Translations under genes and position numbers: made by a program
Part shown: in pieces, positions 1 through 64,000 of the stretch
Layout: each line of letters begins with the position of its first letter
Numbering within the stretch: position 1 is the stretch's first letter
Notes under the pieces: generated by a model
Told to the model about the DNA's origin: nothing
The model's database searches: none
What the model saw: only the letters and a program-made list of their open reading frames with translations
DNA from: an uncultured bacterium
GTDB taxonomy: Bacteria; Chloroflexota; Anaerolineae; B4-G1
Assembly: GCA_965612745.1 (NCBI GenBank)
Contig: CBFDTD010000004.1
Span: 1,253-65,252, forward strand
Length of the DNA: 64,000 nucleotides
Direction: 5' to 3'

Positions 1-2700
1 CGCGAAATAGCGGTGAATGCTCTCGGCTACGGCCTGCAAGAGATCATCGGTGTCCAAGGTAGTGGCAACGATGCGTGCAATATCCACTAACAGGGCCAGC
101 CTCCGTGTCTGTCGTTGTTCGGCCTGGAACAGTTGTGCGTTCTGGATGGCGATGGCCACCGGCACTGCGACCGCTTCAACCAGTCGGCGTTGGGCCTCAT
201 CAAAGGCATCGCAACATTCGCTATAGAGGCTGAGCACGCCCACCAGCCGGTCATGTACCATTAAAGGTACGACCAATGCCGAGCACACCCAGTCGTCCAG
301 GCCATCCACAGTGAGCCAATGCTCATCCTGACGCACGTCGGCCACGATGGCGGTGCGTCGTTGGGCCGCCACCCAACCGGCCAGGCCGTGCCCGATGCGC
401 AGGCCGATCCGTCGATCGAGTGCTTCCACGCTCTCGGCTTCGTAGCCTGAGGCAGCAACGAGATGCAGGCGATCGGTGCCGGGCTCCAGCAGGAGGAGGA
501 TGCCCTTGAACGCGCCGACGGCGGCGCAGGTCTGGCACAAGGCACGCTCGGTGACCTCCTCCAAGTTCAGGCTCTCGGAGAGGGCGCGAGCGACGCCATA
601 GAGAAGTTCCAGGTGATTCTTCTCGCGGGTCAGGGAATCGAACAGCCGCGCATTCTCGATGGCGACAGCGGCGTGGTCGGCGAAGGCGCACAGGGGCCCC
701 AGGTGAGCCTGGCTGAAGAAGCCAGGGATGGCACTATCCACATTCAGAAAGCCGACCACCTCATCGCGCACGACGATAGGCGCGGCCGCGTAGGAGCGCA
801 GCCACTCTTGCACCGGCACGTGCACCCAACCAGGGTAGGTGGCGGTGTCGGAGATGATTATTGGCTCCTTAGTATCCACCATATGCTGCAGGTTGGGCAC
901 CTCAGGGATGCGGAAGACGACTGTCGAGACGAACTCCTCCGCGCCGAAGCGCTCGTAACCCCGCCAGCGGACGACGCGCGCCCGGTCTCCTTCGATGAGC
1001 ATGACGTTGGCTGCATCGCTGGGGACCACCCGACCGACCTGCTCCAGGATGCGGTCCAGCACCTGTTCGAAGTCGAGAGTAGCGGTGAGCGCGGCGACCG
1101 CCTCGGCCAGCGCCCGCTCCCGACGCCTGGCCTGCTCCCGCTCGATACCGCTGGCGATGACGCTGGCGGCGGCCTGCAGCAGGTCCACCTCCACCTGCTG
1201 CCACTCGCGCACCCGGTCACAGGCGTCGAAACCGATGAATCCGTACCAGGCGTCGGAGACGAAGAGGGGGATGACCAGGACGGAGCGGATGTCCTGAGAC
1301 TCCAATACGACCCGCTCGCTTTCCGGGAAGTCGGCGACGTTGCCGGCGATGATACCACCCTGCCCCAAGATCTCCATCCAGCGGGCGAAGCCCCCGGCAA
1401 CCCAGGGGAAGTTTTGCAGATCGGGGTTGTCTATCTGTGACTCGATCCCTGGCGCGCACCACTCGCAGCGCTGGCTACACAGCAGTGCCCCCTGCGGGCC
1501 CAGGCGGTTTTCAAACAGATAGACCCGACTGACCCCGGCCGTTTCACCCAGACAGCGCAACGCTTCGGGTAGAGCCTGGGCTAGCGTCTCCGTGCGAATC
1601 AGGATTTGTGAGACCTCGGCTAAGCACTCCAGATATTGCTCGCGAATGCGCAACATCACCTCCGCCCGCTTGCGCTCGGTGATGTCACGCAAGATAACCA
1701 GGCAGCCAGTGAAGCGATCAGGCCGATCATTTAAGGGCGAGATGCGCAGATCATAGATGCATTGCGCTTCGCCCTCGCCCAGGACGATCTCTGTGTTAGC
1801 CCCCGTCACGTCGCAGTGGTGTTCGGCCAGATAAGGACAACCGGAGAACGCCTTTGAAGCCGGCTGCCCGACTACCTCTGAGGCGGTGCGCCCGATGATA
1901 CGCTCGGCTGCAGAATTGAGGTCCACGACGCGATCCTGCGCATCCAGCACGATCACGCCGTCGCTCATACTTTTGATGATGGCATCGCGCGCCACGGGCA
2001 CGACGTCCAACAGCCGAAAGCGAAAGAGCCCCCAGGTTATCACCAGGCCGGACAGAGTGAGCGCGAAGGGCGTCAGATCCAGGTGGGGAAGTGGGCTCAA
2101 ACCGGAGAGTGATAGCACCTCCGCCGCCCACGGTGCGAACGTGCAAGCCAGCACAACCACGATTTGTTGACGATACAGGCGTGGTAAACGGACGAGCGCC
2201 TGGATGAGCAGGAAAATGCCGAGCATAATCAGCACGTAGGAATAGGCCACATCTATCCATCCCCACGCACCCAAAGTCGCGTTCAGTCTCGAGGATGAAC
2301 CACTGATATACAGTTCGATATTATTAAATATGAGACCGTGACTCGCGTTGGTCCAGGCCAGCAGCAGGGTGACGAGAGGCTCAATGGCCAGTATGGCCAC
2401 ATTACGGCGCGTGAGCCATTTTCCTCGCCCGGTGTATTGGAGCACAAAGGCCAGCCATGCTGTCGGCACTATGACTATGCCCAGGTACTGAACCCTGGCC
2501 CAAAGGACCTTGGTCGGCAGATCGGCGCTCCCCAGTTCCAATGCGTACCCCAACTGCCACTCGGCCACGGCCAGCATAAGCAGCACGAACGGCATCGCAC
2601 CGGGTACAGGACGACGCTGCCACACATAAAGCGCAAGCACGACCGATATGGCCGCTGCTACGAGCAAAAGCAGGACGTAAGGTGTATATTGCCAGTGCAT
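1..2700 (-). CDS. Membrane sensor (HisKA_7TM-type N-terminal domain, PAS, several GAF domains); output domain lies beyond the left edge (partial)
   Basis: Manual minus-strand translation from ATG at 2700 stays open to base 1 (900 codons; absent from the ORF track because no stop is in the window). Begins MHWQYTPYVLLLLVAAAISVVLALYVWQRRPVPGA; contains 7TM end LFRFRLLDVVPVARDAIIKSMSDGVIVLD, PAS end LVILRDITERKRAE, and GAF ends AVAIENARLF and AIAIQNAQLF. Confidence 0.88.
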   Translation of the reverse strand, partial: MHWQYTPYVLLLLVAAAISVVLALYVWQRRPVPGAMPFVLLMLAVAEWQLGYALELGSADLPTKVLWARVQYLGIVIVPTAWLAFVLQYTGRGKWLTRRNVAILAIEPLVTLLLAWTNASHGLIFNNIELYISGSSSRLNATLGAWGWIDVAYSYVLIMLGIFLLIQALVRLPRLYRQQIVVVLACTFAPWAAEVLSLSGLSPLPHLDLTPFALTLSGLVITWGLFRFRLLDVVPVARDAIIKSMSDGVIVLDAQDRVVDLNSAAERIIGRTASEVVGQPASKAFSGCPYLAEHHCDVTGANTEIVLGEGEAQCIYDLRISPLNDRPDRFTGCLVILRDITERKRAEVMLRIREQYLECLAEVSQILIRTETLAQALPEALRCLGETAGVSRVYLFENRLGPQGALLCSQRCEWCAPGIESQIDNPDLQNFPWVAGGFARWMEILGQGGIIAGNVADFPESERVVLESQDIRSVLVIPLFVSDAWYGFIGFDACDRVREWQQVEVDLLQAAASVIASGIEREQARRRERALAEAVAALTATLDFEQVLDRILEQVGRVVPSDAANVMLIEGDRARVVRWRGYERFGAEEFVSTVVFRIPEVPNLQHMVDTKEPIIISDTATYPGWVHVPVQEWLRSYAAAPIVVRDEVVGFLNVDSAIPGFFSQAHLGPLCAFADHAAVAIENARLFDSLTREKNHLELLYGVARALSESLNLEEVTERALCQTCAAVGAFKGILLLLEPGTDRLHLVAASGYEAESVEALDRRIGLRIGHGLAGWVAAQRRTAIVADVRQDEHWLTVDGLDDWVCSALVVPLMVHDRLVGVLSLYSECCDAFDEAQRRLVEAVAVPVAIAIQNAQLFQAEQRQTRRLALLVDIARIVATTLDTDDLLQAVAESIHRYFA

Positions 2701-2814
2701 GATTTGATCCCCCCACTAACAATTTTGACAGCCCGCCCGCTTTGCCCTAAAAGCACGTGAAAATGGAACGTTGCATTTCACGCCTCACGCATCACGTGTT
2801 CGGTCCATGTGTAT

Positions 2815-2843
2815 ATTATAGTACAATAATAGAAAAATGCCTA
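2815..2843 (-). promoter_or_regulatory. Possible sigma70-type promoter for the sensor gene
   Basis: TATAAT (2820-2815) with a weak -35 TAGGCA at 17-bp spacing, about 115 bp upstream of the ATG. Confidence 0.4.
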
Positions 2844-3070
2844 TCCCCTCAAGGACCAGCCCCCGCCCTGGGGGGTGGTCAAAGCGGAGCACAATCCGCC
2901 TCCGACACCCTCGGGACGGGGGCTACGAGCCTCGGAGACGGGCCTCCAGGGCTCTGGATGTAAAATCTGTAACACTACTGGGGGAAGAAAAAACGAGGAA
3001 GCCGGGGGATGCACGGCAGTGCTACATACTGCGAAACCGACCTGCGTCGGTTATGCAGTCGGCGCAGGCC

Positions 3071-3148
3071 AGGACTCTGGCGATTTTGCTCGTAGTAACG
3101 ACCTCAGTCGTTCAAAGCGAGTTCAGAGCGACCGAAGTCGCCACTACG
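3071..3148. repeat. 78-bp REP-like double-hairpin element (family B)
   Basis: Near-identical (about 4 mismatches) inverted copy at 45318-45395; core CGTAGT...ACTACG ends with internal CGAC(C/T)TCAGTCG and CGAC(C/T)GAAGTCG hairpins. Confidence 0.85.
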
Positions 3149-3164
3149 CCCCCCCATATCTTGA

Positions 3165-3205
3165 GGTGTGTTCCGACATCACTATCTGAGGCCGGCTGAG
3201 TAGTG
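3165..3205. repeat. Right end of family A miniature inverted-repeat element
   Basis: GGTGTGTTCCGACATCACTATCTGAGGCCGGCTGAGTAGT resembles the ends at 45438-45477 and (inverted) 17371-17410. Confidence 0.65.
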
Positions 3206-3278
3206 ACGGTTCTGCAAAGCATAGCCACGATTTTCATCGCCAGACGAGGGCGGAGGCGGAACGTGTGCAGTCCAACGA

Positions 3279-3509
3279 TCACGACAGCGTGCGTCGCAGC
3301 ATACCCATCCACACACCTCCCGCCAGCAGCGCCGCGCTACCGACGAGCGCCAGGCAGACTAAGGCTGTGTCTTCTGCCTGTTCAGCATCGCCAGCAGAGA
3401 TGGATGATACGTGTCTCGCCTCGCCTGCCTGGACCGATCCCGTGGTTACAGCCAGTAGTAACGTCAGTGAGATGATTATGCCTGTCACACGGATGAAATG
3501 ACGCATCAT
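3279..3509 (-). CDS. Small protein (76 aa) with signal peptide and C-terminal transmembrane anchor
   Basis: MMRHFIRVTGIIISLTLLLAVTTGSVQA-GEAR...ALVCLALVGSAALLAGGVWMGMLRR; starts 5 nt after the upstream ORF stop with GAGG upstream. Confidence 0.55.
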   Translation of the reverse strand: MMRHFIRVTGIIISLTLLLAVTTGSVQAGEARHVSSISAGDAEQAEDTALVCLALVGSAALLAGGVWMGMLRRTLS

Positions 3510-3514
3510 ACCCC

Positions 3515-3943
3515 TCACCTCCCCAGGAGCGGCGAAACAGTGAAGGCGAGAACCCACAGTGCGCACAGGCAGCCTGGGACGATGCTTAGGAAGAGGCCGA
3601 TCAGGGCGCGCCGGGACGCTTCTGCATCTCGTCCTCGACCACAGGCCAGGGCGGCAACCCCAGCACCGCAGGCGACCGCACTCAGGCCAATGGGCAGCCA
3701 GAAGAGCAGAAGGTCGGCCAGCCAGCGGCGAGCCTGCGAGACCCCCTCCCACCGGGCAACCGGTCTGGGGAGAACAGGCTCGTCGGCAGGGGGCGCAGAG
3801 GCGTGCGGGTGCGAAGGGTGCGTGAGCAGCAAGACGATGCCGCCCCACAGCATCAAGCAAGCGAAGATGGCTGCCAGGAGGCTGAGGTTGCCGCTCAACC
3901 GGGCCACATAGGTCACATCTCTCGCTGTGCTTTCCATTTTCAC
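3515..3943 (-). CDS. Hypothetical membrane protein (142 aa, about 3 TM segments)
   Basis: Three hydrophobic stretches (LSLLAAIFACLMLWGGIVLLL; LLLFWLPIGLSAVACGAGVAALAC; ALIGLFLSIVPGCLCALWVLAF); closely coupled to the 3279-3509 ORF. Confidence 0.6.
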   Translation of the reverse strand: MKMESTARDVTYVARLSGNLSLLAAIFACLMLWGGIVLLLTHPSHPHASAPPADEPVLPRPVARWEGVSQARRWLADLLLFWLPIGLSAVACGAGVAALACGRGRDAEASRRALIGLFLSIVPGCLCALWVLAFTVSPLLGR

Positions 3944-4255
3944 CCTATCTCATCACAGTGTGCACTGTGCCTGGGTTCTCCAGATAGCCACGCAGTGGTG
4001 GCCCGGACGGGGGTTTCGGGGCGACAGCGCCGCGCTCCCCGTATTTGCTCCCCAGGCCGCTCACGTAGTCGCCCCGCGTCCGGGCCTGGCGCCGAGTCGC
4101 GCCTGAGGGCCGATTCACACCGGCACTCGTAGGATACCACAAAGCCGGGTGCGCTGCTGGACAGGGAGGGCTCGTCTGTGCGTCGAGTAGGGGACGAATA
4201 GTTGTCGTCCATCCAACGCTTGCCCTACGCACACTTATCGGACGGGTTTTTCAAT

Positions 4256-4571
4256 GGGCTTATCCGAAAAATGTTTGTAATGCGCGCTTCAGGGATGGTT
4301 CAGAATGAGTTGACACTTTCTCACGCGGCCCGCACGGGCATGAAGTGCCCGTGCTACGAAGCGGCGCCCGACGAGTCGGGCTTACGCCGCAACACAGCAG
4401 GAAAACGGTCTTTGCGGCAAGTAAGGGGGATTGATCCCCCGCTGCTCTGTAGCGGCGGTGTGCAGCAGACATCAAAGTGTCACCCTATTTTCACTTGTAA
4501 CTGAACCATCCCGCGCTTCAGCGCGTTAAAACACGCACTACGAGCCTCTCACGGATTTTTCGGATAGGCTC
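4256..4571. repeat. REP-like host element bounded by 17-bp imperfect inverted repeats, interrupted by a MITE
   Basis: GGGCTTATCCGAAAAAT (4256-4272) vs ATTTTTCGGATAGGCTC (4555-4571), 15/17 complementary; removing the insert restores the hairpin GCGCGCTTCAGCGCGT. Confidence 0.7.
4292..4512. mobile_element. 221-bp non-autonomous miniature transposon (MITE) with 12-bp TIRs and 8-bp target-site duplication
   Basis: Perfect TIR GGGATGGTTCAG (4292-4303) / CTGAACCATCCC (4501-4512); direct repeat GCGCTTCA at 4284-4291 and 4513-4520; subterminal TGACACTTT at both ends; no transposase ORF. Confidence 0.85.
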
Positions 4572-4660
4572 TAAGTTGGGACTTCGGGAATTCGTCGTCA
4601 GGGGATGGTGCGCTGTGGTTGCGCGTACATTATGAGGTGTGGGAAGGTGGTGACCAGCGG

Positions 4661-6067
4661 CTAACGGCCGTCGGCTGATGACCGACGGCTGCGCCGCCGA
4701 AACACCAACCGCAGCGGCGTGCCGGGAAACTCGTAAGCCTCCCGCAGTCGGTTCTCCAGGTAACGCTCGTAACTGAAGTGCACCAAGTCGGGGTCATTTA
4801 CGTGAAACACGAAAGTCGGCGGGTCTACACCGGGTTGACTGGCATAGTAAATCTTGAGCCGCCGACCGCGCTTGCTGGGCGGAGCGTGACGGGCCAGCGC
4901 GTCGCGCACCAGTCGGTTGAGTTCACCGGTAGGGATGCGCCGCTGTCTCGCAGCCCGCACCGCCAATGCCGTCGGGATCACTTTGTTCACCCGTTGTCCC
5001 GTGAGCGCGGAGATGAACAGCACCGGCACATAGTCGAGGAAACGCAGGGCCTCACGCACCCACTGGGTGTACTCCACCATCGTATGGGCATCCTTCTCCA
5101 CCGCATCCCACTTGTTTACCAATACCACCACGCTGGCCCACTCGTCGAGGATGAGGCCGGCTACGTGCGCATCCTGCGCGGTAACACCCTCGACGCCATC
5201 TATCATCAGCAAAGCGACATCTGCTCGCTGGATGGCCCGTAGTGCCCGCAGCACACTGTAGCGCTCCACCCCGCGCTCAATCTTGCCCCGCCGTCGGATG
5301 CCGGCCGTATCAATCAGCGTAATGGGCGTGTCCTCCCACTCCAGATAGGTGTCAATAGCATCGCGGGTGGTGCCGGGGATTGGGCTGACGATGGCCCGCT
5401 CCTCGCCGAGCAGCCTGTTTAGGAGCGATGACTTACCCACGTTAGGTCGGCCGACGATGGCAAGTTTAACCCTCTCGTCCTCCGCCTCTGGCTTGGAGGG
5501 GGGCAATGCCCGGACCACGTCATCCAGTAGGTCGGCCACGCCGATGCCGTGCAGCGCCGAGATAGGGTAGACCTCCCCCAGGCCCAGGGCGTAGAATTCC
5601 AGCGCGGTCTGGCGCAGACGGGAGTTATCCGCCTTGTTGGCAGCCAGAAAGACGGGGCAGCGGGCGCGACGCAGGATCTCGGCCACCTCCTCGTCCCCAG
5701 CCGTCAGGCCGCTGATGACGTCGGTAAGGAAGATGACCGCGTCGGCCTCCTGGATCGCCAGTTCGGCCTGGGCGCGCATCAGGGGAATGTAGGGAGCGGA
5801 ATCTTGCGCCAACACCCGCTCAGGGCCAGGCCGCCTCCCAGCAACGACGGTCTCGGGCAACACCTCGATGCCGCCAGTATCCACGACGGTGAAAGGGACG
5901 TCGTTCCACTCGGCAGGAGCGTGCAGTCGGTCGCGGGTTGTGCCCGGCCGGTCGTGCACCACCGCCAGCCGCCGACCGACGATGCGATTAAAGAGGGTGG
6001 ACTTACCCACGTTGGGCCGGCCCACAAGAGCCACAATGGGCCTGCTTCTCAATTGTTTATCGTTCAT
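4661..6067 (-). CDS. der: Ribosome biogenesis GTPase Der (EngA)
   Basis: Two tandem G domains (GRPNVGKS twice, DTGG/DTAG, NKAD/NKWD) plus KH-like C-terminus. Confidence 0.97.
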   Translation of the reverse strand: MNDKQLRSRPIVALVGRPNVGKSTLFNRIVGRRLAVVHDRPGTTRDRLHAPAEWNDVPFTVVDTGGIEVLPETVVAGRRPGPERVLAQDSAPYIPLMRAQAELAIQEADAVIFLTDVISGLTAGDEEVAEILRRARCPVFLAANKADNSRLRQTALEFYALGLGEVYPISALHGIGVADLLDDVVRALPPSKPEAEDERVKLAIVGRPNVGKSSLLNRLLGEERAIVSPIPGTTRDAIDTYLEWEDTPITLIDTAGIRRRGKIERGVERYSVLRALRAIQRADVALLMIDGVEGVTAQDAHVAGLILDEWASVVVLVNKWDAVEKDAHTMVEYTQWVREALRFLDYVPVLFISALTGQRVNKVIPTALAVRAARQRRIPTGELNRLVRDALARHAPPSKRGRRLKIYYASQPGVDPPTFVFHVNDPDLVHFSYERYLENRLREAYEFPGTPLRLVFRRRSRRSSADGR

Positions 6068-7293
6068 TGTTTGGTCGGCGTAGGAGTGAGCGCAATGAAG
6101 ATCTCCACCTGCACGGTCGCCGGATTGATGCTTTGAGCGGTCACCCCCTCTGGCACCACCACCTGCGGCTCAATCTGGTGCGTCCCAGGCGACAACCCAA
6201 AAAGGTCGAGGACAACGCGCACGTCGCTGGCTTCCAATGTCTCCAGCAGAGGCAACGGGCCGCTCAGAATAACCTCGACGCTCTCCGGCGAGACGGTGGC
6301 CGTGAAGCCCGGCTCCAGGCCCTGACGTGTCGGCGTAATCACCATCGTCAGACTACTCTGGATGGCCTCAATGGAAACTCTCACCTCCACCTGCTGGCCC
6401 GAGACAATCGCAACGGTCGGAGATATGCGGAGTGCCGGTCGAACGGCCACATCGGCCTGGGCTCCCTCTACGTCTATCGGCTCGGTTTCAATGTAACCCG
6501 GGAGCACCTCGATGACGTCGGGCGCGCCGAAGACGGTGACAGTAGGCGGTTCAACGGAGATATTGGTGATGCGATAGCCGGGAGCGACCTCCCCTTCGAG
6601 GACAATCTTAACCGCCAGAGAGCGGTAGTAACCCGACGGTTCGATAGGGATGCGCACATTGACCGTCTCGGGCGTCAACGTGACGTAGGGGACAGGCTGC
6701 CCCTCATCGTCCTGCGGTTCTACCCGTAACTCTTCCTCAATGTCGGCATTGGCATCCTCTATGGAGATCACTGTGGCGGCCTCGACTACCCGGGTCACAT
6801 AGGTACTGGGGCCAATCACCGTCACTTCGTGCGGAACGACGATCGGTGTTCGCCTGAGATAGCCCAGAGCGGGCCTTCCTTCCACCTGCACGTGCACGGG
6901 CACAGAGCGTTCCGTTCTCGGCTCCAATTCCAGAGTGACGTGCTCGGGTTCGACGAGCACCACCTGCGCTGGCTGTTTATTCAACGTCACCTGGACAGGC
7001 ACTTGATGGACACCCGCGTTCACGTCTGTCAGGTCAACAGTGGCGGTGAAATCATCGGCCGTGAGCGTCTTCAAGACCGACCTGGGGGCGCGGACGGTGA
7101 CCTGCACACGCTCATCAAATTCCCCCACAACGACCATTCCCCCCGGCGGTTGAGGCAGTGTGACCGGAATAGATTGGGGGTAGCGTTCCTCAAGGATGGG
7201 GTCCTCCTCCCTCATAGCCACAAACCAGGCCAGTGAAGCCAGGATAAGCGCCAGCATCATCAGGGGCAGATTGTTTCCCATCCAACGCAGCAT
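6064..7293 (-). CDS. cdaR: CdaR/YbbR-family regulator of diadenylate cyclase
   Basis: N-terminal TM then repeated YbbR-like domains (VQVTVRAPRSVL, VTVIGPS, VTVFGAP, VEVILSGP); directly downstream of cdaA. ATG 7293 preferred to the track start 7353. Confidence 0.88.
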   Translation of the reverse strand: MLRWMGNNLPLMMLALILASLAWFVAMREEDPILEERYPQSIPVTLPQPPGGMVVVGEFDERVQVTVRAPRSVLKTLTADDFTATVDLTDVNAGVHQVPVQVTLNKQPAQVVLVEPEHVTLELEPRTERSVPVHVQVEGRPALGYLRRTPIVVPHEVTVIGPSTYVTRVVEAATVISIEDANADIEEELRVEPQDDEGQPVPYVTLTPETVNVRIPIEPSGYYRSLAVKIVLEGEVAPGYRITNISVEPPTVTVFGAPDVIEVLPGYIETEPIDVEGAQADVAVRPALRISPTVAIVSGQQVEVRVSIEAIQSSLTMVITPTRQGLEPGFTATVSPESVEVILSGPLPLLETLEASDVRVVLDLFGLSPGTHQIEPQVVVPEGVTAQSINPATVQVEIFIALTPTPTKQ

Positions 7294-7301
7294 CGCTCTC
7301 A

Positions 7302-8138
7302 CTACTTCTCTCCCCCCCATATCCGCCGCATCCGGGCACTCCACCGTGGCCATGCCCGTTCCAGCGCCGGTTGATAAAAGGCATATAATACTGCTTCCAG
7401 ACGTTTGGCGTCAAGATTGCGGATGATACGGCCATTGTGGGTGATGGAGATGGAGCCACGCTCTTCAGAGACGACGACGGCAAGGGCATCGCTATCCTCC
7501 GTCACGCCAATAGCCGCACGGTGACGTAGTCCCAACTCCCGGTCTGCGAGGAAAGCGGTGGAGAGGGGAAGTACACAGGCAGCGGCCAGCACCCGCCCGT
7601 GCCGCACGATGACCGCTCCGTCGTGCAGTGGAGTGTGGGGATCGAAAATGGTTACCAGCAAGTCGGGGGTGACCATGGCATCGAGGAAAACGCCACTGTC
7701 GGCGAACTCTTGTAAGCCTGTCTCCCGCTCCAGGACGATGAGCGCACCGTGTCGTAGCCTGGACAGGGTGCCGCAGGCCTCCGCAATGGCAGCCAACGTC
7801 TGCTCCAGGAGAGCACGGTTTCCCGTCGTCCGGCCGAACAGCGTCCCGGCCCGGCCCAGCCGTCCCAACGCCCGGCGCAACTCTGGCTGGAAGACGACGG
7901 GGACGGCTACGAGCAGCGCAGGGAGAGCCCTCTGGGTCAACCAGGCGAAAGCGCGCAGGTGAATCACACCGCCCAGCAAGGTGATGATGATAATGAGCAG
8001 GATCACACCGCGAAGCAGTGGGACGGCCCGGGTGCCGCGCACCAGATACAGGAGCCAGAAGAATATGAAGGCTACGAGCAAAATGTCGAGGGCATCTATC
8101 CAATCAAGCCGTTGTAAATACCATAGAAGGTCGGACAC
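7302..8138 (-). CDS. cdaA: Diadenylate cyclase CdaA (c-di-AMP synthase)
   Basis: Three N-terminal TM helices, FQPELRRAL, catalytic LHDGA and LRHRAA motifs. Confidence 0.95.
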   Translation of the reverse strand: MSDLLWYLQRLDWIDALDILLVAFIFFWLLYLVRGTRAVPLLRGVILLIIIITLLGGVIHLRAFAWLTQRALPALLVAVPVVFQPELRRALGRLGRAGTLFGRTTGNRALLEQTLAAIAEACGTLSRLRHGALIVLERETGLQEFADSGVFLDAMVTPDLLVTIFDPHTPLHDGAVIVRHGRVLAAACVLPLSTAFLADRELGLRHRAAIGVTEDSDALAVVVSEERGSISITHNGRIIRNLDAKRLEAVLYAFYQPALERAWPRWSARMRRIWGGEK

Positions 8139-8169
8139 TGTTCAAATCCCAAATTCCAAATCCCAATTC

Positions 8170-10485
8170 TCAATCGGAGCCGCGTTCGTTGAGTTGGTCC
8201 AGCAGTTGCTGGTAGGCGGCAGCGTTGGGCGGGCGGAGTGCAATGATGGCCCGAATGGTGGCCTGGGCTTCTTTGTACCGCCCGGCTACCAACTGCAGGT
8301 CTCCCAGTTTATCCAGGTGCTCCAATGCTCGCTCGCGATCACCCGCGTCAAGATACGCCTGCGCCAGGCGGGCACGTAGCGGGATGTCATCGGGCCGTTC
8401 GCGGACCACATCTTCCAGGATGGTGAATATGCGCTCTGACTTGCCGCCCTCGCGATAGATTTTCAGGAGAGCGTCGAGTTCGGCGAGCGCCAGGTCGGGC
8501 CGGTTGAAGCGATAGTAAAGTTCCATCAGCGTCAGGCGAGCCCGCTCGTCGTCGGGGGCGAGTTTGCGAATGTGCTCGTAGACGCCGACGGCCCGCTTCC
8601 AATCCACACGCTGCATATCAATGTCGCCTATTTTATGCAGAATGCGAACCACCCACTTTCGTTCGGGGTCGCCCCGCGGCGCCAATCGCAATGCCTCCTG
8701 GTACGTGTCACGCGCCTGGTCTATCTGCGCCAGTTGGTAATAACTGTCGGCCAGGATCATGTAGTGCTCCAGCGCCTCATCAATTATCCCGTGGCTGATG
8801 AGCAGGTCAATTAACTTGGCCCGCACCACTGTGTTCATAGGCGTCAGTTTCAGAGCGCGCTGGTACATCGCGATGGCCTGACGGACGTCGCCACGGATGC
8901 GATAAGTATCGGCGATAGTGACGAACTTGGTCACCGCATCGTCCACCTTCCCCATTGCCAGCAACACCTGGGCTATTTGCCGATGGATGGGCAGGTAGAT
9001 GGGAGCGCGACTCAGAGCATGGTAGCATTCTTCCAAGGCAGCGTAGAGCATACCGCGCTTGACGTACTCCTGTGATAGGGCCACCGATTCCAGGACGCGC
9101 TCCGAGTCCGGGATCGCCAGCATCTCGGCCAGGCTCAGGGTGGGGCCTTCCTCAGCCAGCGCGTCGAGCCGCTGGCGTGCCTGAATGACTTTATCCTCCC
9201 ACCCCTTTTCGCTGAGGAAGGTGACCAACGAATTGGTGAATTCGAGCGCCTGGTCTCGATCGCCTTTGGCGATGTAGCCATCGGCGAGGTGTTCGTAAAG
9301 TTGGATCAGGCCATCGGCCTGATCACGCCGGACAGTGGCCAGATCCACCATCTTGAGCACCTCGACGAAGTGCTCCAGCGCCTCGTCAATGCGACCCCGA
9401 GCGCGGTAGCACTCGCCCAAGGCAAAGTGACTGCCCAGCGCATACTCAGGGTGGGAGACAGCCTTCTCGAACTGGGCAATGGCAGCGTCGAAACGCAGTT
9501 TCTCCTGATAGAGCAGACCGAGGTTGAAGTGCACGGCAGGAAGATCCACTCCTGCTTCGATCACTTCCTCATACGCCGCAATCGCCTCTTCGATCTTCCC
9601 CCGGGTCTGGAAATCAATCGCTTTGCCAATCAGGGCATCAATCTCCGCCTTGCTGAGCCGAGGAGCCTCGGCAGGTGGTGCCGCCACCACTTCCTCCTCA
9701 AAAACGCTCTCGGCCAGGTCGGTGAGCGCCTTCTGGCGAGTGGTTTCGGCGGGACTGCCCCGCTCCTCGGCGGCTCCGGCCTCTGGTGCAGCCGGAAACT
9801 CCAGCGTGGCAGGACCGGTCGGCTCCTCCACGACCGCCAGTGGTTCGGGTTCCTCTTCGGGGACCCTAGATTCAGGCTCCACAGCGGCCTGCTTGCCATA
9901 GCGCAGGCTATCGAGGAGGGTCAGCACCTCAGAGTTATGGGGAGCCAACTTGAGGGCATGCTGACACATCTGGACAGCATAGGAATTCTGTCCCTGGGCC
10001 TGGTAGATGCGCGCCAGGGCCAGGCATTCCTCGACCGCCTCGCGCACTTGTCCGTGGCGCTGGTAATACTGGAGCAACTGCGCGTGGGCCTGCAGGCAAT
10101 CAGGCCAGACGCGGACGGCATCCCGCCAGCGTTCCAACGCCAGGTGAGCAGCCTGCTGCTGGCTGAGGTAGCATGCGGCAGAGGCCATATAGGCTTCAGC
10201 GGCCTCCTTTCGCCGGCCCAGTTGCTCCCGCGTCTTCCCTATGCGCTCCAGAAGTAAGGGATTGTCCGGAGCGAGGGCGCTGGCCTGCTGGTAAGCATCC
10301 AGAGCGGCCTCCAACTGGCCTGCGCCGGAGTAGGCCAAGCCCAGGCCGGTGAGCGCGCTGACGTCGTGGGGGAACTCGGTCAGCGCACGCCGATAGGCCG
10401 CGATGGCCTGGTCCCAGTTTCCGTCCCAGGCGGCATCGGCCCCCGCTCGCATCGCCTCTTCGAAGACTTTGCGGTTCCTTGCCAC
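8170..10485 (-). CDS. Large tetratricopeptide-repeat protein (771 aa)
   Basis: Many TPR-like helical pairs (ALTGLGLAYSGAGQLEAALDAYQQA; HFNLGLLYQEKLRFDAAIAQFEKA) with an acidic Pro-rich linker. Confidence 0.88.
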   Translation of the reverse strand: MARNRKVFEEAMRAGADAAWDGNWDQAIAAYRRALTEFPHDVSALTGLGLAYSGAGQLEAALDAYQQASALAPDNPLLLERIGKTREQLGRRKEAAEAYMASAACYLSQQQAAHLALERWRDAVRVWPDCLQAHAQLLQYYQRHGQVREAVEECLALARIYQAQGQNSYAVQMCQHALKLAPHNSEVLTLLDSLRYGKQAAVEPESRVPEEEPEPLAVVEEPTGPATLEFPAAPEAGAAEERGSPAETTRQKALTDLAESVFEEEVVAAPPAEAPRLSKAEIDALIGKAIDFQTRGKIEEAIAAYEEVIEAGVDLPAVHFNLGLLYQEKLRFDAAIAQFEKAVSHPEYALGSHFALGECYRARGRIDEALEHFVEVLKMVDLATVRRDQADGLIQLYEHLADGYIAKGDRDQALEFTNSLVTFLSEKGWEDKVIQARQRLDALAEEGPTLSLAEMLAIPDSERVLESVALSQEYVKRGMLYAALEECYHALSRAPIYLPIHRQIAQVLLAMGKVDDAVTKFVTIADTYRIRGDVRQAIAMYQRALKLTPMNTVVRAKLIDLLISHGIIDEALEHYMILADSYYQLAQIDQARDTYQEALRLAPRGDPERKWVVRILHKIGDIDMQRVDWKRAVGVYEHIRKLAPDDERARLTLMELYYRFNRPDLALAELDALLKIYREGGKSERIFTILEDVVRERPDDIPLRARLAQAYLDAGDRERALEHLDKLGDLQLVAGRYKEAQATIRAIIALRPPNAAAYQQLLDQLNERGSD

Positions 10486-10501
10486 AATCCTGCCCTTCCG
10501 A

Positions 10502-11422
10502 TTACGCTATCAACTCCACCAGGATGGCTTTTTGTGCGTGCATGCGGTTCTCGGCCTGATCCCACAGCACCGAGTGTGGACCATCGCAGACCTCATCGGT
10601 GATCTCCTGCCCCCGATGGGCCGGCAGGCAGTGCATGACGATGACGTCCGGCCTGGCCTCCGCCACCAACGATGTGTTGACCTGGTAGGGTCCGAAAACG
10701 CGGGCGCGTTCCTCGGCTTCGGCTTCCTGACCCATCGAGGCCCACACGTCGGTGTAGATCACATCGGCTCCGGTGACCGCTTCGTGGGGATCATGGGTCG
10801 CCAACAGATGACTGCCGCTATCAGCGGCAAACTGCTGTCCTAATGCCCACACGCCGGAGGGCAGTTCGTAGCCCGGCGGCCCGGCAATGGCGAAATCCAT
10901 CCCCAGCAAGGTCGCGCCGAAGAGAAGCGAGGTCGCCACGTTGTTGCCGTCACCAATGAAGGCCAGTTTGCGACCCCGCAGGGAGCGGCCCTTGTGCTCG
11001 ATGATGGTGAGGAAATCGGCCAGGCCCTGGCAGGGATGATTGTAGTCGGAGAGGCCGTTGATGACGGGTACGCACGAATACTCCGCCAGCGTGAGCACGT
11101 CGGCGTGGCCGAAGACGCGGGCCATAATGCCATCCACGTAGCGGGAGAGGACACGGGCCACATCAGGCACGCTTTCCCGTTTGCCCAGTTGAATCTCGAA
11201 AGGAGAGAGGTAGAGCGCCTGTCCGCCCAGGTGGATCATCGCCATCTCGAAGGAGACGCGGGTGCGCAGGGAGGGTTTCTGGAAGATCATGCCCAAGGTC
11301 TTGCCTTTGAGCAGGGGGCGGTTGCCACCGGCTTTCCACTCCTCCTTCAGTTCGACCGCCAGGTTGAGCAAACCGCGTAGTTCATCGGGTGTCAGGTCTG
11401 CCAGGCTGAGGAAGTGATCCAT
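10502..11422 (-). CDS. argF: Ornithine carbamoyltransferase
   Basis: SLRTR carbamoyl-phosphate motif, HPCQ, HCLP, WDQAENR; start MDHFLSL at 11422 after GGAGG. Confidence 0.95.
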
Positions 11423-11452
11423 TTGCGCCTCCAGATAGTGAAGTTTGAAGAT

Positions 11453-11461
11453 AGTATACCA
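11453..11461 (-). promoter_or_regulatory. Extended -10 promoter upstream of argF
   Basis: TGG-TATACT (TGn + -10) about 30 nt upstream of the start. Confidence 0.5.
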
Positions 11462-11531
11462 CAAGACGCAGGAAGCAGGAAGCAAGGGAGCAGGGGAGCG
11501 GAGGAGCAGAGGAGGAGGGGAGCAGGGGCGG

Positions 11532-12242
11532 TCAGAAGCCCATCGCTTGGCGGGCGGCGCGCCACAGGTTGGTGCGGATTTGCTCCTGGTCGCGGCCAAA
11601 TTGGCGCAGGAGCGCCTTAATCTGCGCCCTCCTGGAGGTTAGGCCCTGGGGACAGGGGAGGTTCTCGGGGAGGTCGGCCGCGTGGGCGTAGCGGGCCAGT
11701 TCCTTCTCCGGGAGGTAGATTAGGGGACGGATGACGGTTATGGCACCGTCGAAGAACTCGACGCGGGGGGCCATCGTCTCCAGTTTGCCGTTGAACATCA
11801 AGTTCAGGAGCGTCGTGGCGGCTGCGTCGTCGGCGTGGTGACCGAAGGCCAGTTTGTTACAGCCTAGAGCGACCGCAGCGGTGAAGAGGGCCTTGCGCCG
11901 GTTCCAGGAGCAGCGAAAGCAATCGAGCGGCAGAGGCTCATCCGGCGGCAGTTCCAGCGGGGCGAAGTGATACTCGGCGCCCAGTTCCCGGAACCAGGGT
12001 TCCAGTTGAGGCCGCAAGTCGGGGAAGCCGGCCGGGGTGCCGACGATGTGGAGGGCCAGCACATCATATCGGTAGGGCACCCTGCGCCGGTAGCGGAGCA
12101 GCAGTTCGAGCAGGACGCGGCTGTCCTTTCCACCGGAGACCGCCACCGCCACCCGGTCGCCCTCGGTCAGCAGATTGAACTCCTTACAGGCTCGGGCGAC
12201 GGATTTTAATAAAAAAGAGGCAACGCGGTCGGGGTCGTTCAT
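11532..12242 (-). CDS. TtcA-family PP-loop tRNA thiolation protein
   Basis: SGGKDS PP-loop, CFRC, GHHADD, IRPL motifs. Confidence 0.85.
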
Positions 12243-12595
12243 CGCAGCCCCAGACGTGAACGGGACACCGAGGAACGCTCGGCATGGGCCTCATCAGCCG
12301 ACAAACCGGGCACGTGCACCACAAAGTGAAAATATTCAGGTGAACTGGACAGAAACGTGTGAGCCTCGCCGGGATCAATGATGATCATATCCCCTGCTTC
12401 CAAGGTGACTGTCTCCTGCTCCACCCGCATCTCCGACGTGCCGCGTGCTACCAAGTAAATCTCGGTTATTCGCTTGTGAACATGGGGGTCGTCAACTCCC
12501 TCGTTTGCATACCCGACCGAGATTGTCAGATTAGAGTTCCAGGGGCCGGCGTGCCAGCCCTTATCGGCAGTTGGGTCGGCTCTTTCGATACGCAT
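12239..12595 (-). CDS. Cupin-domain protein
   Basis: PHVH...EIYLVARG and PGEAH cupin motifs; ATGA overlap with the ttcA-like gene. Confidence 0.8.
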   Translation of the reverse strand: MRIERADPTADKGWHAGPWNSNLTISVGYANEGVDDPHVHKRITEIYLVARGTSEMRVEQETVTLEAGDMIIIDPGEAHTFLSSSPEYFHFVVHVPGLSADEAHAERSSVSRSRLGLR

Positions 12596-12612
12596 TGGTC
12601 ATTTGCCGTTTG

Positions 12613-13638
12613 TCATTTGATTTCCCGCCCCTCATACTGCCGCCGGTAGTATTCCCGATAGTGCTCGCCGCTCTTGATAGGTCGCCACCACCACTCGTTC
12701 TCGACGTACCAGCGCACCGTCTTCTCGATGGCCTCCTCGCAGGTGTGGGTCGGCTCCCAGCCCAGGGCGCGGATTTTGCCCACATCGAGCGCGTAGCGAC
12801 GGTCGTGGCCGGGCCGGTCGCGCACCAGCTGGATGAGGCTCTCCGGCTTGCCCAGCAGTTTGAGGATCAGGCGGGCCATGTCAATGTTGCGCATCTCGGT
12901 GCCGGTGCCGACGTTGTAGATGCCCCCGATCTCTCCCTTGTGCAGCACAATGTCAATCGCCTCGCAGTGATCGAGCACGTACTGGTAGTCGCGCACCTGC
13001 AACCCATCGCCGTAGAGGGGCAACGGCAGGTCGTCAATGGCGTTGGTGACGAAGAGCGGCACGACTTTCTCAGGGTACTGGTAGGGGCCAATGTTGTTCG
13101 CGCCCCGGGTGATGGTGACCGGCAGGCCGTAGGTGACGTGGTAGGCGTTGACCATCAGGTCGGCGCTGGCCTTGCTGGCGGCGTAGGGGCTGCGCGGGGC
13201 GACGGGGTCGGTCTCTTTCGAGCGGCCTGTCTGCACTTCTCCGTACGTCTCATCTGTCGATACTTGGTGCATCCGCTCTAACCCGAACTCACGGGCCGCC
13301 TCCAGCAGCACATAGGTGCCATAGACGTCGGTCTTGATGAAGGCGTCGGGGTTCATAATGGACCTATCAACGTGACTTTCAGCGGCAAAATTTATGACCG
13401 TGTCCACGTTATAAGCGCGGATCGTCTCCCGCACCTTCGCCGCGTCGCAGATGTCCCCCCGCACGAAGGCGTAGCGGCCGGCAAATCGCTCGGCCACGTC
13501 CTGGAGGTTCTCCAGCCGCCCGGCGTAGGTCAGTTTGTCGTAGACGACGATGTAGTAGCCGGGATATTTCTCCAGCATATAGCGGACGAAGTTGGAGCCG
13601 ATGAAACCGGCCCCACCGGTGACCATTAGGTTACGCAT
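12613..13638 (-). CDS. rfbB: dTDP-glucose 4,6-dehydratase
   Basis: GGAGFIG, DKLTYAG, AAESHVDRS, STDE, YAASK, DRPGHDRRY. Confidence 0.95.
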   Translation of the reverse strand: MRNLMVTGGAGFIGSNFVRYMLEKYPGYYIVVYDKLTYAGRLENLQDVAERFAGRYAFVRGDICDAAKVRETIRAYNVDTVINFAAESHVDRSIMNPDAFIKTDVYGTYVLLEAAREFGLERMHQVSTDETYGEVQTGRSKETDPVAPRSPYAASKASADLMVNAYHVTYGLPVTITRGANNIGPYQYPEKVVPLFVTNAIDDLPLPLYGDGLQVRDYQYVLDHCEAIDIVLHKGEIGGIYNVGTGTEMRNIDMARLILKLLGKPESLIQLVRDRPGHDRRYALDVGKIRALGWEPTHTCEEAIEKTVRWYVENEWWWRPIKSGEHYREYYRRQYEGREIK

Positions 13639-13653
13639 ACCATAACTCCTCAT

Positions 13654-13945
13654 TCAGGGTTTACCTCGAAGGTATATTGAAGAAATCGAGTGGAGGCCCG
13701 GCTTCAGCCGGGAAACCCCCGCTGAAGCGGGACGTCCCGAGCATTCTGCGATCAGGGTTTACCTCGAAGTGTACTGAAGAAATCGGGCGGAGGCCCGGCT
13801 TCAGCCGGGGAACCCCCGCTGAAGCGGGACGTCCGGAGCATTCTGCGATCAGAGTTTACCTCGAAGTGCACTGAAGAAATCGGGTGGAGGCCCGGCTTCA
13901 GCCGGGAAACCCCCGCTGAAGCGGGACGTCCGGAGCATTCTGCGA
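13654..13945. repeat. Tandem array of three 97-98 bp REP-doublet units (BIME-like)
   Basis: Units start at 13654, 13752 and 13849; each has hairpins CCCGGCTTCAGCCGGG and CCCGCTGAAGCGGG; units are near-identical with no unique spacers. Confidence 0.92.
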
Positions 13946-14036
13946 TACTCTTTCGACCACTCTGCCACGGCCTACGAGCAGGCAGCCTTTCGATGAACCC
14001 GTCGCTTGAATCCGTTGCTGTCCTGTAATCCGTGCC

Positions 14037-14993
14037 CTACCGGATGCGCAGAGGCGCGATACCACCGGCCTCGAACCCGCAGGCCTGATAGAAATCACGG
14101 GCGGCCGGGTCGCCCCGTGAGGTGTCTACCAAGAGATGGGTCGCTCCTCGCCGGTCCGCCCGTTGTACCGCCGCCTCCACCAGCGCCGCGCCAATTCCCT
14201 GCCGCCGGTACACCGGATCCACGGCCAGGTCGTCAATCAGGGCTCGCAGCCCGGAAAGAGCGGGAACAAATGATAGTACGAGAAGCCCTACCACCTTTCC
14301 GTCCACCTCCGCAACCAGCACGTCCATCGCCAGGCTCTCGCGGAAACGCTGGGCCGCGGCCTGTATCTCGGCCGGGCTCATATTCGCGTTGGCAGGGATC
14401 AGCGGTAGCAGTTCCAGTACCCGGGCCTCGTCCTCCGCACGGGCCTCGCGGATGACGACGCCTGGCATCTCGACGCGGAATTCCGGCGAGCGGCTGCGCA
14501 CCCAGCGGGCGATCACCTCCCGGTGGGTGCGGAAAGCCAGTTTCTCAGGCAGCCCATCAGGTGGAAAGACACCCACATCCTGCGCATCGTCTCCCGCCCG
14601 CAGTTCTCCGCCCACCGGCCGGGCGCGGTAGAAGATGATGATGCCGCTCTGCCCTGGTCCCTCCGGAAAGGAGTAGACGCCGAACAGTTCCAGAAGTTCG
14701 ACGTCGAGGCCGGTCTCCTCCTTGCACTCCCGCACCGCCGCCTGCTCGACGCTCTCGTCGGCCTCGATATAGCCAGCAGGGAGGGCCCACCAGCCCACAA
14801 AGGGCGGCTGGCCCCGCTTGACCAGCACGATGCCACCCCCCATCTCCACCAGCACACCGGCGCCAGGCACCGGGTTGCGGTAGAGGATGAACCCACAGGC
14901 GGGACAGACCTCCCGCATGCGCCCGCTTACCTCGGCTGTCTCCATCGCCGTCCCGCAGCGGGGACAGTAGGTCACTTTATCGTTGTTCCCCAT
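14037..14993 (-). CDS. Zinc-ribbon NUDIX hydrolase fused to a GNAT acetyltransferase
   Basis: CPRC/CPAC ribbon, Nudix box GYIEADESVEQAAVRECKEETGL, GNAT motif A VDPVYRRQGIGAAL. Confidence 0.85.
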   Translation of the reverse strand: MGNNDKVTYCPRCGTAMETAEVSGRMREVCPACGFILYRNPVPGAGVLVEMGGGIVLVKRGQPPFVGWWALPAGYIEADESVEQAAVRECKEETGLDVELLELFGVYSFPEGPGQSGIIIFYRARPVGGELRAGDDAQDVGVFPPDGLPEKLAFRTHREVIARWVRSRSPEFRVEMPGVVIREARAEDEARVLELLPLIPANANMSPAEIQAAAQRFRESLAMDVLVAEVDGKVVGLLVLSFVPALSGLRALIDDLAVDPVYRRQGIGAALVEAAVQRADRRGATHLLVDTSRGDPAARDFYQACGFEAGGIAPLRIR

Positions 14994-15052
14994 ATTCACC
15001 ACCTATACAAAGCAGGACGCGGATTCATGCAGGCTTTCGCAGATAAGCACAA

Positions 15053-16561
15053 TCAGCGTGAATCTGCGCCCTTCCCCGGCAATAGTTCGGCCCGCAGTTG
15101 GGGCGCATAGGTATCAATGATCTCAGGGGTGATAGCGTTGGCCCGGATGACGTCGGCATAGAGTTTGGCACTGCGACGCGGCCTGCGCCCTCCCCTGGGA
15201 CCGAGCGCGATGAGGCCGAAACGCAGCGTCCACCCCTGCGCCCACTCGAAATTGTCCACCAGCGTCCAATGGTAGTAGCCCATCACCGGGTAGCACAACT
15301 GGATCGCATGCCACATCTGATGCAGATGGGTCAGAATGTAGCGCGGTCGCTGGTCGTCATCATCGTCGGGGATGCCGTTCTCCGTGACGTAGATGGGCAG
15401 GCCCAGACGTGCCAACCGCCGGAGGCAGCGGAACATCCCACGGGGATAGAACTCGCCGTATCCGCCATCGAGCAACTCGGCACCCTCGGCGTGCAGGCGG
15501 CGGCTGAAGAGCGCCTGCCGCTGCGTGCGGTCGAAGGCGACCAGGTCACGGGTATAGTAGTTGAGGCCGATCCAGTCGAGCGTGTGCCGCAGTTTCCAGG
15601 CCAGGCCCAAACCCAGCGGCAATGTCCAACGCCCTCGGAGCAATGCGGTCAGGATAGCCTGGTTGTAGGTCTTATCCACCAGCCGGGCGACGCGCCGGTC
15701 CAGCGGCGAACGGGGATTGGCCGGGTCGAAGATGCGCATACTGTGGGCGAAGCCGACACGGGCCTGGGGTTGAAGGGCGTGAATCTCGCGGTAGGCAGCC
15801 GCGTGGCCCGCGAGGAGGTTACGGACGACGCGCATCGCCGCTTTGAAATCGGATTTACCGGGTGGAAAGACGCCCTCCAGGTAGCCCATATAGCCGTAGA
15901 CGTTGGGTTCGTTGATGGTGCACCACAGGTCGCAGTGCTCACCCAGCGATTCGACGACCCGGCGCACGAAGCGGGCGAAAAGCGCGACGGTCTCCGGGGC
16001 CTCCCAGCCGCCACGCTCGGCCAGCCAGCGGGGGTTGGTGAAATGGTGCAGCGTGACCATCGGCTCGATGTTACGCCCACGCAGACCCTGCAACATCTCA
16101 CCGTAGCGCGCCAGCGCAGAATCGTCGAATTCGCCGGGGCGGGGCTCGACCCGCGACCACTCGACCGAGAGGCGGAGCGCGTTCAGGCCCAGTTCGACGG
16201 CGCGGTCGAAATCGGCCTCGGCGTTCTTCCACCAGTTGCAGGCCCGGCCCGACTTGTGTCCCTCCTTGATGCGGCCCTCCTGCTGCTCCCAGGCCCACCA
16301 GTCGTTGTTGGTGTTATCCCCCTCGACCTGATGGGCGGCAGTGGCGACACCCCATTTGAAGTCGGCGGGGAAGTGGAAGGTGGCTCGGGGCATCAGCGCT
16401 TCCTCCACGACAGAGGGGGCGCCGGCCTCGATAGGAGCGCTCTCGACCTCTTCATGCTCGAACGTGGAAGTCGGTTCCTCCTCGTGGATCCACTCCAGGT
16501 CCATACCCTCAAACGGATCGTGGCCCAGGACTTTGTCAGACTTTTGCTCTTTTTTGACCAT
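15053..16561 (-). CDS. Glycoside hydrolase family 1 beta-glycosidase with a 56-aa acidic N-terminal extension
   Basis: ATAAHQVEG, SVEWSR, acid/base TINEP, nucleophile VTENG, WTLVDNFEW; second in-frame ATG (MPRATFHF) preceded by GGAGGA. Confidence 0.92.
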   Translation of the reverse strand: MVKKEQKSDKVLGHDPFEGMDLEWIHEEEPTSTFEHEEVESAPIEAGAPSVVEEALMPRATFHFPADFKWGVATAAHQVEGDNTNNDWWAWEQQEGRIKEGHKSGRACNWWKNAEADFDRAVELGLNALRLSVEWSRVEPRPGEFDDSALARYGEMLQGLRGRNIEPMVTLHHFTNPRWLAERGGWEAPETVALFARFVRRVVESLGEHCDLWCTINEPNVYGYMGYLEGVFPPGKSDFKAAMRVVRNLLAGHAAAYREIHALQPQARVGFAHSMRIFDPANPRSPLDRRVARLVDKTYNQAILTALLRGRWTLPLGLGLAWKLRHTLDWIGLNYYTRDLVAFDRTQRQALFSRRLHAEGAELLDGGYGEFYPRGMFRCLRRLARLGLPIYVTENGIPDDDDDQRPRYILTHLHQMWHAIQLCYPVMGYYHWTLVDNFEWAQGWTLRFGLIALGPRGGRRPRRSAKLYADVIRANAITPEIIDTYAPQLRAELLPGKGADSR

Positions 16562-17309
16562 CGCGGAAAACCCTCTCTACCAGACGTGCGTAGTCAATCG
16601 CGGCCAGGCTCTTGGGCGCGTATTCGTAAATGCTCATACGGTGACTGGGCGCTTCAGAAAGTTTCACGCTCGCTCGGATCGGCGCGGTCACCTTGTCAGC
16701 GAAGTAGCGTTGCAGGGTCTCCATCACCTCGCGATCTTTGCGCAAGCGGGCGTAGTAGAAGGTGGGAACGATCAGGTAAAGCCGAACGCGATGCCCGTGC
16801 ACCCGGCCGATGGTCTTGAGTGTCTGGATCACCTGACGGGTTCCTATCAAGGCCAGGTAATTCATCGCCACCGGCACGATGAGTTCCCGGACGTATAACA
16901 GGCCGCTCTCGCTCAGGAGGCTGGCCGAGGGCGAGAAATCGAGAATGATGTAATCGTAGTCGTCCTCCAGGCCCCGCAGTCTACCGACCAGCACTCGCCG
17001 GGCTATGAGGCGATTGTCTATGCGCCATAGTTCCCCCTCGGCCCGGAGCAGGCCCTCATCGCCGGCAATGAGGTCGAGGTTATCCCGCGCCCGGACAATG
17101 CAGGTTCGCGGGTTCGCCTGCCCCAACAAGAGGTGAGCGAGAGAATAGGTGTAGTGCACGCCTAGGTACGTCGCCAGGCTGCCTTGAGCGTCCAGGTCAA
17201 CACACAGAACGCGCTCCCCACGCAAGGCCAGGCCGGCGCCCAGGTTTACTACCGTGGTCGTCTTGGCCGTGCCTCCCTTGTAGTTCAGCACACCAATAAT
17301 CCTGCCCAT
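16536..17309 (-). CDS. Orphan ParA/Soj-family ATPase
   Basis: Deviant Walker A KGGTAKTT, DLDAQGS, IILDFSPS, LSEAPS; no ParB partner; overlaps the GH1 start by 26 nt. Confidence 0.9.
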   Translation of the reverse strand: MGRIIGVLNYKGGTAKTTTVVNLGAGLALRGERVLCVDLDAQGSLATYLGVHYTYSLAHLLLGQANPRTCIVRARDNLDLIAGDEGLLRAEGELWRIDNRLIARRVLVGRLRGLEDDYDYIILDFSPSASLLSESGLLYVRELIVPVAMNYLALIGTRQVIQTLKTIGRVHGHRVRLYLIVPTFYYARLRKDREVMETLQRYFADKVTAPIRASVKLSEAPSHRMSIYEYAPKSLAAIDYARLVERVFRDGQKRAKV

Positions 17310-17370
17310 CTCGATTTCTCCCCTGCCCCTTCCAAGGGAGCGCAGCGTGGGGATTTCATCTCCGCGCGCA

Positions 17371-17510
17371 ACTATTCAGCCAACCCCAGATAGGGCGTTG
17401 GAGCACATCCTTTGGGACGCAGACGAACGCCGCCAAACGCTGATTTTTGATCTGCGGAAATCTGCGTTAATCTGCGTCCGATCTCGAATCTGGCGGATTG
17501 GCTGAGTAGT
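17371..17510. mobile_element. 140-bp miniature inverted-repeat element (family A)
   Basis: TIR ACTATTCAGCCAA / TTGGCTGAGTAGT (12/13 complementary); the body matches 45244-45477 in inverted orientation. Confidence 0.75.
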
Positions 17511-17579
17511 ATCCTCCGCGCAATCTGAGCGGCCCTGTATATTGTACAGCGGGTTGAAGGGTGGGGCAAGCACGGGTCA

Positions 17580-18335
17580 TCAGATATGCTCTCGAATGAA
17601 CTCGTATGTCCTCTCCGCTACCGTCTCCCACTCACTGTCCACGGTGAGGCAGTGCCCCGAGTTATGGAGTGTGACCAGTTCTTTGTCGGTGGAACCGACC
17701 CGCTCGTAGGTGTAGCGGGCGCTTTGGGGATGGATGGCCTGGTCGAGGGTGCTGTGGATGATGAGCAGAGGGCAGGTCACCCGTGGCAGGAGTCGCCGCA
17801 CACGGAAGATCAGTTTCAGGAGTTCGTGGGCGGCGGAGACGGGGTTCTCCTCGTAACTCCACAGGCGCAGGTCAGCCTCGGGGTCGGTCAGGTCACTCTC
17901 GCCGGACTTGGGCTTCTTGTGAACCAGGTACTTGAGGACAGGGGTCAGGTAGATAAGCCGGTCGGCCACTATAACGGCGGGGGAATAAAGGACGGCCCCG
18001 GCCAGTTCGGAATGGTGGGCGGCCAGGTAGAGGGTGAGCAGGGAGCCCATAGAGAGACCGCCGACGAAAACCGTCTCGCAGCGAGCCTGGAGGTCGGCCA
18101 GTGCGTGCTCCACGTGACCGGTCCAGTCGGTCCATCGGCAGCGGTTCATGTCCTCCACAGTGGTCCCGTGGCCCGGCAAGAGCGGTCCGGAGACAGTGAA
18201 GCCCCGCTGATGGAGGAAATCCCCCACCAGGCGCATCTCCGGCGGGGAGCCGGTGAAGCCATGGATAAGCAGCACCCCGACGGGACCACTCTCCAGGAAA
18301 AAGGCAGATGGATCAAGGTGTGAGTGTCGGGTCAT
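17580..18335 (-). CDS. Alpha/beta-fold carboxylesterase/lipase
   Basis: HGFTG oxyanion motif, GLSMG nucleophile elbow, D in STLDQ, H in SGH. Confidence 0.9.
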   Translation of the reverse strand: MTRHSHLDPSAFFLESGPVGVLLIHGFTGSPPEMRLVGDFLHQRGFTVSGPLLPGHGTTVEDMNRCRWTDWTGHVEHALADLQARCETVFVGGLSMGSLLTLYLAAHHSELAGAVLYSPAVIVADRLIYLTPVLKYLVHKKPKSGESDLTDPEADLRLWSYEENPVSAAHELLKLIFRVRRLLPRVTCPLLIIHSTLDQAIHPQSARYTYERVGSTDKELVTLHNSGHCLTVDSEWETVAERTYEFIREHI

Positions 18336-18339
18336 TTTT

Positions 18340-20298
18340 TTACCTCGGTAGTGGAGTATTGGAGACTAGAGTATTGGAGACTAGAGATGTGGTTCGCAGC
18401 CAGACCCGCATAGGGCCGGGGGCGCGGTTGGCCCAGGCGTAGTAAGGAATGGCGGTTACCTCCATAAGCCGGCCCCGCTGTTTCTCCGAACAGGGAACCG
18501 CCGTGCGGTAGAGGCGATCCGCCCAGATAGCGTCCGGCGGAATGGCCTCGGCCTGACCGCGCAGCACGACCACGCCGCCGAGCAAGTCGGGCCGGAAGGC
18601 GACTGTAAAATCGGCATCAGCGGGCAAGAGGACATCGCGCAGGTCGAGACCAGGGTTATCGGCCTCCTCGACGCAGTAGAGGATTGGGCCGCGCATCAGG
18701 GCGACCCGGCCCGCGTTCTCAGCGACGTAGGGATGGCACTCGACGCGGCGCACCGGCATCGGCAGGTTGAGCCGCACGACATCGCCCGGCCGCCAGGCAC
18801 GGCGAACCTCGGCGTAGGAGCCGGGAGTAAGCACGCTGGCGAAAGGCTCCCCACTGACTTCGAGCACGGCCCCTTCCTCGCACCAGGCGGGGATGCGCAG
18901 CCAGAGGCTGAAAGTCCCTTCCCCCTCAATTTCGATGGCGATCTCGCCGTCCCACGGATAGCGGGTGTGCTGGGTCAGGCCGATGGTCGGGCCATTGAGG
19001 AGGGAGATGCGGGCAGCCCCCTGAGCGTAGAGATGCACCCACAGCCCGGCGTCAGAGAGGCTGTAAAAGTAGCCGGGAAGCGACGCGAGAAGGCGGGCAA
19101 TGTTGGGTGGACAGCAGGCGCAGCCGAACCACGGCTGGCGGCGGTGCGTCCCGTCGTCGGCCAGGGGGTTCTGGTAGAAGTAGGCTCGGCCGTCCAGCGA
19201 GACGCCGCAGAGGACAGCGTTGTAGAGCGTGGTCTCCAAGACGTCGGTGTAACGGGCATCGCCTGTTATCTGAAGCATGCGCCAGTTCCACATCGCGCTG
19301 CCGATGGCGGCACAGGTCTCCGCGTAGGCACGCTCATTGGGTAGTTCGTAGTCTCTTCCGAACGCCTCGCCCTCGTAGCGCGAGCCGATGGAGCCGTTGA
19401 TGTACATCTGCCGCGCGGTCATATTGCGCCAGAGGCAGTCGAGCGCGTCACGCAGGGCGGCCTCGCCCGTCTCGGCGTAAAGGTCCGCCGCCCCTGCGTT
19501 CAAATAGACGGCACGCACGGCGTGACCCACCATCCGCTCCAACTCCCGAAACGGCTTGTGGTCCTGATGATAGGCGCTGCCGCCGATCAGTCCGCGCCCA
19601 CGCATGTCCAGGAAGAATTGCGCCTGCCGGCAATACCTCGGCTCACCCGTCTCACGCGCCAGTTCGACCAGCGCCATCTCTATCTCCGGGTGGCCGCCGG
19701 TTCCGGCCCGCTTGCCCTCCTCCTGCGGCCCGAAGCGGTCGCAGATGTGGTCGGCCAGACGGCGGACGATGTGGAGCAGGCGGTCATCTCCGGTGGCACG
19801 GTGGTGGGCGACGGCAGCCTGGATCAGGTGCCCGGCGCAGTAGAGTTCGTGCATGTCGCGCAGGTTGGTCCAGCGCTCAGCAGCCCTCTCGTGCGTGAAG
19901 TAGGTGTTGAGGTAACCGTCGGGCTGCTGAGCGGCGGCAATCTCGGCGATCACGGTGTCGGCCATCCGCGCCAGGGCCGGGTCGGCGTCGGTGGCAAGCG
20001 TCCACGCGACCGCTTCGAGCCATTTGTAGACATCGGAGTCGTTGTAGTACCTGCCCTGGAAGGGGACGTCCACTTTACCTGCGGCACGGCGGAAGTTGTC
20101 AACACGGCCGGTCTCTTCCAAAAGGCGGTACTGTGAGGGGAGCGTGTCTTCCCGATTGACCCGTCGGCGCGGCGTCCAGAAACCATCGGCGAGCGTGACT
20201 GCGGTCAGGGGTACGGGCCGCAGGCAGGCGTGCGGGCTTCGGGACGTATCTACGACCACGGCGGATGATCGGGTTCGGTCATACACGGTTCTGGTCAC
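18340..20298 (-). CDS. GH127 beta-L-arabinofuranosidase-like protein
   Basis: DSDVYKWLEA, HELYCAGH, GHPEIE, GHAVR, ETCAAIG, CACCPPN. Confidence 0.92.
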   Translation of the reverse strand: MTRTVYDRTRSSAVVVDTSRSPHACLRPVPLTAVTLADGFWTPRRRVNREDTLPSQYRLLEETGRVDNFRRAAGKVDVPFQGRYYNDSDVYKWLEAVAWTLATDADPALARMADTVIAEIAAAQQPDGYLNTYFTHERAAERWTNLRDMHELYCAGHLIQAAVAHHRATGDDRLLHIVRRLADHICDRFGPQEEGKRAGTGGHPEIEMALVELARETGEPRYCRQAQFFLDMRGRGLIGGSAYHQDHKPFRELERMVGHAVRAVYLNAGAADLYAETGEAALRDALDCLWRNMTARQMYINGSIGSRYEGEAFGRDYELPNERAYAETCAAIGSAMWNWRMLQITGDARYTDVLETTLYNAVLCGVSLDGRAYFYQNPLADDGTHRRQPWFGCACCPPNIARLLASLPGYFYSLSDAGLWVHLYAQGAARISLLNGPTIGLTQHTRYPWDGEIAIEIEGEGTFSLWLRIPAWCEEGAVLEVSGEPFASVLTPGSYAEVRRAWRPGDVVRLNLPMPVRRVECHPYVAENAGRVALMRGPILYCVEEADNPGLDLRDVLLPADADFTVAFRPDLLGGVVVLRGQAEAIPPDAIWADRLYRTAVPCSEKQRGRLMEVTAIPYYAWANRAPGPMRVWLRTTSLVSNTLVSNTPLPR

Positions 20299-20337
20299 CT
20301 AACGATTTTAGTCGCCGGGCGGGAAATTACCCGACGG

Positions 20338-20383
20338 AGGCCCTGATTTATCGGGAGTTTCCCGGCTGAAGCCGGGCCTCCGG
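20338..20383. repeat. Dispersed REP copy
   Basis: CCCGGCTGAAGCCGGGCCTCC hairpin, same family as the 13654 array. Confidence 0.75.
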
Positions 20384-20435
20384 TTATGTTTCGCACCGAG
20401 TATTAGTATAACACAACCCGGTGGAGAGGAGTAGT

Positions 20436-20591
20436 GGCAAGTATCCGCGCGCCATCGCGCCGGTCGAGCGAGGGATGGTGGACGTGCACCGGCTCATCAC
20501 CCACCGCTTTCCGCTGGAACAAGCGGCGGAAGTCTTCGAACCGGTGGCCTCCCTGCGGGATGGGGTCGTCAAGGCGATGATCGAGGTCTGA
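20436..20591 (+). pseudogene. C-terminal remnant of a zinc-dependent (sorbitol/threonine-type) dehydrogenase
   Basis: GKYPRAIAPVERGMVDVHRLITHRFPLEQAAEVFEPVASLRDGVVKAMIEV*; typical MDR C-terminus with no 5' part. Confidence 0.7.
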
Positions 20592-20623
20592 ATCACGTGG
20601 ACCCAGCCGACGGCACTGGTTGA

Positions 20624-20652
20624 TTGACGTCTGCGTCACCTTCGGTTATAAT
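20624..20652 (+). promoter_or_regulatory. Sigma70-type promoter for the Rpn gene
   Basis: TTGACG - 17 bp - TATAAT, 28 nt upstream of ATG 20681. Confidence 0.8.
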
Positions 20653-20680
20653 GTAAACTAGCACTACGTGGACGCATCCG

Positions 20681-21667
20681 ATGCCCATCAACATATTTGA
20701 CCGTGTGTTGAAGATTCTGGCCCGCAACTACGCGGCGCGATTCCTGCAACTTGCCTTCCCCACCACAGAGGTGTACCTGGCAGGCACACTGGAGAATGTG
20801 GAACTGGCCCTGCCGGAGCAGCGGGTTGACTTTGTACATCGCGTAGTGCATGCGGGACAAGAGTATCTTCTACATATGGAGTTTCAGATCGAGCATCGGG
20901 CCGAGGTGCCGCGGCGGATGTTTGTGTATTCCGCACTGTTAACGCAGCAGTTCGACCTGCCTGTCATCACGCTGGTTCTGTACCTCCAGCGTCAGGCTGC
21001 CTCCATTCCGGGCACCTACGAAGTGCGAGTGGGATCAGAACTGGTGAATAGTTTCACTTACCGTACATTGCGTCTGTGGGAGTACGAGGGGGCAATCCGC
21101 AGGGGGCAGTATCCAGAACTGGCCCCGCTGCTGGTGATGCTGGTGGAGAGGCCGGATAGAGAGATACTGACACGTGAGCGGGAGTTAATTCTGGCAGAAG
21201 AAGACCCACAGAGGCGGGCCGATCTACTGGCGTGTGCAGTGACGATTGGGGCACGCTACTTCGACAAAGAATTCCTGTGGCGGTTCTTTCGAGAGGAGGT
21301 GGAGATGCTGAAAGGAGCAAGTTTCATCGAGGATTGGCTGGAGGAGAAACTTGAGGAAGGCTTGCAGCAAGGGCTGCAGCAAGGGCTGCAGCAAGGGCTG
21401 CAGCAAGGGCTGCAGCAGGGACTGCAGCAGGGACTGCAGCAGGGCTCACTTGAAGCCCGACGGCAGGATATACTCCATATCCTGCGAACCCGCTTTGATC
21501 TCTCAGAGGAAAAGGCGACCAGAGCACTGATGGAGAGACTCCAGGAGATCGAGGACCAGGCTCTGCTGCAAGGATTGGTGATGGAGGCAGTGCAGGCTGA
21601 AAGCCTGGAGGCGTTCTGGGCTTCACTGGATGGGAGGACAGCCCAGGTCCAGGGAAAGATTGAATGA
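20681..21667 (+). CDS. Rpn/YhgA-like PD-(D/E)XK nuclease (recombination-promoting nuclease/putative transposase)
   Basis: QRVDFV...LLHMEFQ nuclease motif, RMFVY, C-terminal (GLQQ)x7 repeat and helical tail. Confidence 0.85.
   Translation: MPINIFDRVLKILARNYAARFLQLAFPTTEVYLAGTLENVELALPEQRVDFVHRVVHAGQEYLLHMEFQIEHRAEVPRRMFVYSALLTQQFDLPVITLVLYLQRQAASIPGTYEVRVGSELVNSFTYRTLRLWEYEGAIRRGQYPELAPLLVMLVERPDREILTRERELILAEEDPQRRADLLACAVTIGARYFDKEFLWRFFREEVEMLKGASFIEDWLEEKLEEGLQQGLQQGLQQGLQQGLQQGLQQGLQQGSLEARRQDILHILRTRFDLSEEKATRALMERLQEIEDQALLQGLVMEAVQAESLEAFWASLDGRTAQVQGKIE
21359..21442 (+). repeat. 12-bp coding tandem repeat (GLQQ)x7
   Basis: GG(G/C/A)(C/T)TGCAGCA(A/G) tandem units within Rpn. Confidence 0.9.
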
Positions 21668-21706
21668 AGCCACCCCAAACACACGTCGGTGATAGAGTGT
21701 GGTCCA

Positions 21707-22987
21707 ATGTCTCGAAAGTGTGTGATGTCTCGGCGATATTTTCGCTCCACACTTAAATGGCTGACCCCCGGCATGGGCGTCAAACGCTGGCTGCTGCTTC
21801 TGGCCTGCGGCATCGCACTCCTAAGCCTGGGCTTCAGTTTCTTGCTCCGACAACTCTACCCCTTGCCGAGCATCTTCTACTACCTGACCTTCCAGTTCAT
21901 CCCACGCGGTCTGCGGGCCGGGCTTTTCGGATTGGCTGGCATAGTAGCAGTGGTGATCGCGCTGCTGCGCCTCAACCGGACGCTGCTAGAGCCCTTTGTA
22001 GAAGCCGACCCGGAGGTAGTGGTCAACGCCATATACCGCTATCGCCAACGGGAGCGTGGTCCCAAAGTCGTCGCTATCGGTGGAGGGCACGGCCTTTCCG
22101 TCCTTCTGCGCGGCCTCAAACAGTACACCTCCAACATCACTGCTGTCGTCACCGTTGCCGACGACGGGGGCAGTTCGGGGCGACTGCGGCGCGAACTAGG
22201 TGTGCTGCCGCCGGGCGACTTCCGCAACTGCATTGCCGCGCTGGCCAACGATGAGGCATTGACGACCCAGTTGTTTCAGTACCGCTTCGGCAACGGCACC
22301 GGGCTTAATGGCCACAGTTTCGGTAACCTCTTCATCACCGCGATGGCCGAGGTGAGCGGTAGTTTTGAACGGGCGATTCTGGAATCAGGGCGGGTGCTGG
22401 CGGTTCAGGGACGTGTGCTGCCCAGCACGCTGCAGGATGTGACGCTGATGGCCGACTTGCGGGACGAAGCCAACGGCCTCAGTCGAGTGAGCGGCGAATC
22501 GCGCATCCCACAGTCCGGTGGGGCCATCGAGCGGGTCTACCTGAAGCCCGACAACGTCTCGGCTTACCCCGACGCGGTGCGGGCATTGCTGGAAGCAGAC
22601 CTGATCGTGGCCGGTCCCGGCAGCCTCTATACCAGCGTCCTCCCCAACCTGCTCGTGCCGGACGTGGCACGGGCAGTCGCGGCCAGCCGGGCGCTCAAGG
22701 TCTACGTCTGCAACGTCGCCACCCAGCGCGGCGAGACGGAGGGATACAGCGTAGGCGATCACGTCGCGGCGCTGGAGGCACACGTGGGGGCCGGCCTCTT
22801 CCCGGTAGTGCTGGCCAACGACAATCTGGACGTAGACTTCGACCCGCCTCTGGGGGTGGAGTTAGTGCCGGTGGATTTCCCACCCGATGCAGGATACAGG
22901 GTGATCACCGCCGATCTGATTGACCCCACCCATCCCTGGCGACACGACGGCCACAAACTGGCGCAAGCGCTGCTACGCCTGTTGTGA
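21707..22987 (+). CDS. yvcK: YvcK/CofD-like gluconeogenesis factor with N-terminal TM segments
   Basis: GGGHGLS, VADDGGSSG, PGDFRNC, GPGSLYTS; exact start uncertain (21689/21707/21725). Confidence 0.9.
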   Translation: MSRKCVMSRRYFRSTLKWLTPGMGVKRWLLLLACGIALLSLGFSFLLRQLYPLPSIFYYLTFQFIPRGLRAGLFGLAGIVAVVIALLRLNRTLLEPFVEADPEVVVNAIYRYRQRERGPKVVAIGGGHGLSVLLRGLKQYTSNITAVVTVADDGGSSGRLRRELGVLPPGDFRNCIAALANDEALTTQLFQYRFGNGTGLNGHSFGNLFITAMAEVSGSFERAILESGRVLAVQGRVLPSTLQDVTLMADLRDEANGLSRVSGESRIPQSGGAIERVYLKPDNVSAYPDAVRALLEADLIVAGPGSLYTSVLPNLLVPDVARAVAASRALKVYVCNVATQRGETEGYSVGDHVAALEAHVGAGLFPVVLANDNLDVDFDPPLGVELVPVDFPPDAGYRVITADLIDPTHPWRHDGHKLAQALLRLL

Positions 22988-23037
22988 CAACAACCATACA
23001 TCCCAAACATAAGTATAGATAAGAAAGGAGCAGAGCA

Positions 23038-24063
23038 ATGACAGTCAAAGTCGGTATTAACGGTTTCGGCCGCATCGGCCGGCAGGTACTTAAGGCGATA
23101 AGGGAGAACTATGGCGATGAATTCGATGTCGTCGCCGTCAACGATCTCTTCCCGCCTGAGACCAATGCCCATCTGTTCAAGTATGATTCTAACTTCGGCA
23201 TCTATCCCGGTACGGTCGAGGTGCTCGGAGGAGACATCATCGTGGACGGTGACCGCATCAAGGTCTTCGCTGAGCGCGACCCGGCGAAACTGCCCTGGGG
23301 CGACCTGGGTGTGGAGATCGTGATCGAATCCACCGGCGTCTTCCGTGATGGGAGGAAAGCGGCCGCGCACATTGACCCGGCGGGGGCGAAGAAGGTCATC
23401 ATCAGCGCCCCGGCCAAGCCGCCTGACAGTGTTGACCTGACCATCGTACTGGGCGTGAACGACGAGAAGTACGACCCGTCGAAACACGACGTCCTCTCGA
23501 TGGGCTCGTGCACCACTAACTGCCTGGCGCCCGTCTCCAAGGTGCTGAACGACAACTTCGGGATCGTCAAAGGTGTGATGACCACCATCCACTCCTACAC
23601 CAACGACCAGCGCATCCTGGATCTGGCTCACAAAGACCTGCGGCGGGCACGGGCTGCTGCCCTCAACATGATCCCCACCACCACCGGCGCGGCCAAGGCG
23701 ATCGGCCTGGTGTTGCCCGAACTGGACGGTAAATTGAACGGCATGGCTCTGCGAGTCCCCACGCCGACCGTCTCCATCGTTGACCTGGTGGTGCTGTTGG
23801 AGAAACCGACCAGCGTCGAGGCGATCAACGCGGCGATGAAGGCTGCCGCCGAAGGGCCGATGAAGGGCATCCTGGGTTACTCCGAGGAGCCGCTGGTCAG
23901 CATGGACTTCAAAGGCGATGACCGCTCGGCCATCTTCGACGCCCCCAGCACAATGGGCATAGGCGATAATTTCTTCAAGGTACTCGCCTGGTACGACAAC
24001 GAATGGGCCTTCTCGGTCCGCATGGCCGACCTGGTGAAGTTCATGGCGGACAAGGGGCTGTAG
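23038..24063 (+). CDS. gap: Type I glyceraldehyde-3-phosphate dehydrogenase
   Basis: GINGFGRIG, catalytic SCTTNCL, TGAAKA, WYDNE. Confidence 0.98.
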
Positions 24064-24135
24064 CGGAGAAGCAGGGATCAGGATGCAAGATGCAGGATGC
24101 AGGAGCGTCCTGATCCCTGACTGCTTTCCAAGGCA

Positions 24136-24972
24136 GTGGAATGGGTGATGGCAGTTCGGGGTGAAGGGACGTGGCCGGCGGTGCACATTGACGGCACCGA
24201 ACTACGGGCCACGAGCGAGGTGCATTACCGCAAACTGCTGGCCTTGCAGCGCTTCATGGAAACGCTGCTGAACAGCCCGGCGCGGAATCAAATTGCCAAG
24301 GTCGTGCTCTTCGGCAGTGTCGCCCGGGGTGATCCAGAGCCGGATAGCGACGTGGATGTGCTCATCTTCGGTACTCGCAATCTGGAAGCGATCCGAGAGA
24401 TGTGTTACAACGCCTGGCTTGCTGCACCTGCACCCCACAGCGTTGAGGCTATCGTTGCCCCCTTCAGCCATCTGTTCATACCCGATTCCTACTTCATCTA
24501 CTCGACCTTGCGTCACGGCAAGGAGATTTATGCTATGAATGAAGCCGAACTTGTCCAGCGGGCCGCCGATAACTATTACTGGCTGGCCCACGAGTATCTG
24601 GCGGGGGCTGAGGACAGCCTGAAATTGGGACATCCCCGCGTGGCGGTTGACAGCGCCTACAACGCAGCCGAACTATGCGCCAAAGCCTTTCTACTGCTGA
24701 GCGAAGTCGAGCGTATGCCCACCCGACACGGAGCCACCATCCGCCTGTTCAGTGACCTTTTTCTAAAGACCGAGCGGCTTCCCCCTCGCCTGGGAAGGCG
24801 GCTCAACCAAGCCCTGGAGAACCGAAACAGGGCACGCTACAAGTACGAGACTGAGGTATCCGAAGCGATGGCAGAAGAGACAATCGCTCTGGCGCGTGAG
24901 TTGCTGGAGCATCTCAAAGCGCATCTTACTCAGCAGCAAGAGGAGACAGATGAACAAGAAAACTATCCGTGA
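24136..24972 (+). CDS. Minimal nucleotidyltransferase (MNT)-HEPN fusion protein
   Basis: GSVARGD...SDVDVL MNT motif; HEPN-like [17 protein letters not shown]...HGATIRLF...RNRARY; overlaps the pgk start by 23 nt. Confidence 0.85.
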
Positions 24973-26122
24973 TGTGGACGTGCGCGGCAAGCGCGTCCTA
25001 GTGCGCGTTGACTTTAATGTGCCGCTCAAGGAGGGAACCGTAGCAGATGATATGCGTATTCGGGCAGCACTACCCACGATCCAGTATCTCCTGGATCACG
25101 AGGCTGCTGTCATTCTTATGTCTCATCTGGGCCGACCGAAAGGGAAGGTCGTGTCGGAGTTGAGGATGGATCCGGTGGCGGAACGACTTGCGGAACTGCT
25201 GGGCCGCCCGGTGAAGAAACTCGACGACTGCGTTGGCCCGGAGGTCGAGGCAGCGGTCGAAGCGATGCGGCCCGGCGATGTCATCCTGCTGGAGAACACC
25301 CGCTTTCATCCGGAGGAGCGGGCCAACGATCCCGAATTCGCCAGACAACTGGCCGGCCTAGCCGAGATTTTCGTCAACGATGCCTTCGGTTCGGCGCACC
25401 GGGCCCATGCCTCGACCGAGGGAGTGACGCACTACCTACCGGCCGTGGCCGGCTTCCTGATGGAGAAAGAACTGGAATTCTTGGGCCGGGCGACCGAGAA
25501 CCCGGAGCATCCCTACGTTGCTATCCTGGGCGGGGCCAAAATCTCCGATAAGATCGGCGTCATCGAGAACCTGCTGACGAAGTGCGACCGGCTGCTCATC
25601 GGTGGTGGGATGGCAAACACCTTCTTCAAGGCAATGGGCTTCGAGGTGGGCGATAGCCTAGTTGAAGATGAGGCCGTGGAGACAGCAGGGGCGTTAATCA
25701 AGCAGGCAGGGGGTGTACTGGTATTGCCTGTGGACGTGGTCATCGCCGACGCTTTCGACAACGAGGCCAACACGCGGGTCGTGGCTCCCAACGAGGTCAC
25801 CCCCGGCTGGCGCATCCTCGACATCGGCCCCAAGACGGTGTCCACGTTCGAGTCGGCGCTGGGCGGGGCTAAGACGGTGGTCTGGAACGGGCCGATGGGT
25901 GTGTTTGAGATGCCCAACTTCGCGCAAGGCACCTTCGCCGTGGCGCGGCTCCTCGCTCACCTGGACGCGGTGACGATCATCGGCGGTGGCGATTCGGCGG
26001 CGGCGGTACGCCAAGCAGGTGTGGCGGATAAGATGACGCACGTCTCCACCGGTGGCGGGGCCAGCCTAGAGTTCCTCGAGGGGAAAGTCCTGCCGGGCGT
26101 GGCGGTGCTGGAGGACAAGTAG
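24950..26122 (+). CDS. pgk: Phosphoglycerate kinase
   Basis: [43 protein letters not shown]; ATG 24950 after AGGAG. Confidence 0.98.
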
Positions 26123-26130
26123 GAGATACG

Positions 26131-26901
26131 ATGCGTAAACCCTTCATCGCCGGTAACTGGAAGATGCACAAGACCATTGAGGAGGCGGTCGCGCTGGCAC
26201 AGGAACTGCGGGCCGCGCTGGAGGATGTGGAGGGCTGCGATGTAGCCATCTGTCCCCCCTTCCCTGCGCTGGCCGCCGTGCACGAGGCCCTGGCCGGATC
26301 GGCCATCGGACTGGGTGCACAGAACATGCACTGGGAGAAGCAGGGGGCCTTCACCGGCGAGGTGAGCCCACCGATGTTGCAGGGGCTGTGCGATTACGTC
26401 ATCATCGGCCATTCGGAGCGCCGCACCCTCTTCGGCGAGAGCGACGAGATGGTGAACAAGAAACTGCACGCCGCGCTGGCCCACGGCCTCAAGCCCATCG
26501 TATGCGTGGGAGAGAACCTGGAGCAGAACCGGGCCGGGGAGACGGAGGAGTTCGTCGGCGGTCAGGTGCGCGCCGCCTTCGCAGGCATCACAGCGGAGCA
26601 GGCCCGTACCGTGACCGTGGCCTACGAACCCATCTGGGCCATCGGCACGGGCGTGCCGGCCACCGGTGAGGGGGCCAATGCCATCATCGGGGGAACGGTG
26701 CGCGGGACGCTGGCCGCGTTGTACGGCAACGATGTGGCCCAGGCAGTGCGTATCCAGTACGGTGGCAGTGTTAAGCCGGGCAATATCGCCGAATTTATGT
26801 CGCAGCCCGAGATTGACGGGGCGCTGGTAGGCGGGGCCAGTCTGCGGGCAGCCGATTTCGCCGCCATTGTGCGGAACGGGCTGGAGGCCAAAAGCCAATA
26901 G
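26131..26901 (+). CDS. tpiA: Triosephosphate isomerase
   Basis: [36 protein letters not shown]. Confidence 0.98.
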
Positions 26902-26916
26902 CACTATCCTCTCTCG

Positions 26917-27669
26917 ATGAACTGGACACCTCTCCTCCAGTTGGCGGTGACACTGGTGCTCTTGTTGCTCGTCGAGCGTTGGATTCATCGCCACCTGCAA
27001 GGAGTGATGCTCCTGCTCACGGGCGACCGTGAGGTCGCGGTGATGCTGTATGCGCTACCGCTGCTCCCAGGCATACTCCTCCACGAGTTGAGCCACGCGC
27101 TGGCGGCGATCTTGCTGGGAGTGCGGGTGGGGCGTATCTCTATCCGCCCCAAACGGACGGGGCAGCGCGTCCAGTTAGGCTTCGTCCCAGTTGAGAAGAC
27201 CGACGCTGTGAGGGCCAGCCTGATTGGGCTGGCCCCCCTGCTGACCGGACCTACCGCTATTCTGCTGATCGGACACAGGGTCCTCGGTCTCGATGCGGTC
27301 GGTGCAGCACTTGTCGCTGGAGACTGGCCCGGCCTGGTGGCAGAACTGGTGGGGATGCTGAAAGCGCCCGACGTCTGGATCTGGGCTTACCTCATCTTCG
27401 CCGTGAGCAACACGATGTTGCCCAGCCGGGCCGACCGGCAGGCATGGACACCTGTGCTCCTCTTCCTGTTCCTGATGGGAGTGCTGGTCTGGGTGGTGGG
27501 GCCCGGGCCGGTGATCGTTGAGGGACTGGCTGAACCTATCAGCAGGGCCTTGCGCTGGCTGACGACGATGTGCGCTTTCACAATAGCGGTTGACCTGCCG
27601 TTTCTGCTGCTGATCGCGCTGGTGGAGAGGCTGCTGGAACGGCTGAAGGGCGTGCGGGTGGAGTATTGA
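26917..27669 (+). CDS. Hypothetical membrane protein with HExxH (M50-like metalloprotease fold possible)
   Basis: LHELSH in a TM context, GLAPL, several hydrophobic helices. Confidence 0.7.
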
Positions 27670-27688
27670 CGAAGCCGAAAATTACTCC

Positions 27689-27767
27689 GAGTCTGGCTAA
27701 AATTCGTGGGGAGAAAAGGCCGGAGGCCCCGCTTCAGCGGGGATTTTCCGGCTGAAGCCGGACGTCC
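27689..27767. repeat. 79-bp REP-doublet element, inverted copy of 32089-32167
   Basis: 78/79 identity with the reverse complement of 32089-32167; hairpins CCCCGCTTCAGCGGGG and CCGGCTGAAGCCGG. Confidence 0.9.
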
Positions 27768-27776
27768 GCTGATCAA

Positions 27777-28634
27777 TTACTCCCCGCTCCCGACGATGCG
27801 CTCATAGAGCGCATTCAACTCTTCCTCGGAGTAGAAGTAAATCACGATGCGTCCTCCCTCGCCGCTGCGCGTGAGGCTCACTTTCGTGCCCAGCGCCTCG
27901 CGGAAGCGGGACTCCAGCGCCCGCGTCTCCGGCGAGGGCGCATGGGCAGGCCGCTGCTCCTCCCGCAGGCCGAGCAAGCGCCGCACCAACTCCTCCGTCT
28001 GCCGCACGTTCAGCCCCCGTCTCAGGACCGCCTTGAGCGCGGCTTCCTGCGCCTCGGCCCGCTCCAGACCCAAAAGCGCACGGGCGTGCCCCTCACTGAT
28101 TTTTCCCGCCAGCAGCGCCTCTTGCACAGGACGCGCCGCTTTCAGCAGCCGTAGCGTGTTGGAGACCGCTACCCGGCTCTTGCCCACCCGCCGTGCCACC
28201 TGCTCCTGCGTCAGCCCGAACTCCTCGGTCAACTGGCGGTAGGCCATCGCTTCCTCCAGCGGGTTCAGGTCGGCCCGCTGGAGATTCTCCACCAGCGCCA
28301 GTTCCAACATCTCGCTGGGGGCCACATCCTTCACTATGACAGGAACCGTGGGTAATCCGGCCAGCCGCGCCGCACGCCAGCGCCGCTCGCCGGCGATCAG
28401 TTGATACCCATCAGGTGCTCTGGTGACGACGAGCGGCTGGATGATCCCGTGTTCCTCGATGGAAGCGGCCAGTTCCACCAGATCCTGATCACGGATCGGC
28501 GCACGGGGTTGATGGGGGTTGGGCGTGATAGAAGCGAGAGGCACTTCAACCACACCCTGTGCCGCTGCCTCTTCCTCGGCGAGAGGAATCAGCGCCTCCA
28601 GGCCCTTGCCCAGTCCCCTCTTGCGTGGTGACAT
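27777..28634 (-). CDS. parB: Chromosome partitioning protein ParB/Spo0J
   Basis: N-terminal [23 protein letters not shown] motif, [11 protein letters not shown]. Confidence 0.97.
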
Positions 28635-28671
28635 CTCTCACCTCAACGGTGGAGGTGCGGTAACCGCACCC

Positions 28672-29466
28672 TTAACGGTAACGTCCATCACCTGCCAGCA
28701 ACTCCCGCGTCAGTGCCGCATAGGCCAGCGCACCCGCCGAATGAGGCGCGTAGGATATGATGGGCTCGCCGTAACTGGGCGCTTCGCTCAGGCGCACACT
28801 GCGCGGGATGATGGTGTTAAAGACCCGGCCGGGGAAGTGCCGCCGCACCTCTTCGACGACCTGCCGTGAGAGATTGGTGCGAGCGTCGTACATCGTCATC
28901 ACCAATCCCCGCAGCCGCAACTTTGGGTTGAGGGCACGGCGCACCAACTCAATCGCGCGCACCAATTGCGAGAGACCCTCCAGCGCCAGGTACTCACACT
29001 GCACAGGGATGATCACTCCATCGGTGGCAGCCGTCAACCCGTTCACCGTCAGAATGCCCAGGCTGGGTGGGCAATCAATCAACACGTAATCGTACCGCTT
29101 GCCCTGCTCTTCGTCCGTGTTCAGCACCGCCAGCGCCTGGCGCAAGCGAGATTCCCTCTGCGGCAGGCTGACCAGTTCCACCGTCGCGCCGGCCAGCGCG
29201 GGCGAAGCAGGGGCCAGATCGAGCCGCACCCGGCCGGTGAGTTGCATGACGCGGCTTAACGAGACCCCGCGCACCAGCAGATCGTATGTGGAGAGCGGCA
29301 CGGCACGCTTATCTATCCCCAGGGAGGAGGTGGCGTTAGCCTGGGGGTCAATATCCACCACCAGAACGCGCTGCCCCCACTCCGCCAGGTAGGCCCCCAC
29401 GTTTACCGCCGTGGTAGTCTTGCCAACCCCACCTTTCTGATTAGCCAGCGCGTAGATGATCGGCAT
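28672..29466 (-). CDS. parA: Chromosome partitioning ATPase ParA/Soj
   Basis: NQKGGVGKTT, DPQANAT, DCPPSLG, VQCEY, IPRSVRLSEAPS; upstream of parB. Confidence 0.97.
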   Translation of the reverse strand: MPIIYALANQKGGVGKTTTAVNVGAYLAEWGQRVLVVDIDPQANATSSLGIDKRAVPLSTYDLLVRGVSLSRVMQLTGRVRLDLAPASPALAGATVELVSLPQRESRLRQALAVLNTDEEQGKRYDYVLIDCPPSLGILTVNGLTAATDGVIIPVQCEYLALEGLSQLVRAIELVRRALNPKLRLRGLVMTMYDARTNLSRQVVEEVRRHFPGRVFNTIIPRSVRLSEAPSYGEPIISYAPHSAGALAYAALTRELLAGDGRYR

Positions 29467-30319
29467 CCTGGCTCACTCCACTTCGCATGGCCTCCAGGGC
29501 CTGCCGACAATGAGCAATCTCCTCCGGGCTGGGTGTACCGGCCAATCCCACCCGCGTCACGGAGCGGGCAGCGATGCAATTGGCGAAACGCGCCGCCGTC
29601 CAGGGGTCTCCCGTGCGCTGCAGCCACACGAAAAAGGCGGCCGCGAAGATGTCGCCCGCGCCGGTGGGGTCCACCTCATGCACGGTCGGAGCCGGGAAGT
29701 GGCGGGCCTGGCCGGCTGTGTATACGGTACAGCCCGCTGCTGCCCGGGTCACAACCAGCAGCCGCGTCTGGGCGGCATATTGGGCCACCAGCGATTCGTC
29801 GCGTAGCACGTCCTCCTCACTCAGCACAACGGCGTCGGCACGGGCAAGCAACTCATCGGCCATCTCCCACCGGCAGGGGTTCACGTGTCCGGCAGAATCC
29901 CAACGGCGCATCCACCCCTGGGGAGTCAGACCTATAAAAGCGTCGCCAAACACGTCCGTCAGCGCCGGATCGCACTCCCGAGCCACCGGTCCCAGGTGGA
30001 CGATGGTCGTCCGCCAGTTCGGTGGCACCATCGCCGGCACCAGCCTCTCTGCGACGCCGTGTAGCATCTGGCGCCGACCATCGGCGGTGTAGATATTTCT
30101 GAAGGTGGTCGTTGCAGTGGCAGGGAAGCGGGTGATGACCACGCCGTCCAACACCTCGCTCAGATCGAGGTCAGGGCTGGCGCTGGTGATAGCACCAACG
30201 CGACAGCCCAGCGCCTGCGCAGTGCGGGCAGCGTAGGAAACCGTCCCACCAATCGTGAAGGCACCATCTACCAGATCGCGGGTCACGTGACCGATGACCA
30301 GATAGTCCAGTTCAACCAT
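29441..30319 (-). CDS. PfkB-family carbohydrate kinase
   Basis: GGTVSY, DPTGAGDIF signature. Confidence 0.88.
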   Translation of the reverse strand: MVELDYLVIGHVTRDLVDGAFTIGGTVSYAARTAQALGCRVGAITSASPDLDLSEVLDGVVITRFPATATTTFRNIYTADGRRQMLHGVAERLVPAMVPPNWRTTIVHLGPVARECDPALTDVFGDAFIGLTPQGWMRRWDSAGHVNPCRWEMADELLARADAVVLSEEDVLRDESLVAQYAAQTRLLVVTRAAAGCTVYTAGQARHFPAPTVHEVDPTGAGDIFAAAFFVWLQRTGDPWTAARFANCIAARSVTRVGLAGTPSPEEIAHCRQALEAMRSGVSQDADHLRAG

Positions 30320-30384
30320 AGCAGTTACTTGACAATGGCACATCAAAGCCCGGCAATTGAAGTCATGGGCAGCGACTGCAAAGT

Positions 30385-30425
30385 CCACCTTTGTGGAGCG
30401 GTCCAGTCGCCGAAGGGCGACCTCA
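30385..30425. repeat. REP-like hairpins between jag and pfkB
   Basis: GTCCACCTTTGTGGAGC and GTCGCCGAAGGGCGAC stems. Confidence 0.45.
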
Positions 30426-30458
30426 CAAGTACTGCAGCGGGTTTAAGCGCCGTGTAGC

Positions 30459-31205
30459 CTATTGTCGTCGTGGGATGATGGTGACCTTGCGCCGGTTCCC
30501 CTCGCCGATGCTCTGAGTGGTCACCCAAGGATGATCGCGCAGTGCCAGGTGGATGACTCGGCGCTCGTGGGGGGGCATAGGATCCAGCACCACCGTGCGG
30601 TTGGTACGCACCGCCTGCTCTGCCATACGATGGGCCAGGCGACGGAGCGATTTTTCCCGGCGTGCCTTGAACCCATCTACATCCACCACCAGATGCACCC
30701 GACGTGCCATCTCCCGCCCTACAATCAAGCGGGTGATATGCTGCAACGCCGCCAGCGTCTCTCCGCGGTAGCCTACCAGCACGTTGACGCCTGAGCCACG
30801 CACATCAAGCACCAGCGGCGGTGCCTTCTCGTCTGGGGCAGGCTCGGCTCGCCGCACGTCAACTCGCGCCTTCTCTATGCCCAGAAGTTCCAGAAGTTCC
30901 AGCAGCACTACCCGAGACACTTCGGCTTCATCCTTCTCCTCCACAGCAGGCTCTGCCGGCTCTACAGCGGGTGGAGCAACCGGCTCGGCCGGTGCTGCGG
31001 GAGCCGGACGCGGCACGGCCTTCAACTTAGGCGTCAGGCGCACACGGGCCGCTCGCGCTCCCAGTCCGAGCACGCCGCGGCTGCCCTCATCCAGCACTTC
31101 GATCTCCACCGCGTCCCGATCAACCCCTAGGCGTGCCAGGCCCGCGGCAATCGCTGCCTCCACGTCTGCTCCGGCAGCCTCTATTGCCTGCTCCATTTCT
31201 GCCAT
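30459..31205 (-). CDS. jag: RNA-binding protein Jag/KhpB (Jag_N, KH, R3H)
   Basis: EIEVLDEG..GVLGLG, GYRGETLAALQ, ERRVIH (R3H). Confidence 0.95.
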   Translation of the reverse strand: MAEMEQAIEAAGADVEAAIAAGLARLGVDRDAVEIEVLDEGSRGVLGLGARAARVRLTPKLKAVPRPAPAAPAEPVAPPAVEPAEPAVEEKDEAEVSRVVLLELLELLGIEKARVDVRRAEPAPDEKAPPLVLDVRGSGVNVLVGYRGETLAALQHITRLIVGREMARRVHLVVDVDGFKARREKSLRRLAHRMAEQAVRTNRTVVLDPMPPHERRVIHLALRDHPWVTTQSIGEGNRRKVTIIPRRQ

Positions 31206-31277
31206 ATGATATGCTCCTGAGTTCAGTGAGTGAAACGTGAAGCGCAATGTATGGGCGGGAGAGTGGGGTGTGGGAAC

Positions 31278-32045
31278 TCACCTGCGAGTTGGACGACGCA
31301 CTTTCTTATCTTTCCCGGTCTTATCGCTCCGATTCTGTTGGATGAGATAGAACTGGGCAATTCCAATCAGGTTGGAAATGATGAAATAGATGGAGAGTCC
31401 CGTCGCGTACTGGAGGGCAATGAAGCCGAACATCAACGGCATCATGATCTGCATCTGCTGGCTCATCATTGCCGTCTGCGATTGGTCGCCACTGGGGGCA
31501 GGCGGGGAGAGAAGTTTCTGCTGCAGCCAGGTGGTGGCGAAGACCAGAAGCGGCAAAGCGTAAGACCACCAATGGGCTATATTGGGAGGCTGACCCAGGT
31601 CCATCCCCAGGAACGTGCTCTGCAGTGGCACAAGTCCCACAACGCCGGGCAGCCACTTGTAGATGTGCTGGGAGAATTGAAACAGTTGCAAGGGTGTCGT
31701 AGGCACGCAGTACATAATCGCCTGGTAGAGACCGATCATAATCGGCAGTTGAATCAGCAGCGGCAGGCATCCCCCCATAGGGTTAATGCCTGCCTCTTTC
31801 CACAACTTCATCTGCTCCTGCGCCAGTCGCTCTTTATCCTTGCCGTACTTCTTCTGCAACTTCTCGATCTGCGGCTGAAGTTCCTGCATCCTGCGCGCCG
31901 ACCGCTGCTGCCCCAGCGTCAACGGCAGAATCAACAAGCGAATCAAGGTGGTCAACACAGCAAGGGCTGCGACGGTCTGATGCCCCAGGAAGTTATACAG
32001 GAGTAACATCAGATTGGCTAATGGATAAGCGATAAAATCGAACAC
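31278..32045 (-). CDS. yidC: Membrane protein insertase YidC (short Oxa1/SpoIIIJ form)
   Basis: MQELQPQIEKLQKKY, GGCLPLLIQLPI, GLSIYFIISN. Confidence 0.95.
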   Translation of the reverse strand: MFDFIAYPLANLMLLLYNFLGHQTVAALAVLTTLIRLLILPLTLGQQRSARRMQELQPQIEKLQKKYGKDKERLAQEQMKLWKEAGINPMGGCLPLLIQLPIMIGLYQAIMYCVPTTPLQLFQFSQHIYKWLPGVVGLVPLQSTFLGMDLGQPPNIAHWWSYALPLLVFATTWLQQKLLSPPAPSGDQSQTAMMSQQMQIMMPLMFGFIALQYATGLSIYFIISNLIGIAQFYLIQQNRSDKTGKDKKVRRPTRR

Positions 32046-32088
32046 GGCCCGTCCTTCCTATTCTCGTTGGGTATGGCTAAAATCGGTG

Positions 32089-32167
32089 GGACGCCCGGCT
32101 TCAGCCGGAAAATCCCCGCTGAAGCGGGGCCTCCGGCCTTTTCTCCCCACGAATTTTAGCCAGACTC
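32089..32167. repeat. 79-bp REP-doublet element
   Basis: Inverted near-identical copy of 27689-27767. Confidence 0.9.
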
Positions 32168-33296
32168 ATTTTTGTTCCTCAACCACAGGCGGGTGGACCC
32201 ACACCTCACGCCCATTATCCACATATAGCGCCCGTATACGATGAGGCCCGTAGATCAGCATTTCATACACCACCGACCCATCCACCACCGGCGTCGAAAG
32301 TACCTGCCCTTCACTCTCTCCCAGCCACAGCACTAAACCATCGGCGGTGTTCAGCGCATACAGGGTGCCGTTCTGACTGCCGACGAATAACTTGCTCCCA
32401 TCCTCGGCCAGCGCCGGCCCTGCCCGCACAGGTGCGCCAAGGTCATGATGCCAGATCTGCTCGCCGCTCTCGGCGTCTACAGCGTAGACATTGCCACTCA
32501 CATCGGTGGCATAGACGGTATCGTCGTAGATAACCGGACTGCCCCAGAACCAATTTTCACCTTTGAAGTGCCAGCGTTCGGTCCCAGTGTGCGCGTCTAT
32601 GGCATAGAGCCGATCGTCGAAAGCGCCGATGTAGAGTGTGTCATCACGCAACGCGGGTGTGGCAGCGAAGGCCCCCTCAGCGTGGAATTTCCAGCGCACC
32701 TCACCAGTGGACAGATCCAGTGCGTAGAGATAGCGATCCATTGAGCCGATGTAGACTATGTCCGAGACGATGAGGGGAGTGGCCCACACGCGGTGCCCGG
32801 TTTTGAAAATCCACCTGGGCTCACCGCTCTCCACATCCAGCGCGTAGATGTTGCCATCGCTGTTGCCAATGACGAAGAGGCCGCCGCTTATGGCCCCGCC
32901 TTCGACGTATTGACCGGCAGCGTCTTCGAAATGCCACAACTCGTTGCCGGTCTCAACATCCAGTGCCCAAACGATATTCCTAGGTTGGCTGAAGAAACCG
33001 CCACCGGGTACGTACGAGGCCACAATCACGTGTCCCTCGCCCACTGCCGGGGTAACGTAGAAGGCCCCGCGTCCGTCTTTCTTCGGGTCTTCCGGAAAAG
33101 CCCACCGAGGCTCACCGTCTGCTGCGTTCAACGCCACGACTTGCTCCAGGTCGGCTGCGTATAACCTCTCGTCCACGACGGTCAGCCCCGTCCAACTCGA
33201 GGCCCGTACACCTCCGGTACAGCCACTCACGCTTAGGATTACCGCCGCCAACATCGCCAAGGCGATGGGCCGGCGCCATGTCCGGGATTGATTCAA
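32166..33296 (-). CDS. PQQ-like beta-propeller (BamB-like) lipoprotein
   Basis: Signal peptide with lipobox VSG-C; repeated YAxDxxTGxxRW blades. Confidence 0.88.
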   Translation of the reverse strand: MNQSRTWRRPIALAMLAAVILSVSGCTGGVRASSWTGLTVVDERLYAADLEQVVALNAADGEPRWAFPEDPKKDGRGAFYVTPAVGEGHVIVASYVPGGGFFSQPRNIVWALDVETGNELWHFEDAAGQYVEGGAISGGLFVIGNSDGNIYALDVESGEPRWIFKTGHRVWATPLIVSDIVYIGSMDRYLYALDLSTGEVRWKFHAEGAFAATPALRDDTLYIGAFDDRLYAIDAHTGTERWHFKGENWFWGSPVIYDDTVYATDVSGNVYAVDAESGEQIWHHDLGAPVRAGPALAEDGSKLFVGSQNGTLYALNTADGLVLWLGESEGQVLSTPVVDGSVVYEMLIYGPHRIRALYVDNGREVWVHPPVVEEQK

Positions 33297-33524
33297 TTAC
33301 TTATCCTCCTCCAGATTTGGAACGGGATCATACCCCCCTGGGTTGAAAGGGTGGCAGCGGGCGACTCGCTTGACGGCCAGCCAGGTACCGCGCCAGACTC
33401 CATAGCGGGCGATGGCTTCATAGCCGTACTGGGAACAGGAAGGGACAAAACGGCATGTGGGAGGGAGCACGCGCGAGAGGGTCATCTGATAGAGGCGAAT
33501 CATACCTAAGAGGACAGCCTTCAT
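33297..33524 (-). CDS. yidD: Membrane protein insertion efficiency factor YidD
   Basis: [24 protein letters not shown]. Confidence 0.96.
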
Positions 33525-33559
33525 CCTTTTCTCCAGTATGGGCTCATTGGTTGGGCCTC

Positions 33560-33656
33560 AATCAAGTCTCAAGTCTCAGGTCTCAAGTCTCAAATTTCGG
33601 GTTTCAGGTCTCAGGTTCGTCTAGCCTGAGACTTGAAACGCGCCGCAACCTGAAAC
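33560..33656. repeat. Heptamer tandem repeats (TCTCAAG/TCTCAGG) with a partial inverted arm
   Basis: TCAAGTCTCAAGTCTCAGGTCTCAAGTCTCAA...CCTGAGACTTGA between rnpA and yidD. Confidence 0.75.
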
Positions 33657-33659
33657 CCT

Positions 33660-33995
33660 CTACATACTCAATCCGGCCCGTTTCAACAGCGCAGCCAACG
33701 CCTTCTCGACCTGTGGCTCTTTCACCTCGAGAATTCTTGGCCGTGCGATCAACATCACATCCCACCCGGCCCCGAACTGGGGGTAGAGGCGACGCGCTGC
33801 TTCGCGCAGGAGTCGCTTGGCCCGGTTGCGGGCCACTGCTTTCCCCACACTCCGGCTGGCGGTAACCCCCACGCGGGTGAAGTCGAGGCCGTTGGGCCGT
33901 GCGACCAACACCAGCAAAGGGTGGGGCCACGATTGCCCTTCCTCATACACTCGTCGCACATCGTTCGTGTGTCGCAATCGAATGCGTCGTTCCAT
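33660..33995 (-). CDS. rnpA: Ribonuclease P protein component
   Basis: RVGVTASRSVGKAVARNRAKRLLRE (RNR motif). Confidence 0.95.
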   Translation of the reverse strand: MERRIRLRHTNDVRRVYEEGQSWPHPLLVLVARPNGLDFTRVGVTASRSVGKAVARNRAKRLLREAARRLYPQFGAGWDVMLIARPRILEVKEPQVEKALAALLKRAGLSM

Positions 33996-34022
33996 CCGCC
34001 ACCGGTGAACCACGTCGGGCCG

Positions 34023-34223
34023 CTAGGCTCGGCGTCGTGGCCGCTGCGCACTTTCCTTCCAGTTCAATTTCTTGGCCCACTCTCTACGCACAGTCAATCG
34101 CCGCCGGCCTTTCTGCCGCCGCGCCTTGAGCACCCGCCTTCCACCCGGTGTGGCCATACGGGCCCTGAAACCATGTGCGCGCATACGCTTGCGCTTTTTG
34201 GGTTGATACGTTCGCTTCGGCAT
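34023..34223 (-). CDS. rpmH: 50S ribosomal protein L34 with C-terminal extension
   Basis: MPKRTYQP...HGFRARM...GRRVL..RR.KGR..L plus about 20 extra residues. Confidence 0.96.
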
Positions 34224-34261
34224 CCTTCCTCCATTGATTAGCCAATGTCAACAGCCGCGCC

Positions 34262-34290
34262 ATTATACCCCAAGCAGCACAAGCGGTCAA
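34262..34290 (-). promoter_or_regulatory. Sigma70 promoter of the rpmH operon
   Basis: TTGACC - 17 bp - TATAAT. Confidence 0.85.
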
Positions 34291-34346
34291 ATCGGCGAGG
34301 GCTCTCCGGGAATTGCCGTGGTGGGCGGTCGGGTCGGAGAAGTGGC

Positions 34347-35078
34347 TCAGTGTTGGAGCGAAGAGATAATGGCGACGATGAGCGGGGCCACGAGGAGCGC
34401 GGGGAGGAGATTGCCAGCCCGGATTTGTTTGATCTCCAACAGGCCCAGCCCCAATGCCAGCATCAGCACGCCCCCGGTGGCCGTCATCTCGGTGATCATC
34501 GGGTCGGCGAGCACTGCGCTGGCCCACCCAGCCCCCAGCGTCAGCGCGCCCTGGTAGAGCAGCACAGTGAGGGCCGCAGAGATCACGCCCGGCCCCAGCG
34601 TGGACGCGAAGGCCAGCGAGGCGAATCCATCCAGCGTCGCTTTGACCGCCAGCAGGGTGTAGTCACCGATCAGGCCGTCCTGGATGGAGCCCAGGATGGT
34701 CATCGGGCCGACGCAGAAGACCAGGCTGGCCGTGAGGAAGGCACGGCTGAAGCGGGATGCGGCAGGCCGTGGCAGGTCGGCGGTGGAGGGGTTGCCGAGC
34801 CCGGTGGTCCTGTCCTCCAGCCAGCGTCCCGCCTGGTTGAGCCGGTCCTCGATGCGCAGCAACTCCCCCGCGATGCCCCCCAGGAGCAGGCTCCCCAAGA
34901 CAATGAGGATGTTGTCGGTTTTGAGGGCCAGTTGGACGCCGATGACGAGGGTCAGCAGGCCCAGGCCGTGCATAATCGTCTCGCGCACTCTCTCCGGCAG
35001 GCGGGCGCCCAGCAGCGTGCCCAGCGTCCCACCCACCAGGACGGTGATGACGTTGATGATGGTGCCTCTGCCGATCAC
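34347..35078 (-). CDS. DUF554-family membrane protein
   Basis: GTIINVITVLVGG, FCVGPMTILGSIQDG, KATLDG. Confidence 0.88.
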   Translation of the reverse strand: MIGRGTIINVITVLVGGTLGTLLGARLPERVRETIMHGLGLLTLVIGVQLALKTDNILIVLGSLLLGGIAGELLRIEDRLNQAGRWLEDRTTGLGNPSTADLPRPAASRFSRAFLTASLVFCVGPMTILGSIQDGLIGDYTLLAVKATLDGFASLAFASTLGPGVISAALTVLLYQGALTLGAGWASAVLADPMITEMTATGGVLMLALGLGLLEIKQIRAGNLLPALLVAPLIVAIISSLQH

Positions 35079-35088
35079 AGCCCCTCCT

Positions 35089-35841
35089 TCACTCCAATGT
35101 TGTCAGTGGAACGTGGGCGGCACGCCGGAGCGTTTCTGCAATCCAAAGGCGGTAAGGCCGCCGGGACGCCAGCAGCCGCGCGATGGTCTTTTCGACGTCG
35201 TAGTGGACGATGCGGAACTCCACGTGCCAATCACTCTCCCAGGTGAGCAGCGCATAGCGGGCAGTCCCTCGCTCGCCCTGGGGATAGCCCACAGCGCCGG
35301 GGTTGATCAGACGCACGCCGTCCACGGTGCGATCCAGTACCTCGTGAGTGTGTCCAAAGAGGATAAGGTCGGACTGCGCGCCCGCGATCATCGCGCGCAC
35401 ATCGGCGTCAGGCGTCTCGGCCTTGATGACGTCCGTGTCGCTGCGAGGCGAGCCGTGTACCAGCAGCAGTCGCCGGTCACCAACCTCCAACTCCCGCCGG
35501 AAGGGCAGGGAATGCAGCCAGGCGACTGCCTGCCCGTCCAATCGTCCCAGCGCCCAGAGGCAGAGTGCTCGGTCGGCCTGCTCCTCCTCGTTGTGAGGCT
35601 CAAAGTGGCTCCAGTCAGTGGCGAGCAGGAAGCGATCGGTGTTGCCATAGACGCCAACAGCATTCCGCTCCATCAGCAATGCGACGACCTCGTCAGGGTC
35701 AGGTCCCAGCAAGACGACGTCGCCCAGGACGAGGAGCCGGTCGGCCCCGCCGTGCGCGTCCAGGTCGGCCAGGACGGCGCGCAGGGCCTCACCGTTGCCG
35801 TGGATGTCGGCCAGGACGGCAAGGTTCATAGCACACCTCAT
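35089..35841 (-). CDS. Metallophosphoesterase (YfcE/calcineurin-like)
   Basis: DIHGN, LGD, GNTD, HGSP, GHTH, NPGAVG. Confidence 0.9.
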   Translation of the reverse strand: MRCAMNLAVLADIHGNGEALRAVLADLDAHGGADRLLVLGDVVLLGPDPDEVVALLMERNAVGVYGNTDRFLLATDWSHFEPHNEEEQADRALCLWALGRLDGQAVAWLHSLPFRRELEVGDRRLLLVHGSPRSDTDVIKAETPDADVRAMIAGAQSDLILFGHTHEVLDRTVDGVRLINPGAVGYPQGERGTARYALLTWESDWHVEFRIVHYDVEKTIARLLASRRPYRLWIAETLRRAAHVPLTTLE

Positions 35842-35856
35842 AAGATTTGACTTGAG

Positions 35857-37299
35857 TTAATCCACCTCCCCAGTGGAGTCCATGCTCTCCTTCCCCAAAA
35901 CCTCCCGTATGCGAGCCGCCATCCGTCGCGCCCGTTCCGGAGCGTCGCCTACGTAAGCGGAAGCGTCGAGTAACTCGCGCACGCGCTCGGCGGGCAGGTA
36001 GCGCAGCACCTCCGGGTCGGCGGCCAGGCGCTCGGCCAGCGGGTTGGCTCCTCCCTGCTGGACGGCCTCCCAGGCGGCCATCGCGTGCCCGCGAATCAGT
36101 TCGTGCATCGCCTGACGGTCGGCACCGGCCCGCGCCAGTTCCATCAACAGGCGCTCGCTGGCGGCGAAAGTGCCGTAGGTGGCCAGGTTGCAGGCCACGG
36201 CCGCGTCGTTGATGCGCAACCCCCGCAGGATGCGGTGGGCGCGGCGCAGGAGTTCATCGCTCGCCAGGAATGCTCCGGGCAGCACCAAGCGGCGGTTGGC
36301 CGAATCATCCAGCGTGCGCTCCAGCAGGGAGTGAGCGGCGTTGTCCCAGGCCACGCGGGCCAGCACGGCGACGTATCGCGCCAGGCTGTTCATGTTCTCC
36401 GCGTTGATCGGGTTGCGCTTGAAGGGCATCGCCGACGAGCCCACCTGCCGTTTCCCAAACGGCTCGCTCCACTCGCCGACGGGCGGCGATTGGAGCAGCC
36501 GCAGGTCGAAGGCGAAGCGGTAGAGGGAGGCCGCCAGCCCCGCCAGCGCCGCCAGCACGCGGTAGTCCTGCTGGCGCGAGTAGACCTGCGTGGCGACGGG
36601 GAAGGCTTCCAGCCCCAGTTCCGCCATCACGCGGGCCTCCAGTTCGGCAGGGCTCACGGGCGTGCCGGCCAACAGTTGGGCATAGGAGGCACCGGTGCCC
36701 ACCGCCCCTTTGATCCCCTTGCCCCGGAGACGAGCCCGCACGCGCCGCAGTTCGACGTAATCCTCCAGCAGGTCCTGGCCATAGGTCGCCAGCCGGTAGC
36801 CGACGGTGGTGGGCTCGGCGGGCTGGAGGTGGGTGAAGCCCATGCAGACCTGGTCGGCGCGGGCCTCGCTGAGATCGGCCAGGGCCGAAAGGAGCGCGCC
36901 TAGCCGCGCAAGCAGCAGGTCGAGCGCTTCGCGGATGCGCAGCGCGTCGGCGTTGTCCTGGATGTCGGCGCTGGTGGCTCCCAGGTGAAGCACCGCTCCC
37001 CCGACCGGGCACTGTTCGGCGAAGGTGCGCAGTTCGGCCATCAGGTCGTGGCGGATTTCGGCCTCGATCTCGGCGGCGCGGACCAGGTCCACATCCCCCT
37101 CGTGCGCGCGCAGTTCGGCCAACTGTTCGGCGGTGACCAGGCCGGCCTGGTGTTGGGCGGCGGCCAGTGCGACCCACACGCGACGCCAGAGTCGGCGCTT
37201 GTGCTCCTCCGACCACAGGTGGCGCATCTCCTCGGAGCCATAGCGCCAGGTGAGAGGGGAGAGGTATGTTTCGTGGGTGAATTGGGTTTCAGGTTTCAT
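35857..37299 (-). CDS. purB: Adenylosuccinate lyase
   Basis: RHDLMA, HLGATS, FTHLQPA, SSAMPFKRNP, ERTLDDSA. Confidence 0.93.
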   Translation of the reverse strand: MKPETQFTHETYLSPLTWRYGSEEMRHLWSEEHKRRLWRRVWVALAAAQHQAGLVTAEQLAELRAHEGDVDLVRAAEIEAEIRHDLMAELRTFAEQCPVGGAVLHLGATSADIQDNADALRIREALDLLLARLGALLSALADLSEARADQVCMGFTHLQPAEPTTVGYRLATYGQDLLEDYVELRRVRARLRGKGIKGAVGTGASYAQLLAGTPVSPAELEARVMAELGLEAFPVATQVYSRQQDYRVLAALAGLAASLYRFAFDLRLLQSPPVGEWSEPFGKRQVGSSAMPFKRNPINAENMNSLARYVAVLARVAWDNAAHSLLERTLDDSANRRLVLPGAFLASDELLRRAHRILRGLRINDAAVACNLATYGTFAASERLLMELARAGADRQAMHELIRGHAMAAWEAVQQGGANPLAERLAADPEVLRYLPAERVRELLDASAYVGDAPERARRMAARIREVLGKESMDSTGEVD

Positions 37300-37654
37300 T
37301 TATCCGCGCCACGTCCACTGCCTGGGGGCCTCTCCTGGTCTGCTCGACGAGGTAGGTCACCCGTGTGCCGTCGGGAAAGTCCGGTGTCTCCCCCGGCGCG
37401 ATGCCAGTACGATGGAAGAAGATCTCATTCCCACTGCGCTGGATGATGAAGCCGTACCCTCTCTCCACGTCGTACCACTTGATGATCCCTTCATGGGGAC
37501 CAGGAGCGCGTTCGGCCTTCTTCTGGCAATCCGGGCACAGAGTGGGGAGGGTTATCTCAAACCCCAGTTCGGATAACCGCCGTTGCTCCTCGACGGTGAA
37601 TATAAATTGCTTTCCGCACTTCTCACACGTGGCCCAGGTGTCACGATAGGGCAT
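37289..37654 (-). CDS. Zinc-ribbon plus cold-shock-domain protein
   Basis: CEKC...FIFTVEEQ...CPDC ribbon followed by CSD KWYDVERGYGFI...FFH. Confidence 0.88.
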   Translation of the reverse strand: MPYRDTWATCEKCGKQFIFTVEEQRRLSELGFEITLPTLCPDCQKKAERAPGPHEGIIKWYDVERGYGFIIQRSGNEIFFHRTGIAPGETPDFPDGTRVTYLVEQTRRGPQAVDVARINET

Positions 37655-37665
37655 TGAAGAACCTC

Positions 37666-40104
<2,439 letters not shown>

Positions 40105-40135
40105 AAACGAATCTCCAGTACGTGGTGTATGGTAG

Positions 40136-40270
40136 CGCGAAAAGAGACCACGAAAGGCACGAATTTGGACCGCGAAAGACGCGAAAAGAGACCGCGAAAG
40201 ACACGAAAAGAGACCACGAAAGGCGCGAAAAGAGACGAAAAGCACGAAAGGCTTTCGCGATTTTCGTGAT
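40136..40270. repeat. Degenerate 9-12 bp tandem repeats (CGCGAAAAGA/CACGAAAGG) in the gyrA leader
   Basis: About a dozen CGAAA-cored units between promoter and start codon. Confidence 0.8.
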
Positions 40271-40327
40271 TCAAACGCCCCCATACGCATCGCACACCAG
40301 GGGCGCAGGACGCAGCCCTACGATACT

Positions 40328-40356
40328 ACTATACGCCAAGCAGGGATTTCTGTCAA
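40328..40356 (-). promoter_or_regulatory. Sigma70 promoter for gyrA
   Basis: TTGACA - 17 bp - TATAGT. Confidence 0.8.
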
Positions 40357-40363
40357 TTGCGGG

Positions 40364-40392
40364 TTGCGAATTACGGGATAGCGGGGTAGAAT
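40364..40392 (+). promoter_or_regulatory. Divergent sigma70 promoter for the xdhC operon
   Basis: TTGCGA - 17 bp - TAGAAT. Confidence 0.7.
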
Positions 40393-40419
40393 GGACGCGG
40401 TGGAGCAAGGGAGCAAAAT

Positions 40420-41226
40420 ATGATTGAGGAACTGGAACGAGTGTACGAGGCGGCGCTGGAGGCCATCCGGCGTGGAGAGCCGGCGGCGGTGGCGACGGTG
40501 ATCGAGGCGCGCGGTTCGACGCCCCGCGAGGCCGGGGCCAAGATGCTGGTCTATGCCGACGGTCGGACGGTGGGCACCGTCGGTGGGGGGCCGCCGGAGG
40601 CGTGGGTGATCGAGGAGGCACGGGCGGCGCTGGTCGAAGGGCAGCCACGAGTGTTGCAGTATCAGCCGGTGGGCCAGGAGGGCCGTGCTATAGACACCTG
40701 CGGGGAAAATATGCGCTTCCTCATCGAGGTGCTCCTGCCCCGACCCACGCTTTTGATTATCGGCGCGGGGCACATCGGGCAGGCGGTGGCGGAATTGGGG
40801 GCCTTCCTGGGCTACCGCATCGCCGTGCTGGACGAGCGGGCGGAGATGGTCACACCTGAGCGTTTTCCCCAGGCGGATGTGCTTCTCGCCGGCCCACTGG
40901 ACGAGCAGTTGCGGAACTTTCCACTCACGGAGCAGACCTACGCCGCGCTGGTGACGCCGCACCATTCGCGGGACGAGAAGGCGCTGGCGGTGCTGGCCGA
41001 GCAGCCCGTGGCCTACGTCGGGCTGATCGGTAGCCGCCGCCGCACCCAGGCGACCTTTAAGCGCGCGCGGGCGATGGGCGTGCCGGACGAGTTCCTGGCC
41101 CGCGTGCACACGCCCATCGGACTCGACATCGGGGCGGAGACGCCGAGGGAGATCGCGCTGAGCATCGTGGCGGAGGTCTTGGCGGTGCAACGGGGCAAGC
41201 CCCCCGGAAGAATGGAGCGTCAATGA
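40420..41226 (+). CDS. XdhC/CoxI-family molybdoenzyme maturation factor
   Basis: GSTPREAGAKM, GTVGGG, CG, GAGHIG, YVGLIGS, TPIGLDIGAETPREIA. Confidence 0.92.
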   Translation: MIEELERVYEAALEAIRRGEPAAVATVIEARGSTPREAGAKMLVYADGRTVGTVGGGPPEAWVIEEARAALVEGQPRVLQYQPVGQEGRAIDTCGENMRFLIEVLLPRPTLLIIGAGHIGQAVAELGAFLGYRIAVLDERAEMVTPERFPQADVLLAGPLDEQLRNFPLTEQTYAALVTPHHSRDEKALAVLAEQPVAYVGLIGSRRRTQATFKRARAMGVPDEFLARVHTPIGLDIGAETPREIALSIVAEVLAVQRGKPPGRMERQ

Positions 41227-42533
41227 CTCATCAGAGTGCCGCAGAGACATTCCCGCTAGGCCAAAGGAAGGTGCGCCGTAGTTTCGCCCTGGGCGTGTTG
41301 AACGGCGCGCTCTTTCAGTTCAGCCGGGCACTGGTTGATCCGGCGCTGGTGCTGACCTGGTTCGTCAGTGAACTCACCCAATCGAGTTTTCTGATCGGGC
41401 TGGTGGTGCCGTTGACCAAGGGGGGCTGGTTCCTGCCTCAGATGTTCGTCTCCGGCTATCTGCAACGCCGCCCGCGTAAACTGCCCTTCTACGTCGCGAC
41501 GGGGGCGGTGCGCCTCGCCTGCTGGGCGATGCTGGCCGGTCTGACCTGGCTCGTGAGTGACCGGGACACATTGCTGGTCGCTTTCTTCGTCCTCTACTCG
41601 TTGGTGCAGGTGACCGCCGGGCTGGCGGGGATTCCCTTCTTCGATGTGGTCGCCAAGACCATTCCGGCGACGCGGCGGGGGAGTTTATTCGCCTGGCGGC
41701 AGTTGCTCGGCGGGTTGTTGTCCATTGCAGCCGGCTGGATTGTGAAGCAGGCGTTGAACGGCGGGCTGGGGCTTCCATTCCCACGCGGATACGCTTTCCT
41801 GCTGACTGTGTCCACGGGTGTAATCGCGCTCGCGCTGATCTCATTTGCTCTGATCCCGGAGCCGAAAGGAGCGGTGGTGGAGGAGCGCGTCCGGCTGGGG
41901 AGACAGATACGACGGGCCTGGAGCCTGGCCAACCATGACATATCGTTTCGCCTTTACCTCGCTGCCCGCGTAGCACTCCTGTTCGGGGGTATTGCCGTTC
42001 CCTTCTACACCGTCCTCGCCAAGGAAGTGCTGGGCGCAGGTGTGGAGATGGTCGGCGTCTATCTGATCGCGACGCAGACGGCGGCGCTGGCGACGAATCT
42101 GCTCTGGGGTCGGCTGAGTGATCGTCACGGCAACCGATCGGTCCTGCGCCTGACCACGGCGGGCAAAATAGTTACGACCGCGTTGGCATTGGGGCTGAGC
42201 GTGCTCGTCCGCAGTGCCGGGCTTGGCGGGTGGTGGTTGCCATACCTGATGGTGCCGGTCTTCGCGCTTGAGGGCGCGCTTCGGCCAGCGGGTATAATCG
42301 GCGGCAGCAATCTGTTGCTGGAGATTGCCCCGCCGGTCGAGCGCCCCGTCTATCTGGGCTTCGCCAACACGGTGCTGGGACTGACGCTCCTGGCGACGAG
42401 TACAGGAGGATTGATCGTGGGCCATCTCGGATTTGAGGGCTTGTTCGCACTGGCGCTCGTCTGCCACAGCCTGGCCTTCGTGTTCAGCACGCGGCTGCGA
42501 GAACCCAGAAAGGAAGGATTAGTCTCGCTTTGA
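41223..42533 (+). CDS. MFS transporter
   Basis: About 12 TM helices, WGRLSDRHGNR motif A. Confidence 0.88.
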   Translation: MTHQSAAETFPLGQRKVRRSFALGVLNGALFQFSRALVDPALVLTWFVSELTQSSFLIGLVVPLTKGGWFLPQMFVSGYLQRRPRKLPFYVATGAVRLACWAMLAGLTWLVSDRDTLLVAFFVLYSLVQVTAGLAGIPFFDVVAKTIPATRRGSLFAWRQLLGGLLSIAAGWIVKQALNGGLGLPFPRGYAFLLTVSTGVIALALISFALIPEPKGAVVEERVRLGRQIRRAWSLANHDISFRLYLAARVALLFGGIAVPFYTVLAKEVLGAGVEMVGVYLIATQTAALATNLLWGRLSDRHGNRSVLRLTTAGKIVTTALALGLSVLVRSAGLGGWWLPYLMVPVFALEGALRPAGIIGGSNLLLEIAPPVERPVYLGFANTVLGLTLLATSTGGLIVGHLGFEGLFALALVCHSLAFVFSTRLREPRKEGLVSL

Positions 42534-42541
42534 GGGTTCAA

Positions 42542-43789
42542 ATGACGATCCACAAGCCTGCAGCACTGTACATGCACATCCCCTTCTGCCGCTCACGCTG
42601 CGCCTACTGCGATTTCAACACCTACGCCGGGCTGGAGGAACTGATACCGGCTTACGTGACGGCGGTGTGTCGGGAGATCGAGGTCGCCGGCGAGCGGTGG
42701 GGACGCCTGACCGTGCCGACGATCTACTTCGGCGGTGGCACCCCTTCGCTCTTGCCGCTTGATCTGGTGAGAGAATTGTTTCAGGTTGCGCGTTCCAGGT
42801 TTTACGTTTCAGATGATGCCGAAATCACCTTGGAGGCCAACCCGGGCACGGTGACGGTGGGGTACCTGCGTGGCCTGCGGTCGCTGGGCGTGAACCGGCT
42901 CAGCCTGGGGGTGCAATCGGCCCACGATGACGAACTCCGCCTCCTGGGCCGCATCCACACCTGGGCGGAGGCGGTCGAGGCGGTGGAGTGGGCGCGGGAG
43001 GCAGGCTTCGCCAACCTCAACCTCGATCTCATCTTCGGCCTGCCGGCCCAGACGTTGGCTCGCTGGCACCAGACGCTGGAGGCGGCGCTAAGACTCTCGC
43101 CGGAGCATCTGTCGCTGTACTGCCTGAGCGTCGAGGAGGGGACACCGCTGGAGAGGCGCATTGCGAGCGGTGCACTGCCCGCCGCCGACGAGGACCTGGC
43201 AGCGGAGATGTACGAACTGGCGGAGGAGATGCTGGCGGAGGCGGGGTACTTTCACTACGAGATCTCCAACTGGGCGAAAGCAAATCCTAAATCCCAAATC
43301 CCAAACTACAAACCCCAAAAGTGGTGGCCTGAACCTGAAACCCGGAGCCTGAAGCACGAAACGTTGAGCGAGGAGGTCAGCCCCTACGTATGCCGTCACA
43401 ACCTGACCTACTGGCGCAACGAGCCGTGGTTGGGGGTGGGGGCAGGGGCGCACTCCTGGCTGGGCGGACGCCGCTGGGCCAACGTGCGCCATCCACGGGA
43501 GTACATCGCGGCCTGTGGGACAAGTTGCCAACTTGTCCCACACCAAGAGGTGGAGGAGATTGACCGGCGGAAGGAGATGGGGGAGACGATGATGTTGGGA
43601 TTGCGGCTGGCGGAGGGAGTGCGCGACACCCGCTTTCAGGCACGATTTGGCCGGGGGTTGGAGCAGGTGTTTGGCGCTGAACTGGCGGAGTTGCAGGACC
43701 TGGGTCTGCTGGAGTGGAACGGGCGGGTGACCAGGCTGACGGCGCGAGGTCGGCTGGTGGGCAACTACGTGTTCGCGCATTTCGTGTGA
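42542..43789 (+). CDS. hemW: Radical SAM heme chaperone HemW (HemN-like) with a 38-aa insertion
   Basis: YMHIPFC..RC.YCDF, YFGGGTPS, EANP, YEISNW, CRHNLTYW. Confidence 0.92.
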   Translation: MTIHKPAALYMHIPFCRSRCAYCDFNTYAGLEELIPAYVTAVCREIEVAGERWGRLTVPTIYFGGGTPSLLPLDLVRELFQVARSRFYVSDDAEITLEANPGTVTVGYLRGLRSLGVNRLSLGVQSAHDDELRLLGRIHTWAEAVEAVEWAREAGFANLNLDLIFGLPAQTLARWHQTLEAALRLSPEHLSLYCLSVEEGTPLERRIASGALPAADEDLAAEMYELAEEMLAEAGYFHYEISNWAKANPKSQIPNYKPQKWWPEPETRSLKHETLSEEVSPYVCRHNLTYWRNEPWLGVGAGAHSWLGGRRWANVRHPREYIAACGTSCQLVPHQEVEEIDRRKEMGETMMLGLRLAEGVRDTRFQARFGRGLEQVFGAELAELQDLGLLEWNGRVTRLTARGRLVGNYVFAHFV

Positions 43790-43796
43790 CCAGGGT

Positions 43797-43825
43797 TTGA
43801 CACATCGCCTCAAGCGTGCTACTAT
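43797..43825 (+). promoter_or_regulatory. Strong sigma70 promoter for the SPS-like glycosyltransferase
   Basis: TTGACA - 17 bp - TACTAT with TGn extension. Confidence 0.85.
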
Positions 43826-43864
43826 GTTTCAACATATCCACTATATCCGTATGCGAGGAGCCAG

Positions 43865-45169
43865 ATGATGCGTGTACTCTGGACCAGCCCCCATTGCAGG
43901 CCGGATTGGCTGGACCGCCTGGGCGAGGAATCGCAGGGTGGACAAAGCGTGGTGATGAACAAACTTCCCCACGCCCTGACCCGCGCCGATCCCGGTATCC
44001 GCGTGGACATCTTCACCCGCCTGCAGGATAGTGACCCCCGCGCCGCCACTCCGGTCCGGTCCCTCGACGGCAACCCCCACGTGCGGCTCATCCGCCTCCC
44101 CTGCGGCCCCACCGACCGGTACGTCCCCAAGGAGTTCCTCTACGGTGAGCCCATCGCTGAGTTCGTCGAGCACATCCTGGGTTTCGTTGAGCGTGATGGG
44201 CTGCACTATGACCTGCTGCACGGCCACTACGCCGACGGCTGGGAGACGGTCACCCTGCTCAAAGCCCGCTGGCCCTACCACCCTCCCACCTTGCTCACCA
44301 CTCATTCCCTGGGCCGGCGCAAGCGGGCCGATTGCCTGGCCCGGAACGAAGCGCCGGCGGAGGAACTCGACCGTCGCTACAACTTCCCCGCCCGCATCGC
44401 CTCCGAAGAACGCTCGCTGGCCACCGCCGACCGCATCCTGCCCCTCTCCACCGTCGAGGCGGAGTTCCTGTATACCTACTACGACGCCGTCCCACCCGGT
44501 GACCCGCGTGTGATCGTGGTCCCAAACGGCATTGACTTGGCCGATTTCCCATCCCCTCCACCGGGAACTCGGGGCCGGGTGCGGGACGGTCTGGGCGTGG
44601 CCGATTCCGAGTTCCTCTTGCTGGTGCCATCGCGGGTGGACCCCCGCAAAGGACAGGCGAACATCCTGCGGGCATTGGTCGAGGCCCGGCCCGGGCTGAT
44701 CGGCCGCCCCTTCCGCCTCCTGCTCCTGGCCTGGCCCGATCCGCCCACCGACTATGCCCTCCGGCTGGAGCAGTTCATCGCCGGGCATGATCTGGATGGC
44801 TACGTGCTCACCCACCCGCCGGTGCCCCACGAGCGCATGCCCGGCTACTTCGCTGCCGCCGACGGGGTGGCGCTTCCCTCGCAGGAGTATTTCTCCATCG
44901 TCATGTTGGAGGCGATGTTGATGGAGCGTCCCCTCATCGCCAGCGTCCACGGCGGCTCGCGTGACGTCATCAGCGATGGGGTCAACGGCTTTCTGGTGGA
45001 TCACAACGATGTAGCGCAGTTGGCGCAGGCGGTGGTGCGGCTGGTGGGGATGGACGAAGCAGCGCGGCAGGCGATGGGTCGCCGGGCACGTCGGACTGTC
45101 CTGGAGGGTTACACCTGGGATCGAATCGCCCGCCGCCTGTTGGACATCTATGCGGGGCTGTTGGGCTAG
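43865..45169 (+). CDS. GT4 glycosyltransferase resembling the sucrose-phosphate synthase catalytic domain
   Basis: QGGQ, VDIFTR, RLPCGP..YVPKE, HGHYADG, THSLGRRK, SRVDPRKG. Confidence 0.8.
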   Translation: MMRVLWTSPHCRPDWLDRLGEESQGGQSVVMNKLPHALTRADPGIRVDIFTRLQDSDPRAATPVRSLDGNPHVRLIRLPCGPTDRYVPKEFLYGEPIAEFVEHILGFVERDGLHYDLLHGHYADGWETVTLLKARWPYHPPTLLTTHSLGRRKRADCLARNEAPAEELDRRYNFPARIASEERSLATADRILPLSTVEAEFLYTYYDAVPPGDPRVIVVPNGIDLADFPSPPPGTRGRVRDGLGVADSEFLLLVPSRVDPRKGQANILRALVEARPGLIGRPFRLLLLAWPDPPTDYALRLEQFIAGHDLDGYVLTHPPVPHERMPGYFAAADGVALPSQEYFSIVMLEAMLMERPLIASVHGGSRDVISDGVNGFLVDHNDVAQLAQAVVRLVGMDEAARQAMGRRARRTVLEGYTWDRIARRLLDIYAGLLG

Positions 45170-45194
45170 TTTGTGCTACAAAACTCAACGGAGG

Positions 45195-45237
45195 CCTCGA
45201 TGAATCGGGGCTTCCCCGGCTGAAGCCGGGCCTCCGA
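45195..45237. repeat. Dispersed REP copy
   Basis: CTCGATGAATCGGG followed by CCCGGCTGAAGCCGGGCCTCC. Confidence 0.75.
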
Positions 45238-45243
45238 TTGCAT

Positions 45244-45477
45244 CTACTCAGCCGTTCCGCCGGATTCGAGATCGGACGCAGATTAACGCATCCATACTGG
45301 GTCGTAGTGGACTGGGTCGTAGTGGCGACTTCAGTCGCTCTGACCTCGCTTTGAACGACTGAAGTCGTTACTACGAGCAAAATCGCCACAGTCCTGATTC
45401 AAAAATCGGCCTTTGGCGGCGTTCGTCTGCGTCCCAAGGGTGTGTTTCGACGTCCTATCTGAGGCTGGCTGAGTAAT
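45244..45477. mobile_element. Family A miniature element carrying an inserted family B REP element (45318-45395)
   Basis: Both arms match the reverse complement of 17371-17510; the central GATTTCCGCAGA is replaced by about 100 bp containing the family B element. Confidence 0.75.
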
Positions 45478-45487
45478 CACACGGTGT

Positions 45488-46330
45488 TTATCGCTGGTGA
45501 GCAGCGACCAAGAGGACGTCGGTCTCCTCGGCCTCTTTTTGGGCCCGAGGGTGAATGACGTAACCGAAGAGAACGGGGATGATATTCTCCGGGAGCGCCG
45601 GCCTGACCTGCTCCAAGCGTGATAGGAAACGGCGGACATCGTCGCTGTAGATGCGACTTTTCACCTCCCCTACGATGGCCGTCTCCTTACCATTACGTAA
45701 CCCCACACCATACAGGTCGAACTCCATCTCCTTGCCTTCCGGTCCCAGGAGGCAGGGATTCAGTTCCTCGCCCAAAGGACCAAGCACCTTGACGTCCAGG
45801 TGTCGTTCCAGGTAGCCGGGGAGGACAATACGGGCGATGCCTTCGAGGCCAAAGCCGATGTTCTCAGAGAGGCCGCCTACTTCTTTGCGCAGCGCGTCCA
45901 CGGCCTGGGTCAGTTCCTGCAGCCCTTTCTCGGTGCGGCGTTGGGCGATGACCAGGGAGGCTACCTGCTCCTCGGTGCGGCGCTGAGCCTCGGCTAGTTC
46001 TGCCACTACCGCCTCCAGGCGATTCAGTCGCTCCTCGGTGCGGCGCTGGGCCTCGGCCAACTGCCCCACCCGCTCCTCGGTGCGGCGCTGGGCCTCGGCC
46101 AACTGCCCCACCCGCTCCTCGGTGCGGCGCTGGGCCTCGGCCAGAGCCTGGATGGCGGCTTGCATTGCCTGATGCCCTTTCTCCAATTCGGTCAATTGCC
46201 GGAGAGCAAGCCGCTGCTTCTCCTCCCACACGGTCTCTATAAATTGCTGCAGGGCAGCAATCCCGTCATCGCCTAGTTTGTGCCGCAGCACCGGTGGGAT
46301 TCCTGCTTGCAGAGCCTTTGCCATTGCCAT
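45488..46330 (-). CDS. Coiled-coil repeat protein with C-terminal PD-(D/E)XK-like domain (DUF3782/paREP-like)
   Basis: LAEAQRRTEER repeats (identical 42-bp DNA units at 46029-46142); EFDLYG...GEVKS nuclease-like motif. Confidence 0.8.
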   Translation of the reverse strand: MAMAKALQAGIPPVLRHKLGDDGIAALQQFIETVWEEKQRLALRQLTELEKGHQAMQAAIQALAEAQRRTEERVGQLAEAQRRTEERVGQLAEAQRRTEERLNRLEAVVAELAEAQRRTEEQVASLVIAQRRTEKGLQELTQAVDALRKEVGGLSENIGFGLEGIARIVLPGYLERHLDVKVLGPLGEELNPCLLGPEGKEMEFDLYGVGLRNGKETAIVGEVKSRIYSDDVRRFLSRLEQVRPALPENIIPVLFGYVIHPRAQKEAEETDVLLVAAHQR

Positions 46331-46466
46331 TCGTTAACCCCCTAACCCAGACGAGCCGGAACCAAAACTTTACCACATAGACACGTGGGACGCGGAATTT
46401 TCTTCTCCTTTTCTCTTTCCCTCTGCGCGCTCTGTGTCTCCGTGGTGAATTTTCCTGCTTTTTGTA

Positions 46467-46494
46467 ATTATATCATGATATCCCATTGTAGCAA
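46467..46494 (-). promoter_or_regulatory. Possible promoter for the coiled-coil gene
   Basis: TTGCTA - 16 bp - TATAAT. Confidence 0.55.
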
Positions 46495-46568
46495 GGCGTG
46501 GTATCCGCTAGCGTGTCTAACCGACGGTTAAACCCGTTGGTTCCGGTGTGTATGGGTTAAAGGAACGC

Positions 46569-47513
46569 TCAATACACAAGAATATGCTCCCTGTACCACG
46601 CCACCGTCCGCCGCAGCCCCTCGTGGAAGTTCACCTCGACCCGGTAGCCCAGGGCCTCACGCGCGGCCGTGATGTCGGCCAAAGAGTGGCGCACGTCACC
46701 GGGGCGGGGAGCCGTGTGAACAGGCGTTATATGGGTGCCCAGAATTTCGGTGAGAACGGCGACCAGATCCAGGACGGTGTAGCGCTCCCCACAGGCGACG
46801 TTGAACACTCGACCGGAAACGTCGGGCGCAGTGGCCGCCAGCAAATTGGCCCGCACGACATTGGAGACGTAAGTGAAATCGCGGGATTGGTGACCGTCGC
46901 CGTAGATAGTAGGGGGCTCATCCCGCAGCAGAGCCGTGATAAATTTGGGGATGACCGCTGCGTATTGAGAGGCGGGGTCCTGCCGAGGGCCGAAGACGTT
47001 GAAGTAGCGCAAGCAGACCGTCTCCAAACCGTACGCCTGGGCGAAGACCCGGCAGTAATACTCCCCCGCCAGTTTGGAGACGGCGTAGGGAGATTTGGGA
47101 GCCGGGGACATATCCTCCCGCTTGGGTAAGGTGGGGTTATCGCCGTAGACCGAGGAGGACGAGGCGTATACCACCCGCTTGACCCCGGCATCTCGGGCGG
47201 CGATGAGCAGGTGCAGCGTGCCGGTGACGTTGGAATCGTTGCTGGCCAGCGGGTCGGCGATGGAGCGAGGCACCGAGGGCAACGCGGCCTGATGCAGGAT
47301 GTAATCCACCCCTTCCGCAACCCGACGCACGGTGGACAGGTCACGCAGATCGCCCTCCACGAGTTCAACGTGCTCCAGGAACGGAGCGAGGTTCTCCCGC
47401 CGACCGGTGCTGAAGTTATCCAGCACGCGCACTCGTTCCCGCCGGCGCACCAGTTCTTCTACGATGTGGGAGCCGATGAAGCCGGCCCCGCCGGTGACAA
47501 GGTATATAATCAT
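46569..47513 (-). CDS. NAD-dependent nucleotide-sugar epimerase (extended SDR, WbpP/GalE-like)
   Basis: GGAGFIG, HQAALPSVPRS, ASSSSVYG, YAVSK, RYFNVFGPRQ. Confidence 0.93.
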   Translation of the reverse strand: MIIYLVTGGAGFIGSHIVEELVRRRERVRVLDNFSTGRRENLAPFLEHVELVEGDLRDLSTVRRVAEGVDYILHQAALPSVPRSIADPLASNDSNVTGTLHLLIAARDAGVKRVVYASSSSVYGDNPTLPKREDMSPAPKSPYAVSKLAGEYYCRVFAQAYGLETVCLRYFNVFGPRQDPASQYAAVIPKFITALLRDEPPTIYGDGHQSRDFTYVSNVVRANLLAATAPDVSGRVFNVACGERYTVLDLVAVLTEILGTHITPVHTAPRPGDVRHSLADITAAREALGYRVEVNFHEGLRRTVAWYREHILVY

Positions 47514-47526
47514 AGGATGACCAGCA

Positions 47527-47685
47527 TTACTCCGGACGGATGATGCCCTCCGGGTGATTGGGCACCTCGGTCAACATCGTGACCTGATGCCCAGCCCGTA
47601 GGAGCCCCTGAGCCATCTCATAGGCGCGGGTCTGGGTGGCGCCGACTTGGGGTGGGAAGTACTGTGACAGGTAGAGGATACGCAT
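47527..47685 (-). pseudogene. 5' remnant (52 aa) of a WbuB-like GT4 glycosyltransferase
   Basis: MRILYLSQYFPPQVGATQTRAYEMAQGLLRAGHQVTMLTEVPNHPEGIIRPE*, then immediately the epimerase start. Confidence 0.78.
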
Positions 47686-47691
47686 AGCAGG

Positions 47692-48054
47692 TTACAGCGG
47701 TATGCTCTCCGCGTAGATGCGGGACAGGAACGGTGTCTTGTGTTCGAGTTCGGACGCAGTGTACACGAGTAGGTCTACCCCGATGGGCAAGTCAAAGTAC
47801 CGGTAGAAGAGTAAGCTGCGCTCGATCCTATCCGCCGGCAGGTTCTGCTCCGGCGCGTCGGTCAGGATGATCAGGATGTCCACGTCGCTGGTGCCAACGT
47901 GGTCGCCCCTGGCGATGGAGCCAAAGACGCGCACATCCTGTACGCCGCTATGAGCCGCCCGTATCCGCTGTGCGATGGCGCGGAGTCTGGCCCACAGTTT
48001 ATCTCTGTTCAACGAGATGATCTTTACAGAATCGGATGATGTCTGTTGCAGCAC
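47692..48054 (-). CDS. Minimal nucleotidyltransferase (MNT) of a HEPN-MNT pair
   Basis: FGSIARGD...SDVDIL; GTG start at 48054 inferred; overlaps the HEPN gene. Confidence 0.85.
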   Translation of the reverse strand: MLQQTSSDSVKIISLNRDKLWARLRAIAQRIRAAHSGVQDVRVFGSIARGDHVGTSDVDILIILTDAPEQNLPADRIERSLLFYRYFDLPIGVDLLVYTASELEHKTPFLSRIYAESIPL

Positions 48055-48391
48055 TGATAGCCTCTCGCGCCTGTTTCTGGTTGAAATAGTCGGCCGGCTT
48101 GCCTTCCGCAAATCCATTGGGATAGCGTGCCGGGATGTAATACGCATCCAACAACTGCGCCCGCTCGATCACTTCCGGGGGCGACTGTGGCTCGGTGAGA
48201 CGACGCAGCATCGCAGTGATCGAGTGCCCCCAGGCAGTGTAGCCACGATTCATCAGCAACGCCTTCACAGCCTTTTCCGCTGCCTGCTGGCTGGTGAAAC
48301 AGGCCCATTCCCAGTAAGCGTACTCCACGTCCAGTTGAGCACGTTGCAAATCACGCTCGGCTTGTTCCAGCCAATCACGGTATCGGTTCAT
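47999..48391 (-). CDS. HEPN-domain protein
   Basis: WLEQAERDL, ACFTSQQAAEKAVKA, WGHSI, YIPARYPN; GGAGG RBS. Confidence 0.9.
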   Translation of the reverse strand: MNRYRDWLEQAERDLQRAQLDVEYAYWEWACFTSQQAAEKAVKALLMNRGYTAWGHSITAMLRRLTEPQSPPEVIERAQLLDAYYIPARYPNGFAEGKPADYFNQKQAREAISAATDIIRFCKDHLVEQR

Positions 48392-48411
48392 CAGATTTCC
48401 TCCGCACAACC

Positions 48412-48440
48412 ATTATACATCAGCGGTCGCGCCGTGACAA
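48412..48440 (-). promoter_or_regulatory. Promoter for HEPN-MNT lying in the 3' end of the wecB remnant
   Basis: TTGTCA - 17 bp - TATAAT, 20 nt upstream of the HEPN ATG. Confidence 0.72.
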
Positions 48441-48610
48441 AGCAGTTCCACAATGTGCTCACCGGCGTGCCCGTCGCCGAAGAGCGGCGGTGGGTCGCCG
48501 ACGGGCCGGAATTCACGGGCGGCGCGGACGATGGCCTCGCGGTCTGCCCCCAGAGCAAGTTCCACCCGGCGGCGACGGTCTCCGGCCACTCGGCGTCCTC
48601 CCGCAGGCTA
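48418..48610 (-). pseudogene. Frameshifted 3' remnant of a UDP-GlcNAc 2-epimerase
   Basis: LREDAEWPETVAAGWNLL / GADREAIVRAAREFRPVGDPPPLFGDGHAGEHIVELL, with a 1-nt frameshift between the two parts. Confidence 0.75.
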
Positions 48611-48769
48611 ACCAAGACTCAGACCAACGTTGAGTTGGTGTCACCGCAGACCGGCACCCAATTGCTCTCCACCACCCACTACACGTCGTATGATAGCCAC
48701 AATTCAGGCGCGGTTTATGAACTTTGGGAAATTACTTCGGGTATCGGGCTTGAGCGCCTGCCCGCCCCA

Positions 48770-48898
48770 AGTTGAAAACTCGGGGCTGAGCAGACTCGAA
48801 GCCCGTTGGAAACGGGCTAAAGCGCCTTCCCGGCGTGGCTTTAGGGCGCTTTGAGCGCCCTTCGACCTGCTTAGCCCGGGGTATTCAACCCCAGGCGA
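48770..48898. repeat. REP-like multi-hairpin element (different family)
   Basis: AGCCCGTTGGAAACGGGCT, GGGCGCTTTGAGCGCCC, CCCGGGGTATTCAACCCCAGG stems. Confidence 0.65.
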
Positions 48899-48934
48899 GG
48901 TCTTCATCAACCGCCTGAGCAGTAACATTCGGAC

Positions 48935-49255
48935 TCAGAACTGGCCCCTTGGGCCTCTGTAGACCCGGTAGGTATTCTCCGACAGGATAACCAGAGCGCG
49001 CTGAAGTTCCTCCTCGCCCAAGACCTTCGCCTTAAGAAAACGCTCCAGGACGTCGTTAACCGCTTCAACCGTCTGGTGTCTCAACCGAAGGACGATGATG
49101 CCGATTTCGCTGCGCTCCGCGAAATAGTAAATCTCCCCGAAGTCCAAATCGTGGGTGAGGATGATCCGCCCCTCACGCTTGGTCATAGCCACGATTTCAG
49201 AGTCACTTAAGCGCCGTGGCCCTTCTCGGCATAGGCTATGGCAGGGATAACCCAA
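48935..49255 (-). pseudogene. DUF5615/PIN-like protein lacking its N-terminal strand
   Basis: LSDSEIV...EGRIILTHDLDFGE...GIIVLRL; the N-terminal F-L-x-D segment is absent. Confidence 0.65.
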
Positions 49256-49267
49256 AACCGTACTTGT

Positions 49268-49459
49268 TTACCGCTGAGCCCGCAGAGGACGCAGAGGGTC
49301 AGGAAAACTATTCACTATCCGGCGAATGCCATCCTTCAGCACCTTGACATTGAAATTGATCAACAAGCCAACTTTGCAGCCAGAAAGTCTCAGGTAGGAG
49401 AGCAATTGAGCCTGATGGATTGGTGCCAGGCGATCAACAGCCTTGATCTCCACGATGAC
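49268..49459 (-). pseudogene. C-terminal half of a GxxExxY-family protein
   Basis: [50 protein letters not shown]; the GxxExxY N-half is missing. Confidence 0.8.
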
Positions 49460-49519
49460 CTTATAATTTTACCCCATATAGCGATAAAAATCAAAAGAAG
49501 CGTGCAGTACCATCCTATC

Positions 49520-50623
49520 TCAAATTGCCAAAAGCTCCTCGTATAACCTCACGATCCTATCCACCATCACCTCTTTGGAGAATTGCCTCGCCCGTTCTCT
49601 TCCCTGCCTTCCCAACCTCTTACGCAGGCCCTCATCCGCCAGAAGTTGGTTGATCGCTTCGACTAAGACTTTGGGATCGCGCGGCGGCACCACCAGCCCG
49701 GTCTCACCGTGGACGTTAATGTAAGAAGTACCAGTTCCCAGCTCGGTGCAGATCACGGGCTTGCCGCAGGCCATGGCCTCTATCTGCACCACGCCGAAGG
49801 CCTCGCTGCGATGCGAAGCGGGCAGGACGAAGAGGTCGCAGGCGTGATAGTAGAGAGGCAGCTCCTCATCGGGCACCTCGCCCAGGAAGATGACCCTATC
49901 CTTCAGGCCCAGGTCCTCTGCCAGGGCCTGCCACTCCCCTTCCATGGGTCCCGCCCCCACCACAAGGAGCCGCACCTCAATCCTCCACATGGCCTCCAGG
50001 AGATATTGGAGCCCTTTGTAGTAGCGCAGCTTGCCCACGAAAAGGAGTAGAGGTGAGCCATAGCGCCGCTTGATGGCTTGGACCTTACCGTTATCCACAT
50101 TTTGGAAAGGTTTGAGGTCTATTCCCAAGGGAATGACCGTGCACTTATCGGCAAAGCGGCTGAGATAGGGGGAACTGCGGATGTAATTGGGGCTGGTGGC
50201 GATGATGCGATCGGCCTTGGCCAGAACCTTCCACAGAAAGGGTTTGTATACGCGCAATAGATATTTCTGCCGGACGACGTCGCTGTGGTAGGTGAGGACG
50301 AACCTTCGGCTTTGCCCCAGGAAAAGCTGGCCGAGTTCGCCCGGTGGATTGGGGAAATGGAGGTGGGCGATGTCCGGCTTCAGGCGGCGCATCCAGGCGT
50401 AGAAGCGGGGGCTAATGGGGGCACCGGAGATGCGTAGGGGGCAGCCGGCCTTGATCACCGGCACTCCTTCGATCTCCTCGATGGCCGTCCTCGACCCAGT
50501 GTTGGTGACCAGCACCTGGACGTCAATGCCCCGCCCGATCAGCCCCTCGGCCAGCATCTTGATGTGGTTCTCGATCCCGCCCAGGACGGGGTAGTAGTCC
50601 TTGTAAATCTGGAGTACTTTCAA
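49520..50623 (-). CDS. GT4 glycosyltransferase
   Basis: GGIENH, GKLRYYKG, EAFGVVQIEAMACG. Confidence 0.92.
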   Translation of the reverse strand: MKVLQIYKDYYPVLGGIENHIKMLAEGLIGRGIDVQVLVTNTGSRTAIEEIEGVPVIKAGCPLRISGAPISPRFYAWMRRLKPDIAHLHFPNPPGELGQLFLGQSRRFVLTYHSDVVRQKYLLRVYKPFLWKVLAKADRIIATSPNYIRSSPYLSRFADKCTVIPLGIDLKPFQNVDNGKVQAIKRRYGSPLLLFVGKLRYYKGLQYLLEAMWRIEVRLLVVGAGPMEGEWQALAEDLGLKDRVIFLGEVPDEELPLYYHACDLFVLPASHRSEAFGVVQIEAMACGKPVICTELGTGTSYINVHGETGLVVPPRDPKVLVEAINQLLADEGLRKRLGRQGRERARQFSKEVMVDRIVRLYEELLAI

Positions 50624-51759
50624 CGGCTCGTTACCTCCCTATAAACCTCTAGTGTCTCCTGTGCCGTCCGCTCCCAGGAGAACTTCGCTGCCTGTTGCAG
50701 GCCCTTCTCCCTCATCTCCTCCTGCAGCGCCTCATTGTGCAAGACCTCCTCGATCCTTGCTGCCATCTCCGTAACGTCGAGAGGATCGAAGGTCAGCGCC
50801 GCCTCACCTACGATCTCCGGCAGGCTGGACGTATTGGAGCAGACCACTGGCGTCCCACAGGCTATGGCCTCCAGCACCGGCAGGCCGAAACCCTCGTAGA
50901 GGGAGGGGAAGACGAAGAGGGTTGCGCCGCTGTAAAGGGCGGGCAGGTCGGCCTCGGCCACCTCGCCGAGGAAGATGACCCTGTCTTGCAGCCCTAACTC
51001 GGCGGCCTTCCGCCGCGCATGGGGATAGCGGGGGTCTTCTCTTCCAGCAATGACCAATGACCAATGATCAAATCCCAATGACCCAATGACTAAGGACCAG
51101 GCTTCGATGAGGCGAACGAGGTTTTTGTGGGGCTTGTTGATGCCAAAGTAGAGGACGTAGCGATTGGGAAGATGGTACTTGTAGCGCACCTTGGCGATAG
51201 TTTCAGGAGATTGAGGTTCAAAGTGTCCGCTAGCAGCTTCATGTACCACGCTGATTTTACTGGTTGACAAGCGGAAGAATTGCACCAAATCATGTTTAGA
51301 AGCTTCCGAGACAGCGATGATATGGTCAGCGGTATGTACGGCCAGCCAGTGGGTCAGTCGGTACAGGCATCTGGCTGCCGGACTGGGCAATTCTTGTGGG
51401 TATATTAGAGGAATAAGATCGTGGACAGTCAACACCGAGGGACATGGCAGCCAGTATGGCTTGATGTAGTAGGGAGAATGACAAATGTCCAATGACAAAT
51501 GGCCAATGACCAAAGGGAGGCGAAGCTGCTCAGTCCAAGAAAAGGTGGGAACGTTGGTTCGCACCAGTTCGATGTTAGGGAAATGGGCCAGGCTGGCCAG
51601 GTCGTAGCGGGTGTTGAGGAGAGTGGGATTATGGAGGATGACGAAACTCTCATCGGGGGCCACTTTGGCCAGAGCCCTTGCGAGGCTATAGGTATAGCGC
51701 CCGATGCCGGGGAAATGGTCTTGGATATAACGCCCGTCAATGCCGATGCGCAGTTTCAT
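50620..51759 (-). CDS. GT4 glycosyltransferase (WbdB/MtfB mannosyltransferase-like)
   Basis: GIGRY, KPHKN, FPSLYEGFGLPVLEAIACG. Confidence 0.92.
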   Translation of the reverse strand: MKLRIGIDGRYIQDHFPGIGRYTYSLARALAKVAPDESFVILHNPTLLNTRYDLASLAHFPNIELVRTNVPTFSWTEQLRLPLVIGHLSLDICHSPYYIKPYWLPCPSVLTVHDLIPLIYPQELPSPAARCLYRLTHWLAVHTADHIIAVSEASKHDLVQFFRLSTSKISVVHEAASGHFEPQSPETIAKVRYKYHLPNRYVLYFGINKPHKNLVRLIEAWSLVIGSLGFDHWSLVIAGREDPRYPHARRKAAELGLQDRVIFLGEVAEADLPALYSGATLFVFPSLYEGFGLPVLEAIACGTPVVCSNTSSLPEIVGEAALTFDPLDVTEMAARIEEVLHNEALQEEMREKGLQQAAKFSWERTAQETLEVYREVTSR

Positions 51760-53057
51760 CTCCAGACCCCGAATCGCTTCGCCAATAAGTCACCCAACCG
51801 AGACACAATAACTGGGAGTAGATGAAGTTGGTTAACAGCAATGGTCCCTAGTGACACCGGTGCTTCGCGTGGGATCATCTCGGTCACATATTGGGCCACC
51901 AGGCCCAGGTTCCAAAGGATCAGCGCCACCCCGGCGGGATATAACGCGCGCAATCCGACATGCCTACGCAACGATTCGACCAGCGCAGCCATGCCTAGCA
52001 GATAAGCCGGTGTGTTATTAACCAGGAAGCGCTGTCCAAAGGCGGCGCCTCCCGCCCATGCACTCCACCCCCCGACGACGTACACCTGGGAAGTTAAACC
52101 CACAGCTAGCAGCATTGCCAGCTGCCAGTCACGGCGAGTCAGGGGGGCCAGGCCGCTCACCGCCAATAAAAGTGCCGGCGTCCAGGTGAACAGGCCATGG
52201 TGGAGCGAGAATAGCACATTGATAAAGTTGGGCGAGGTTGGATTGAAGGTGTTGCCTGTTGAAGAGTGGTAAGGGTTGAAGACGAGCCAACAGTCGTAAA
52301 CTTTATGCCAGACGTACATTTGTGGAAAGAACGCCGCCAACAGCCCTATGCCAAAGGCTATGCCATTTAGCGCTGTTGGAGCGAACCGGCTGCGAAGATC
52401 ACCTCGCAACGTGAGCAGGAGTTCCATCGCTGGGATCAGCACCAGCAGCCCATTCTGGGTACGCACCAGTGCCGCCAGCCCAATCGTCGCGCCCAGCAAC
52501 AGCCAGCCCCATGCCTTTCGGTTGGAGCGTGTCCGATACCAAGTGTAAACGAAGAGGGCGTTAACGAAGGCATCATTGGCATGAGCCATTGATGGGTGCA
52601 AGTACATATAGAATACGAGCGGCGAGGTAAACCAAATTACGAAGGTTGCCAGCAATGCTGCGCCAGAGCCAAACAATTCACGGGCCAAGTGGTACAGAAG
52701 GAGCAAGCCGATGAAGGCATATATCGTTGAAGCCAGGCTGGTCGCCGTGAAGTATGCCGGACCATAGCCATCGCCACGGGCGATAAGATGGGCGATCAGG
52801 AAGAATGGTGCCCACAGGACAGCCGAACCGATAGCCCACGGGTTATCCTTGTACCCGGTCGCAGTAGTGCCGGCTATCCAACCATAACCGAAGTGCTCAT
52901 ACTCGTTAGCCGTGTTCAGATCACCATCAATCACCGCTGAGCGCAGCCATGAGTAGTAAGCCATGCCGTCGGCGCCATGTACCCAGGGCTTGAAGAAGAG
53001 AAATAGACCTATCAGATGGATGATTCCTAAAATCAAGTAATCCCGGTGTCGTTTCAT
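51756..53057 (-). CDS. Polytopic GT-C-fold (ArnT/PMT-like) glycosyltransferase
   Basis: Luminal DGMAYY motif after TM1, more than 10 TM helices, ALVRTQN, AFGQRF. Confidence 0.72.
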   Translation of the reverse strand: MKRHRDYLILGIIHLIGLFLFFKPWVHGADGMAYYSWLRSAVIDGDLNTANEYEHFGYGWIAGTTATGYKDNPWAIGSAVLWAPFFLIAHLIARGDGYGPAYFTATSLASTIYAFIGLLLLYHLARELFGSGAALLATFVIWFTSPLVFYMYLHPSMAHANDAFVNALFVYTWYRTRSNRKAWGWLLLGATIGLAALVRTQNGLLVLIPAMELLLTLRGDLRSRFAPTALNGIAFGIGLLAAFFPQMYVWHKVYDCWLVFNPYHSSTGNTFNPTSPNFINVLFSLHHGLFTWTPALLLAVSGLAPLTRRDWQLAMLLAVGLTSQVYVVGGWSAWAGGAAFGQRFLVNNTPAYLLGMAALVESLRRHVGLRALYPAGVALILWNLGLVAQYVTEMIPREAPVSLGTIAVNQLHLLPVIVSRLGDLLAKRFGVWR

Positions 53058-54365
53058 CTATCCTCGCTTCCACGCTCTGGGGAACTTTTGCTTCAAAATC
53101 AGCCATCCAAGCAAGCCCCAGAGTATAAGCATGCCGTAGGTAGCCAAAGAGGTGAGCCAAGGGTAAGGCTCCAGTTGATGCCAAAATAGGCCCTGAATAT
53201 CAATAAGTCCATAAGCTAGCAAGGCGAGGCCGAGAATAGGATTAGATAGAGTCCCTTGCCAGCCACGCTGGGCTAAGACGGTAAAAGGAATGGCAAGCAA
53301 CAAGAGATGGTGATACCAGGTGACTGGTGCGATTAAATGCACGGCAATAAGGACCAACGAAAGCTCCAAGTCAAAGAAAGCTTCAATAGACCCTTTTGGC
53401 CAACAGATTAAGACGGTTGCTGCTACGACTAACACGGAAAGGGAACGAGCCAAGGTTTGAGCCAGGATCTGCTGATCTTCTACTCTCCCCGTAGCTGGGT
53501 GAACCAACAAGCGAGCTAGAAACCCTAGCAATGACTGATTGGGCGGGTAAAGCATGATTTCGTTTCTCACCCCCAGAGCTATCCCGTTCGTTAGGTACGA
53601 CTTATAGATCTCGACCCCCACCAGCGGCATGGTTAATAAAACGATAAGCAATAAACCAGCGATAAAAGCCACTACCAAGCGAAAGCGCTGCCGCCAAAAC
53701 AAATATGCTGTCAAAGCTATTGGAATCACTTTCAGCATGGTGCCAATAGCCAAAGCTATACCGCTAAGGGTTTCTCGCCGGCGTCGAAAAGCAAAAAAGG
53801 CCCAAGCTACGGTAAGTAAAATAAGCGCATTCACTTGCCCAGCGTAAAGAGTGGTAAGAGCAGGTACAAAGAAACCCAGGATGACAAATGGCAATATATT
53901 CTTGCCCTCAAACTCAGACCTTGTAGCTTCTGCCAGCAACCATGCTGAGCCAACTAGAGCAAGAGCACTAATAAACGCCCAAACAAAAGCTGCCAAACGG
54001 GGTTTTAAGGCCAGAAGGGGCATAACCAGGAGAGCTGTGAGAGGAGGGTAACGATACGGGGGAGCGTAGTGAGGAACGGCTAGAACGCGTCCTAACTCTG
54101 CCCAGGCGGGATCGCTGATCTGGTAGAGATCGAGACCACGTTTAAGCGCTTCGGCGGCCAAGTAATATAGATAAAAGTCAATCAGTTTATTAGCCATGAC
54201 AACAAATCCGCCCCAACTCGCATACATTATTAGCATTAGCGCCATTATGACCCGTACAGCCCGAGAGGAAGACGCCAATTTTTTGGCTTCTGTGAGCACA
54301 TAGTTCCACACTGTAATCAACTTGCCCTTCAGAGATCCAAGACACGGAGCCATGCTCTGCTCCAA
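53058..54365 (-). CDS. GT87/DUF2029 polytopic glycosyltransferase
   Basis: DFYLYY, YRYPP, GQVN, LKVIP, NQSL, WYHH; true start may be downstream of 54365. Confidence 0.82.
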   Translation of the reverse strand: MEQSMAPCLGSLKGKLITVWNYVLTEAKKLASSSRAVRVIMALMLIMYASWGGFVVMANKLIDFYLYYLAAEALKRGLDLYQISDPAWAELGRVLAVPHYAPPYRYPPLTALLVMPLLALKPRLAAFVWAFISALALVGSAWLLAEATRSEFEGKNILPFVILGFFVPALTTLYAGQVNALILLTVAWAFFAFRRRRETLSGIALAIGTMLKVIPIALTAYLFWRQRFRLVVAFIAGLLLIVLLTMPLVGVEIYKSYLTNGIALGVRNEIMLYPPNQSLLGFLARLLVHPATGRVEDQQILAQTLARSLSVLVVAATVLICWPKGSIEAFFDLELSLVLIAVHLIAPVTWYHHLLLLAIPFTVLAQRGWQGTLSNPILGLALLAYGLIDIQGLFWHQLEPYPWLTSLATYGMLILWGLLGWLILKQKFPRAWKRG

Positions 54366-55417
54366 TTAGCAAGGTTATGAACTTGTTGCACTGTTGCCTG
54401 CTGTTCTTTACCTATTCTCTCGCGTATTAGGTAAATCTGGAGCATAGTTGTTGCCATGTCATTGATGTCAACTGAGCATTGAATAGTAGGTAGGTCTAAT
54501 AAGCCCTCCACATCAGTGGAAATGGTAGCGATACCGCAAGCCATGCTCTCCAAAGCGGCAAGGGATGTTCCCTCACTGCGCCGAGTAGGAATGAGGGTCA
54601 TCATAGCTGATGAGTAGATTTGAGGCATCCTCTCCCTAGCCACGTTCCCCAGAAAGTAGACCTTGCCTACTAAATCTAACTCTTCGATCAACTGCGTTAA
54701 CAAAAGCTTGTACCTGAATTGCCTCATGTTATCGTAGATGATGTCGCCAACGATGACAAGATTGGTTTGGGGGTATTCTTTGACAAAAATGGCGAAGGCC
54801 TTAATGGCCAAGTCAACGCCGCGAGGATAGGTGAGGTTTCGAGGGACGAGGATGGGATTGAGCCGCTTTAGACTTTCCAGTCCCTCGTTAGGTCTGAAGA
54901 TGTCGGCGTCTACGCAATTGGGGATAAACCACTTGCCAGGAGCTACTTCCTGAAACATACCCTTCTTAGGTGGACAGTTGATTCCCAATTCCCGCATGGC
55001 AAAGGTGTCATTGAAGACATAGCGCCGCGCTCCCTTGAAGGCAATCTGGGCTGAGAGCTTTCGTAAGCGTCGGCGCAAAGGGCTTTCGTCAGCGGTCCAG
55101 GTGGCTCCGTGTGAGAGGACGACGGTGCGGGGGTGCCAAGCAACCGGGAGGTAGTGCTCTGCATTGTTGATGATCAACCAATCCTCCCGTGCCAAGTCGA
55201 GAAGCCTAAAAGGAAGACCTATATTAAAGGCGATCTGCTTAGGCATAAAGGGTAGCCGAGGAACAAACCTGAATTCCTTCCCTCGAATGCCTGTATTAAC
55301 CTGATAGATACGCTGGGAATAGCCTGCTTGAGCGAAGACCTCATAGAGCATGCCTACATAGGTCTCCATCCCGCCCACTATTGGTTTATAGCGATAGGTA
55401 ACGTGGCCGATTCTCAC
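54329..55417 (-). CDS. GT4 glycosyltransferase
   Basis: GGMETY, RNLTYPRG, EGTSLAALESMACG. Confidence 0.88.
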   Translation of the reverse strand: MRIGHVTYRYKPIVGGMETYVGMLYEVFAQAGYSQRIYQVNTGIRGKEFRFVPRLPFMPKQIAFNIGLPFRLLDLAREDWLIINNAEHYLPVAWHPRTVVLSHGATWTADESPLRRRLRKLSAQIAFKGARRYVFNDTFAMRELGINCPPKKGMFQEVAPGKWFIPNCVDADIFRPNEGLESLKRLNPILVPRNLTYPRGVDLAIKAFAIFVKEYPQTNLVIVGDIIYDNMRQFRYKLLLTQLIEELDLVGKVYFLGNVARERMPQIYSSAMMTLIPTRRSEGTSLAALESMACGIATISTDVEGLLDLPTIQCSVDINDMATTMLQIYLIRERIGKEQQATVQQVHNLANWSRAWLRVLDL

Positions 55418-56157
55418 TAGAACCCCCGCTTTTCCCAGAGCTTGGCATACTTCAGGAACTGATACCAGGAGAGAAAAAGGCTATTCACTAAACCCAAAAA
55501 GCCATTTCTCCAGCCCTGCCGAAATATGTAAAGCCAGAAGAACAAGGCAAGAGGCCTCAGCAGCATATACCATCGAAAGCGAGCCCCCTGCTGGAAGAGT
55601 TCTTCTGCCTCGATGGAGGTGTATTGATTGATCTTATCCCAGTAATCTGATAGATCTTTATACGTATGATGCAGAATAGCTCCCTTGAGATAGCCCACTT
55701 CCCCCCTTACCTTTACACGCTCATGAACCACCCCCTCAAAGTGCCCTTTGCCCTTACGAAAAAGGCGCAGCTTATAGTCGGGATAAAGCCCGGCATAGCG
55801 CATCCAGCGGTCGCCTAGATAATTCTTACGGGGAAGATAGAAGCCATCAACGTTGGGAGAGCCGTGGAGCAGATTAATGATCTCCCCCCTTAGCTCGGGA
55901 GAGACCCGTTCATCGGCATCTAGACACAAAACCCAATCACCTGATGCCTGGGCGATACCCCAGTTTTTCTGGGCTGCATATCCCTGCCATGCCTTTCGAT
56001 AGACTTTGTCCGTATACTCTCGACAGATCTCTATCGTCCGGTCTTCGCTACAGGCATCAACAATGATGATTTCATCCGCCCAGCGGACGCTCTCCAGGCA
56101 ATCACGGATTCGTGCTTCCTCATTTTTTGTGATAATCACCACTGACAGCCTACTCAT
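55417..56157 (-). CDS. GT2 glycosyltransferase (WaaE/KdtX-like)
   Basis: VIITKNEE, QKNW, LDADE, VHE; start MSRLSV at 56157. Confidence 0.9.
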   Translation of the reverse strand: MSRLSVVIITKNEEARIRDCLESVRWADEIIIVDACSEDRTIEICREYTDKVYRKAWQGYAAQKNWGIAQASGDWVLCLDADERVSPELRGEIINLLHGSPNVDGFYLPRKNYLGDRWMRYAGLYPDYKLRLFRKGKGHFEGVVHERVKVRGEVGYLKGAILHHTYKDLSDYWDKINQYTSIEAEELFQQGARFRWYMLLRPLALFFWLYIFRQGWRNGFLGLVNSLFLSWYQFLKYAKLWEKRGF

Positions 56158-56176
56158 ATTGCCCTCACCGGTCAAA

Positions 56177-57295
56177 TTACCCCAAGGCAGCAACCTCGTC
56201 ATAGACCCCGGCAATACGCTTGACCATGTTTTCGACGTTAAATTCAGTGGCGCACCGTTCCCAACCTCGTCGCCCCATCTCTCTGGCCAGGTCTGGGTGC
56301 TCGATGAGTCGCCGAATGGCCATAGCGAGGGCTTCCGGGTCCGCTGGCGGCACCAGAATACCTGTTTGTCCATCCAAAACCACGTCTGCGACACCATCAA
56401 CGTCGGTGGCGATGATGGGTAGGCCGTTAGCCATAGCCTCCAAAAGCACAAGGCCAAAAGGCTCCCATAACGACGGCAAAACGAAGATGTCGAAGGTGGA
56501 CATCAGGGCCGCAGCGTTAGGCTGGAATCCAAGCAGCTTGACATTTTCGGTAACCCCAAGTGCCTCGATATATTGCTGTAAGCTATTTCGCAGATGCCCC
56601 TCTCCGACGAAGTGAAATTGGGCCTCAGGATGGCTTTTGAGCACTATGGCAGCAGCTTTGATCAAGTAGGGCAGACCTTTCTGCTCAGTAAGGTTAGCAA
56701 CGGTGCCGATAATAGGCGAAGAAGCGTTCGGGGAGAAAACTGTGCAACGTTCTTGGACAACCTGGTGAGCATGGGGGATGACCACGACCTTCCCTGGGTT
56801 AATGCGCAGCACTTCGGTGTAAAAGCGTGCCACGCCTGAGGAGAGTGCGATGATCTTCCTGGCGAGGAATCGCACAACGAAATGGCGAACGAGGTTATTT
56901 ATCCAGCGAATTCTCTTTGGGATGCGAGCACGCCTGTACCAATCGAGGGAGATATTATGCTCGGTCTGAACGACACCTTGAACCCCCGCCAGTCGAGCGG
57001 CGATGCCACCCTGTAGCAGGCACCGAGATTGTTGCGCATGCACCAGGTCAATCTGCTCCCTGAGGATGATGCGGCATAGTTTGCTGATACTTTCCCAGTC
57101 CCAGCCGGGACGGGATGGGATGTCATAATATTGATACCCAGCCGCTTGCACCATTTCCGCGAAGGGGCCGTTATGCGGAAAGGCGAAGACCAAATGATAG
57201 CGATTGCGATCAAACCCCTCCGCTAACATCGTGAGGTGCTTTTCGACTCCTCCGTAGTGGCCAGACCAATTAACGATCAGGACGTTCACAATCAT
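56177..57295 (-). CDS. GT4 glycosyltransferase
   Basis: GGVEKH, QKG, EPFGLVLLEAMANG. Confidence 0.92.
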   Translation of the reverse strand: MIVNVLIVNWSGHYGGVEKHLTMLAEGFDRNRYHLVFAFPHNGPFAEMVQAAGYQYYDIPSRPGWDWESISKLCRIILREQIDLVHAQQSRCLLQGGIAARLAGVQGVVQTEHNISLDWYRRARIPKRIRWINNLVRHFVVRFLARKIIALSSGVARFYTEVLRINPGKVVVIPHAHQVVQERCTVFSPNASSPIIGTVANLTEQKGLPYLIKAAAIVLKSHPEAQFHFVGEGHLRNSLQQYIEALGVTENVKLLGFQPNAAALMSTFDIFVLPSLWEPFGLVLLEAMANGLPIIATDVDGVADVVLDGQTGILVPPADPEALAMAIRRLIEHPDLAREMGRRGWERCATEFNVENMVKRIAGVYDEVAALG

Positions 57296-58233
57296 TCCCT
57301 CCTGGTCATGAAGTGCTCAATTACTCCCCGTAAGTAACCAGAAATATCGGCCAGGTCATTGACAATGGCTAAAAAGGGAATGATAAAAAGCACTGGCCAT
57401 TTAGCCACGCGGCGCCAAGCCTTTAGGATCCTTCGACCAAGATAGGCAGTAGCTAAACTCCCCAACAATATCCTCGCAAAAGCGGACGGCTTTGCCAAAA
57501 CAAGCAATCCAGCCATTGCTCCATAGATAGCTGCTCGCGCCATGTATCCAATCGGATTCACCAAAGCACGACCATCTCCCCGTGCATATCCATAGTACTG
57601 ACGGAATAGGGCTCTTAGATTGGAACGGGGGCGCCAATATACCCAAGCATCCTCGGCATTTCTGAATTCAAAGCCGGCCTTCCTGAGTTGGAGGGCAAAG
57701 AAGGTATCTTCCCCATGATCGAGCCACTCTGGGTATCCCCCCACCGCTTCCCAAGCGGACTTGCGGAAGGCGATAGAGCGGCTAGAAGGAAGCCAGGCAT
57801 CAGGATCAGTGCCCTCAGGAGGGCAACCCGTAAGCGCCGCCACACATTCCTCAAAGAAAGTCTCGGGAGCCACCTTGAAGAAACCGCCGACAACATCTAC
57901 AATAGGGTCCTCTTCAAAAGGTCGCACGATGTTGCGTAGCCAATTCCTGTCCAACTTGCACCCCACATCAGTGGAAGCGATGATATCATGTGAAGAATTT
58001 TGGATAGAGATATTTCTGCCTCGGGAGATATTTGCTCCCTTAGCCACGATCAACTTAATGGGAATGCCTTTCTCGATGTAATCTTTAATTATCTCCACTG
58101 ACTCATCAGTCGAGCCGCCATCGGTGATTACAATCTCGTCAGGTAGCTCAGATTGAGCGAGGAGAGAATCTAGAAACACCTTTATAGAATTGGCTTCATT
58201 CTTGACAGTTGTGATGACGGAGACCTTAGCCAT
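57292..58233 (-). CDS. GT2 glycosyltransferase
   Basis: TVKNE, DGGSTD, GRN, TDVG, GEDT. Confidence 0.9.
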   Translation of the reverse strand: MAKVSVITTVKNEANSIKVFLDSLLAQSELPDEIVITDGGSTDESVEIIKDYIEKGIPIKLIVAKGANISRGRNISIQNSSHDIIASTDVGCKLDRNWLRNIVRPFEEDPIVDVVGGFFKVAPETFFEECVAALTGCPPEGTDPDAWLPSSRSIAFRKSAWEAVGGYPEWLDHGEDTFFALQLRKAGFEFRNAEDAWVYWRPRSNLRALFRQYYGYARGDGRALVNPIGYMARAAIYGAMAGLLVLAKPSAFARILLGSLATAYLGRRILKAWRRVAKWPVLFIIPFLAIVNDLADISGYLRGVIEHFMTRRE

Positions 58234-59290
58234 CGCCCTTCCTCTTGTAGAGAGCAAGGTAGGTATCGGCTACCTTTGCCCATGTTTGCTCCTTGGCCCA
58301 TTGATAGGCGTTCTCAATTAGCCATGCGGTTTGCTCAGGATGCCAGCGGTAATATGCCAATTTCTCTGCCAGTTCCTCGGCTGAGCCGGCAACGACCATC
58401 ATGCTCTCCGCTCCAGGCATCATGAGCAAATAATCCCGTTTGAGGGGATTGGAATAAATAGCGAAGACCAGCCTTTTATTGATCATCGCCTCAAGAATAG
58501 CTAGATAGCCTGAGACAAAGGCATAGCGGCCTCTCCTCAAATAATCTTGAGGGTTCTCTACGGAACCATGCAAATTAACATCCAATCCACTTTGTATAAC
58601 ACGCCTCTGGATTTCTGCTCGCAGTGCCCCATCACCGCAGAGTTCAAGCTTGAGATTGATACCGTGTTTAGCCTTTACAATCCGCATCGCATCAAGGTAT
58701 TCTAGCACCCCGGTATCCTCTTCCAAGCGCCCCACGAAAATGGCATCGCTTTTAACAGGTTGGTTAGAGGCTTCAATGGGCAAGTCGACACCACCATAGA
58801 TGACAAAGCTAGGCTTAGTGCCATACCACTTGCCAATGTAGTGGCCAATGCAGATATTCCCCCAGGCCAGCCTTTCCGCCAGCTTGCGGAACCATATCGT
58901 CTTTCTACGGAGAGGAAATTCCTCAAAGCCGTGAAAGGTGAGATATACCGGTTTCGCGAAGTAAATGAAGCGGAAAGGCAAATACCAAGCTATGAGAGTT
59001 CCTGAATCATGGCAATGTACAACATTGGCCTCAGCGATTAGGTCACGATGTCGCCATAGCCAAGACCAAATGGCAAGGCGGGTATTGCCCTCCGCGCCGC
59101 TTATGGACATCCGCCAGACATCCATGCCGTCCATGACCTCATGTTCGGCCAGGTCTGCACGATGCTGAGTGGTAATGATGGTCACTTGATGGTCGCGGGC
59201 CGTGAGTTCGCGCCCTACGTTGTAAACGTGGCGTTCTACGCCGCCGATATGGGGAAGGAAGACTGATACTAACGCCAGTATTCGCATCAC
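58226..59290 (-). CDS. GT4 glycosyltransferase
   Basis: GGVERH, FVGRL, YLAILEAM. Confidence 0.88.
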   Translation of the reverse strand: MMRILALVSVFLPHIGGVERHVYNVGRELTARDHQVTIITTQHRADLAEHEVMDGMDVWRMSISGAEGNTRLAIWSWLWRHRDLIAEANVVHCHDSGTLIAWYLPFRFIYFAKPVYLTFHGFEEFPLRRKTIWFRKLAERLAWGNICIGHYIGKWYGTKPSFVIYGGVDLPIEASNQPVKSDAIFVGRLEEDTGVLEYLDAMRIVKAKHGINLKLELCGDGALRAEIQRRVIQSGLDVNLHGSVENPQDYLRRGRYAFVSGYLAILEAMINKRLVFAIYSNPLKRDYLLMMPGAESMMVVAGSAEELAEKLAYYRWHPEQTAWLIENAYQWAKEQTWAKVADTYLALYKRKGDG

Positions 59291-61248
59291 GTTATGACTT
59301 CTTTAATGGCCACCACGAAGATCTGAGACTCACCCAGTAGCTTCAAGAACACACTATCCACAGTGGTAACTATAGGACACACCCATAAACGAACTAAGCG
59401 CAACAGCAGGTTCCCCGGCCGAGTAACATAGAGAAAGTTGCGCAATGCACCCTCGGTGCCCCAGGATTCCACCACCCGCAACCCTGCGGCCTCCACCTTA
59501 GTGGTCAGCTCGTCGCTGGTGTAGCGACGCAGATGACCCACTCGCTCGTCGAAAGCGTCGTGCCCGAAGAGACGCAGCCGCAGCCGGTGGACTGGGGCGT
59601 TGGCAGAGGGGACGGAGAGTATCACCACCCCTCCCGGACTCAGCAAGTCGTGAATTTTGGCCAGGGCGTGATAGTCATCAGGAAGGTGTTCAAGCACTTC
59701 GCTACAGAGGATCAAGTGGAAGGGACCTTCGAAAGTAGCAGATATGAAATCAACGGCCTCGAAGCACGTCCGATCAGCCAAGCCCAAGGACTGCGCGCTA
59801 GCCCGGCAGGACTGGATGGCCCGCTCCGAGATGTCGATACCGACAACCTGGTTGCCCTTGCTAGCCATGTAGAAGCTGAGAGCGCCGAGGCCGCAGCCGA
59901 TGTCCAAGACCCGCATCCCCGTGCCCAAGTAGCGGTCGAGGGCGGCTATCACTGCCCGATAGGTGAAGTTGTCCGGCCGGATCACTCGGGGTTGAAGAGA
60001 CGCTGCACTGTGAAACGCTTCGTAAAATGGCTCTTGGTTGGCCGGTCGTTGACCCCGACGAAGCACTTCGTACACTTCAGTGAAGCTTTCCCGTGAGCGA
60101 GCTTTCAGGTCTGAGACTGCAGCCTCGATCTCCAAAGCCACAGCCTCTCTGCACTCCCAGGTTTCTTGGATCAACTCGCACAGTCGGGGGACATCAAGGT
60201 CTGTGTCCTCTGTTAGCCTGCCGTCGCCGAGAGGGACGAATCGCTCCGTCCCTATGGCCCGCAGGAAGTCACGAGATTTGTGGTGGTAGGCGACCCCAAC
60301 ACAGGGCGTGCCGGCCGCTGCGGATAGGATCAATGCGTGCAACCTCATGCCTACCGTCAAGGTGGCTTGATCCAACAGTCCGATCACGTCGCGAGGCGAA
60401 AGCGCGCCGCCTACGACCTGCACCCGGCCGGCCATGTCGGGAGCGAGGCGAGAAGCAACCTCGGTGGAGAGAGGACCATCTACCGCTGGCTGCATGGGCA
60501 CGAAGACAACCCTGGCGTTTAACTGGCGGACGATGAACTCCGTCACCTGAACGAGATCCTCTTTGAGCTTCTCATAGCGGTGCAATTGCCCCGGCCACAA
60601 GCGTGGTTCGTGAAAGAAAGGCGCCACGCACATGGCCACCCAAGGGCCTTCGGCTGCATCTAACCCTTCCTCAGCTAACACTTCTGCCACCCGTTCTTCG
60701 CTGGCCCTTTCCACCAGTATGGCCGGGTCAGGCACCACGGCTATCGCCTTCCTGACCCCGCACCGCAGCAGCCACTCTTTCGAGGTCTCATCACGGACGC
60801 TCAGCAGGTCAAAGCCGTTCAAGACAGTGGAAGTGACCATCCGCCCCAGTCGGGTGGTGATAGGGCCCGCTCCTACCGCGTACAGCACGCGCTTCTTGCC
60901 TAGCAGCCCAGCCAACCAGGCCGGGTTGAGCCAGGTGAGGATCGCTTCCCGTTGCCAGTCGGCAAGGAACCCGCCACCGCCCAGGATAAAACCGTCTATG
61001 TCCCAGAGGGCCTTGAGGCTGGTGAGCAGGCGGCCCTCGAGCAACGAGCGAGCCAGCCACCGTACGCCGAAAGGCGGCATCCACACCGCAGGCAGGCCGT
61101 GCACCCTCTCCGTGTGTGCCGGGTTCTGAGAGAAGACCACGATCTCGACCTCGGGATCCAAGGCTCTTAGCCCTTTGACCATACCGGCCAGGATGGCCTC
61201 ATCACCGGAGTTACCCAGCCCATAGTAACCGCAGATTCCGATCTTCAT
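59287..61248 (-). CDS. Polysaccharide pyruvyltransferase (CsaB-like) fused to a class I SAM methyltransferase
   Basis: GYYGLGNSGDEAI, GGGG, SVRD, GMRLHA, then VLDIGCGLG...IDIS...SEVLEH. Confidence 0.85.
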   Translation of the reverse strand: MKIGICGYYGLGNSGDEAILAGMVKGLRALDPEVEIVVFSQNPAHTERVHGLPAVWMPPFGVRWLARSLLEGRLLTSLKALWDIDGFILGGGGFLADWQREAILTWLNPAWLAGLLGKKRVLYAVGAGPITTRLGRMVTSTVLNGFDLLSVRDETSKEWLLRCGVRKAIAVVPDPAILVERASEERVAEVLAEEGLDAAEGPWVAMCVAPFFHEPRLWPGQLHRYEKLKEDLVQVTEFIVRQLNARVVFVPMQPAVDGPLSTEVASRLAPDMAGRVQVVGGALSPRDVIGLLDQATLTVGMRLHALILSAAAGTPCVGVAYHHKSRDFLRAIGTERFVPLGDGRLTEDTDLDVPRLCELIQETWECREAVALEIEAAVSDLKARSRESFTEVYEVLRRGQRPANQEPFYEAFHSAASLQPRVIRPDNFTYRAVIAALDRYLGTGMRVLDIGCGLGALSFYMASKGNQVVGIDISERAIQSCRASAQSLGLADRTCFEAVDFISATFEGPFHLILCSEVLEHLPDDYHALAKIHDLLSPGGVVILSVPSANAPVHRLRLRLFGHDAFDERVGHLRRYTSDELTTKVEAAGLRVVESWGTEGALRNFLYVTRPGNLLLRLVRLWVCPIVTTVDSVFLKLLGESQIFVVAIKEVIT

Positions 61249-61258
61249 CTCCCTGTCT

Positions 61259-62575
61259 TCACTGTCTTATCTTGGCCTCATCCCCGCTTCCCGTCAACAA
61301 GGCCCGGTGAAAATGGAAGCCGAAGTATAGCACCGTGATCACTCGCACGCCCATCGTGGCCCAGGCCGCCCCGACACCGCCCCACCGAGGGACCAGCCAG
61401 AGATTGGCCAGGAAGTTGAAGGCTAGTTGCAGGGCGTTCAGCAACGTCAGCATCTGAGGTTTGTCCAGGGCATAGAACACCAGGCCAATGGGATTAGCCA
61501 CGATACTGATAGCGAACGCTGCCAGGAGAATGCGGAAGATGGGGATTGAAGCCACATATTCCGAACCGAAGATAAACGTGACCAGCGGGCCGGCGATCAG
61601 CAGGAGCAGGGGGAGCATGGCCAAGACAGGGACACCGAGCAGGAGCACCCGCCGCAGGTACCATCTGATCTCTTCTGAGCCGGTCAGGGCCGAGACTTTA
61701 GGAAACAGTACGGTGGTCAACGCTCCGGTGATGATGGGAAACACGAAGGCCAGTTTGTAGGCTGAGGAGTAGATGCCCACCTGCTCGCTGTCGGTCAGCC
61801 GTGTGAGCATGAAGACGTCCAGCCGATTAAAGAGGGTGACGCAGAGGATGGACAGCATGATCCATTTGCTGAAGCTCATGAGTTGCCCCGCCAGCGCCCG
61901 ATCACACGCCTGCCAGCGGAACGACCCACCTGGCAGCAGAAAGACGGCCACCAAGAAAGCCAACAGGGGTACGGTCACGTAAACCGTGAGCACACCCTCA
62001 AGTTGGAACCTGTCCAGCAGCAACAGCCCCAGCAAAGCGGCAATGCGCGCCAGCCCCTGCACGGCATTCACCGTCACCACCTGGCCGAAGAACTGGTATG
62101 ACTGCAACATGGCGAGCGCGACGCTGAACAGCGACGCTCCATAGATGCCACAGATGGCGATGCGCAGCGGTGTGGCGAGAGCCGGTTCCCTTAGAAGGTA
62201 CGCTGCCAACGGCCGAGCCAACAAGAAGACCAGCCCGAACGCCACGGAGCTAACCAGGAGCCTGATCTTCAAGGCGATGTTAAAGATCAAGGTGGCCTTG
62301 GCAAAATCCGCCTGGCCGATGTAAAGAGAAGCGAAGCGGATCAGCCCGGCGTTCATGCCCAAGTCAGACAGGTCCGTAGCTAGCGCCAACACAGCAGTGG
62401 CTGCGGAGAAGAGGCCAAAGGCGGCTGGCCCTAGCTGGCGAGAAACAAGGACAATGGCCACGAAACCCAGCGCGGCACTGAGCCCGTTGCCGAGCAGGAC
62501 GAAGGCGGTCTGCCGCATCGTCCTAGAGCGCAATACATCTGCTAGATTCTGCGCCAGGCTAAGGGTGCGCTTCAT
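61259..62575 (-). CDS. Wzx-type oligosaccharide flippase
   Basis: About 12 TM helices, [30 protein letters not shown]. Confidence 0.9.
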
Positions 62576-63710
62576 TCTCTATTTCCACCTGCCCTCCGCC
62601 AGCCATATGCTGCCACAGAGCCGTGACGATGAGCTCACTGGCCCGGCCATCGCCGTAGGGGTTGCGGGCCTGGGCCATGCGGTCGTACTCCTCCGGGTCG
62701 TCCAACAGGCGCTCGGCCTCGGCCACGATATGCACTGTGTCCGTCCCCACCACCTTCAGCGTCCCCGCTTCCACCCCCTCCGGCCGCTCGGTAATGTTGC
62801 GCAGCACCAACACTGGCTTGCCCAAGGAGGGCGCTTCCTCTTGAATCCCACCGGAATCAGTCAGGATCAAATAGCACTTGTTCATCAACTGCACAAAGGG
62901 TTCGTAACCAAGCGGCTCCAAGAGATGTACCCGCTCTACCCCCGCCAGCTCCTTCCTGACCGTTTTCTGCACTTGGGGGTTTAGATGTACCGAGAAGACG
63001 ATCACCACTTCGGGATAGGCAGCGACAATCTGGCGAATGGCCCGGCAGATATTCCGCATCGGCTCGCCCCAGTTCTCGCGGCGGTGGGCAGTGACCAGGA
63101 TGACCTTATTAGCTGCGAAGTCAATCTGGCTCAGCACAGGATGGTCAAAAGCATAATCTTGCTTAACCACACTCAGCAAAGCATCGATGACCGTGTTGCC
63201 TGTCACGAAGATGCGTTCGTCAGGGATACCCTCTCGCAGCAGATTCTGGCGGGCTGTCTCAGTGGGGGCGAAATGCCAGTCAGCTATGTGGCTCACTAGG
63301 CGGCGGCTCATCTCCTCGGGGAAGGGCTGGTACTTATCGTAGGTACGCAGACCCGCCTCCACGTGGCCCACCGGGATCTTCAGATAAAAAGCCGCCAACG
63401 CCGCAGCCATTACGGTGGCAGTATCACCCTGCACCAGCACTAGGTCGGGCCTCTCCCCCTCCAACACCGGCTTCAAACCCATCAGAGCCCGGGTGGTAAC
63501 CTCGAAAGGGCTTTGCTCCGGACGCATGATGTCCAAGTCATAGTCTGGTATAATGTCGAATAAGTCCAGCACTTGGTCCAGCATCTCACGGTGCTGTGCC
63601 GTCACCGTCACCACTACTTGGAACTTGTCAGGATGCTTTTCTAGCTCCTTAATCACCGGCGCTAACTTGATGGCTTCAGGCCTGGTGCCGAAGACAATCA
63701 TAATCTTCAT
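62559..63710 (-). CDS. wecB: UDP-N-acetylglucosamine 2-epimerase (non-hydrolysing)
   Basis: [40 protein letters not shown]. Confidence 0.96.
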
Positions 63711-63779
63711 GAGCTACTCCAAGAGAGTTTAACTAAAACATCGCTTATCAACGAAGCGTAGCCTACCAACATCTTGGAC

Positions 63780-63998
63780 TCAGTTGAGCGGCGAGAAGAA
63801 GAACATAGCCAGGGCGAAGGTGCCGAAGGCCTCTGGGGCCAGCAGCCGGGTCAGAACCAGGTTGGCCAGGAAGCCAAAACCGATGTTGAAGTAGGAACTG
63901 GCGGCCACGAACAGACCCCCGCGCACCACCCGCTGGGAGAGGGTGTCCCCCGGCTCAAATAGCAGGTTTTTTGCCCTTTCCTTCACCCGTCCCATCAT
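63780..63998 (-). pseudogene. Truncated 5' fragment (72 aa) of a PST/Wzx-type flippase
   Basis: GDTLSQRVVRGG...LTRLLAPEAFGTFALA then TGA; wecB begins 70 nt later. Confidence 0.7.
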
Positions 63999-64000
63999 GA

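Follow-up and report, generated by a model that had tools for sequence, protein, structure and literature searches.

An orphan ParA-like ATPase and a tagged GH1 beta-glycosidase in Chloroflexota: a probable protein-localisation module

ParA/MinD ATPases position chromosomes, plasmids, microcompartments, flagella, chemoreceptor arrays, the divisome and conjugation machines, cargos that, to our knowledge, are all large assemblies reached through dedicated adaptors. Why, then, should a gene of this family stand directly in front of the gene for a GH1 beta-glycosidase, and overlap it? We know of no obvious reason for positioning a soluble beta-glucosidase, nor of any described GH1 enzyme with an N-terminal tag of the ParA type. 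The locus lies in a stretch of 64,000 nucleotides (the window) from an uncultured bacterium of the Anaerolineae. An earlier note on this DNA had proposed that the orphan ParA acts on the enzyme through a fused adaptor peptide. Its sequence details (open reading frames, motifs, gene overlap, GGAGGA spacing and missing ParB) were correct in every case, and its central proposal is strongly supported, on comparative grounds, by the conservation of the tag, by the gene adjacency, by the CheW-domain partners and by the untagged orthologs described below, while four of its side claims did not hold. We consider that the parA-GH1 pair is a protein-localisation module, derived from the ParC/ParP type, whose portable tag has moved onto an enzyme (probability about 0.65); judging from sequence comparison, a soluble GH1 enzyme seems to have been turned into the cargo of a cell-positioning system.

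The ATPase gene (16536..17309, minus strand) encodes 257 residues and matches Pfam AAA_31 (1e-36, residues 3-169) and CbiA (1.9e-17). Its Walker A motif is NYKGGTAKTT (residues 9-18), with the deviant KGGTAKTT at 17256..17279 (minus strand) and, as read from the sequence, the signature Lys11 and Lys16; CVDLDAQG and IILDFSPS, likewise read in the sequence, supply the Walker A' and Walker B aspartates. [quoted passage not shown] The earlier note had singled out the alanine of the Walker A motif as a defining feature. KGGT[GA]KTT is found in 119 of 120 family members, but the glycine form KGGTGKTT accounts for 97 of the 120 and KGGTAKTT for only 22; because the glycine form prevails, we reject the alanine as diagnostic and regard it as a minority variant. 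Among the named structures, the closest include Soj (1WCV and 6IUB, E 1e-30 to 3e-27), and McdA (6NOO) is a weak match (E 2e-11). No ParC-specific Pfam or NCBIfam model was among the matches, and the sequence has no C-terminal amphipathic helix. In this ParA family a basic residue is kept in V[KR]LSEAP, at what we take to be the position of Soj R189, the DNA-binding arginine. No parB adjoins the gene, the downstream gene being that of the GH1 enzyme. A canonical Soj/ParB pair (27777-29466) lies 11 kb away, with ParB at 27777..28634 and Soj, whose Walker motif is NQKGGVGKTT and which is 37% identical to the orphan ParA, at 28672..29466.

The GH1 open reading frame (16561..15053, minus strand) encodes 502 residues and starts with MVKKEQKSDKVLGHDPFEGMDLEWIHEEEP. 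Its catalytic domain (15053..16393, minus strand) has both catalytic motifs intact, TINEP with the acid/base E218 and VTENG with the nucleophile E394. Pfam Glyco_hydro_1 spans residues 62-475 (E 2e-82), and in 52 homologs N217, T393 and G396 are invariant and E218, E394 and N395 at least 90% conserved. AF2 predicts a confident barrel. The closest solved structure is 1VFF of Pyrococcus horikoshii (E 1.6e-84), presumably a membrane-associated alkyl-glucosidase. With 275.7 bits the protein stays below the cut-off of the NCBIfam BGL equivalog TIGR03356 (478.5 bits), and is a divergent GH1.

What sets the protein apart is its N-terminus. The tag (residues 1-30; 16472..16561, minus strand) consists of a Lys-rich tip, MVKKEQKSDK, the motif VLGHDPFEGMDLEW and an acidic tail, with the core motif LGHDPFEGMDLEW at residues 12-24 (16490..16528, minus strand); an acidic, Pro/Ala-rich, disordered linker of low pLDDT follows (residues 31-56; 16394..16471, minus strand). 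AF2 predicts residues 1-54 to be disordered and off the barrel, with pLDDT below 50 in the tag. A Lys/Arg-rich tip followed by LGHDPFE[GD][ML]DxEW is present in 113 of 120 GH1 homologs that are 61-88% identical, the median extension being 126 residues long; in 89 of the 120 there are two copies of the tag, the second, with a longer linker, at the position of the linker. Within the tag, seven residues (L, G, D, P, F, D and W) never vary, and each is encoded by two to four synonymous codons. The extension is thus conserved and kept at the protein level, as the earlier note had supposed, and a stop codon between peptide and GH1, which that note would have taken as a sign of chance fusion, was looked for in the relatives and not found. 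As far as literature searches showed, the motif LGxDPF...W is undescribed. When the tag profile was run against 1.84 billion proteins, it retrieved GH1 fragments, three short products resembling GH1 fragments, one tagged CheW protein and chance matches to repeat proteins; these last were of two kinds in all and include P0245, P0249 and P0254. Nine matches of the tag pattern outside Chloroflexota were likewise discarded as chance, seven being mid-protein and dehydrogenase-like (VLGHDPFISVD.AW) and two (L003 and L022) lying in no plausible open reading frame.

The 3' end of parA and the start of the GH1 gene overlap by 26 nt (16536..16561, minus strand), an arrangement suggestive of translational coupling. 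Overlap between the parA stop and the GH1 start recurs at nearly every locus, usually measuring 8 nt in the relatives and 11 nt for a CheW-type partner (L098). Inside the GH1 gene, GGAGGA (16406..16401) stands 7 nt upstream of an in-frame ATG, that of Met57 (16393..16391), the whole element occupying 16391..16406 on the minus strand. The untagged GH1 orthologs L120 and L122 begin exactly at this position, and for this reason Met57 is, on sequence grounds, best read as the ancestral GH1 start. The element could also serve to make two deliberate isoforms, a long, tagged form bound to ParA and a short, free form from Met57, an idea that is compatible with a localisation module and that gains from the spacing of the GGAGGA and from the use of the same position as a working start in the untagged orthologs. 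Nevertheless, we think it unlikely: the residue at this position in 120 tagged homologs is methionine in only 35, arginine in 34 and leucine in 21, so that long and short isoforms, as the earlier note had envisaged them, are not a conserved trait, and the GGAGGA merely codes for Glu-Glu inside the acidic linker. The locus was found in 19 sequencing runs (DNA metagenomes of hydrothermal vents, marine sediments and seawater, and three runs with coded organism names) and was absent from the single RNA run listed.

The association of the two genes extends to the relatives. A search with the tag alone retrieved 17 genomes, in each of which parA is directly upstream of the tagged GH1 gene. This bears out the adjacency expected by the earlier note, and the pair is syntenic in 16 of 16 tagged-GH1 loci. 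The ParAs encoded upstream of these genes are 61-81% identical to that of the window. Two GH1 orthologs whose core is 75-77% identical (L120 and L122) have neither tag nor parA; in a third, apparently untagged one (L121) there is a run of N immediately upstream. By sequence comparison, the recurrence of extension and parA adjacency in related genomes is far above what chance would produce. A frequent third gene of the cluster, syntenic in 11 of the 16 loci, encodes a Nudix-GNAT fusion (Pfam NUDIX and Acetyltransf_1; 14037..15002, minus strand, in the window) and lies downstream of GH1. Upstream of parA the window has an alpha/beta hydrolase (18335..17580, minus strand) and a GH127 gene (20298..18340, minus strand). 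The suggestion that the upstream esterase and the GH127 are parts of the system has to be abandoned, as they are syntenic in none of the 16 relatives, nor is any other upstream gene. In the window and in two long contigs, the genes around the parA-GH1 pair are housekeeping genes, and no chemotaxis genes adjoin the orphan parA there; carboxysome genes with an McdB partner are likewise missing from the locus.

The earlier note had called for a search for what the peptide is fused to near such parA genes, and this search yielded GH1, CheW-domain and LysM proteins. In a phylogenetic tree, the ParA of the window belongs to a clade composed only of Chloroflexota, with 100/100 support and a long branch separating it from generic ParAs, in which GH1-, CheW- and LysM-linked ParAs are interleaved near the base. 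The gene that follows clade ParAs 65-71% identical to that of the window encodes a protein that combines a related tag with a CheW domain at its C-terminus (Pfam E 1e-29 to 1e-32). In two genome loci (L034 and L035) the next gene after the tagged CheW protein is an MCP, and in L098 parA (71% identical to the window ParA at the protein level) and its tagged CheW partner, with the tag KKVMGKDPFEDMDMGWMDGEEGE, are inside a che cluster. Two CheW-domain proteins (P0251 and P0272) bear the same tag as GH1. Variants of the tag core are LGHDPFE, PLFEDPFA, HSFSRDPFA and LGRDPFAG. Two further clade ParAs precede a tagged LysM protein (L039/L042), whose central domain gave no Pfam, NCBIfam or PDB match beyond LysM; AF2 on the two-sequence alignment of this partner reached a pLDDT of 34. 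Adjacency to parA is not obligatory for the tag, because tagged CheW-like proteins with no adjoining parA occur in che clusters (L099 and the P0351 contig). Two scans of species-representative genomes (patterns LG[HQ]DPFx[DG][MLV]D and G[KRHQNS]DPFE[GDE]MDxxW) returned GH1-type loci only and thus no genome that combines a tagged GH1 with a tagged CheW protein, a result limited by the incompleteness of MAGs and the strictness of the patterns. That Chloroflexota possess a general-purpose ParA 'zip-code', with one tag on a CheW coupling protein, a GH1 enzyme and a LysM protein, all clients of one clade, is a suggestion for and against which we see the arguments as evenly balanced.

A localisation module of this kind would consist of two genes, often three with the Nudix-GNAT gene. 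The partners of the clade would be recognised by a portable tag made of a Lys/Arg-rich tip, a hydrophobic-x-x-D-P-F-[E/A] core and acidic residues, which in some lineages sits on a CheW-domain protein beside chemoreceptor genes, a ParP-like arrangement. In the lineage of the window, tag and disordered linker would have been added ahead of the original GH1 start codon, leaving an enzyme that is presumably cytoplasmic and predicted to be catalytically intact. ATP-bound ParA dimers would sit on a matrix. Since lysine or arginine is kept where the DNA-binding arginine of Soj would presumably lie, this matrix is probably the nucleoid. The flexible tag of GH1 would bind to the dimer, and the basic tip of the tag would stimulate ATP hydrolysis, with two tags per chain in most relatives and presumably more per GH1 oligomer; GH1 would therefore be tethered to, or spread along, the ParA pattern rather than diffusing freely. 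Binding of the tag to ParA, stimulation of the ATPase, the nature of the matrix, localisation and physiological purpose are all points that we infer from the sequences and from better-known systems.

Other explanations of the same data have to be considered. The enzyme might be an adaptor instead of the cargo, linking ParA to some larger structure (such as a chemosensory array, a patch of membrane or a body of glucan or glycolipid in the cytoplasm), or ParA binding might sequester or regulate it. The order of tag, linker and binding domain does mirror that of ParP (PMC5706961), and the Nudix-GNAT neighbour is kept in 11 of the 16 loci. In addition, the closest structure, 1VFF, is presumably that of a membrane-associated alkyl-glucosidase. 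However, the conservation of the catalytic residues argues against a mere binding module, and no candidate for a large cargo is encoded in the housekeeping neighbourhoods of the locus, so that we regard an adaptor role as rather doubtful. It is improbable, in turn, that the N-terminal motif has a role independent of ParA (in oligomerisation, as a degron, or in binding another factor) and that parA and GH1 are merely co-transcribed. Tagged CheW-like proteins do occur with no parA beside them. Yet the GH1, CheW and LysM partners have nothing in common except the tag itself and a ParA of this clade encoded upstream, tag and parA have been lost together (L120 and L122), and at nearly every locus the tagged gene starts before parA has ended.

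Least credible, and indeed highly improbable, is a chance fusion, in which a deletion joined the beginning of a parP-like gene to GH1 and left a neutral relic. Such an origin would account for a tag common to ParP-like proteins and for an ancestral GH1 start still visible at Met57. Yet the fusion has been kept across lineages whose ParAs are merely 61-81% identical, the residues of its motif stay the same while their codons change synonymously, and 89 of 120 homologs have the tag twice, which together point to purifying selection, not drift; in addition, the extension of the relatives showed no frequent frameshifts or stops, and no dN/dS near 1 was seen across the tag. We therefore retain the localisation module as the preferred reading.

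If the zip-code suggestion is true, no single soluble metabolic enzyme would have been known as a cargo of ParA before the tagged GH1. The putative adaptor peptide is joined straight to an ordinary enzyme in hundreds of Anaerolineae sequences from the environment, and the same peptide recurs on the ParP-like adaptor of sister ATPases. The tag would supply a whole ParA clade with a short, defined candidate motif for ATPase recognition, and its occurrence on unlike domains would be a natural domain swap indicating that such tags are modular. One may also ask what a filamentous bacterium would gain by localising a beta-glycosidase; the enzyme might belong to a low-copy complex that has to be inherited, be placed close to transporters or the envelope, or be regulated by sequestration. 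For synthetic biology, an ATPase and a 30-residue tag could make a minimal two-component positioning kit, and on the zip-code view the locus would anticipate in nature the engineered 'luggage tag' positioning that has been proposed (PMC10241942).

The closest parallels are ParC/ParP of Vibrio and Pseudomonas putida and PpfA/TlpT of Rhodobacter sphaeroides where a ParA-like gene adjoins that of a partner whose N-terminal region binds the ATPase and is joined by a long, disordered, Pro-rich linker to a C-terminal domain that holds the cargo; the putative tag, linker and GH1 domain of the window follow the same order. In ParP, a Pro-rich linker separates the N-terminal region that interacts with ParC from a CheW-like domain, and this interaction region still functions on a different domain (PMC5706961). 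The CheW-linked members of the window clade have exactly this arrangement, with MCP or che genes. The window pair differs in that the C-terminal domain is an intact GH1 enzyme instead of a CheW-like (AIF) domain and that the genes lie among housekeeping genes, outside a che cluster; the likeness drawn here is one of architecture. Because the ParC/ParP design is the same (PMC5706961), the view that the system has no described equivalent was too strong. Partners of A/D ATPases are known to bind through charged, disordered N-termini, for which the term 'luggage tag' has been used (PMC10241942), and McdA/McdB similarly combines an orphan A/D ATPase with an adjoining partner whose charged, disordered N-terminus is proposed to bind and stimulate it (PMC10241942, PMC11407121); McdB, however, is a dedicated adaptor for a large organelle, whereas the tag in the window is fused straight to a single enzyme. 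With Soj/ParB the window ParA has the fold family and the deviant Walker A motif in common, and the N-terminus of ParB (basic, then LGKGLEALI) is loosely like the tag (basic, then LGHDPFEGM), but the orphan parA has neither a ParB nor a parS as its partner, and the canonical pair is encoded separately in the window. As a GH1 enzyme, finally, the protein is a full-length TIM barrel that has both catalytic motifs of its family, NEP and ENG, from which it differs by its sub-cut-off score against the BGL equivalog and by its N-terminal tag of the ParA type.

The orphan ParA and the GH1 glycosidase downstream of it are encoded on the minus strand of the window. The ParA-like ORF (17309..16536; 257 aa, with the motif NYKGGTAKTT) matches Pfam AAA_31 (1e-36) and CbiA, and the GH1 ORF (16561..15053; 502 aa) matches Glyco_hydro_1 (2e-82) over residues 62-475. 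The latter ORF has the N-terminus MVKKEQKSDKVLGHDPFEGMDLEWIHEEEP, in frame with a GH1 domain bearing TINEP and VTENG, and overlaps parA by 26 nt; a GGAGGA sequence lies 7 nt before its internal ATG (Met57, 16393..16391, minus strand). The coordinates and sequence details given in the earlier note were rechecked and are all correct. A canonical Soj/ParB pair (27777-29466) is separate from the orphan ParA, with which its Soj shares 37% identity. The source organism is an uncultured member of the Anaerolineae, from hydrothermal-vent and marine-sediment metagenomes; no RNA sequencing run was found to contain the locus. The window also holds, on the plus strand (20681-21667), a 328-aa ORF with seven tandem QQGL repeats (LQQGLQQGL...).

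When the complete GH1 protein was used as the query, so that homologs are retrieved through the GH1 domain and not through the N-terminal peptide (the tag), more than 100 homologs from Chloroflexota/Anaerolineae were returned, 61-88% identical. The extension, whose conservation the earlier note had made a test of its proposal, is present in 113/120 homologs, where a tip rich in Lys and Arg precedes the motif [VIL]LG[HRQD]DP[FL]E[GD][ML]Dx[EG]W, in two tandem copies (89 proteins), one copy (23; the window GH1, too, has one) or three (1). The residues L, G, D, P, F, D and W never vary among 26 aligned 30-residue units, and each of them except Trp is encoded by 2-4 synonymous codons. This codon variation shows selection on the peptide rather than on the DNA and marks the tag as a conserved protein-level element. 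Some of the seven homologs that look tagless are annotation choices, the tag being missed in some automatically annotated records. P0113 corresponds to a long tagged ORF in locus L040; in the public annotation this gene begins at an internal start and yields a GH1 of 450 aa, while the tagged ORF of 593 aa is open and conserved. In an AF2 prediction made with 52 homologs, the GH1 barrel is confident and residues 1-54 are undocked with pLDDT < 50, so that the extension is predicted to be a flexible appendage. Its reading as a signal peptide was ruled out by its too high charge.

A degenerate DNA pattern for LGHDPFxxxDxxW, run over 185,579 species-representative genomes, matched 15 Anaerolineae genomes, in every one of which the tag is fused to GH1 and a parA (61-81% identical to that of the window) lies directly upstream. 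Nine other matches were due to chance (seven mid-protein in a dehydrogenase-like context, two in no plausible ORF). Counting also L107 (from further scans), L026 (from a ParA-based scan) and the window, parA is directly upstream in 17/17 tag-retrieved genomes, and parA and GH1 are adjacent in 16/16 compared loci; the adjacency, whose absence would have spoken against the proposal, is thus kept, and no stop codon separating tag and GH1 was found in relatives. The esterase and GH127 upstream in the window, previously suggested as possible parts of the system, drop out, being syntenic in 0/16 loci. The usual overlap between the parA stop and the GH1 start is 8 nt; it is 26 nt in the window because ParA is six residues longer there. 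Two GH1 orthologs (L120 and L122, cores 75-77% identical) truly have no extension, and no parA was found near them; a third (L121) only looks tagless, a run of N lying directly upstream of it. From the joint absence we conclude that the tag was acquired, or else lost, along with parA.

The GH1-type loci lie amid housekeeping genes (cysS, fmt, ruvCA). In 11/16 loci GH1 is followed by a Nudix-GNAT fusion gene (14037-15002, minus strand, in the window), whose product has a zinc ribbon at its N-terminus; L001 and L014 have an additional Nudix gene upstream of parA. Since a Nudix/NrtR-like regulator precedes the untagged GH1 of L120, the GH1-Nudix association appears to be older than the tag. The nearest solved GH1 structure is 1VFF, and the window GH1 scores under the BGL equivalog cut-off.

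The earlier note had proposed listing the proteins to which the peptide is fused beside such parA genes, and the list comprises GH1, CheW-domain and LysM proteins. In seven genomes (L032, L034-L038, L046), a ParA of the same clade (65-69% identical) is followed by a gene, not GH1, which overlaps the parA stop. Its product starts with MPKDKRKTSNPLFEDPFAEP or MGKDKQKTLHSFSRDPFAEV and continues into an extended linker rich in Lys, Ala and Pro. A CheW domain (E 1e-29 to 1e-32) forms the C-terminal end of the three such partners that were scanned (L032, L035, L038); the gene following the partner, scanned in L034 and L035, encodes an MCP. In L035 (5746-6870), L036-L038 and L046 the linker comprises 100-300 residues of repeats such as AKKAAAKP, which match histone H1-like families only below threshold. 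The linker of these ParP-like partners could bind DNA itself; to our knowledge, DNA binding has not been reported for known ParP proteins. The third partner type (L039:1235-2779, L042:5740-6955) starts with ILGRDPFAGME (twice) or ALGRDPFAGLEW and so carries the LGRDPFAG tag once or twice. Behind it come a linker rich in Pro, a domain of some 240 aa for which no Pfam, NCBIfam or PDB match was found, and LysM at the C-terminus; LysM is odd in a protein that bears a tag for a cytoplasmic ParA and lacks a signal peptide. The tag variants follow the ParA sub-clades, as expected for co-evolving partners.

Of 1.84 billion representative proteins, 15 matched a profile of the 30-residue tag. Eight clearly continue into GH1 sequence, three short products (P0247, P0253, P0255) look like truncated or frameshifted tagged GH1 genes, and three repeat proteins (P0245, P0249, P0254) were discarded as chance matches. 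The last, P0251, is a 254-aa CheW-domain protein with the N-terminus MMDSKKTISKKVMGKDPFEDMDMGWMDGEEGE, encoded in the order PatA-like regulator, CheY, ParA, tagged CheW, CheR; the ParA encoded there and the orphan ParA of the window share 71% identity. Two relatives of P0251, namely P0272 (SLGRDPFEGMDMTWIDGSE) and P0351, are tagged as well and are encoded in che clusters with no adjacent parA. At L099 (4259-5479) and on the P0351 contig, tagged CheW-like proteins lie within complete che clusters (PatA-like regulator, CheY, tagged CheW, CheR, CheA, CheB, CheW), in which CheY and the tagged gene are not separated by a parA. The ATPase must therefore be encoded elsewhere, and clients from several loci may share one ParA. 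A large family of P0251-related CheW-domain proteins of about 208 aa (P0256-P0374) has a different conserved N-terminal motif, SLDDLIAEIDRETG, which may serve as tag for a further lineage of ParC-like ATPases.

The close relatives of the orphan ParA (at least 57% identity) are all from Chloroflexota; beyond them, identity falls abruptly to 36% or less, to generic ParAs of other phyla, and in trees the group is a clade with 100/100 support on a long branch. The Ala in Walker A, earlier singled out as distinctive, is a minority polymorphism (KGGTAKTT in 22/120 members, KGGTGKTT in 97/120). The matrix is probably the nucleoid, because the orphan ParA has no C-terminal amphipathic helix and a basic residue is kept in the segment V[K/R]LSEAP, at what we take to be the position of the Soj DNA-binding arginine. 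Basal members (L043-L045) have no obvious partner downstream, and in L030 (2197-3528, Caldilineaceae) a clade ParA precedes an alpha-carbonic anhydrase that is anchored in the membrane and contains a LysM domain; no tag is recognisable in it.

That the motif has a role independent of ParA is improbable, considering that the three partner types have nothing in common but tag and ParA clade, and that tag and parA are missing together. It is hardly conceivable that the fusion is a neutral relic, as the tag is conserved and even duplicated. Instead of being cargo, GH1 might act as an adaptor or be sequestered, which we consider rather unlikely. A short GH1 isoform made on purpose would be compatible with the enzyme being cargo, and is also unlikely: of the two starts proposed earlier, the GGAGGA-ATG is indeed there, but the residue at this position in tagged homologs is Met in only 35/120 (R in 34, L in 21), so that purposeful upkeep of a short isoform does not characterise the family. 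Since the untagged orthologs of L120 and L122 start (MPEATFYFP or MAEATFHFP) at the Met57 position, this ATG with its Shine-Dalgarno sequence is, on comparative grounds, best seen as the ancestral GH1 start.

Nothing on a ParA-linked glycosidase or on the LGxDPF motif was found in the full-text literature, though papers on ParC/ParP and on luggage tags were. The N-terminal region of ParP binds ParC and remains functional after transfer to another array protein by fusion (PMC5706961), and charged, disordered partner N-termini are regarded as the general route of cargo recognition by A/D ATPases, the 'luggage tag' (PMC10241942, PMC11407121). We infer ParA-tag binding, ATPase stimulation, localisation and purpose alike. 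In architecture, the present systems resemble ParC/ParP, where the partner encoded beside a ParA-like ATPase consists of a region that interacts with the ATPase, a disordered linker rich in Pro and a domain that binds the cargo; unlike ParC/ParP, loci of the window type contain a GH1 enzyme and housekeeping neighbours instead of che genes. The most economical reading is that of a ParC/ParP-like module whose portable tag has been placed before a GH1 enzyme, and the enzyme itself would thereby become a client of the ParA ATPase.
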